Below are positions 1-33,800 of a DNA stretch of 33,800 nt, piece by piece. Both the position numbers and the translations under genes were made by a program. The DNA comes from Candidatus Thorarchaeota archaeon (GTDB lineage Archaea; Asgardarchaeota; Thorarchaeia; Thorarchaeales; Thorarchaeaceae): assembly GCA_046482545.1 (NCBI GenBank), contig JAWOEX010000007.1, positions 1 to 33,800 on the forward strand, read 5' to 3'. The notes below the pieces were generated by a model. That model did not search any database. It was not told the DNA's origin and saw only the letters and a list, made by a program, of their open reading frames with translations. Numbering within the stretch: position 1 is the stretch's first letter; the number at the start of each line of letters is the position of its first letter.

Positions 1-2045
1 AGGGTGTTGATGCTTGGGCCCGCGGTGTCCTTGAACGGGTCCCCTATCATGTCCCCAAGTATCGCAGCTTCCGCAACCTCGTACCACTCCTCAGTATCCT
101 TCTCGTATTTGTCGTATTCTGGCGATTCTATGATCTTCTTGGTGTTATCCCATGCACCACCGGAGTTATCCATGAGTAGTGCGAGGATGAACCCGATGAT
201 GACTGCACCACCAAGATAGGCGGCCAGGGCTTGGAGTCCGAGAATTGCTCCAGTAAGGATAGTGACGCCAATGGACAGTATTGTACCTGGCATCAGTTCT
301 TTGATTGCACCAGTTGTTGCGATTCCAATACAGGCGTCGTAGTCGGGTTTGGAGGTACCTTCGAGTATGCCTGGATCCTCATCGAACTGTCTTCGAATTT
401 CCCTGATTACCCTCCCGCTGTTCTCCTGAACACCGAGAATAAGAATGGCTGAGAATACCGGGGGAATCAGAGACCCGATGAAAGCTCCCGCAAGGATGAA
501 TGGATCTGCTATATTGACAACTCGTCCTATGCCTGCTGTTTCTATGAATGCGGAAAACAGTGCAAGCACAGAAATAGCAGAGGCACCAATTGCGAACCCT
601 TTCGTTATCGCCTTGGTTGTGTTACCACTTGCATCTAGTTTGTCACAGGCAACTACTGCTTCGTGAGGAGCTTGTGCTTGTTCGATTACGCCTCTTGCAT
701 TATCTACAATCGGGCCATAGGCATCTGTAGACATAATGAATCCATTGGTAGACAGCAGGCCTACTGCGGCAATTGCGACCGCATATATTCCGCCTGACCA
801 TCCGCCAAGTCCGGGTGTTGTTGCATTTGCGCCAAGAATGAAGGATAGCACCATGGCTGCAACAACGCCGAGGACAGATGGCACTGCACTCAACAGTCCA
901 TAGGAATACCCTGATAGAATAAGACTAGCAGGGCTTTCATCTGCTGCATCAACCATGTTGAGAACTGGTTTGAATGAGCCAACCCCACGGTCGCTTGTGA
1001 ACACATCAGAGGTGAACCCGATGACAACACCACCAAGGAGTCCGAGTATGGCTGAAAGAGCCAGCACCAGGTTAGATCCTAGAAGGTAGATTACCAACGT
1101 AGCAAGGACTGCAAATAGTATCGTGGTAAGGTAAGTTCCCCTGTTCAATGCTGGTCCGGGATCTTCTCCTTCTTTCGGTCGCACTAAAAACACTCCGATC
1201 ACTGAGGCTATTGTGCCAATGCCTGCAAGCATCAATGGTAGCAGGCCGAAGGAGATGGTAGTTGGTGTAACAGCATCAATAGATGCTCCAAGAATAGCTG
1301 CACCAAGAATTGCAGCGACATTACTATCAAAAATATCTGCACCACTTCCTGCGACATCTCCTACGTTATCACCAACCGCATCTGCAACAGCGGCGGGATT
1401 ACGTGGATCGTCTTCTGGGATATGGTGTTCAATCTTTCCTACAATATCCGCTGCAATATCAGCAGTTTTGGTATATATACCGCCGCCGGCTTTAGCAAAC
1501 AGAGCAACAGTACTAGCACCGAAGCTGAAACCAACAACGATTTCCCACAGCTTAGGAGTGCCAGCCACTGGAAATACGAATTCCCATACCATATAGAGAA
1601 TTCCCAGCCCTATGAGGGCAAGCCCAGCTATACACAAGCCCATGAATGAGCCAGCTCTGAAAGCAACCTTAAAGGCGGCATTAAGACCTCCTTTGTTTGC
1701 GGCTGCTGCTGTTCGTCGATTAGCTCTTGTTGCGACGATGATTCCAAGGTAACCAGCTATCATACTCGCTAAAGATCCAATGATGTAGGAGACCGCAATG
1801 GGTACGGAGTATGGCCATTCGAATACAATAGCGATTATCGCCGCCAATACAAGAGTGAACGCGGTGAGCAGCTTGTACTGCCTTTTGATGAATGAGTACG
1901 CCCCGTTTTCAATATAGGAGCTTACCTCTCTCATCCGTTCGCTGCCCTCATCTGCTTTTTCATTTTCTTGAAAAATCCAGATGGCAACGATAACGGCAAG
2001 CAAACCAGCTGCAATTGCTGTTCCGATGAATAAAGGGTCTGCCAT
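1..2045 (-). CDS. hppA: Membrane-bound ion-translocating pyrophosphatase, K+-independent type (3' end runs off the window)
   Basis: Missing from the ORF track because the stop lies outside the window. Manual translation: MADPLFIGTAIAAGLLAV..., GGIYTKTADIAADIVGK, IPEDDPRNP, GDNVGDVAG, LDASGNTTKAITKGFAIG, GDMIGDPFKDTAGPSINTL. Confidence 0.96.
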   Translation of the reverse strand, partial: MADPLFIGTAIAAGLLAVIVAIWIFQENEKADEGSERMREVSSYIENGAYSFIKRQYKLLTAFTLVLAAIIAIVFEWPYSVPIAVSYIIGSLASMIAGYLGIIVATRANRRTAAAANKGGLNAAFKVAFRAGSFMGLCIAGLALIGLGILYMVWEFVFPVAGTPKLWEIVVGFSFGASTVALFAKAGGGIYTKTADIAADIVGKIEHHIPEDDPRNPAAVADAVGDNVGDVAGSGADIFDSNVAAILGAAILGASIDAVTPTTISFGLLPLMLAGIGTIASVIGVFLVRPKEGEDPGPALNRGTYLTTILFAVLATLVIYLLGSNLVLALSAILGLLGGVVIGFTSDVFTSDRGVGSFKPVLNMVDAADESPASLILSGYSYGLLSAVPSVLGVVAAMVLSFILGANATTPGLGGWSGGIYAVAIAAVGLLSTNGFIMSTDAYGPIVDNARGVIEQAQAPHEAVVACDKLDASGNTTKAITKGFAIGASAISVLALFSAFIETAGIGRVVNIADPFILAGAFIGSLIPPVFSAILILGVQENSGRVIREIRRQFDEDPGILEGTSKPDYDACIGIATTGAIKELMPGTILSIGVTILTGAILGLQALAAYLGGAVIIGFILALLMDNSGGAWDNTKKIIESPEYDKYEKDTEEWYEVAEAAILGDMIGDPFKDTAGPSINT

Positions 2046-2207
2046 TTGTTGTCACTTGGAAAAGTTGGCTAGGACTATCCCATAAGAGACTTTTGGATTA
2101 GATAGGCGATTCGCAAAATGAGCGAGAATTTTCTTGGCGTATATCTTGGCTTAATAGCTCACTTTATTGGGTACCGTGGAAATGTCCGGCAAGGAGAACA
2201 AACAGCT

Positions 2208-3095
2208 TTGAGGTTCGGAATTGTCCCACTAGAATTTGAGCCTGCTGCCAAGTTGGTCATTGGAAACGGCACACCCGACTTCTCACGGTTTGATGTTGTT
2301 GAACTTATCCGTTCTGCTCTGAAAATTGAACACATAGAGGTCATAGAAATAACATTGGATGTACCCCATCTGATTCCAGGATCTGTCACGACTGAGACTA
2401 TCAGTAGCCTCATAGAACTGCGAGAGAAAACAGGATGCTCCTACACAGCCCACCTTCCATTATGGTCACTGGAACTGGCTAGTCCCAACGAGTATGTACG
2501 CAAGGGCAGTGTAGAGAGCACCGTTGCTGCAGTGGAACTCATGGAACCCTTAGAACCAGAATACTATGTCTTGCATTCGACGGGTGCATTGGCCGCTGAG
2601 TTCTCTCGTCTCGAATTCCCCCAGAACATAATGGATATCTTTTCTTCATTCATGGCAGGATTTTCTGCTCAAAGCATCGAGGAGATACTGGAGCAAACCG
2701 GCTTGAATCCACACCGTTTAGCTGTGGAAAACATCGAGTTTCCCTTTAGTCATACCCGGCAAGTAATTGATGAGTACGATTGCAGCATCTGTTTTGATAC
2801 TGGCCATCTGTTGACAAAATTTTCAGGTGATGAGCCCGTGGTTGATTTTTACAGAGAACATCGGGATCGCATTGTTGAAATCCATCTTAACGACGGAAGC
2901 TACCGGGAATGCGATGGCGTTGCGGTGCATGAGGATCATCTGGCGCTTGGCGACGGTGAGATGCCTGTACGAGAATTTGTCTCAGAGATTTACAATGATA
3001 GTTTTGACGGTCCGCTGATTTTCGAGCTCACCACAGAGCAGGCTCGACGCTCCCTTGAGTTGATTACAGAGCTGGTGCCTGAAGCACTTGAATAA
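2208..3095 (+). CDS. TIM-barrel AP-endonuclease-2/sugar-phosphate isomerase family protein (possibly CbiR-like)
   Basis: Motifs YTAHLPL, ENIEFPF, CFDTGHL, EIHLND, EDHL, FEL. Likely TTG start at 2208 after AAGGAG; the ORF track extends to 2118. Confidence 0.75.
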   Translation: MRFGIVPLEFEPAAKLVIGNGTPDFSRFDVVELIRSALKIEHIEVIEITLDVPHLIPGSVTTETISSLIELREKTGCSYTAHLPLWSLELASPNEYVRKGSVESTVAAVELMEPLEPEYYVLHSTGALAAEFSRLEFPQNIMDIFSSFMAGFSAQSIEEILEQTGLNPHRLAVENIEFPFSHTRQVIDEYDCSICFDTGHLLTKFSGDEPVVDFYREHRDRIVEIHLNDGSYRECDGVAVHEDHLALGDGEMPVREFVSEIYNDSFDGPLIFELTTEQARRSLELITELVPEALE

Positions 3096-3112
3096 CCCAA
3101 TGAGAGAATGAA

Positions 3113-3190
3113 TGGTGGGCCCGGGGTGATTTGAACACCCGGCCCCCGCCTTATCAGAGCGGTGCAATAACCAGTCTATGCCACGGGCCC
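3113..3190 (-). tRNA. tRNA-Ile(GAT), CCA encoded
   Basis: Reverse complement GGGCCCG...CCGCT-CTGATAA-GGCGG...GGGTG-TTCAAAT-CACCC-CGGGCCC-ACCA folds into a cloverleaf. Confidence 0.96.
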
Positions 3191-3347
3191 AATACTTTCG
3201 GTGGTGTTGCTGACACGGTACCCCTCGTTCTTGATAAAAAGGTTATGAATGTGAAGATTCTCCTTATTGTAATTACAAACGAGAAGGTCATATAACCCCG
3301 AGGTCTTATTCATTCTCCTAGTTGCTACGTGTACATTGGTGGTACAG

Positions 3348-3815
3348 ATGTCTCCAGAAGAGAACCCTGAAGGAAGAAAAGTAGAGGATATGGCAAACCG
3401 CCTTGAAATCGCCATGACTGAGGGCCAAAAGAATCCAAGAGCAAACGGTGAACTGAATGATTTGAACAGCATGAGCGAACTGCAAGAATTGAGAAAATTT
3501 CGTACTGCAATCGTTGAATTCTATCGACGAGACTGCCCTTACTGCGAGCGTCTTATGCCCATACTGGAGGAGCTCGCATCAGACTACCAAGAAAAGGTAT
3601 ATTTCGGCAGGATAAACGTCGACGATGTTGAGGATACAAGAGAGAGATTCGATGTGTTTGGGGTACCTCTTGTCGTTGCCCTGAAACGAGGTATGCCCAT
3701 TGCGCGGATTGAGGGATTCCACGAAATCGATGTATATGACCAGTGGATTTCGATAATTCACAGCGGGCTTCGGCCGATGGATGTGACATCGGGATTGGAG
3801 ACTCAGATGCTCTAG
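3348..3815 (+). CDS. Thioredoxin family protein
   Basis: VEFYRRDCPYC active site and downstream V-P cis-proline loop (GVPL). Confidence 0.88.
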   Translation: MSPEENPEGRKVEDMANRLEIAMTEGQKNPRANGELNDLNSMSELQELRKFRTAIVEFYRRDCPYCERLMPILEELASDYQEKVYFGRINVDDVEDTRERFDVFGVPLVVALKRGMPIARIEGFHEIDVYDQWISIIHSGLRPMDVTSGLETQML

Positions 3816-3819
3816 ATGG

Positions 3820-5706
3820 CTATAGTTTGAGCTTGAACACGTATTCTGAATCAGCAACTGATAGCCTACTCTCGATGACCTTACCGGTTTGATGCAGGAA
3901 TCGAATCATCGGCTGGTTACGTGGATGGACATAGGCCACAAATTTGTCTACGCCCTTGCTTTTGGCGATACGCATCAAATGATTAAGAATGAACGTCCCG
4001 ATGCCCCTGCTCTGATATTGGTCTTGCACAACCAGAGCGAACTCGGCCTCGTTCGTACTTCTATTCAGCAAATATCTTCCTGCTCCGATGATTTTCTCAG
4101 ATTCTCCTTCTACATCTGGCCTAATTGTTGCTACTATTGATATATCACGTTCTTGGTCTACATCATAAAACTGCTGAAGGGTCTGTCTCCGTATAGACTT
4201 GAGCGGTGACAAGAACCTGAAGAATATACTCTCTTCAGATAAATCGTAGAAAAGGTCCTTTATCCGGTCCGTATCATCTGGTCGTATCAATCTCAATCGT
4301 ACGTTGATTTCCTTCCCTTCGGGACCCTTGAATGTATCCTGTACTTCGTATTCTGAAGCGAAATACGTGCCTTTCGTCTGGAATGGTACTTGATCTTCAA
4401 AGACATACTGCATCTTTTTCGCTGTTTCAAGTAAATCGTTTCTGTAATCGGGGTGGGCGATTGCAATGAGTGAAAGCACGCGCTCACGTATTGTTTTGCC
4501 ATGCAAGGTGGCCAGTCCATACTCGGTAACAACATAGTCAACATCGCCACGTGTTGTTACTACCCCCGCCCCCTCGCTCAACCTAGGAACAATACGGGAC
4601 ACCTTTCCACTCTTGGCCGTCGATGGCATGCAGATAATCGCCCGACCATTGGGCGACCTAGCTGCCCCTCGGATGAAGTCAACTTGCCCGCCAATTCCGC
4701 TATAGAACTCGTGTCCTATCGAGTCGGCACACACTTGTCCGGTAAGGTCTATTTCCAGAGCTGAGTTAATTGCTACCATCTTGTTGTTCTGCCCTATGAT
4801 GTACGGATCATTCACATACTCGGATGGACGAAATTCGAAAAATGGATTCTCGTCAACATAATTATAGAGACTCTCCGAGCCCATGACAAAGCTGGCTATG
4901 ACTTTGCCGCGGTGTAAATTCTTCTTCTTACAGGTTATCACACCCTCCTCTATCAGCGGAATCAGGCTGTCACTAAACATCTCCGTATGGATGCCAAGGT
5001 CTCTAACCCCTGATTCCAGTAGATTGTTACAAACTGACTGGGGAAGAGCACCGATGCCGAGCTCTAGGGTGGACTCGTTCTCAATGAGTCTGGCAGTATA
5101 TGCACCTATCCTATCAACGACTTCGGTTATCTCAGCAGATTCGAAGTAACGTAGCGGTTCGTTGAAAGGGACGAGATAATCAATGTCGCGCACGTTGAGG
5201 AACGTATCCCCTAGTGTGATTGGCATTCTATTGTTTACTTGGGCAATAATCACGTCGGCACTTTCAGCCCCGGACTTGGTGATGTCCACCGAGATTCCGA
5301 GTGAACAGTAGCCATGTTCGTCAGGTGGGCTAACTTGAATGAGGGCGACATCGATAGGCATTCGCCTTCTTCTGAAGAGGTTGGGGATGTCACTTAACAT
5401 GATTGGCGTATAGTCCGCTCTGCCCTCGGCTACAGCGTCACGCATATTCTCGCTGATGAAGAAGGAATTGTGCCTGAATTGCTCTTGGAATTGGGGATCA
5501 GCAGAAGGTGTATCCCCTAGAGTCAGTAAATGTACTATCTCATTATCGGCCATATGAGCAGCGCTTTTCGCAAGCTGTTGGACTAGATGATACGGTACTC
5601 CACAGCCGGTACCTAGAAAGATTCGCTCCCCTCGCTTGATTTTCTTGATAGCTTTTGCGGCACTCAAGATTTTGTCGCTGTGCTTCTCCTTCCAATTTTC
5701 CGGCAT
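3820..5706 (-). CDS. Acetyl-CoA hydrolase/4-hydroxybutyrate CoA-transferase family domain fused to a C-terminal Pat-type GNAT acetyltransferase
   Basis: LGIHTEM (catalytic Glu), YSGIGGQVDFIRGA, VVTEYG; C-terminal LRLIRPDD...EAEFALVVQDQYQSRGIGT. Start MPENW at 5706 after GAGGT. Confidence 0.92.
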   Translation of the reverse strand: MPENWKEKHSDKILSAAKAIKKIKRGERIFLGTGCGVPYHLVQQLAKSAAHMADNEIVHLLTLGDTPSADPQFQEQFRHNSFFISENMRDAVAEGRADYTPIMLSDIPNLFRRRRMPIDVALIQVSPPDEHGYCSLGISVDITKSGAESADVIIAQVNNRMPITLGDTFLNVRDIDYLVPFNEPLRYFESAEITEVVDRIGAYTARLIENESTLELGIGALPQSVCNNLLESGVRDLGIHTEMFSDSLIPLIEEGVITCKKKNLHRGKVIASFVMGSESLYNYVDENPFFEFRPSEYVNDPYIIGQNNKMVAINSALEIDLTGQVCADSIGHEFYSGIGGQVDFIRGAARSPNGRAIICMPSTAKSGKVSRIVPRLSEGAGVVTTRGDVDYVVTEYGLATLHGKTIRERVLSLIAIAHPDYRNDLLETAKKMQYVFEDQVPFQTKGTYFASEYEVQDTFKGPEGKEINVRLRLIRPDDTDRIKDLFYDLSEESIFFRFLSPLKSIRRQTLQQFYDVDQERDISIVATIRPDVEGESEKIIGAGRYLLNRSTNEAEFALVVQDQYQSRGIGTFILNHLMRIAKSKGVDKFVAYVHPRNQPMIRFLHQTGKVIESRLSVADSEYVFKLKL

Positions 5707-5904
5707 GTATGTTACCTCGGTTTCTACGAATATTCGATTTCGCGTGCACATATAGACGTTTCCAACCGGAAGTGCACTATTTGTAAAGGCTGATTATTCT
5801 GCTCTTCAAAAAATCTGGGCTATTCCTTTCGGGGGAAGGAATAAATAGCGGCCAAAAACCTATCGGTCAAAATATGCACCTACTCTGTACGAGGTGGAGA
5901 TAAA

Positions 5905-6486
5905 ATGTCAGATGAATTAGCCAACCCGGCCCCGCTAGGACTGATTGGTTTCGGTATGACTACGGTTCTCCTGAACTTGAGAACTGCTGGTCTCATCGCA
6001 TCCAGTACCAGTCTGGGCATGATTTTCGCCATGGGCATCTTCTATGGCGGATTCGCTCAGATTATTGCGGGTCTAATGGAATTCAGAAAGGGGAATACAT
6101 TCGGCACTGTTGCATTCACATCATACGGTCTCTTCTGGATGACCTTCGTATTTCTGCATGTGTTTGCATCACTTGATCCAGCTTGGGCAGCGGCCGTGGA
6201 CAAAGGCTCCATGTCTGCGTACCTATTTTGTTGGGGTGTTTTCACTTTCCTCATGTTCTTTGGTACCTTGAAGACCAACCGTATGCTTCAGATTGTCTTC
6301 TTCACCCTGTTCGTTCTTTTCTTCATGCTATCTGCTGCTGACCTTCTCACTTATGTCGGTTTAACAGATGCAGGCTCAGCATTGGCAGCTGCGGCTGGAA
6401 TTGAAGGGGTATTCTGTGGTGGTAGTGCATTCTACCTCGCTATGGCTGAAGTAAATGGCTGGCCAATATTCCCTGTTGAAGAATGA
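5905..6486 (+). CDS. satP: Acetate uptake channel, SatP/GPR1-FUN34-YaaH family
   Basis: Signature ANPAPLGLIGFG and SYGLFW, about six hydrophobic segments; SD GAGGTG upstream. Confidence 0.93.
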   Translation: MSDELANPAPLGLIGFGMTTVLLNLRTAGLIASSTSLGMIFAMGIFYGGFAQIIAGLMEFRKGNTFGTVAFTSYGLFWMTFVFLHVFASLDPAWAAAVDKGSMSAYLFCWGVFTFLMFFGTLKTNRMLQIVFFTLFVLFFMLSAADLLTYVGLTDAGSALAAAAGIEGVFCGGSAFYLAMAEVNGWPIFPVEE

Positions 6487-6499
6487 GATCAAAACGGGC

Positions 6500-6547
6500 A
6501 GAGCTGCCCCAACTAAAGGGCAGTCTCTCCCAATCTTTCCTTTTTTT
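6500..6547 (+). terminator. Hairpin plus T-tract after satP
   Basis: CTGCCC/GGGCAG stem followed by TCTTTCCTTTTTTT. Confidence 0.6.
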
Positions 6548-6669
6548 GAACAATTGATGGTTTCTTCCAGCCTTGCCTGATATGGCGTAAGGGGGTATCC
6601 ATCTCGTCATCAGAATGCAACTATTACAGTCACCTCTTCCCCCTCCGGGAAGAAGTTTTCGGACAATGG

Positions 6670-6811
6670 GGCCCTGGGTAAAAAGTCATACCAACATATC
6701 GGAGTGATTCATATTATTGTTCCTGATTGTCAGGATCCGTGCGTGTGAATAGCGAATTGACATCTCATTTGACCTTCTCACAACAATTCCGCCTACTTTT
6801 TCCACAGAGCT
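6670..6811 (-). mobile_element. MITE copy 1 (142 bp), IS5-family IS903-group-like ends
   Basis: Imperfect 18-bp TIRs (GGCCCTGGGTAAAAAGTC / AGCTCTGTGGAAAAAGTA), flanking 9-bp direct repeats GGACAATGG (6661-6669) and GGGCAATGG (6812-6820); about 83% identical by hand alignment to 32177-32320. Confidence 0.85.
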
Positions 6812-6884
6812 GGGCAATGGATAAGCTTCATAAAGGCTAAATTCTGCCAACGACAAAAGCTATCGACCGTACATCAGGTGCTTA

Positions 6885-8876
6885 ATGATGTCTGAGGAAA
6901 AGAAGATCCAAGTAGTCATGGACGAAGATCGGAGATTCACGCCTCCTGACAGCTTCCGCAAAAAGGCTTACATAAATAGCCACGAAGAGCGAATGAAGCT
7001 GTGGAAGGAGAGCTTGGAAAACACCGACGAGTTCTGGCTTGATATTGCGAAAGATTTGTGCTACTGGAAAAAGGAACCGACCAAGGGTTTTGACTGGAAA
7101 GATCCTGAAGAAGCCCGTTTCACATGGTTCGAGGACGGTGTTACGAACATGGCCTACAACTGCCTTGACAAACATGTCGAGGCTGGAAAGGGAGACCAGG
7201 TTGCACTCATTTGGCAGGGAGAACCCCTTGATGAGTCGAAGACCTACACCTACAGTGAACTTCTCTCAGAGGTGAACAAGGCTGCTAACGTCCTGAAGAA
7301 CCTTGGTGTGGGGAAGGGTGACAGAGTCGCCATGTATATGCCGATGATTCCTGAACTTGCTATCATCATGATGGCATGTGTACGGATTGGTGCTGTCCAC
7401 AGTATTGTTTTTGGAGGATTCAGTTCCGAATCTGTGAAGGACAGAATCCTTGACTGTAATGCAGAGATTCTTATCACATCAGACGGTTACTATCGTAGTG
7501 GTAAGGAGATTGTGCAGAAGACCAAGGCTGATGAGGCTGTTGAGGACCTAGATATAGTTAAGACGGTCCTTGTTGTCCAGCGTTTGGGCAATGAAGTTCC
7601 ATGGGATGATGACCGTGATGTCTGGTACCACGAGGAATACGAAAATGTAGATGACGAGTGTGAACCAGAATGGATGAATGCTGAGGACCCATTATTCATT
7701 CTCTACACAAGTGGTTCCACAGGAAAACCCAAGGGTGTTCTACACACCGTCGGAGGCTACATGGTCTACACAACAAAAACCTTCTTGGATATTTTCGACT
7801 GGCATGAAGGCGATGTCTACTGGTGCACAGCCGACATCGGGTGGATTACTGGTCACTCCTACATCGTATACGGACCACTAAGCGCTGGTTCCACTTCAAT
7901 GATGTATGAAGGCGCTATCTGGCCCGATCCTGATAGGTTCTGGTTAGAAGTAGACCGCTGGGAGGTTAATCAGTTCTACACTGCTCCAACTGCTATTCGT
8001 GCTCTCATGCGATATGGCGACGAACCAGTTGAGAAACATGACCTTTCAACTCTCAACCTACTCGGTACCGTTGGTGAGCCAATCAATCCTGAGGCATGGC
8101 TATGGTACTACAAGGTTGTCGGCAAGGAGAATTGTCCTATTGTCGATACATACTGGCAGACAGAGACTGGTGGTGTTGTGGTGACACCCTTACCTGGTGC
8201 TGATGACCTCATTCCTGGTAGTGCTACCTTCCCATATCACGGGATTGACCCGATTATCGTTGATGAAACCGGCCAACCGGTTGGTCCCAACGAGGGTGGC
8301 TACCTATGCATCAAGCAACCTTGGCCAGGTCTGATGAGGACAGTATATGGTAACCACCAGAGATTCATCGATACCTATTGGTCACAGTATACGGACCCTG
8401 ACAACGGCAATCCGATGTATTTCACTGGTGATGGTGCTCGTTTCAATGAGGACGGCTACTACTTCATCGTAGGTAGAATCGACGACGTGCTCAAAGTATC
8501 TGGACACAGACTCGGTACCGCAGAAATCGAGTCAGCTCTCGTGTCTCATCCTGCTGTGGCAGAAACAGCTGTTGTGGGATTCCCACACGAAATCAAAGGT
8601 GAGGATATCTATGCCTACATTACACTCAAACAGAGCATAGAGAAAACGGACGAGTTGAAGGATGAGCTGAAGAACCACGTCCGCTCTGAAATCGGTCCGA
8701 TTGCTACACCGGCGAAAATTCAGTTTGCTGATGCCCTTCCCAAGACACGATCAGGGAAAATCATGCGTCGTATCCTGAAGAAAATCGCTGCTGGTGAGGT
8801 AGACGACCTCGGCGACACTACTACCTTGGCTGACCCAACAGTCGTTGAGACTCTTGTCAAGGAACGTGTAGAGTAA
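6885..8876 (+). CDS. acs: AMP-forming acetyl-CoA synthetase
   Basis: YTSGSTGKPKG, TADIGWITGHSY, DTYWQTETG, PKTRSGKIMRR. Confidence 0.97.
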   Translation: MMSEEKKIQVVMDEDRRFTPPDSFRKKAYINSHEERMKLWKESLENTDEFWLDIAKDLCYWKKEPTKGFDWKDPEEARFTWFEDGVTNMAYNCLDKHVEAGKGDQVALIWQGEPLDESKTYTYSELLSEVNKAANVLKNLGVGKGDRVAMYMPMIPELAIIMMACVRIGAVHSIVFGGFSSESVKDRILDCNAEILITSDGYYRSGKEIVQKTKADEAVEDLDIVKTVLVVQRLGNEVPWDDDRDVWYHEEYENVDDECEPEWMNAEDPLFILYTSGSTGKPKGVLHTVGGYMVYTTKTFLDIFDWHEGDVYWCTADIGWITGHSYIVYGPLSAGSTSMMYEGAIWPDPDRFWLEVDRWEVNQFYTAPTAIRALMRYGDEPVEKHDLSTLNLLGTVGEPINPEAWLWYYKVVGKENCPIVDTYWQTETGGVVVTPLPGADDLIPGSATFPYHGIDPIIVDETGQPVGPNEGGYLCIKQPWPGLMRTVYGNHQRFIDTYWSQYTDPDNGNPMYFTGDGARFNEDGYYFIVGRIDDVLKVSGHRLGTAEIESALVSHPAVAETAVVGFPHEIKGEDIYAYITLKQSIEKTDELKDELKNHVRSEIGPIATPAKIQFADALPKTRSGKIMRRILKKIAAGEVDDLGDTTTLADPTVVETLVKERVE

Positions 8877-8887
8877 ATTAGTTCATC

Positions 8888-8922
8888 GGAGGGGCCTCTG
8901 GCCTCTCCCCTTCTTGTTTTTT
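8888..8922 (+). terminator. Hairpin plus T-tract after acs
   Basis: GGAGGGGCC-TCT-GGCCTCTCC stem followed by CCTTCTTGTTTTTT. Confidence 0.65.
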
Positions 8923-9032
8923 CTAGTAATGATTAAGCAATAAGCAACCTCTTTTTCTTGGAGAACCCTTTTCTATTATAGATAGGTCACAATCTTCAAA
9001 ACAAACAGGCCGTTCCTGTTTCAGGAAGAGCC

Positions 9033-10106
9033 ATGTCTATTCTGTTTGAGCCATACCAGATTGGGGATTTGGAGATTAGAAACCGCATCGTTCGAAGTGC
9101 TACAACATCGGCTTACGCTGATGAAGAAGGTCTCGTTCGAGACCTTGCTATTAATCTTTATCGCGACCTTGCGAAAGGAGAGGTTGGCCTGATAATCAAG
9201 GGCCATCTCTATGTCCTAGAAAGTGGGAAGGCCCATAAAGGAATGGCCGGTATTAGCAGTGAGAAACACGTACCCCGATTACATGAGTTGACAGAAGCAG
9301 TACATGAACACGGTGGCAAAATAGCAGCTCAACTCAATCATGCCGGAATCTATCATAAGCAGAATCGGGCTGGGCCTAGCGAATACGAGGGAAACGGCTG
9401 GAAATCAAGAGCTCTTACTGAGCAAGAGATATTGGACATAATACACGCTTTCGGCGACGCTGCTGAACGAGCATTGCGTGCAGGTTTTGATGGAATCCAA
9501 ATTCATGGTGCTCACGGCTACCTGATTTCTCAGTTTCTTAGTAGACTTGTTAACCACCGGCAGGATAAATGGGGCGGAAACCTAGAACACCGCATGCGCC
9601 TGCTGTTGCGTGTATATGATGAGATACGAGAGCGGGTGAAGGACACACCGGTGTTTCTGAAATTGAACTGCGATGATTTCAGTGAAAACGGCTTCACAAT
9701 AAACGACAGCAAGATTGTTGCAACTGCAATGGCCAGACATGGGCTAGATATGCTTGAAATCAGCGGCAATGGTGTTGGCAAGGAGAAGCAGTTCGAATCC
9801 CGCGCAAGTCATGAAAATCTTAAGTTTTCAAACCTTCCTTTTGCGGGCTATGCCGCCGAGATTCGAGAGGCTGCAAAGCCACTACCAACATCTCTTGTGA
9901 ATGGCTTTCGTGAACTTAGTACCATGGAGTATGCAATTGAAGAAGGGATTAGTGACCTAGTCAGCATGAGTCGCCCCTTTATTAGCGAACCAGATCTAGT
10001 CAAGAAACTGAAGCATGGTCAAGAAGAAGTGGATTGCACCCGCTGCGATGCCTGTCTCGGTGAGGATGTCTTTGGTGAGATGATGCTTCGTTGTCATCAG
10101 GACTAA
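9033..10106 (+). CDS. NADH:flavin oxidoreductase (Old Yellow Enzyme family)
   Basis: NRIVRSAT, QLNHAG, GFDGIQIHGAHGYLISQFLS, SRPFISEP, C-terminal CxxCxxC...C. Confidence 0.92.
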   Translation: MSILFEPYQIGDLEIRNRIVRSATTSAYADEEGLVRDLAINLYRDLAKGEVGLIIKGHLYVLESGKAHKGMAGISSEKHVPRLHELTEAVHEHGGKIAAQLNHAGIYHKQNRAGPSEYEGNGWKSRALTEQEILDIIHAFGDAAERALRAGFDGIQIHGAHGYLISQFLSRLVNHRQDKWGGNLEHRMRLLLRVYDEIRERVKDTPVFLKLNCDDFSENGFTINDSKIVATAMARHGLDMLEISGNGVGKEKQFESRASHENLKFSNLPFAGYAAEIREAAKPLPTSLVNGFRELSTMEYAIEEGISDLVSMSRPFISEPDLVKKLKHGQEEVDCTRCDACLGEDVFGEMMLRCHQD

Positions 10107-10157
10107 GGGTACTGAATTGTCGGCCGGTTTTCTAACTGTAATATTTGAAGGCGGCAA

Positions 10158-11849
10158 TCAGCTGAATGCAAGGACCGTTGCAACCAACCATGCGAAGAGA
10201 AGACTATTGAGAAGTATACCAACTAATTCGTCTCTTGTTGCCCTGTACGTCCATACCGATATTACGATAGACACCGTGAACCAAGGAGCAAAAGCATAGA
10301 AGAACAGGAACGAGAAGCCAATAAGCCCTTGCACAATCGGTACACCGGTTGCAAGCCCAACACCATATTGCAGGCTAATGACCAGCAAATAGGGTAATAC
10401 TTTAGCAAAGACACCTCTAATCGTCCAGCGAATATATCCCTCCAGCTTATCTGCTCTTCCCTTCATTGTTAGTAACCACTTCGATTCAACCATGAAATAT
10501 GGTAGGAATACTAGACTGTAGATAGGCCATAGGAGGGCACGCGATACGGTAAAGTCGTTCAATCCCGGCAGAAAACAGCGGAAGTCAAGCGCTAGCCCTA
10601 GGTCCACTATCAATGTCCAAGCATATAGCCACGAAACCATGGTTAGAACGAGGAAGAGCACTCTGATTATACGCTCTTTGTCGATTGATTCTATACTCTT
10701 CTGAAGATTCCATCCAACGCCACTCTTATCCAGCAAGCGGATGGCAACAAGGACCAGAATGGTAGTACCTAGTATCCAAGACATAACTGGCAATGCATAT
10801 CGCTGGGGGAAGCTAACAAACGATTCCAGAAGAGTCCCAACACCAAGAAGGGGAAAGAAGCCAGCAAGCCCAATGGTTCCACAGATGAATCCCTTGTATA
10901 ATGGCAGTTGCCCCTCTAATGTCTCCTGTTCTTGACGATTCTTCAGTGGTGAGAAAAATGGATGTTCGGCAATGAATGCAGCCAGTGGAAGAATGCTGAC
11001 AATCAGTCCCACGATTCCAATGAGGCCGCCCAACAGCCAGAATGGATAGATGAGATTCTCCTTCGGAAGGAAATCAGTATTGTAAGTATCCGATTTTAGC
11101 GATTGACCTAACCAGTCAACGCTCTCTTCGATAATCACGGGATCAACCGTTTCGAAGAGATGATTTGTATTCGCGGTAACCAACTTTCTTGCTGAACCGT
11201 CATCATGTGAGCCATAGGTTACTCCCGTCTCGATTGTCTCGGTGCCAAAGCATTTCTTGAGTGAGCTTCTATCAGAAGCTTGCCTGAACAACGAATCAAA
11301 CAAACCAACGGTAACCAACAAGTTACTTGGTCGTGTGGTATTATACCAGTCATACACGTAGCCACCAACGATTACCAGTGCCCCGACTTGCTTGCTTGTC
11401 TCATTGAGCACACTTCCCGCAATGCCACTTCCCATACTATGACCTATAATACCAAGAGAACTACTGTCAACAAAATTCAGACCGGACAAATGGTCAAGGC
11501 CTGCTAGGCCGCTCCCACTGCCGGCATCTGAATTTCCATGCCCATTCACATCGATTGTGAGGGTTACAAAGCCACGACGCGAGAGTTCGATACCGAAGCC
11601 CATAACCCACTCCTTGTTCTGCAATGCCCCATGGATGACAAGTACTCCTGGGAATGGGTTGGACGAATCAGCTTCTTTCGGTTTTTGAAGTGTACTATGG
11701 ATGAGTGAACCATCTTCTGCTGTGAAATCCATTTCAGTCACGATTACTGTTCCGAAATTATTCTGGACAGACCATGACAAGATTGTTCCGGATACAAGTA
11801 GTATCACTGCTATACCGAGCACCAGCTTTCTCAGATGTTGAACATCCAT
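10158..11849 (-). CDS. Membrane-anchored alpha/beta hydrolase with multi-TM C-terminal domain
   Basis: N-terminal TM segment, VIHG, GHGNS, nucleophile elbow GHSMG, then several TM segments. Confidence 0.82.
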   Translation of the reverse strand: MDVQHLRKLVLGIAVILLVSGTILSWSVQNNFGTVIVTEMDFTAEDGSLIHSTLQKPKEADSSNPFPGVLVIHGALQNKEWVMGFGIELSRRGFVTLTIDVNGHGNSDAGSGSGLAGLDHLSGLNFVDSSSLGIIGHSMGSGIAGSVLNETSKQVGALVIVGGYVYDWYNTTRPSNLLVTVGLFDSLFRQASDRSSLKKCFGTETIETGVTYGSHDDGSARKLVTANTNHLFETVDPVIIEESVDWLGQSLKSDTYNTDFLPKENLIYPFWLLGGLIGIVGLIVSILPLAAFIAEHPFFSPLKNRQEQETLEGQLPLYKGFICGTIGLAGFFPLLGVGTLLESFVSFPQRYALPVMSWILGTTILVLVAIRLLDKSGVGWNLQKSIESIDKERIIRVLFLVLTMVSWLYAWTLIVDLGLALDFRCFLPGLNDFTVSRALLWPIYSLVFLPYFMVESKWLLTMKGRADKLEGYIRWTIRGVFAKVLPYLLVISLQYGVGLATGVPIVQGLIGFSFLFFYAFAPWFTVSIVISVWTYRATRDELVGILLNSLLFAWLVATVLAFS

Positions 11850-11955
11850 TTGATATCTGCCTCAATTGTTAGCATTATCTTGTTAGTACAGTAAGTGGGA
11901 TTAATATTAAAATCGGTTTGTTGTGAAAGTACCTTCCCAACGTTGCAATAGATGT

Positions 11956-12075
11956 TTAAGAATGAGCAAAGGGTTCTTCTAGGCACCTCTTGATGACATG
12001 CCTTGTATCTTTGAAGAGCTGCAGAAGAGAACCATCAAGAAAACTGCTAATTTGGATTGCAGTACTTGTAGACAT
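11956..12075 (-). CDS. Possible small protein (39 aa, MSTSTAIQISSFLDG...)
   Basis: Only plausible ATG ORF in a 430-bp gap; purine-rich upstream sequence; no recognisable domain. Confidence 0.25.
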   Translation of the reverse strand: MSTSTAIQISSFLDGSLLQLFKDTRHVIKRCLEEPFAHS

Positions 12076-12280
12076 GTTGTCTACTTCGCAAGACACGGTT
12101 TTGATGTAATTAGCTTTGGTACTTTTCAGATTGCAGTTGCACTGAAAAAAACAACTGTTTCCTAACAAGAACTAAGTATCTGATATGTGCAACCACCAGA
12201 ACGGAGATTTCCTTTTCATACCCCGACCAAATCTTTGGTTGTAGAACTTCTGCTAAAGCCATCCAATCAGTCTGAAGTAT

Positions 12281-13480
12281 TCAGTCAAAAAATTGAGGAA
12301 ATCCGGTCTTTATGAGGACAACCAAGAGCGATAGCAACTCAATTATTCCTGCTACAACAAAGGCTATGATAAAATCACTATGGAGTAGGACAACACCCAA
12401 TACAATCGGGCCTAGCATCATTCCAGCATTACCTAGCAAATTGAAAAAGCCCATCCCTGTGGCCCGGTCAGCTGAGGGCACGGAATCCCCAACCCATGCC
12501 ATAGTAGGTGGCGCCGTTAGACCGGAGAAGGTTCCCAAAAGAACAAGAGATACGATAAGAGGATGCAACCCTATCTGAGCTGCTAAGCCTACCGATAGTA
12601 AGGTAACTGCGTAGGAAGAACTACCAATAATTATCAATTTGCTTCTCCCAATTTTGTCGGAAAGCTTACCTATCGGATATTGTAGTAGAATGAAGGGTGT
12701 TGCGAATAGACCCAGTATAACCCCTCTGAAGGACTCGGATATACCCAAGACCCTGACTAACAATAATGGTAATGCTGTTAGGATGAAACCCATGTGTAGT
12801 CTATCCACAAAATTAACTATGGCAGGGATTTTTATTTCTGGACACCGGTCTGCAATCATTATGCTTTCTCGAATGCATTCGCGGGCATTCAGATGTTGAG
12901 GTTCTCTTATTCCACAGAGTGCAACCGTTCCTACGATTAAACTGAAGAACGAAGCAATATAATACGGTTGAAAGACCCCGTATCTAGCAACAATCCCACC
13001 TATTACTGGCCCCAAGCCCATAGCAACAGCCAAAAAAACCCCAAATATCCCCATATTCCTCCCGCGATTATCAGAAGTAGAAATATCTAGAACAAGAGTC
13101 ATTAATGTCTGCCAAGCTAGTACCGCAAATATGCCTTGAGTAAACCTCATTGCCAGAAGGATGGAATAGATACCAGTAGTGGTCATGAGCCAATAAAACA
13201 AAGAACCTCCGAAGCCACCGACTACTATGAAGATTTTTCTCTTAGCTATTCTATCAGAAAGTATGCCTACAATTATTCCGAATATCAGATACGATAGATA
13301 AAGGGTCGAATCAAAAAGAGAATACTCGAATTCGGATATTTCGGGGAACCGGGCCAAGATGAATTCTGGTTCATTCGTATACAATAGTGCTGCTGCAGAA
13401 ACAGTCAATAGCACTAGGATACCCGATAGGATAATCTGTCTGATGTTTGTTGTATCTTGGTGGGGAGTTTTCATTGACAT
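12281..13480 (-). CDS. MFS transporter
   Basis: Motif A twice (GILSDRIAKR, GKLSDKIGRS), about 12 TM segments; start trimmed to MSMKT at 13480. Confidence 0.9.
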   Translation of the reverse strand: MSMKTPHQDTTNIRQIILSGILVLLTVSAAALLYTNEPEFILARFPEISEFEYSLFDSTLYLSYLIFGIIVGILSDRIAKRKIFIVVGGFGGSLFYWLMTTTGIYSILLAMRFTQGIFAVLAWQTLMTLVLDISTSDNRGRNMGIFGVFLAVAMGLGPVIGGIVARYGVFQPYYIASFFSLIVGTVALCGIREPQHLNARECIRESIMIADRCPEIKIPAIVNFVDRLHMGFILTALPLLLVRVLGISESFRGVILGLFATPFILLQYPIGKLSDKIGRSKLIIIGSSSYAVTLLSVGLAAQIGLHPLIVSLVLLGTFSGLTAPPTMAWVGDSVPSADRATGMGFFNLLGNAGMMLGPIVLGVVLLHSDFIIAFVVAGIIELLSLLVVLIKTGFPQFFD

Positions 13481-13602
13481 CCACAAATTGACCTTTTGCA
13501 CGATATGATAATAAATCTCGGAAAATTGAAAGAAAAAACGTACATCACTACAGGAAGAAAAATAGCCCAGGAAGTATAACGATTCCCGCCTTTGGATGTA
13601 TG

Positions 13603-14787
13603 TCATTCAAGCCCCAATACAGGAAAAATCAGTTCCTTGACTTTCTCTATCACATCATCAACTGCGCGGCTGATGTTTGGCTCATGTTTACAGTCCCTCT
13701 TGGTAGGTCGATCTGTCCATCCCCCCCTCTTGACCTGCTGGTCGTAGCTTCTACAGAGTTCAATCCATTCTGCAGGCAGAAGTGGGGGTAATGGCACACC
13801 GGCCAAATCAGAAAGAAGGATTGTCCAGACTTTCGCAGTTACAACGGGGTTGTATCCGCCCCCTCCTACAGCCACAAGTTTTTTCGTTCCCAAATTGGTA
13901 AGCTGCTTGACCGTCAAGGCTAGCCTTCTATATGTATCAAGTGTCAGCATCATATCGGCAAGCGGATCTTCCTTATGACCATCTGCACCTACTTCCCAAA
14001 AAACCAAGTCCGGCTTGTATTCTAACCATATGGGAACCACCAAATCCTCAAATGCTCTCCAGAACTCATAGTCATCAGTCAATGGTGGTAGGGGTATGTT
14101 TACTGAGTAGCCTTCTCCTTCACCTGAACCATTCTCTTCAGGCCTGCCAGTTCCGGGATAGAACCCCAAGCTCAGCTCATGCATCGAGATTGTCAGGACA
14201 TTAGGATCAGTATAGAACGCCTGCTGTGTTCCGTTTCCATGGTGCACATCGGTATCCAAGTACAGTACTTTCTTGTCTGGATATTCTTTCCTGTATCTCT
14301 TGAGAGCGATTACGCAATCATTGTAGTAGCAGAAGCCTCCGGCTTGACTTTCAAGTGCATGGTGAAACCCACCAAACAAGGAAAAAGCAGTATCAAATTC
14401 ACCTTCTGCAACAGCCATTGTCGCATCGATGGTCGTACCTACTGGATAGCTGGCATACTTGTCCATTTCTCTGAAAACGGGACACTCCTCACTATCTAGA
14501 CCAAATCGAGAGGCGAAGGCTGTTCCCATGTTGCTGAATAGCTCCATAGTCTCAATATATGAGCGGTCATGGAATATCTCAAGTTCTTCTCGAGTTGCTA
14601 GCCGCATTGGATACAACTCAATCTTGTTACTATCCGTGATACCTGCCATGACCGGAAGTTTCCATGCAAGGTCAAGCCTAGCACGGTTCCAAAATGGGTT
14701 GGGTGCGGGGCGTGTGCTTTCAAGATGGTCAATGCCATCAAGTTTGAGAAGATTAGTCGGGTCAAAGAAAAGCGTTGGAGTTGCCAT
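13603..14787 (-). CDS. acuC: Zn-dependent lysine deacetylase, AcuC/HDAC family
   Basis: GGFHHA, GFCYYND, DTDVHHGNG, GADGHKEDPL and GGGGY all intact. Confidence 0.88.
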   Translation of the reverse strand: MATPTLFFDPTNLLKLDGIDHLESTRPAPNPFWNRARLDLAWKLPVMAGITDSNKIELYPMRLATREELEIFHDRSYIETMELFSNMGTAFASRFGLDSEECPVFREMDKYASYPVGTTIDATMAVAEGEFDTAFSLFGGFHHALESQAGGFCYYNDCVIALKRYRKEYPDKKVLYLDTDVHHGNGTQQAFYTDPNVLTISMHELSLGFYPGTGRPEENGSGEGEGYSVNIPLPPLTDDYEFWRAFEDLVVPIWLEYKPDLVFWEVGADGHKEDPLADMMLTLDTYRRLALTVKQLTNLGTKKLVAVGGGGYNPVVTAKVWTILLSDLAGVPLPPLLPAEWIELCRSYDQQVKRGGWTDRPTKRDCKHEPNISRAVDDVIEKVKELIFPVLGLE

Positions 14788-14995
14788 GGTTTTTCCCCAT
14801 TAGTGCTCAAGTTTATGATTCGAATGTTCCTGTGACTTCAAGTTCGCCATGATAGCCCTCTGCCTAATATAGTACATCCTATGTTAACAGATTGATACGA
14901 ATGACTTGAAGCCTACGGTCGCGGCTATCTATGCTATTTCCTTTACAAAACTACGCTTCGAAATCCTCATTATCCCATGAGTTAAGATTCTGATT

Positions 14996-16024
14996 ATGTC
15001 AAAGTTCGAGCTGCTTGAGGAGAGTCTAATAGGAAACCTAGGCGAAAGCATTCCCTATTCGCTCTGGCAACACCATCCACGAATCGACAGGACCCCGGAA
15101 GGGCTAGCAGAAGCCGAAATAGAATTCATGAAGAAGTACGATGTTACCTGTGGAAAGATAAGCTTCCATGGGCGGTATCCTGTTGTTGACTGGGGCTGCG
15201 AGGCAGTTTATGACGGAGCCATATCTGGTTCAACCACCTGTGAAAATTGTGCAATTCAAGAAACCAGCGATTGGGAAGAACTGGAGCCAGTCGATGTTAA
15301 TGCTGGCGAATTTGGGAAGCAGATTCGTGCTATAGAGCTGATTCAGAAGTATGCCGAAGGGCGGGTTCCTATCATGGCAACGATATTTGATGCACCGATG
15401 GTGGCCTCGAAGCTATGTGATGGCCAATTCGTTGATTACATAGAGCAAGAACCAGAGCTCATGCATCACGTTCTAGATATGCTTACTGATGTCATGATTG
15501 ATTTCGCACGGGCTACCCTACAAGCTGGCTCCCATGGTCTCTTTGTTGCTTCACAACACTCTACGACATCTGCTGTAACAGACAAGCAATATGCTGACTT
15601 TGTTTTTCCGTATGATAAGAAGCTCATCACAAAACTACGGGGAAAGACCAAATTCCTTGTGGTACACCTTCATGCCCGAGAAGAAGGAGAGGCAATCAGA
15701 TTTGACAAAGTTTCTCGTTTACCCGGCGTCAGCGCAATCAATTGGGAGGATCAAAGTGTTTCGCCATTGCTTGCTGAGGGCAAGAAGAAATCGAGAAAAG
15801 CGGTCTTTGGTGGAATCGACCACAATAACGTACTAAGGACGGGTGAACCTAACGAGGTACGTGAACAGGTATTGGACGCTGTGCGGGATGCAGGTCTACG
15901 AAAACTAGTCGTTGCTCCCGGATGTGTTATACCCATTGACACACCACCAGAGAATTTTCAGGCGGTAGTTGATGCTGTACAATCCATCGATCCTTGGTCC
16001 CGGGAATGGGAGGAGTACGCTTGA
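14996..16024 (+). CDS. Uroporphyrinogen decarboxylase/MtaA-family protein
   Basis: SLWQHHP, VVHLH, GGID, VAPGCVIPIDTPPEN pattern. Confidence 0.8.
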   Translation: MSKFELLEESLIGNLGESIPYSLWQHHPRIDRTPEGLAEAEIEFMKKYDVTCGKISFHGRYPVVDWGCEAVYDGAISGSTTCENCAIQETSDWEELEPVDVNAGEFGKQIRAIELIQKYAEGRVPIMATIFDAPMVASKLCDGQFVDYIEQEPELMHHVLDMLTDVMIDFARATLQAGSHGLFVASQHSTTSAVTDKQYADFVFPYDKKLITKLRGKTKFLVVHLHAREEGEAIRFDKVSRLPGVSAINWEDQSVSPLLAEGKKKSRKAVFGGIDHNNVLRTGEPNEVREQVLDAVRDAGLRKLVVAPGCVIPIDTPPENFQAVVDAVQSIDPWSREWEEYA

Positions 16025-17736
16025 GCAGGAACCAAGAAGTTGGTGAAATGCTCAAAGAAATAGGGCTACTTCTTGAAGTCAAAGGAGCCAACAAATGGAA
16101 GACGCGAGCTTATAAACGGGCCACAAGAGCTATTACCTCCTACGGCGAAGATATCGAATCCGTATACGCCAGAGGAGAGCTGACTGAAATACCCGGCATT
16201 GGAGATGCCATTGCAGCAAAGATAGGTAGCTACTTGGATTCGGGCATAGTATCAGAGCTTGAGAAGATCCGTTCTGAGATACCTGTCAAGGTTATGGAGT
16301 TGGAGGCCATACCCGGGGTTGGCCCCAAGACTATGAAGCTTGTATACGACGAACTCGGCGTAACAGATTTGGACTCCATGGAAAAAGCGGCTGAAGAAGG
16401 TCGAATTGCAGCGCTGAAGGGAATGGGTAAGAAAACTGAAAAACAAATTCTCGAGGGCATTGCATTGGTTCGCTCAGGACTGGGAAGGACTCTGCTTGCT
16501 GATGCCCTCCCATATGCAGAACAACTCGTTGATTACTTGAGAGAATTACCGGGAGTTACTGAGCTTGCTTTGGCCGGATCAATCAGGCGCAGGAGAGAAA
16601 CTGTACATGATGTAGACATTTTGGTTTCAGCCGATAATGCTGAGAAGATCATGAAGGCCTTTGTAGAAGTTGAATATGTAGACGAGATTATCGCGCATGG
16701 AACAACTAAATCATCAGTACGGCTGGATAATGCGCTCCAGATTGACCTACGAATTATCCCGGCTGAAAGCTTTGGTGCAGGCCTTCAGTATTTTACTGGG
16801 AGCGTCGACCACAACGTTCAGCTCCGGTCAATTGCCCAGAGTAAGGACATGCTGCTCAATGAGTATGGTCTCTTTCAGGGTGAGAAGAAGGTGGTTGGCG
16901 CTGATGAGAGAGATATCTATCAAGAACTGGGATTGGATTACATCCCCTCAGAACTCAGGGAGGACAAAGGCGAGATAGAAGCTGCCCAGAAAGGTCGCCT
17001 ACCAGATTTGACAACCCTTGAAGATATACGCGGTGATCTTCATTCGCATACTGACCAGTCTGACGGGTCGAATACAATCCACGAGATGCTGAGCGCAGCT
17101 GATGAATTAGGCTACGAGTATTATTGCGTTTCTGACCACACGCAGAGTCTGACCATTGCTAATGGCATGGATGAAAAACGCCTTCTTGCTCGGATACACG
17201 AGGTTGATGAAATCAACGATTCTGGCCGCTACAATTCAACTGTACTAAAAGGAGCTGAAGTTGACATCCTAGAAGAAGGTATGCTGGACATTACAGATGA
17301 TGTTCTTGAACAGCTTGATGTTGTTACCGTTTCCATTCATAGCAGAATGAAAGATGACAAAGCCACCATGACCAAACGAGTGTGCAAAGCTCTAAAGAAC
17401 AAACATGTACACATCCTAGGCCATCCAACAGGAAGAATGCTTCTGAAACGGGCCGCCTATGAAATTGACCTCGATTCGGTCATGGAAGTTGCTCACCGCA
17501 ACAATGTTGCAATGGAGCTTAACGCATATCCAAACCGTCTGGACTTGAACCCAGGAAATCTCAGGGCTGCAAAACGGGTGGGCTTGAAGATTGCCATAAA
17601 CACCGATGCACACAAAATAAGCCACCTTGAGCACATGAGATATGGTGTATTTCAAGCACGCCGAGGCTGGATTGAACCTAGTGATGTCCTGAATACGCTC
17701 ACACTCGAAGAGCTCCGTGAAGCATTGAAGAAGTAG
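16021..17736 (+). CDS. polX: DNA polymerase X with PHP domain
   Basis: HhH motifs (IPGIG, IPGVG), AGSIRRRRETVHDVD, FTGS, PHP motifs DLHSHT, SDH, HPTGR, NTDAH; TTG start overlaps the upstream TGA (TTGA). Confidence 0.95.
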   Translation: MSRNQEVGEMLKEIGLLLEVKGANKWKTRAYKRATRAITSYGEDIESVYARGELTEIPGIGDAIAAKIGSYLDSGIVSELEKIRSEIPVKVMELEAIPGVGPKTMKLVYDELGVTDLDSMEKAAEEGRIAALKGMGKKTEKQILEGIALVRSGLGRTLLADALPYAEQLVDYLRELPGVTELALAGSIRRRRETVHDVDILVSADNAEKIMKAFVEVEYVDEIIAHGTTKSSVRLDNALQIDLRIIPAESFGAGLQYFTGSVDHNVQLRSIAQSKDMLLNEYGLFQGEKKVVGADERDIYQELGLDYIPSELREDKGEIEAAQKGRLPDLTTLEDIRGDLHSHTDQSDGSNTIHEMLSAADELGYEYYCVSDHTQSLTIANGMDEKRLLARIHEVDEINDSGRYNSTVLKGAEVDILEEGMLDITDDVLEQLDVVTVSIHSRMKDDKATMTKRVCKALKNKHVHILGHPTGRMLLKRAAYEIDLDSVMEVAHRNNVAMELNAYPNRLDLNPGNLRAAKRVGLKIAINTDAHKISHLEHMRYGVFQARRGWIEPSDVLNTLTLEELREALKK

Positions 17737-17752
17737 TTTTCATACACTTTCC

Positions 17753-17808
17753 GGTCACAAATTGTGACTACCGATTGTGACCCCATATAGTGGCTTTCTA
17801 TTATATAC
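17753..17808 (+). promoter_or_regulatory. Palindromic operator plus TATA-like box upstream of the micro-ORFs
   Basis: GTCACAA-A-TTGTGAC (17754-17768), extra ATTGTGAC (17774-17781), TTCTATTATATA (17797-17808). Confidence 0.5.
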
Positions 17809-17839
17809 TAACTCTGAGTGGTATGTCATGTGAACCATC

Positions 17840-17947
17840 ATGAACCGAACTGTAAACACCCCCCGCTCAGAGAAGAAGAACATCACAGGAATAGCATACC
17901 AGTCTACCGAAGCACTCGGTTATGCTTACGCAACTATCAGGAGATGA
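17840..17947 (+). CDS. Micro-ORF 1 (35 aa, MNRTVNTPRSEKKNITGIAYQSTEALGYAYATIRR)
   Basis: First of three tightly packed ATG ORFs downstream of a TATA-like box. Confidence 0.4.
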   Translation: MNRTVNTPRSEKKNITGIAYQSTEALGYAYATIRR

Positions 17948-17951
17948 TTGC

Positions 17952-18041
17952 ATGAACTACAGGAAAAATACAATCCAAGCCAACGGTCCGAAAAAGGTCA
18001 TGTCTACGAACGCAATTGCAAACCGTTACTTCTCGAGGTAG
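17952..18041 (+). CDS. Micro-ORF 2 (29 aa, MNYRKNTIQANGPKKVMSTNAIANRYFSR)
   Basis: SD-like AGGAGA overlapping the end of ORF1; 4-nt gap. Confidence 0.45.
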   Translation: MNYRKNTIQANGPKKVMSTNAIANRYFSR

Positions 18042-18048
18042 AATTGCA

Positions 18049-18153
18049 ATGAGCAATAAGGTCGCTAGGTCCACCCTTACTGCATCGGAAGAATCTCGTA
18101 ACGAAGAAAACAGATTAACCGTCGAAGAAGTGCTCGCGTTGGAACCAACGTGA
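18049..18153 (+). CDS. Micro-ORF 3 (34 aa, MSNKVARSTLTASEESRNEENRLTVEEVLALEPT)
   Basis: SD GAGGT overlapping the end of ORF2; 7-nt gap. Confidence 0.45.
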   Translation: MSNKVARSTLTASEESRNEENRLTVEEVLALEPT

Positions 18154-18183
18154 TTGCTTACTTCCGTTCTTTTGTCATACTAC

Positions 18184-19059
18184 CTATCCTGTATCATGCA
18201 TCACTCTTTTCTTAGCCAAGAATTCGGAATCCTTTCTTTCGAATCCTTCTGCATACAGGTAATCAAGAATTTCTTGGTGTATGTCTTGGATCCAGAATAC
18301 CACCTGCTCTGTTTGGACTTCGCACATGGCGCCTTTTATCACGTCACGACCATATCCCTCTTTGTAGCTGAAAGATACAGTTGTTGTACCCTTGGTGGAT
18401 TGATTGGGTATCATCTGCATGAATCCGACCACCATATTGCTTTCCGGCTCAGAGAGAGCATAACATTCTCCCCCTCTAATGGTGTATTCCCATGTCATTC
18501 GATCCCGATAACCCCAGTAGGTGTCCGGCTCTAAGTAGGTAAAGAGTGGAATGTGTTCTAGCCGCGCTATACCAACGTCAAGATTGAATTCTGCTGCGGT
18601 AGTATCAGCGGGTCCTTGTAGCTGGAGGATAAGAGATTGGATACCGTATCCAAGCCCCTCCACGAATGAGATGGCTTTTGTTCTATGAGTCTTCGGAGCA
18701 ATCGCAAAATGGGTGATAGCTGGATTCAGTTCCAGAAACGTCTTTTCGGATTCTTCAACAATCTGGGTTCCTATCCCTTGATTTCTCATCTTAGGGTCTA
18801 CAGCAATTTCCCATATTGTGCCCCAACCCAGATTTCGCAACATGAGATTGATTGCAACACCCACAACCTCCTCATCAACAATCGCCACCTTCCAGAGCTT
18901 TTCGAGGTCACCACTGATTTTGCAACGGTCCCAAGATCGAGAGAACCCCTCAAAGCTCATTTCAAAATCGGGGAACCCTGTTTCATACACACCGTAAGCC
19001 GCGGTCTTCTCACCATTTTTCGGAGGCCGGATTGTAACTTTGGGGGCTTCTTCGGACAT
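18184..19059 (-). CDS. GNAT family N-acetyltransferase
   Basis: Motif A IAVDPKMRNQGIGT; SD AGGTGG upstream of MSEEAPK. Confidence 0.85.
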   Translation of the reverse strand: MSEEAPKVTIRPPKNGEKTAAYGVYETGFPDFEMSFEGFSRSWDRCKISGDLEKLWKVAIVDEEVVGVAINLMLRNLGWGTIWEIAVDPKMRNQGIGTQIVEESEKTFLELNPAITHFAIAPKTHRTKAISFVEGLGYGIQSLILQLQGPADTTAAEFNLDVGIARLEHIPLFTYLEPDTYWGYRDRMTWEYTIRGGECYALSEPESNMVVGFMQMIPNQSTKGTTTVSFSYKEGYGRDVIKGAMCEVQTEQVVFWIQDIHQEILDYLYAEGFERKDSEFLAKKRVMHDTG

Positions 19060-19210
19060 CAATACCACCTACTGTATTAGCGTCTGTCTTCTACCAATGG
19101 GCTTGGGTGAAGATGACTCCAGATAGTAAGTCTTCAAGACATCCCCCCAAAATAAGCCTGATTCTTTGGCAACAGATTCAGCAAAAACATGGCACATATA
19201 CAGAAAAGGT

Positions 19211-19278
19211 AAATCTTACAAAAAGGTCAAAAAAATTCGGGTACAAAAGTGTAAAAAATCTGCAAGATTTCCTGCAAG
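19211..19278. repeat. ~68-bp element A with phased TCTTACA-like motifs; inverted copy at 20572-20638
   Basis: Reverse complement of 19241-19278 matches 20572-20609 at 29/38; 19211-19223 matches 20626-20638 at 11/13. Confidence 0.7.
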
Positions 19279-19329
19279 CCTGATTCGGACAACAAACGAG
19301 GGGAGTTCATTAAGTCAAGTACGGAACCC

Positions 19330-19670
19330 GGGTCTAGTAGGACTGGGGCGGTGAGCCACTCCCAACGGGAGAAGCGCTCAGCCCCGAAGGCTGTGAGGTG
19401 GACTCGTTCCACTAAGCAGAAGTCCCCACTCTCCAAGCAAGGGACTTCATCGAGTTCCGGAGAGTCCGCGGCTGTTCACCATGTCCGTAATGGACCTCCT
19501 CTGCGGCGATGACAAAGCCGAGGTGGGTGATCATGACCCCGCAGGGGTAAGAGCTGTGGAAACCCTCGCTGTCGCCGGGAGTGTTGACCCGGGAACACGA
19601 CAGGAGACAGAAGCCAGGACCGCGTGAGGAATCCTATTCCAGTGAATGCGGACAAAACCCCTGCTGACTC
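19330..19670 (+). ncRNA. Large structured ncRNA: HgcC/omegaRNA-like 5' module plus K-turn-containing 3' domain
   Basis: GC-rich region with no convincing ORF; TATA-like TTCATTAAG (19306-19314); terminal stem GGGUC-U-AGUAGG/CCUGCU-GACUC; several hairpins; GAAGUCCCC...GUUCAC; canonical K-turn at 19620-19651. Confidence 0.75.
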
Positions 19671-19730
19671 ACGGGCCTACGGGTACCAAGAGGGCGGCAA
19701 CGCTGGCAGGAGAAGGGTGGAACACAGAAG

Positions 19731-19759
19731 TTTCATACAGTTGCTAAAACTGTAAGAAA
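19731..19759. promoter_or_regulatory. Palindrome TTTCATACAGTT-N5-AACTGTAAGAAA (binding site or terminator)
   Basis: 11/12 inverted match; half-site resembles the TCTTACA motif of elements A and B. Confidence 0.45.
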
Positions 19760-19860
19760 TAGGTTATACAGACACATCGAATAAACAGAACAAGTACTGA
19801 GAGACATAAAACCTGACTGAAGAATGGAATATTGTCGTTTATACTTGCCACTCTACAAAT

Positions 19861-20235
19861 TCAGCGAACCTCATTGCGTTTCATACTTGCAACAACGGCA
19901 ATAGCAGCGATTGGGATTCCGATTGCCAGTAAAACGACCGCCAGGATTGCAAGTAATCTTCGGTTTGTAGGGGTTGTATGTGTCGTGTAGTTTGTACTCC
20001 ACAGCCTTGAGACACTCTGAGATGTGTTCTCCCTAGACCATACCCCTAGAGAATTCTAAGCATAGAACCTAATATCCCAGATTACCTTACTGTTGTTGCA
20101 GAGTGTATAGTTGATTGGATCTGATTCATAGACATTGCCCTCTTCATCTTCCCTATGCATACTCATACTCACATTGCGCCAGACACCCTCGGATCGATTG
20201 CTGTAGCTGCCAATCACCGTTATTACTCCGGCTGA
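19861..20235 (-). pseudogene. 3' fragment of a cell-surface protein gene with an in-frame TAG
   Basis: ...AGVITVIGSYSNRSEGVWRNVSM...WDIRFYA*NSLGVWS...TTHTTPT-NRRLLAILAVVLLAIGIPIAAIAVVASMKRNEVR*: Thr-rich linker, C-terminal TM anchor, basic tail; TAG at 20056-20058. Confidence 0.7.
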
Positions 20236-20435
20236 GCATCTACGGTGTCGGCCACCTGATTGAGAGCAGGCAGCTCTATGATAGTGACACCAAGAAGTTG
20301 CATTCGACGTATATCATCTTGAACCGGGTCAAGGACTTTTCTACTCGGGCTGACCTCTCGGAGTTCTCGCTGTTTGCAGAGAAGCTCAAAGAGAACAAGG
20401 AGCGGAAGAAGACGAAGCAGTCCTCGAACAGCTGA
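20230..20435 (+). pseudogene. Probable 5'-truncated gene fragment of unknown family
   Basis: Protein-like SIYGVGHLIESRQLYDSDTKKLHSTYIILNRVKDF...KQSSNS* with no credible start; begins where the opposite-strand fragment begins. Confidence 0.35.
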
Positions 20436-20571
20436 CCGGGGGCAGGTGTTAAGGCTGTAGATTTGTTATGCTCGTGACACTGTCTACACTCCCAATATGG
20501 GTGGTTGGATTCCTGCCATACGGGTAGGATATCGACATGATGCATACATGATGGTCTGTCTCCTACACGAA

Positions 20572-20638
20572 CTAGCAGGAAATTTTACAGAAATCTTACA
20601 CTTCTATGCGCCGATTCATTTAGGATTCTGTAAGAATT
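20572..20638. repeat. Element B, inverted copy of element A
   Basis: GCAGGAAATTTTACAGAAATCTTACACTT...TTCTGTAAGAATT; see element A. Confidence 0.7.
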
Positions 20639-20715
20639 CTAATACTCTGGATTGATGGAGAAGATATCAGTAAACAAAACACCAGAAACACAGCCACCAA
20701 CCCTCTTGAGTTCAT
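20620..20715 (-). pseudogene. Orphan signal-peptide N-terminus truncated by element B
   Basis: MNSRGLVAVFLVFCLLISSPSIQSI, then runs into element B and stops (31 aa); GAGG upstream. Confidence 0.5.
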
Positions 20716-21052
20716 TCTCAGCTTTCCTCTTGGCTACTCCCACCAAATAGCTATTGAAAATCCGCTTTTGAAGACATTAACCGGGTTAGGTGCTACGTAT
20801 CCGACCAGCCCGATAGCGGAGGCATGTCCTTTTTTGACAGTAAGGAGCATAACCTCAGTACTATCCATTTCACCAAACCAGAGAACACCGTTTCGACTCT
20901 ACGTACGCCCTACGAGCAGGGGATGCCTCTTGCACTCAATCGTGAACTGCTGACATAGAATCCGCTGATTGATATTAAATACGAGAGAGGGTTGGACGAA
21001 ATAACACGGGCAGTGTTGGATAATATAGAGCATGAGGAATGATTGGTAAAAG

Positions 21053-21166
21053 TGGTGCCGAGGACGAGATTTGAACTCGTGAACTCCTACGAGAACGGAT
21101 GTCTCATCGGAGGCTCGCCAACAGATCTTGAGTCCGTCGCCGTTGGCCGGGCTTGGCTACCTCGGC
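21053..21166 (-). tRNA. tRNA-Leu(CAA) with 26-nt intron at 37/38 (21101-21126), CCA encoded
   Basis: ACGGA-CTCA-AGA-TC...GA-TGAG-ACA-TCCGT is a canonical bulge-helix-bulge; long variable arm; 88 nt after splicing. Confidence 0.95.
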
Positions 21167-21262
21167 ATACGAATCTGGATAAGTGGAGCTTTGTTTATAG
21201 CAGTTTTCCTTGAGCAAAAGCCTCCAACCCATAGTAGAGAATTTGGAACCCGTCGAGATTTC

Positions 21263-21562
21263 TCATTCTACTGAAACTTCTCTTAGGAAGGGTTTGATTT
21301 CCTCATAGAAATCCAGCAAGGCTTTGGCTTTCGGGTCCTCGCTTTGCAGAATGAACAGCCTGATTTGTTTTCCAACTTTGATTTCCTTGATAAGCCCCAT
21401 ATCAACAAGTGGTTGAATGACACGGTGGATTGTGGAATGAGCGAGGTCTGTTTCCGTTGCTATTCTACTCAAATTGAAGAATTCCTTTGGTCTATCAAGA
21501 AAATGTTGAACGACTCTAGTCTGTGCTCGAGACGCAAATAGTTTCTCAAGTAGTTCTCGCAA
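21263..21562 (-). CDS. Winged-helix DNA-binding protein
   Basis: FNLSRIATETDLAHSTIHRVIQPLVDMGLI HTH followed by a wing. Confidence 0.85.
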   Translation of the reverse strand: MRELLEKLFASRAQTRVVQHFLDRPKEFFNLSRIATETDLAHSTIHRVIQPLVDMGLIKEIKVGKQIRLFILQSEDPKAKALLDFYEEIKPFLREVSVE

Positions 21563-21580
21563 TTATAATCAGACTCCAAT

Positions 21581-22273
21581 TCATTTGTTATTGTTGTGTA
21601 TGACAAAGCTACCAATTCTCTCGCCGTTCAGGATTCGTCCTAAGTTACCTACATCTCTGCCATCAAAAAATACGGTCTTGATTTTTGAACGCCTTACAAT
21701 TCGAATTGCTACAGGGTCGAAAAGGTGGTATTCACCTGCACGAGTACCCCCTCGAGAGAGTATATCGTTAAGATCCTCTATAGAAAGCTCCTCCAACAAA
21801 ACAGCATCACCTTCATCTGGGTCTCGATTATAAACCCCCTCAACATTCGTTGCATTCAATAGAATGTCTGCTCCAGTTATCTCTGCGGCCAGTGCTGCTA
21901 CTGCGTTTGTAGATTGACCGGGGGTAAGTCCACCCATGAACACAACTCGCCCGGATTGCATTGCCGCCTCCAGTTCATCAATGCTTTCTACCACCTCAGG
22001 ATACGCTTTGTCTCCTAGAGCTATTGTGAACAACTCAGCGTTTTTTCGGGCAAGATCAATTCCTAAGAAATCACAATTGGATTCACTGCCTCCCAGAGCT
22101 CGTGCGGCGGCAATGAACTCGCGGGCCGATGCTCCTCCGCCTGTGATAACCACAAAATCATGTCCTGCCCTGAGGGCCTCCTCTATTGATTTCGAATATT
22201 CTCTTATCACATCAACCTGAATACGATTGTCTTGATACAGGAGTGATCCTCCAATTTTAAGAACGACTCGCAT
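21581..22273 (-). CDS. pyrH: UMP kinase
   Basis: MRVVLKIGGS, TGGG, PGQSTNAVAA, TNVEGVY..DP; archaeal type. Confidence 0.94.
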   Translation of the reverse strand: MRVVLKIGGSLLYQDNRIQVDVIREYSKSIEEALRAGHDFVVITGGGASAREFIAAARALGGSESNCDFLGIDLARKNAELFTIALGDKAYPEVVESIDELEAAMQSGRVVFMGGLTPGQSTNAVAALAAEITGADILLNATNVEGVYNRDPDEGDAVLLEELSIEDLNDILSRGGTRAGEYHLFDPVAIRIVRRSKIKTVFFDGRDVGNLGRILNGERIGSFVIHNNNK

Positions 22274-22682
22274 GGTCCGGCCTCTCGCAATATTTCGCAT
22301 TACTTTGCTTGCTGATGGCAACCTAAAGAAGTTTTCCTGAATAGACACACTTTACGATATTTCGACACCCCATGAAGGGTTGATTTCTTTTGAGGTTTAG
22401 GTTGCTTGCCACCAGACGACTTATGAATAACATATTTGAATGAATCGTCACTATAGTTAATGAGATATGATAAATCTTCACAAGTATGACAACTCTGCAT
22501 GGTATTGCTGGAGTTGCTGCTGTGGGTGGATTGATTATTGGCGCGTTGGCGATGAAAAGATACTATCCCTGACTGGAGTGGCCAATTTGGGTTGTCCATA
22601 AGCCTTTTAGGAGCAATGAGTTTTCCGATTCAAAGGCGGACCTAGGTCCACACCTTGCTGACATCAAGGAGAGTCAACGATT

Positions 22683-25148
22683 TTGCCAAAGAAGTTCAGT
22701 CCCAAAATTCAATCTAAGAGATGGAGACCAGAATCCGAAGAAGCCATTCTGGATTTCTGGAAAGTTGAAAACACATACAAATTCAATCCTGAGTCAGATG
22801 AAAAAATCTACTCAGTCGATACTCCCCCTCCGTATCTGTCTGGGCCAATGCATATTGGTCAGATGCTGCATTATTGTCAAATAGACCAGATTGCTAGGTA
22901 TAGACGAATGCAAGGTCTAGAAGTCAACTTCCCTCTTGGAATAGACCGGAACGGTTTGCCCGTGGAGTTGCGAGTGGAGAAGGAGTTCGGTATGGATATG
23001 CATACCACTCCAAGAGGAGAGTTCGTAGCAAAATGCAGGGAACAACTGGACAAGTATGAGGACGAGGTGCTCGATGGCTTCAAGCGCCTTGGAATCGGTT
23101 TCAATACCTACGAAGATGAAGGCTCTTATCGAACCGATAGCCCCCGATACAGGGCTCTTACCCAAGCTACGTTCATCGAACTCTGGAACAAGGGCTTGGT
23201 CTACAGTGACTACCGCCCCAACAACTGGTGCTTTGAGTGTGGAACCACTATTGCTGATGCGGAAGTGGAATATACTGAGCGTCCCACAACACTGAGCTAT
23301 CTACGATTCGATGTGGACGGAAAAGAACCACTAACTATTGCTACTACTCGCCCTGAACTGCTATGTGCATGTGGAGCTGTTTTCATCCATCCTGATGATG
23401 AACGGTATGAAGGCTATGAAGGTGAAACAGCAAATATTCCTCTTTTTGACAAGAAAGTACCAATAATTGCAAGTCCTACTGCGGATACGGAATTTGGGAC
23501 CGGAGCCCTCATGGTGTGTAGCTATGGTGATCAGGCTGATGTTATGGCATTCAGAGATTACACATTGGAGCCCGTTGCTGCTATTTCACCGGAAGGCAAG
23601 ATGACTGAGGCTGCAGGAAAGTATCAGGGCATGACGATTGAGGCGGCCAACAAAGCCATAATCCAAGACCTAGATGAAAAGGGGTATCTGCTGAAGCAGG
23701 AAGAGACTGTGCAAAGAGCTCCGCTCTGCTGGAGGAGTAAGACCCCCATAGAGTTCATTGCTATGGATGAGTACTATGTGAAACAGACCCAGTTCGTTGA
23801 TGATTTGAAGGAAATTGTGGATGAGATAGATTTCTATCCCTCTCATCACAAGCAAATCCTCATCAATTGGCTCAACAGGGTGTCTGTGGACTGGCCAGTA
23901 AGCCGACGGAGATACTACGGAACTGAGCTTCCTATCTGGTATTGCAATAGCTGCGGGGAGCCTGTTGTACCTGATAACGACGAGTTGGAATATTACCAGC
24001 CTTGGAAAGAAGATCCTCCATTTGAGAAATGTCCCAAGTGTGGAGCAACAGAGGGTTTCAAAGGCGAGGAACGAACATTTGATACATGGATGGACTCGTC
24101 CATTTCATGTCTGCAGATAATCGAATATATGCGTGATGAAGAGCTGTTTGAGAAAGCCTTTGGAAATGTAATCAGACCACAGGGGAAGGATATTGTGAGA
24201 ACCTGGTTGTACTACTCTCTTCTTAGAACCTATCAACTCCTTGAAGAACCAGCTTTCAAAGAGGTATGGATTTCTGGACACGTTGTGGATGAGAACGGGG
24301 AGAAAATGAGTAAATCGCGTGGCAATTCACCACCCCCCCAACCATTTATTGATGAGTACGGGGCTGATGCAATTCGTATGTTTGGAGTTCTGGAAGCAGG
24401 GCTGGGCAGTGATATCCGCTTCTCGGAAAATCGATTGGCGGGTGTATCTAAATTCATGACAAAGCTTTGGAACATAGCGAGATTCATATCCATGTTTCCA
24501 ATACTCGATGGGATGAAGTTTGGTGATTTGACACAAGTAGACCAGTGGATTTTAGCAGAGGTAAACCGTCTCATTGAAGTAATTACTCCTGAATGTGAGA
24601 GACTCGATTTTCACAAACCTGCTATAGAACTCCGTAGTTTCACATGGAATTTCTTTGCAGACCACATCCTAGAATTGTTGAAGGGCCGCTGCTTCAATAG
24701 TGATGATTTATTCAATAAAGCGGAACAGAAATCTGCTTGGTACACCCTGCATCAAACCCTTCAGATAATCCTAAGAGCCATGGCTCCAATGACTCCGTTC
24801 ATCACCGACAAGATTTATCGTGAGCTCTATGATGAAGAGGGTATTCATGAGCAGCGATATCCAACACCCAATGACGAATGGACTTCTGGCATGACTGATT
24901 ATACTGCTCTTCTACGGAGCGCCAATGCTGGTTTCTGGAAGTTCAAGCGAGAAAACAATCTGTCTCTCCGTCAGGGTCTGCCTGAAGCTGTTGTTCCAAA
25001 AGAGCTGAACCCATGGGAGAAAGATCTCATAGCAATGCATGGTATCGAGCAGCTGAGATTTGGGACGCCTGATGGGGCAGACTTGGTACAAGTGGAGCTA
25101 CCCGATTCAGATCAGAGAATATACATTCGCCCTCCAGCTGAAGATTGA
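22683..25148 (+). CDS. valS: Valine--tRNA ligase
   Basis: DTPPPY, HIGQ, ATTRPELL, GTG, DWPVSRRRYYG, DTWMDSS, KMSKSRGN; TTG start after AGGAG. Confidence 0.95.
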   Translation: MPKKFSPKIQSKRWRPESEEAILDFWKVENTYKFNPESDEKIYSVDTPPPYLSGPMHIGQMLHYCQIDQIARYRRMQGLEVNFPLGIDRNGLPVELRVEKEFGMDMHTTPRGEFVAKCREQLDKYEDEVLDGFKRLGIGFNTYEDEGSYRTDSPRYRALTQATFIELWNKGLVYSDYRPNNWCFECGTTIADAEVEYTERPTTLSYLRFDVDGKEPLTIATTRPELLCACGAVFIHPDDERYEGYEGETANIPLFDKKVPIIASPTADTEFGTGALMVCSYGDQADVMAFRDYTLEPVAAISPEGKMTEAAGKYQGMTIEAANKAIIQDLDEKGYLLKQEETVQRAPLCWRSKTPIEFIAMDEYYVKQTQFVDDLKEIVDEIDFYPSHHKQILINWLNRVSVDWPVSRRRYYGTELPIWYCNSCGEPVVPDNDELEYYQPWKEDPPFEKCPKCGATEGFKGEERTFDTWMDSSISCLQIIEYMRDEELFEKAFGNVIRPQGKDIVRTWLYYSLLRTYQLLEEPAFKEVWISGHVVDENGEKMSKSRGNSPPPQPFIDEYGADAIRMFGVLEAGLGSDIRFSENRLAGVSKFMTKLWNIARFISMFPILDGMKFGDLTQVDQWILAEVNRLIEVITPECERLDFHKPAIELRSFTWNFFADHILELLKGRCFNSDDLFNKAEQKSAWYTLHQTLQIILRAMAPMTPFITDKIYRELYDEEGIHEQRYPTPNDEWTSGMTDYTALLRSANAGFWKFKRENNLSLRQGLPEAVVPKELNPWEKDLIAMHGIEQLRFGTPDGADLVQVELPDSDQRIYIRPPAED

Positions 25149-25194
25149 GGCATATCTTTCAATGGGATTGATTGCATAGAGATCCGTTCATTCT

Positions 25195-25632
25195 CTATGC
25201 AATTTCTACCTTGTTGATATGTTCTGTTTTGCATTTCATGCTGTTAGAGACTAGGCAATACTTCCCTGCCAGCTCTAATGCTCTCTCAGCTTTCTTTTTG
25301 AGACGCTCAGTTCCAACCTTGACTGTAGATCTTAGAATGATTTTGGTGAATTCAAAACCCTTCTCAACTCGTTCTAGAGTCCCTTCTCCCTCGCAGTGAA
25401 ATGACTCGAACTCAAACCGCATCTTCTTTGAAAATGTAACGAATGTGGTCATTAAACACGTTGTTGCAGAAGCCACAAACATATCCTCTGGTGAGATTAT
25501 CCCCTTGGGTCCGTCAAACTCCGGCGGAGATGCAATTTTGATATTCGCTTTTCCCTCGATTTTCAACTCTCCAACAACATCGTGCTCCCAGTCTACTGCC
25601 ACTTGGTATTTGTGAGTCTCTTCGCTCAACAT
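25195..25632 (-). CDS. OsmC/Ohr family protein
   Basis: PEFDG, SPEDMFVASATTC, KYCLVSNS. Confidence 0.88.
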   Translation of the reverse strand: MLSEETHKYQVAVDWEHDVVGELKIEGKANIKIASPPEFDGPKGIISPEDMFVASATTCLMTTFVTFSKKMRFEFESFHCEGEGTLERVEKGFEFTKIILRSTVKVGTERLKKKAERALELAGKYCLVSNSMKCKTEHINKVEIA

Positions 25633-25681
25633 AATCACAAGAATAAAGAAGAAATCACGAAGAAAAAGATTCCCAAAGGGC

Positions 25682-26125
25682 TTACTTAACCACAATCTCG
25701 TGTTCGTGTTCCCTTGGACACTTCATGCTGTTGGCCACAAAACAATACTTGTCGCCGAGCTCGAGGGCACGCTCGATTTTATTTCGTAGGGTTTCGTCCT
25801 TGATGGTAATTGTTGATTTCATATTGATTTTCGTAATCTCGAAGCTTCGTCCGACTTTCTCTAGGCGACCGGTGGCTTCTACCTCAAATGCCTTAAATTC
25901 GATGTGCATCTTCTTTGTGAAGACCGCGAATGAATTCATAAAACATAGAGCGGCTGAAGACACGAAAAGTTCTTCAGGATTGTATAGGTGTGATTGCTCT
26001 TTGAATACAGATGGCCTTGAAACTTGTATCGGATCTTTTCCTTCTACAAGTACGGCACTTCTGCCATTGTAATCCCAGATAATCTTAGCATTGTAATAGT
26101 GATTTTCCTCGGTCAATATTATCAC
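25682..26125 (-). CDS. OsmC/Ohr family protein (tandem paralogue)
   Basis: NPEELFVSSAALC, KYCFVANS. Confidence 0.88.
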   Translation of the reverse strand: MIILTEENHYYNAKIIWDYNGRSAVLVEGKDPIQVSRPSVFKEQSHLYNPEELFVSSAALCFMNSFAVFTKKMHIEFKAFEVEATGRLEKVGRSFEITKINMKSTITIKDETLRNKIERALELGDKYCFVANSMKCPREHEHEIVVK

Positions 26126-26262
26126 CAGAATCTTCTATTGTGCAGTGATATGAAAAAGGATTTGTATGTAACTGATAAGCGGGATAGATATTTCAACTGG
26201 CAGAATTATGAATGTCCATCCTAATTACAGTCTTGAATACGAACAATCGAGGCGAAGTAACA

Positions 26263-27012
26263 ATGAGTGACAGAGAAATCGAAGTGGATCTGTGGAGCAC
26301 AGATATGCACAAAGTTGAGATTGGTATAAAAAAACAAGAAGAATACAGAGCCAAGTCTAGGCACTTTACAAAGGATACTGACATCCTTGGCAAGGTATCA
26401 GGGGCCATGGAAGGCTACATCACAATCAGGATTGATCCATGGGACCAAGAGCCCCCATCACAACGGCTAATCATGAGGCTTTTTACAGAATCCATGAACT
26501 GGAAAGGATCCTTAGAGGAGCTGGTTGCCCAAGCAATGGCCCGCACACTAGCAACTGGACATGGTGTGCCCACCTTCACTATTATTCTTAACAACAAGGA
26601 TTATCTTGTCCCGCTTGAGCGCGCATTCTCGCCATCATTGCTTAACAAAGAAATCTATTCCTTCATGATTATGGATGACGGGGAATTCAAGGCATATCAT
26701 ATCATCGCAGACCGGTTCAGCTTAGGGGGTAATTTTACAGTAAAGGATCATTATGGGGAGAAAATTGCTTCTATTGATGGCTCAATAATGGATTTCGGAG
26801 GGAAGTGGAAAATCAAGACTTTTGAAGACAAACCTGTTCCCTTAACGTTTGAGCAAGTATTGGTTCTATTTTGCGCATCTATTAAACATCTCAATAAAAT
26901 AAAGAAGCGACTTGAATCCTGTGCTAAGCGTCTAAGCAAGAATGACGCTGAAATGGACATCAACAGACAAGAAATACGTCTATATGGGAATCCTCGACGG
27001 CTTGAATATTGA
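26263..27012 (+). CDS. Hypothetical protein, C-terminus reminiscent of LURP-one/scramblase (tubby-like) repeats
   Basis: IIADRFSLGGNFTVKD..GEKIASIDGSIMDFGGKWKI beta-repeat followed by a hydrophobic helix. Confidence 0.55.
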   Translation: MSDREIEVDLWSTDMHKVEIGIKKQEEYRAKSRHFTKDTDILGKVSGAMEGYITIRIDPWDQEPPSQRLIMRLFTESMNWKGSLEELVAQAMARTLATGHGVPTFTIILNNKDYLVPLERAFSPSLLNKEIYSFMIMDDGEFKAYHIIADRFSLGGNFTVKDHYGEKIASIDGSIMDFGGKWKIKTFEDKPVPLTFEQVLVLFCASIKHLNKIKKRLESCAKRLSKNDAEMDINRQEIRLYGNPRRLEY

Positions 27013-27085
27013 GTTGTCAATAGATTCTCTGCTTTCGAGACGCATAACCGATATTAGCTCCAATCCCTGTTGTTCTAGTATATGC

Positions 27086-27919
27086 CTATGTTTCTACTGA
27101 TGGAGGACCTTTCCCTACTTTGCCTAATGTATTCTCTAAGTCCTGCTCCATTACCATCTCAAGGTACCATGTCACACCCGCATCCGAATAGTCCTCGATC
27201 CAAGTGCTATTGTCCTCTCTTCCACTACGCTGTCCCATCATTATCATGTCGAATGGCGTTTCTTCTGTTCGATGCCTATTCACGTAATGAAAAATTTCTT
27301 GAAAATCCGCCGGTGACATGCGTTCATCATGTCCAATGGGGAAGACACCATCATATCGTGCTGCTCTCTTGACAGGGGCTTTTCGAGAGAACCAGCTTGC
27401 ACACCAGATTGGGATTCGTGGTTGTTGAACCGGGCACGGCTTGAATGTGATTTCCTCGATATGGTAGTGTTTTCCATCATAGGAAAATGGCTTTCCACTC
27501 CATAACCCCTCAAGTATCTCAAGGCTCTCATCCAGCTTTTCTGCACGAATGTGGACATCAGATTCTTCCCCGAAGCATTCGAACTCATTTTCCGGAGGAT
27601 GTCCAAGCCCTACTCCCAGTACCAGCCGACCACCTGACAGGATATCCAGTGAAACGGTTTCTCGTGCTACCTTCTGGGGTCGACGTCTTGGAAGCGGTGT
27701 GACAGCTGTCCCTATGTTCATTTTCTCAGTATTGGCAGCAATAGCAGCAAGTATAATCCAAGGATCAGCCACCTTTTTTGATGCCCCGCCCTCCGGATAT
27801 ATATGGTCCCACAAGAAGAAACCATCCCACCCCGATTCTTCGGCTGCCTGAGCAAGCTCTACGAACTTCTGTGGATTCCCGTCGAGCGCGAAATTGGCAA
27901 TATAGATACCCGTTTTCAT
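27086..27919 (-). CDS. LLM-class (luciferase-like, possibly F420-dependent) oxidoreductase
   Basis: GWDGFFLWDH, DPW, TPLPRRRP, LDILSGGRLVLGVGLG, PVQQPRIPIW. Confidence 0.9.
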   Translation of the reverse strand: MKTGIYIANFALDGNPQKFVELAQAAEESGWDGFFLWDHIYPEGGASKKVADPWIILAAIAANTEKMNIGTAVTPLPRRRPQKVARETVSLDILSGGRLVLGVGLGHPPENEFECFGEESDVHIRAEKLDESLEILEGLWSGKPFSYDGKHYHIEEITFKPCPVQQPRIPIWCASWFSRKAPVKRAARYDGVFPIGHDERMSPADFQEIFHYVNRHRTEETPFDMIMMGQRSGREDNSTWIEDYSDAGVTWYLEMVMEQDLENTLGKVGKGPPSVET

Positions 27920-27990
27920 TACGGTTACTCTCTTTCGATTTGTAGAAGATATTTTGTATTAAGGTTGCGAGGACCTTCTCAGCCAGAAAA

Positions 27991-28066
27991 TGGTGGACCG
28001 GGTGGGATTTGAACCCACGCCCTCTTGATTGCGAACCAAGCGATCTGCCAGCTGATCTACCGGCCC
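27991..28066 (-). tRNA. tRNA-Ala(CGC), CCA encoded
   Basis: GGGCCGG/CCGGTCC acceptor with G3:U70; anticodon arm CTTGG-TTCGCAA-TCAAG. Confidence 0.96.
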
Positions 28067-28193
28067 ACGTCTTTACCGAAGCCTAGAACAAGGCAATCCA
28101 CGCGACTCTAGCGATGGGCATTCCCTACACCGATGTCAACTTGATTCATCTTAAAATCCTGCCGAATCCACTATTGCTTGTTCTCATTTCTGG

Positions 28194-28478
28194 CTAGACT
28201 TCTATTCCAAATGCTTCAGAGAAACGTTCTACTTTCTTAAATTCCTGAAGGAACTCTCTACCCTTTTCTGTAAGGGCATAAACGCGTGTATTCTCATCGA
28301 TATCATTTTCAAGAATAAGTCTCTTTTCCATAAGCTCATCCAGATACTGGGTCAGGCGGTCATGTGACAGATTTGCTTCGTAGAGAATCCTTGTAGGGCC
28401 TACACCATTACTGCCTTCACGCTTTATCGTACGCATCATATCAACCAAGATTCGGATTTTTGATCGATATTTCGTCAT
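28194..28478 (-). CDS. Winged-helix transcription regulator
   Basis: RSKIRILVDM..GPTRILYEANLS..YLDEL..Y.LTEKG; ATGA overlap with the upstream gene. Confidence 0.85.
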   Translation of the reverse strand: MTKYRSKIRILVDMMRTIKREGSNGVGPTRILYEANLSHDRLTQYLDELMEKRLILENDIDENTRVYALTEKGREFLQEFKKVERFSEAFGIEV

Positions 28479-29107
28479 GTATTTCTCCCCGTCCTGACCA
28501 GCATCAAAAGTAGTGCAGTAAAGCCTAGGAATTGCAGAATCTGACTGAATAAGTATCCCCAAATTGTATTAACAGCAACAACAGGGGCGATGTGGCTTGC
28601 TAGGATTAGAAGAAAGGCGATGAAAACATAGAGTGCGACACTACTTCTACCTGATAGATAGTTCATGAGCGATTGCAACACTACCACTATCAAGACGAGT
28701 ATGGCAACCATTTCAAGGCTGGGATCGAGTAGGAATGGCAAGGCTAGTAGCGTTGTAATTGAGGGTGCTTTCTCAGCGCGGATATGACGCGTAGATATGG
28801 CAAAGATAACGTATGCCATTATTCTCATCATACCATAGGCAATAGTCACTATCACAATGAGAGTGCTAGAGCCCGTTGCGCCTTCATTCTGAAGTACGAA
28901 GAAATAGAGTGTTCCAATGACCCTTCCCAACATCCCTGCGGATAAGATGAGGAATCCTGTGGATAAGTCTGCCAATCGCTTTTGTTCTGTGATTCTATAC
29001 GCGTTGTTAGCATAGTGAGATACAGCTAAAGCAATGATTCCGCTGATAGTCTCCAGAAGGAGATCAACCCTCACTAGATGAACAATCGGTTGCTGCATAC
29101 TAAACAT
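28475..29107 (-). CDS. 6-7 TM membrane protein, translationally coupled to the wHTH gene
   Basis: Hydrophobic segments throughout; apparent internal 3-TM duplication. Confidence 0.75.
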   Translation of the reverse strand: MFSMQQPIVHLVRVDLLLETISGIIALAVSHYANNAYRITEQKRLADLSTGFLILSAGMLGRVIGTLYFFVLQNEGATGSSTLIVIVTIAYGMMRIMAYVIFAISTRHIRAEKAPSITTLLALPFLLDPSLEMVAILVLIVVVLQSLMNYLSGRSSVALYVFIAFLLILASHIAPVVAVNTIWGYLFSQILQFLGFTALLLMLVRTGRNT

Positions 29108-29342
29108 ACCTCGGCTTATCCGCGATGCTGTTGTGTTGATTTCATAGAACGCATCCTGCCTTTTGTACTCTACTCCGATGTCCCAAACATGTCACATTAC
29201 TGTATAAATCATCCAATCATATCAACAGATTGTGGAGATTTTCTTGATTTGCGGAGAATACACCCAAATGTGGTCTAGAACAAGAATGGCGCTATATTGG
29301 CAGTGTCTGTAGAGCCTAACCAAGATAGAAGAAATCGCCAAC

Positions 29343-29361
29343 GGCGGGTTCAAAACCCGCC
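29343..29361 (-). terminator. Hairpin downstream of the aminopeptidase gene
   Basis: GGCGGGTT-CAA-AACCCGCC, followed on the minus strand by a T-rich run. Confidence 0.55.
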
Positions 29362-29378
29362 ATTCCACCATCCTTTTA

Positions 29379-31982
29379 CTAGTCTTGCTTATCTTCCATG
29401 AGTTCTTCCAGCTTAGAAAGCTGGTCCTTGAGGTCTCTGTTTGCTTTCTCCAGCTCCTCAATACTTTTTTGCATCGAATCAATTTCTTCAGGTTCTTTCT
29501 CTTTACTCAACGCCCTGATAGCTTCTCTTGAGTATCTGATGACTTTCGCCATGACTGCACTTTCAGCAATACTACGCAGAACCGGAATAAGTGAAGCATC
29601 ACCGTAGTCTTTGATGGCAAGAAGAGACATGACCTTCACTCGGTAGGATTCATCATCCAAGATTTTCTCCAATTCCGATTTGATTTCGGGCCGCTTCTTC
29701 TTGTATCGTTTACCCAGCTTCGCAAGGACTTTTGGCACGGTTCTTCTAAGCTGGTCAGGGGTACCTACTTCCAAGTACGGCATGACGACATCAATTGCTT
29801 CTTCCTTTTCTGTTTCTCCAAGGCCTTCGATGTATCCCTGTTTGATGATATGATGCCAGCTCTCAGGGGCCTTCTCCAGTCCTTCTACAAGCATATCAAA
29901 GGCGTCCTCGTGCTTCATCTTACCAATCGAGTTTGCTGCTGAAGAAACAACGAAGTAACTGTCCTTGTCCTGTAGCAATTTCTTGAGAGCTTCAAACGCG
30001 CGATCGTTTTGGTAGAACTCACCAAGCGCCTTAGCAACACCGGTTCGAGCCTTACTATGCTCTAAATCTGTGGCCAGCAGTAGCTGGTCAAGGGCGCTAT
30101 CATTCTTGATTGACCCTAGTACTTCTGCGATTTCTACCTTCGTGCCCCAGAACTCATCCTCTCGCAGGGCCTTGCCAAGCGCCCGAATAGCTTTGGGTGT
30201 GGCTTTCTTGCCTAATGCTTGTGCAGCTTTTATCTTCTGCATAACATTAGTGCCATTCTTCAGCTGCTCTATCCACATCGGCTCTGGTTTTTCAATGGTC
30301 CAGTCCATGAGTGTTGTATAGTCCGGGTCGATGATGATTTGCTTGGGTTTCACCGCGACCGGATAATAGAATGAATGAACACGCTCATCGATTTGCATCT
30401 CATACCGTGTACGTTCCCCTTCGTTATCCACAAATTCCACCGTCAGAGGGAACTTGAATACTTCAGGTGTCATTTCATGCTCCTGCGTTTGCTCAATCCG
30501 TACCTTTGCATGCTTGAGTTTTTCATCGTAAGAACACTTGATTTTACATTCAGGATAACCGGCCTTGTAGAGCCATTGCTCAAAGAACCAGCCGTAATCC
30601 TCACCGGTCATCTTAGTAAAGAGAGATTCAAGGTCGTGCGTGTATACTGAGTCATATGCATATCTTGTGAGCCATTCGCCGAGTATTTCCCACCAACGTT
30701 CTTCTCCAACCAGATGCTTTAGCATATAGTACCGCCATGCCCCTCCAGGGTATAAATGACGGTCAAAAACGTCCATACCCCGCTCCCACTCGTTTTGGAC
30801 TAACGGCCTACGATACTTCTTCTTGTCTTCCTTGAAGTAGGCTTTCTGCTTACCATATTGCTCGTAATAATACTCGTCATCACCTTTGTCATGACGTTTC
30901 CATTCGTTCTGCATTTGCGTGGCCCAGCCTTCATTGAGCCAGCCATGACTCCAAGTCCTGCAGGTAACCAGATCCCCGCCCCAGCTATGGGCCAACTCGT
31001 GGGAAACAAGACCATCCGAATCGAAGTCTTTGTGCGCTTTCTCATCATGAAGTGTTGCGTCGGTCTGAATTGTCGCACTGACATTCTCCATTCCCCCAGC
31101 AACAAATTCAGCTGCTGTTACTTGGGCATACTTGTCCCATGGAAAAGGTACGCCGAGTTTGTTTTCGAAGAATTTGATCATTTCAGGAGTTTTCTCAAAG
31201 GAGCGATAGACCGTCTCCTTGTCCCACTTCGGATGGGTGTAGTAGCTAATCTCAAGCCCATCTACTTCTTCCTTGAAATCTTGGGCCTTGCTCACCCATA
31301 TCATCATGAGGTATGCGGGAATGGGCTTCTCCTGATACCAGTGGAAGGTTTCGCTTCCGTCATCGTTCTCTTCCCTCTCCTCAAGCACGCCATTGCTCAT
31401 GGCAAAATAACCCGCGGGAACTGTAAGAATTGTTTCAGTTGAAAATTTATGGCTGGGATTATCGTACACCGGAACGATGAACCTAGCATAATCATCCTGA
31501 AGTTGTGTCCATGCGCTCTTTTCACTATCCGGAAATTCGGGACGTGGGTACGTAAAGAAGAGTCCAGCCCGAGGCTTCTTGATGGAGTAGACAAATGTGA
31601 TTTCTTCTTGGTCGCCTACTCCAAGTGCTTCCTTGAGATACACAATCATTCCCTCTTCATCGGGTTTCATCTCCCATTCCAATTCTTCCTCATTGGAATC
31701 TCGGATAGTGATTATATCAATCTCAGCTACATGGAGATTCAAGGTATCAAGCTCGTCCACAATCGATTCTATGCTGAGTTTGGAGATGGCATCAACGAAT
31801 TGTTTTTCCAAGTCCACTTGCCAGTCCATCGTCAGGTGGTTTATTTCATAATGGCGGGGTGGCGCCCATTGTGACCGTGCGGTTGGAAAGGTAAAATCTT
31901 CCCTGTCGTCCATCAATGCTTGTTCGGCTTCCCTGATACTGCCACGCATAAGCAATTTCAGGTATTCATGAAAATCAGTCAT
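29379..31982 (-). CDS. M1 family aminopeptidase with HEAT repeats and C-terminal coiled coil
   Basis: GGMEN, HELAH-x18-E (WLNEG), HEAT-like A..ALG repeats, heptad-pattern tail. Confidence 0.92.
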   Translation of the reverse strand: MTDFHEYLKLLMRGSIREAEQALMDDREDFTFPTARSQWAPPRHYEINHLTMDWQVDLEKQFVDAISKLSIESIVDELDTLNLHVAEIDIITIRDSNEEELEWEMKPDEEGMIVYLKEALGVGDQEEITFVYSIKKPRAGLFFTYPRPEFPDSEKSAWTQLQDDYARFIVPVYDNPSHKFSTETILTVPAGYFAMSNGVLEEREENDDGSETFHWYQEKPIPAYLMMIWVSKAQDFKEEVDGLEISYYTHPKWDKETVYRSFEKTPEMIKFFENKLGVPFPWDKYAQVTAAEFVAGGMENVSATIQTDATLHDEKAHKDFDSDGLVSHELAHSWGGDLVTCRTWSHGWLNEGWATQMQNEWKRHDKGDDEYYYEQYGKQKAYFKEDKKKYRRPLVQNEWERGMDVFDRHLYPGGAWRYYMLKHLVGEERWWEILGEWLTRYAYDSVYTHDLESLFTKMTGEDYGWFFEQWLYKAGYPECKIKCSYDEKLKHAKVRIEQTQEHEMTPEVFKFPLTVEFVDNEGERTRYEMQIDERVHSFYYPVAVKPKQIIIDPDYTTLMDWTIEKPEPMWIEQLKNGTNVMQKIKAAQALGKKATPKAIRALGKALREDEFWGTKVEIAEVLGSIKNDSALDQLLLATDLEHSKARTGVAKALGEFYQNDRAFEALKKLLQDKDSYFVVSSAANSIGKMKHEDAFDMLVEGLEKAPESWHHIIKQGYIEGLGETEKEEAIDVVMPYLEVGTPDQLRRTVPKVLAKLGKRYKKKRPEIKSELEKILDDESYRVKVMSLLAIKDYGDASLIPVLRSIAESAVMAKVIRYSREAIRALSKEKEPEEIDSMQKSIEELEKANRDLKDQLSKLEELMEDKQD

Positions 31983-32176
31983 ATCAAATTCCTCGACTTG
32001 TCCACATTTGGGACCTACAACATTGACTGGAAGCCGATTTCATGTAAATATTTGCTATTCCGCCGGTTATAATGGGTTGTTATGGTGCGCTTGGTACAGA
32101 ACCGGGAGATGCGCCGTTTTTAGTGTCAATTTTGAATACCACCCCTCAGATCTGACGCCTCTGTCTTGTATGGATG

Positions 32177-32320
32177 GCCTCTCTGGAAAAAGTCGCCGGA
32201 ATTGGTGTGTGAGAAGAACAAATGAGTAGTCAACTCGCTATTCACACACACGAATCCTTTACAATTAAGACAAAAACATGAATCACTCCGCTATCTTGGT
32301 ATGACTTATTCTACAAAGAT
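32177..32320 (+). mobile_element. MITE copy 2 (144 bp)
   Basis: Perfect 9-bp TSD GTATGGATG (32168-32176 and 32321-32329); TIRs GCCTCTCTGGAAAAAGTC / ATCTTTGTAGAATAAGTC; homologous to 6670-6811. Confidence 0.88.
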
Positions 32321-32428
32321 GTATGGATGCTAGTGTTTATATCCCCGTGACAAGTACTCTGGCATCAACTTACCCCGAACATCGGGCCAGTAGAACGCAT
32401 GGAGAGAGTCTCAAGAGCTCGTTCCTTG

Positions 32429-32441
32429 CAAAGGTTTAAAA
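32429..32441 (+). promoter_or_regulatory. BRE-TATA promoter of the rRNA operon
   Basis: CAAAGG-TTTAAAA about 25 nt before the first leader hairpin. Confidence 0.65.
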
Positions 32442-32461
32442 CGGTTTGAATCGGGGTACAA

Positions 32462-32732
32462 ATGCTTCGTGTCCAAAGGTGTCATGCCTGAGGCTGTCGG
32501 CGAATGCCGAGCGATGACGGTTCAATGACTTCCAGACACGAATATATGATGCGGACTTGAGATAGACTGGCATGCGATATGCTGGAATCCCCTCAGGTCT
32601 AAGATACGCTCAACAGTGTGCAGGCCAAGGGTAAGCTTTCTGCTAACCCCGCGCGCCTGTACTTCACAAGTTCATAGTGTGCACAACATTATGCATGGTA
32701 TTTTTCCTTGCCAACATGCGTAATTGGGATCA
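32462..32732 (+). other. Structured 5' leader (ETS) of the pre-rRNA
   Basis: Stems TTCGTGTC/GACACGAA, GACTTGAG/CTCAGGTC, GTGCAGGC/GCCTGTAC. Confidence 0.65.

Positions 32733-33800
<1,068 letters not shown>

What the first reader, a model, noticed from the sequence alone, without database searches (positions are those of the whole stretch)
19300..19690. Orphan ~340-nt structured RNA: omegaRNA/HgcC-like scaffold joined to a K-turn domain, no tnpB
Seen: a GC-rich stretch with no convincing ORF, starting about 24 nt after the start of a TATA-like box. Its ends pair (19330-19341 with 19660-19670), closing one unit. The 5' module has a long hairpin (GGGGC/GCCCC, UGAGC/GCUCA, CUCCC/GGGAG), a hairpin whose internal loop GUGAG (19393-19397) can pseudoknot with UUCAC (19475-19479), and GAAGUCCCC-[ACUCUCC/GGAGAGU]-GCUGUUCAC. 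The 3' ~190 nt carry a possible K-loop (CGAUGA..CCGA) and a canonical K-turn (CCGCGU-GA-GGAAU/AUUCC-AGU-GA-AUGCGG). Established: IS200/IS605 TnpB omegaRNAs end in a GAA-hairpin-(U)UCAC/UCAA motif with a 3' pseudoknot followed by a short guide, and L7Ae binds K-turns. From memory, not a search, the 5' module resembles Rfam HgcC (RF00062, function unknown). Inference: a domesticated omegaRNA-like scaffold whose guide position is occupied by a large L7Ae-binding domain, i.e. an uncharacterised archaeal RNP acting in trans. Best candidate for an undescribed system in this window.
Basis: partly seen in the sequence, partly recalled or inferred. Interest (0 to 1): 0.85.

Follow-up and report, generated by a model that had tools for sequence, protein, structure and literature searches.

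The report
Guide-RNA-only mini-transposon of Asgard archaea
The supposed orphan RNA is the roughly 430-nt guide-RNA scaffold of a known but untested Asgard-archaeal transposon (a Cas1-like enzyme plus the RNA-guided nuclease TnpB), carried here by one of about 34 protein-less 560-bp mini-copies whose ends and target site give a ready substrate for testing whether the Cas1-like enzyme is a transposase.

Summary
Not an orphan. The stretch is the inside of a 562-bp protein-less mobile element (19205-19766, TACAGA on both sides); this Thorarchaeota-type genome holds 34 near-full copies and about 70 fragments, and the orthologous locus of two congeners lacks it. Its RNA part (about 19336-19767) is the decayed 3' end of tnpB plus the right end of larger elements that pair tnpB head-to-head with a 1400-2000 aa Cas1/Cas4-like/RecA-like protein (Asgard aCas1-TnpB, PMC10691335, where the RNA was left undefined). 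Eight helices covary, also among tnpB-less copies; the K-turn is real. The proposed terminal stem, pseudoknot, 340-nt size, guide position after UUCAC and HgcC likeness are not supported. The scaffold ends at GGUUA-U, so the guide would be flanking DNA. Mini-copies keep a TATA box at a fixed spacing and arose several times in the family. In parent elements the RNA's 3' arm covaries with a crRNA-like unit in the tnpB leader whose 11-15 nt guide copies tnpB's own promoter; this copy has lost most of that arm. The scan noted the mini-family and the leader guide before, in other windows and another genome. No activity is shown.

The parts
19199..19204 (+). Left 6-bp repeat TACAGA (family consensus TCNNGA)
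19205..19285 (+). Left end of the mini-element: 9 variable bases, then TCTTACA (19214-19220) and two inverted TGTAAGA-like sites (19250-19267); shared with the left ends of the large aCas1-tnpB elements
19298..19313 (+). BRE/TATA-like promoter found only in tnpB-less copies, at fixed spacing to the RNA start motif (33 nt in 28 of 30 copies)
19336..19767 (+). About 430-nt omegaRNA scaffold (5' end inferred from promoter spacing; 3' end GGUUA-U)
   Evidence: paralogue contigs in RNA runs
19340..19591 (+). Decayed coding sequence of the TnpB C-terminal tail (stop and two frameshifts), overlapping the RNA
19575..19592 (+). K-loop-like hairpin (consensus loop GA-GUGAU-GA; GUGUU here); stem covaries, GA steps only partly kept
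19620..19651 (+). Canonical K-turn, covarying in both stems
19730..19766 (+). 3' repeat/anti-repeat-like hairpin and right end (TGTAAGA 19751-19757, GGTTA 19762-19766); this copy has the short form without the GTTCACTCA arm
19767..19772 (+). Right 6-bp repeat TACAGA
19768..19787 (+). Predicted guide (five bases of the repeat plus flanking DNA); no second-site match above 12 nt in the genome
   Evidence: inference
20226..20651 (-). Remnant of a second, larger element: 6-mer TCCAGA (20646-20651), left end, and the last 66 codons of an aCas1 gene (coding on + at 20226-20423, 76% identity)

Best explanation
A non-autonomous, RNA-only derivative of the Thorarchaeal aCas1-TnpB transposon. Parent: left end, aCas1 (reverse), promoter, leader guide unit, tnpB, large omegaRNA, right end. 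The mini-element kept both ends and the whole RNA, lost both proteins and has its own promoter. Shown: anatomy, copy number, insertion polymorphism, RNA covariation, protein folds. Inferred mechanism: (a) aCas1 made elsewhere in the genome binds the TCTTACA sites and moves the element into T-CNNGA sites (about 75% likely); (b) the promoter makes a 430-nt RNA that binds TnpB in trans, probably with L7Ae on the K-turn, and takes its guide from the DNA beyond the right end (about 75%); (c) that complex cuts the site the element has left, so that repair restores the copy, as known for IS605/IS607 TnpB; this is why protein-less copies keep a full RNA and a promoter (about 55%); (d) in parent elements the same RNA also serves as a tracrRNA for the leader unit and represses the tnpB promoter (about 70%), a role this copy has mostly lost.
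For: 103 hits, 34 near-full; sharp ends; 6-mers identical on both sides in 15/27 against 3.3 for shuffled pairs and 21/35 in three genomes; a precise empty site with one 6-mer at 94% flank identity; the window's locus is empty in two congeners. Six tnpB loci in the genome carry the same RNA at their 3' end; four are head-to-head with the giant gene, as are about 25 of 30 loci in the family. Giant protein: residues 9-240 Cas1 catalytic fold (Z 13.0, rmsd 3.6, 178 aligned; top 12 rows all Cas1 or casposase), 260-573 Cas4/RecB-like (Z 7.6), about 600-850 RecA-like (Z 10.8); E79, H174, D184 invariant where aligned. TnpB keeps D and D with the G-for-E change and an alternative E before WTS, the rearranged active site of PMC10691335. 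Covariation holds within 38 tnpB-less copies. Leader guide equals own promoter over 11 nt or more in 26/31 loci against 0.6% across loci, behind TTAAT/TTCAT; leader repeat pairs better with its own locus's 3' arm than with others (-698 against -596 +/- 16 kcal/mol). RNA-only copies with different upstream DNA group with their own genome's tnpB-linked RNA in other genera.
Against: No biochemical activity shown. Empty target sites do not carry the TTAAT-like motif seen at the promoter (0/35 have T at the matching position); homing needs a looser motif such as V-W-T (23/35), which is an after-the-fact fit. The left 6-mer follows element kinship (nearest neighbours share it 18/35 against 5.3 shuffled), which a plain Cas1-made target duplication does not predict. 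RNA-run evidence is contigs only, and for this exact copy flank and RNA have similar low depth. The Cas1 match is by fold only (Foldseek E 0.003; no Pfam or NCBIfam hit). Loci compared are kin, so shuffle tests overstate.
Confidence: 0.82

Rival explanations
1. The RNA of mini-copies is needed for transposition itself: TnpB with the CNNGA-starting guide picks or tethers the target for aCas1, so the 6-mer is inherited through the guide (RNA-assisted transposition).
For: 6-mers are strand-specific and inherited along element lineages (left 18/35, right 9/35 against 5.3 and 3.3); the guide begins inside the 6-mer; minis keep RNA and promoter in several independent origins.
Against: Left 6-mers are well kept while right ones are often degenerate (14/35 differ), which fits a 6-mer carried on the element's left end better; right flanks beyond the 6-mer show no shared sequence and no likeness to the left end (p 0.24-0.5).
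Confidence: 0.15
2. The element moves by site-specific recombination through a circular form with a carried 6-bp overlap, by an enzyme other than aCas1 or by aCas1 acting like a recombinase.
For: Inverted TGTAAGA/TCTTACA sites 9-10 bp either side of a 6-bp core; left 6-mer follows kinship; two left ends share one 6-mer head-to-head at C20:181881/181895.
Against: No tyrosine or serine recombinase family hit in this 98.9% complete genome; none in the 8.2-kb parent element.
Confidence: 0.2
3. One reading: a domesticated host RNP acting in trans with a cellular function.
For: Own promoter, conserved fold and K-turn, apparent abundance of paralogues in three metatranscriptome studies.
Against: Locus not shared with two congeners; dozens of dispersed, partly broken copies with mobile-element ends; the same fold in tnpB-linked parents; not found outside the family in 24 genomes searched, bar one 46-bp hit.
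Confidence: 0.04
4. A dead passenger: the RNA fold is simply inherited from tnpB parents and does nothing in mini-copies.
For: Many copies are truncated; no proof that this copy is transcribed; this copy has mismatches in one pseudoknot pair and the K-loop.
Against: Typical non-autonomous elements shrink to their ends; these keep 430 nt of interior, with two-sided changes within the tnpB-less set and a promoter at fixed spacing that parents lack.
Confidence: 0.12

Closest known systems
Asgard aCas1-associated TnpB elements (Cas1H-Asgard-1/2; Altae-Tran et al. 2023, PMC10691335; aCas1 from Makarova et al. 2020, not readable here)
   Same: tnpB beside a giant Cas1-like gene in Asgard archaea, flanking repeats, GTTCACTCA motif downstream of tnpB.
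   Different: That paper leaves the RNA undefined and suggests the guide lies upstream of GTTCACTCA; here that motif is an anti-repeat arm and the scaffold ends about 30 nt further on. Ends, 6-bp target, RNA-only mini-copies and the leader guide are not in its main text (supplement not held).
IS200/IS605 and IS607 TnpB omegaRNAs and their non-autonomous copies
   Same: RNA overlaps the tnpB 3' coding end and runs to the right end; guide predicted from flanking DNA.
   Different: About 430 nt with a K-turn; 6-bp repeats and subterminal inverted sites instead of HUH hairpin ends or a GG core; partner is a Cas1-fold protein, not Y1 or serine TnpA.
Pyrococcus abyssi sRkB/sRkC/sRk52 (Phok et al. 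2011, PMC3124441)
   Same: Repeated archaeal RNAs derived from the 3' end of orphan tnpB (OrfB), with own BRE/TATA and K-turns that bind L7Ae.
   Different: Smaller families, IS605/IS607 context, no Cas1 partner; no sequence relation tested.
Casposons
   Same: Cas1-fold enzyme as the only candidate integrase; short repeats at the junctions.
   Different: No PolB gene, no true terminal inverted repeats, 6 bp rather than about 15 bp, dispersed targets, carries TnpB and a guide RNA.
Long tracrRNA autorepression of Cas9 (described in PMC8730458) and crRNA-like regulators
   Same: Short guide match to own promoter, too short to cut.
   Different: Concerns the parent element's leader, with TnpB and no CRISPR array; this copy has lost most of the pairing arm.

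Membership tests
TnpB omegaRNA | Overlaps tnpB 3' coding end and extends to the element's right end | tested here: met
TnpB omegaRNA | Conserved structured scaffold | tested here: met
   two-sided changes in eight helices, 67 homologues
TnpB omegaRNA | Cognate TnpB with an intact RuvC site | tested here: met
   D, alternative E, D in five proteins; rearranged type
TnpB omegaRNA | Guide from flanking DNA with a matching TAM at the empty site | tested here: inconclusive
   boundary inferred from the leader unit; empty sites lack TTAAT
TnpB omegaRNA | Binds TnpB and directs DNA cleavage | not testable with these tools
   needs biochemistry
Asgard aCas1-TnpB elements | Giant Cas1-fold gene next to tnpB in the parent | tested here: met
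Asgard aCas1-TnpB elements | GTTCACTCA motif downstream of tnpB | tested here: met
   present in parents; lost in this mini-copy and in 27/35 minis
Asgard aCas1-TnpB elements | Placement in clade Cas1H-Asgard-1 or -2 of the published tree | not tested
   supplement not held
IS200/IS605 family | Y1 TnpA partner, no target duplication, fixed left-flank motif | tested here: not met
   variable 6-bp repeats; the only Y1 hit is an unlinked fragment on another contig
Casposons | PolB gene and terminal inverted repeats | tested here: not met
   ORF lists of parent elements show no further large gene; repeats are subterminal 7-mers
Casposons | Target duplication made by the Cas1-fold enzyme | tested here: inconclusive
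   one empty site has a single 6-mer, but the left 6-mer follows element kinship
HgcC (RF00062), RNase P, SRP, H/ACA | Match to the Rfam model | tested here: not met
   RNase P and SRP lie elsewhere in the genome
K-turn / L7Ae ligand | C stem, 3-nt bulge, tandem G.A pairs, NC stem | tested here: met
K-turn / L7Ae ligand | L7Ae binding | not testable with these tools
   precedent only (PMC3124441)

The most novel reading that the evidence does not exclude
A Cas1-driven transposon whose TnpB RNA works both as a one-piece omegaRNA and as a tracrRNA for a separate crRNA-like unit, and in which the guide helps choose the integration site for the Cas1-fold enzyme: an array-free, transposon-borne pairing of Cas1, a Cas4-like nuclease and a Cas12 ancestor that performs RNA-assisted integration, with RNA-only minis as its parasites.
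Probability: 0.15. Interest if true: 0.92.

Novelty: new variant of a known kind. Interest (0 to 1): 0.56.

Why it matters
aCas1 has been proposed as a transposase since 2020-2023 without a defined substrate. These minis supply polymorphic insertions, exact ends, a 6-bp target and a 562-bp test substrate, and they define an unusually large, K-turn-bearing guide RNA for an uncharacterised TnpB clade. The covarying leader unit shows a natural step from one-piece omegaRNA to a tracrRNA/crRNA pair, which bears on how type V CRISPR systems arose. The window's copy itself is one of many and has no sign of a host role.

Tried and rejected
Rfam at gathering and E<=10: nothing, also on six homologous loci. 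RNase P or SRP identity: both elsewhere. Tyrosine, serine and Y1 enzymes as partner: none linked. Pfam, NCBIfam and the ESM Atlas gave no name for the giant protein. Invariant helices (GGACU/AGUCC, CUGUG/CACAG, UGACC/GGUYA) are compatible but unproven; my coordinate test of the last was misplaced and only the motif counts are used. The reading-frame count was off-frame and is discarded. The first repeat/anti-repeat test (14 loci) was not significant because strict patterns dropped the variant loci; redone on 30 loci. Second-site targets for mini-copy guides: none above chance. Likeness of right flanks to left ends: none. Left ends are barely covered in RNA-run contigs, but this may reflect their divergence at the 82% cut-off. 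Makarova 2020 could not be read; no paper holds both TnpB and Thorarchaeota. No complex prediction was run.

Full report
Observation. The GC-rich stretch, the hairpins and the TATA-like box are in the sequence. No Rfam family matches, HgcC included, even at E<=10; RNase P and SRP are on other contigs. The stretch is not single-copy: a profile finds 103 hits in the 3.05-Mb genome, 34 near full length, and it is found in 24 of 36 genomes of the same family but essentially not beyond. Relatives of the linked protein come from Thorarchaeota records; the host name is inferred from these.

The element. Homology runs from about 19205 to a sharp end at 19766. TACAGA flanks it on both sides. Across copies the flanking 6-mer has the consensus TCNNGA and is identical left and right in 15/27 cases against 3.3 for shuffled pairs. 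A TCTTACA motif lies 9-10 bp inside the left end and, inverted, 9 bp inside the right end. One congener insertion has a precise empty site in this genome with a single 6-mer. The orthologous locus of two congeners has only 57-75 bp where the window has 1.86 kb. It is therefore a mobile, lineage-specific insertion, not a conserved host locus.

The parent. Six loci carry the same 430 bp directly at the 3' end of an ORF of TnpB type. The window sequence still translates into the TnpB tail across a stop and two frameshifts. TnpB has the rearranged RuvC site described in PMC10691335 and occurs in 54 of 86 family genomes. Four loci here and about 25 of 30 in the family have a 1400-2000 aa gene head-to-head with tnpB; in two of them the same left end closes the element beyond that gene. 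The protein has no family hit, but its models show a Cas1 catalytic fold (Z 13.0, rmsd 3.6, 178 residues), a Cas4/RecB-like nuclease (Z 7.6) and a RecA-like domain (Z 10.8), with invariant E79, H174, D184. This matches the aCas1-TnpB elements of Asgard archaea, where aCas1 is called the likely transposase and the RNA is left open. No tyrosine or serine recombinase was found, and the one Y1 hit is an unlinked fragment. The window also holds a remnant of a second element at 20226-20651.

The RNA. In 67 homologues, two-sided changes support GUGGA/UCCAC, GUCC/GGAC, the 19498-19523 hairpin, CUGUCG/CGACAG, the 19575-92 stem, both K-turn stems, the 19658-64/19706-12 helix and GGCG/CGCU; most hold within 38 tnpB-less copies as well. 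The counts are of sequences, not events. The K-turn is part of the scaffold in tnpB-linked parents too, so it is not a domain put into the guide slot. Minis have a TATA-like box at a fixed distance from the RNA start motif (33 nt in 28 of 30) that occurs nowhere else in the genome. RNA-only copies with other upstream DNA occur in further genera and group with their own genome's tnpB-linked RNA, so they arose several times (two rows were mislabelled there, which does not change this). Contigs from three metatranscriptome studies cover 19330-19750 with many paralogues and little of the left end; contigs cannot show ends, strand or level, and this exact copy is not shown to be expressed.

Where the guide is. 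In parents, the tnpB leader holds a short unit ending GAAACAGGTCAG, followed by 11-15 nt identical to the gene's own TATA region behind TTAAT or TTCAT (26/31 loci; 0.6% across loci). The unit's repeat is complementary to the GTTCACTC arm near the RNA's 3' end, with locus-specific compensatory changes (own-locus duplexes -698 against -596 +/- 16 kcal/mol shuffled; kin inflate this). The right end reads GAAACAGGTTA-T, the same motif in cis, which places the scaffold end at 19767 and the guide in the flank. Five of 27 parent loci lack the cis motif and would work only as tracrRNA. Most minis (27/35), this one included, have shortened the arm and would act only as one-piece guides. I found the leader unit; the scan had noted it before.

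Mechanism. Most likely aCas1 moves the mini in trans, the mini's promoter makes the RNA, TnpB binds it in trans and cuts vacated sites, favouring retention of the copy. Two facts do not fit neatly. Empty sites lack the TTAAT-like motif, so homing needs a looser TAM. The left 6-mer follows element kinship (18/35 nearest neighbours against 5.3), which points to a carried overlap or guide-assisted target choice rather than a plain duplication; left 6-mers were picked with a TCNNGA pattern, but the NN letters were free.

Comparison and verdict. It works like an omegaRNA on a non-autonomous element; it is not an IS200/IS605 member or a classical casposon. Promoter-bearing, tnpB-derived K-turn RNAs that bind L7Ae are known from Pyrococcus. 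The parent family is published; its RNA, ends, target, minis and leader guide were not found in the papers I could read. New variant of a known kind; interest 0.56.

Noticed in passing
window:20226-20651: Left end plus aCas1 tail of a second element, facing the mini; the 456 bp between them (19772-20229) and 20655-21050 are unique in the genome and absent from congeners' orthologous locus.
   Followed up: partly
G000:C38:60478-60560 (-): Stand-alone leader-like repeat unit with no tnpB, next to a tRNA; its downstream 15 nt match exactly one other site (C27:11533, -), which lacks the TTAAT-like motif.
   Followed up: partly
L046, L047, L049, L050, L054; G000:C23:124190: tnpB loci whose RNA stops after GTTCACTCA with no cis repeat or right end, several just before a tRNA gene: candidate settled, tracrRNA-only forms.
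   Followed up: partly
G000:C20:181881-181895; C41:25272; C9:359591: Copies inserted into other copies at TCNNGA sites, including two left ends joined head-to-head through one shared 6-mer.
   Followed up: no
window:21056-21166 (-): tRNA found by Rfam but not ARAGORN, with a 38-nt insertion in the variable-arm region; possible non-canonical intron.
   Followed up: no
G000 whole genome: No PF00589 tyrosine recombinase hit in a 98.9% complete genome, so no recognisable XerA.
   Followed up: no
L033:1654-3333 and relatives: TnpB open frames run about 100 codons into the RNA, giving a long low-complexity tail of variable length (545-623 aa).
   Followed up: partly
window:32733-33800: 5' part of the 16S rRNA gene.
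   Followed up: no
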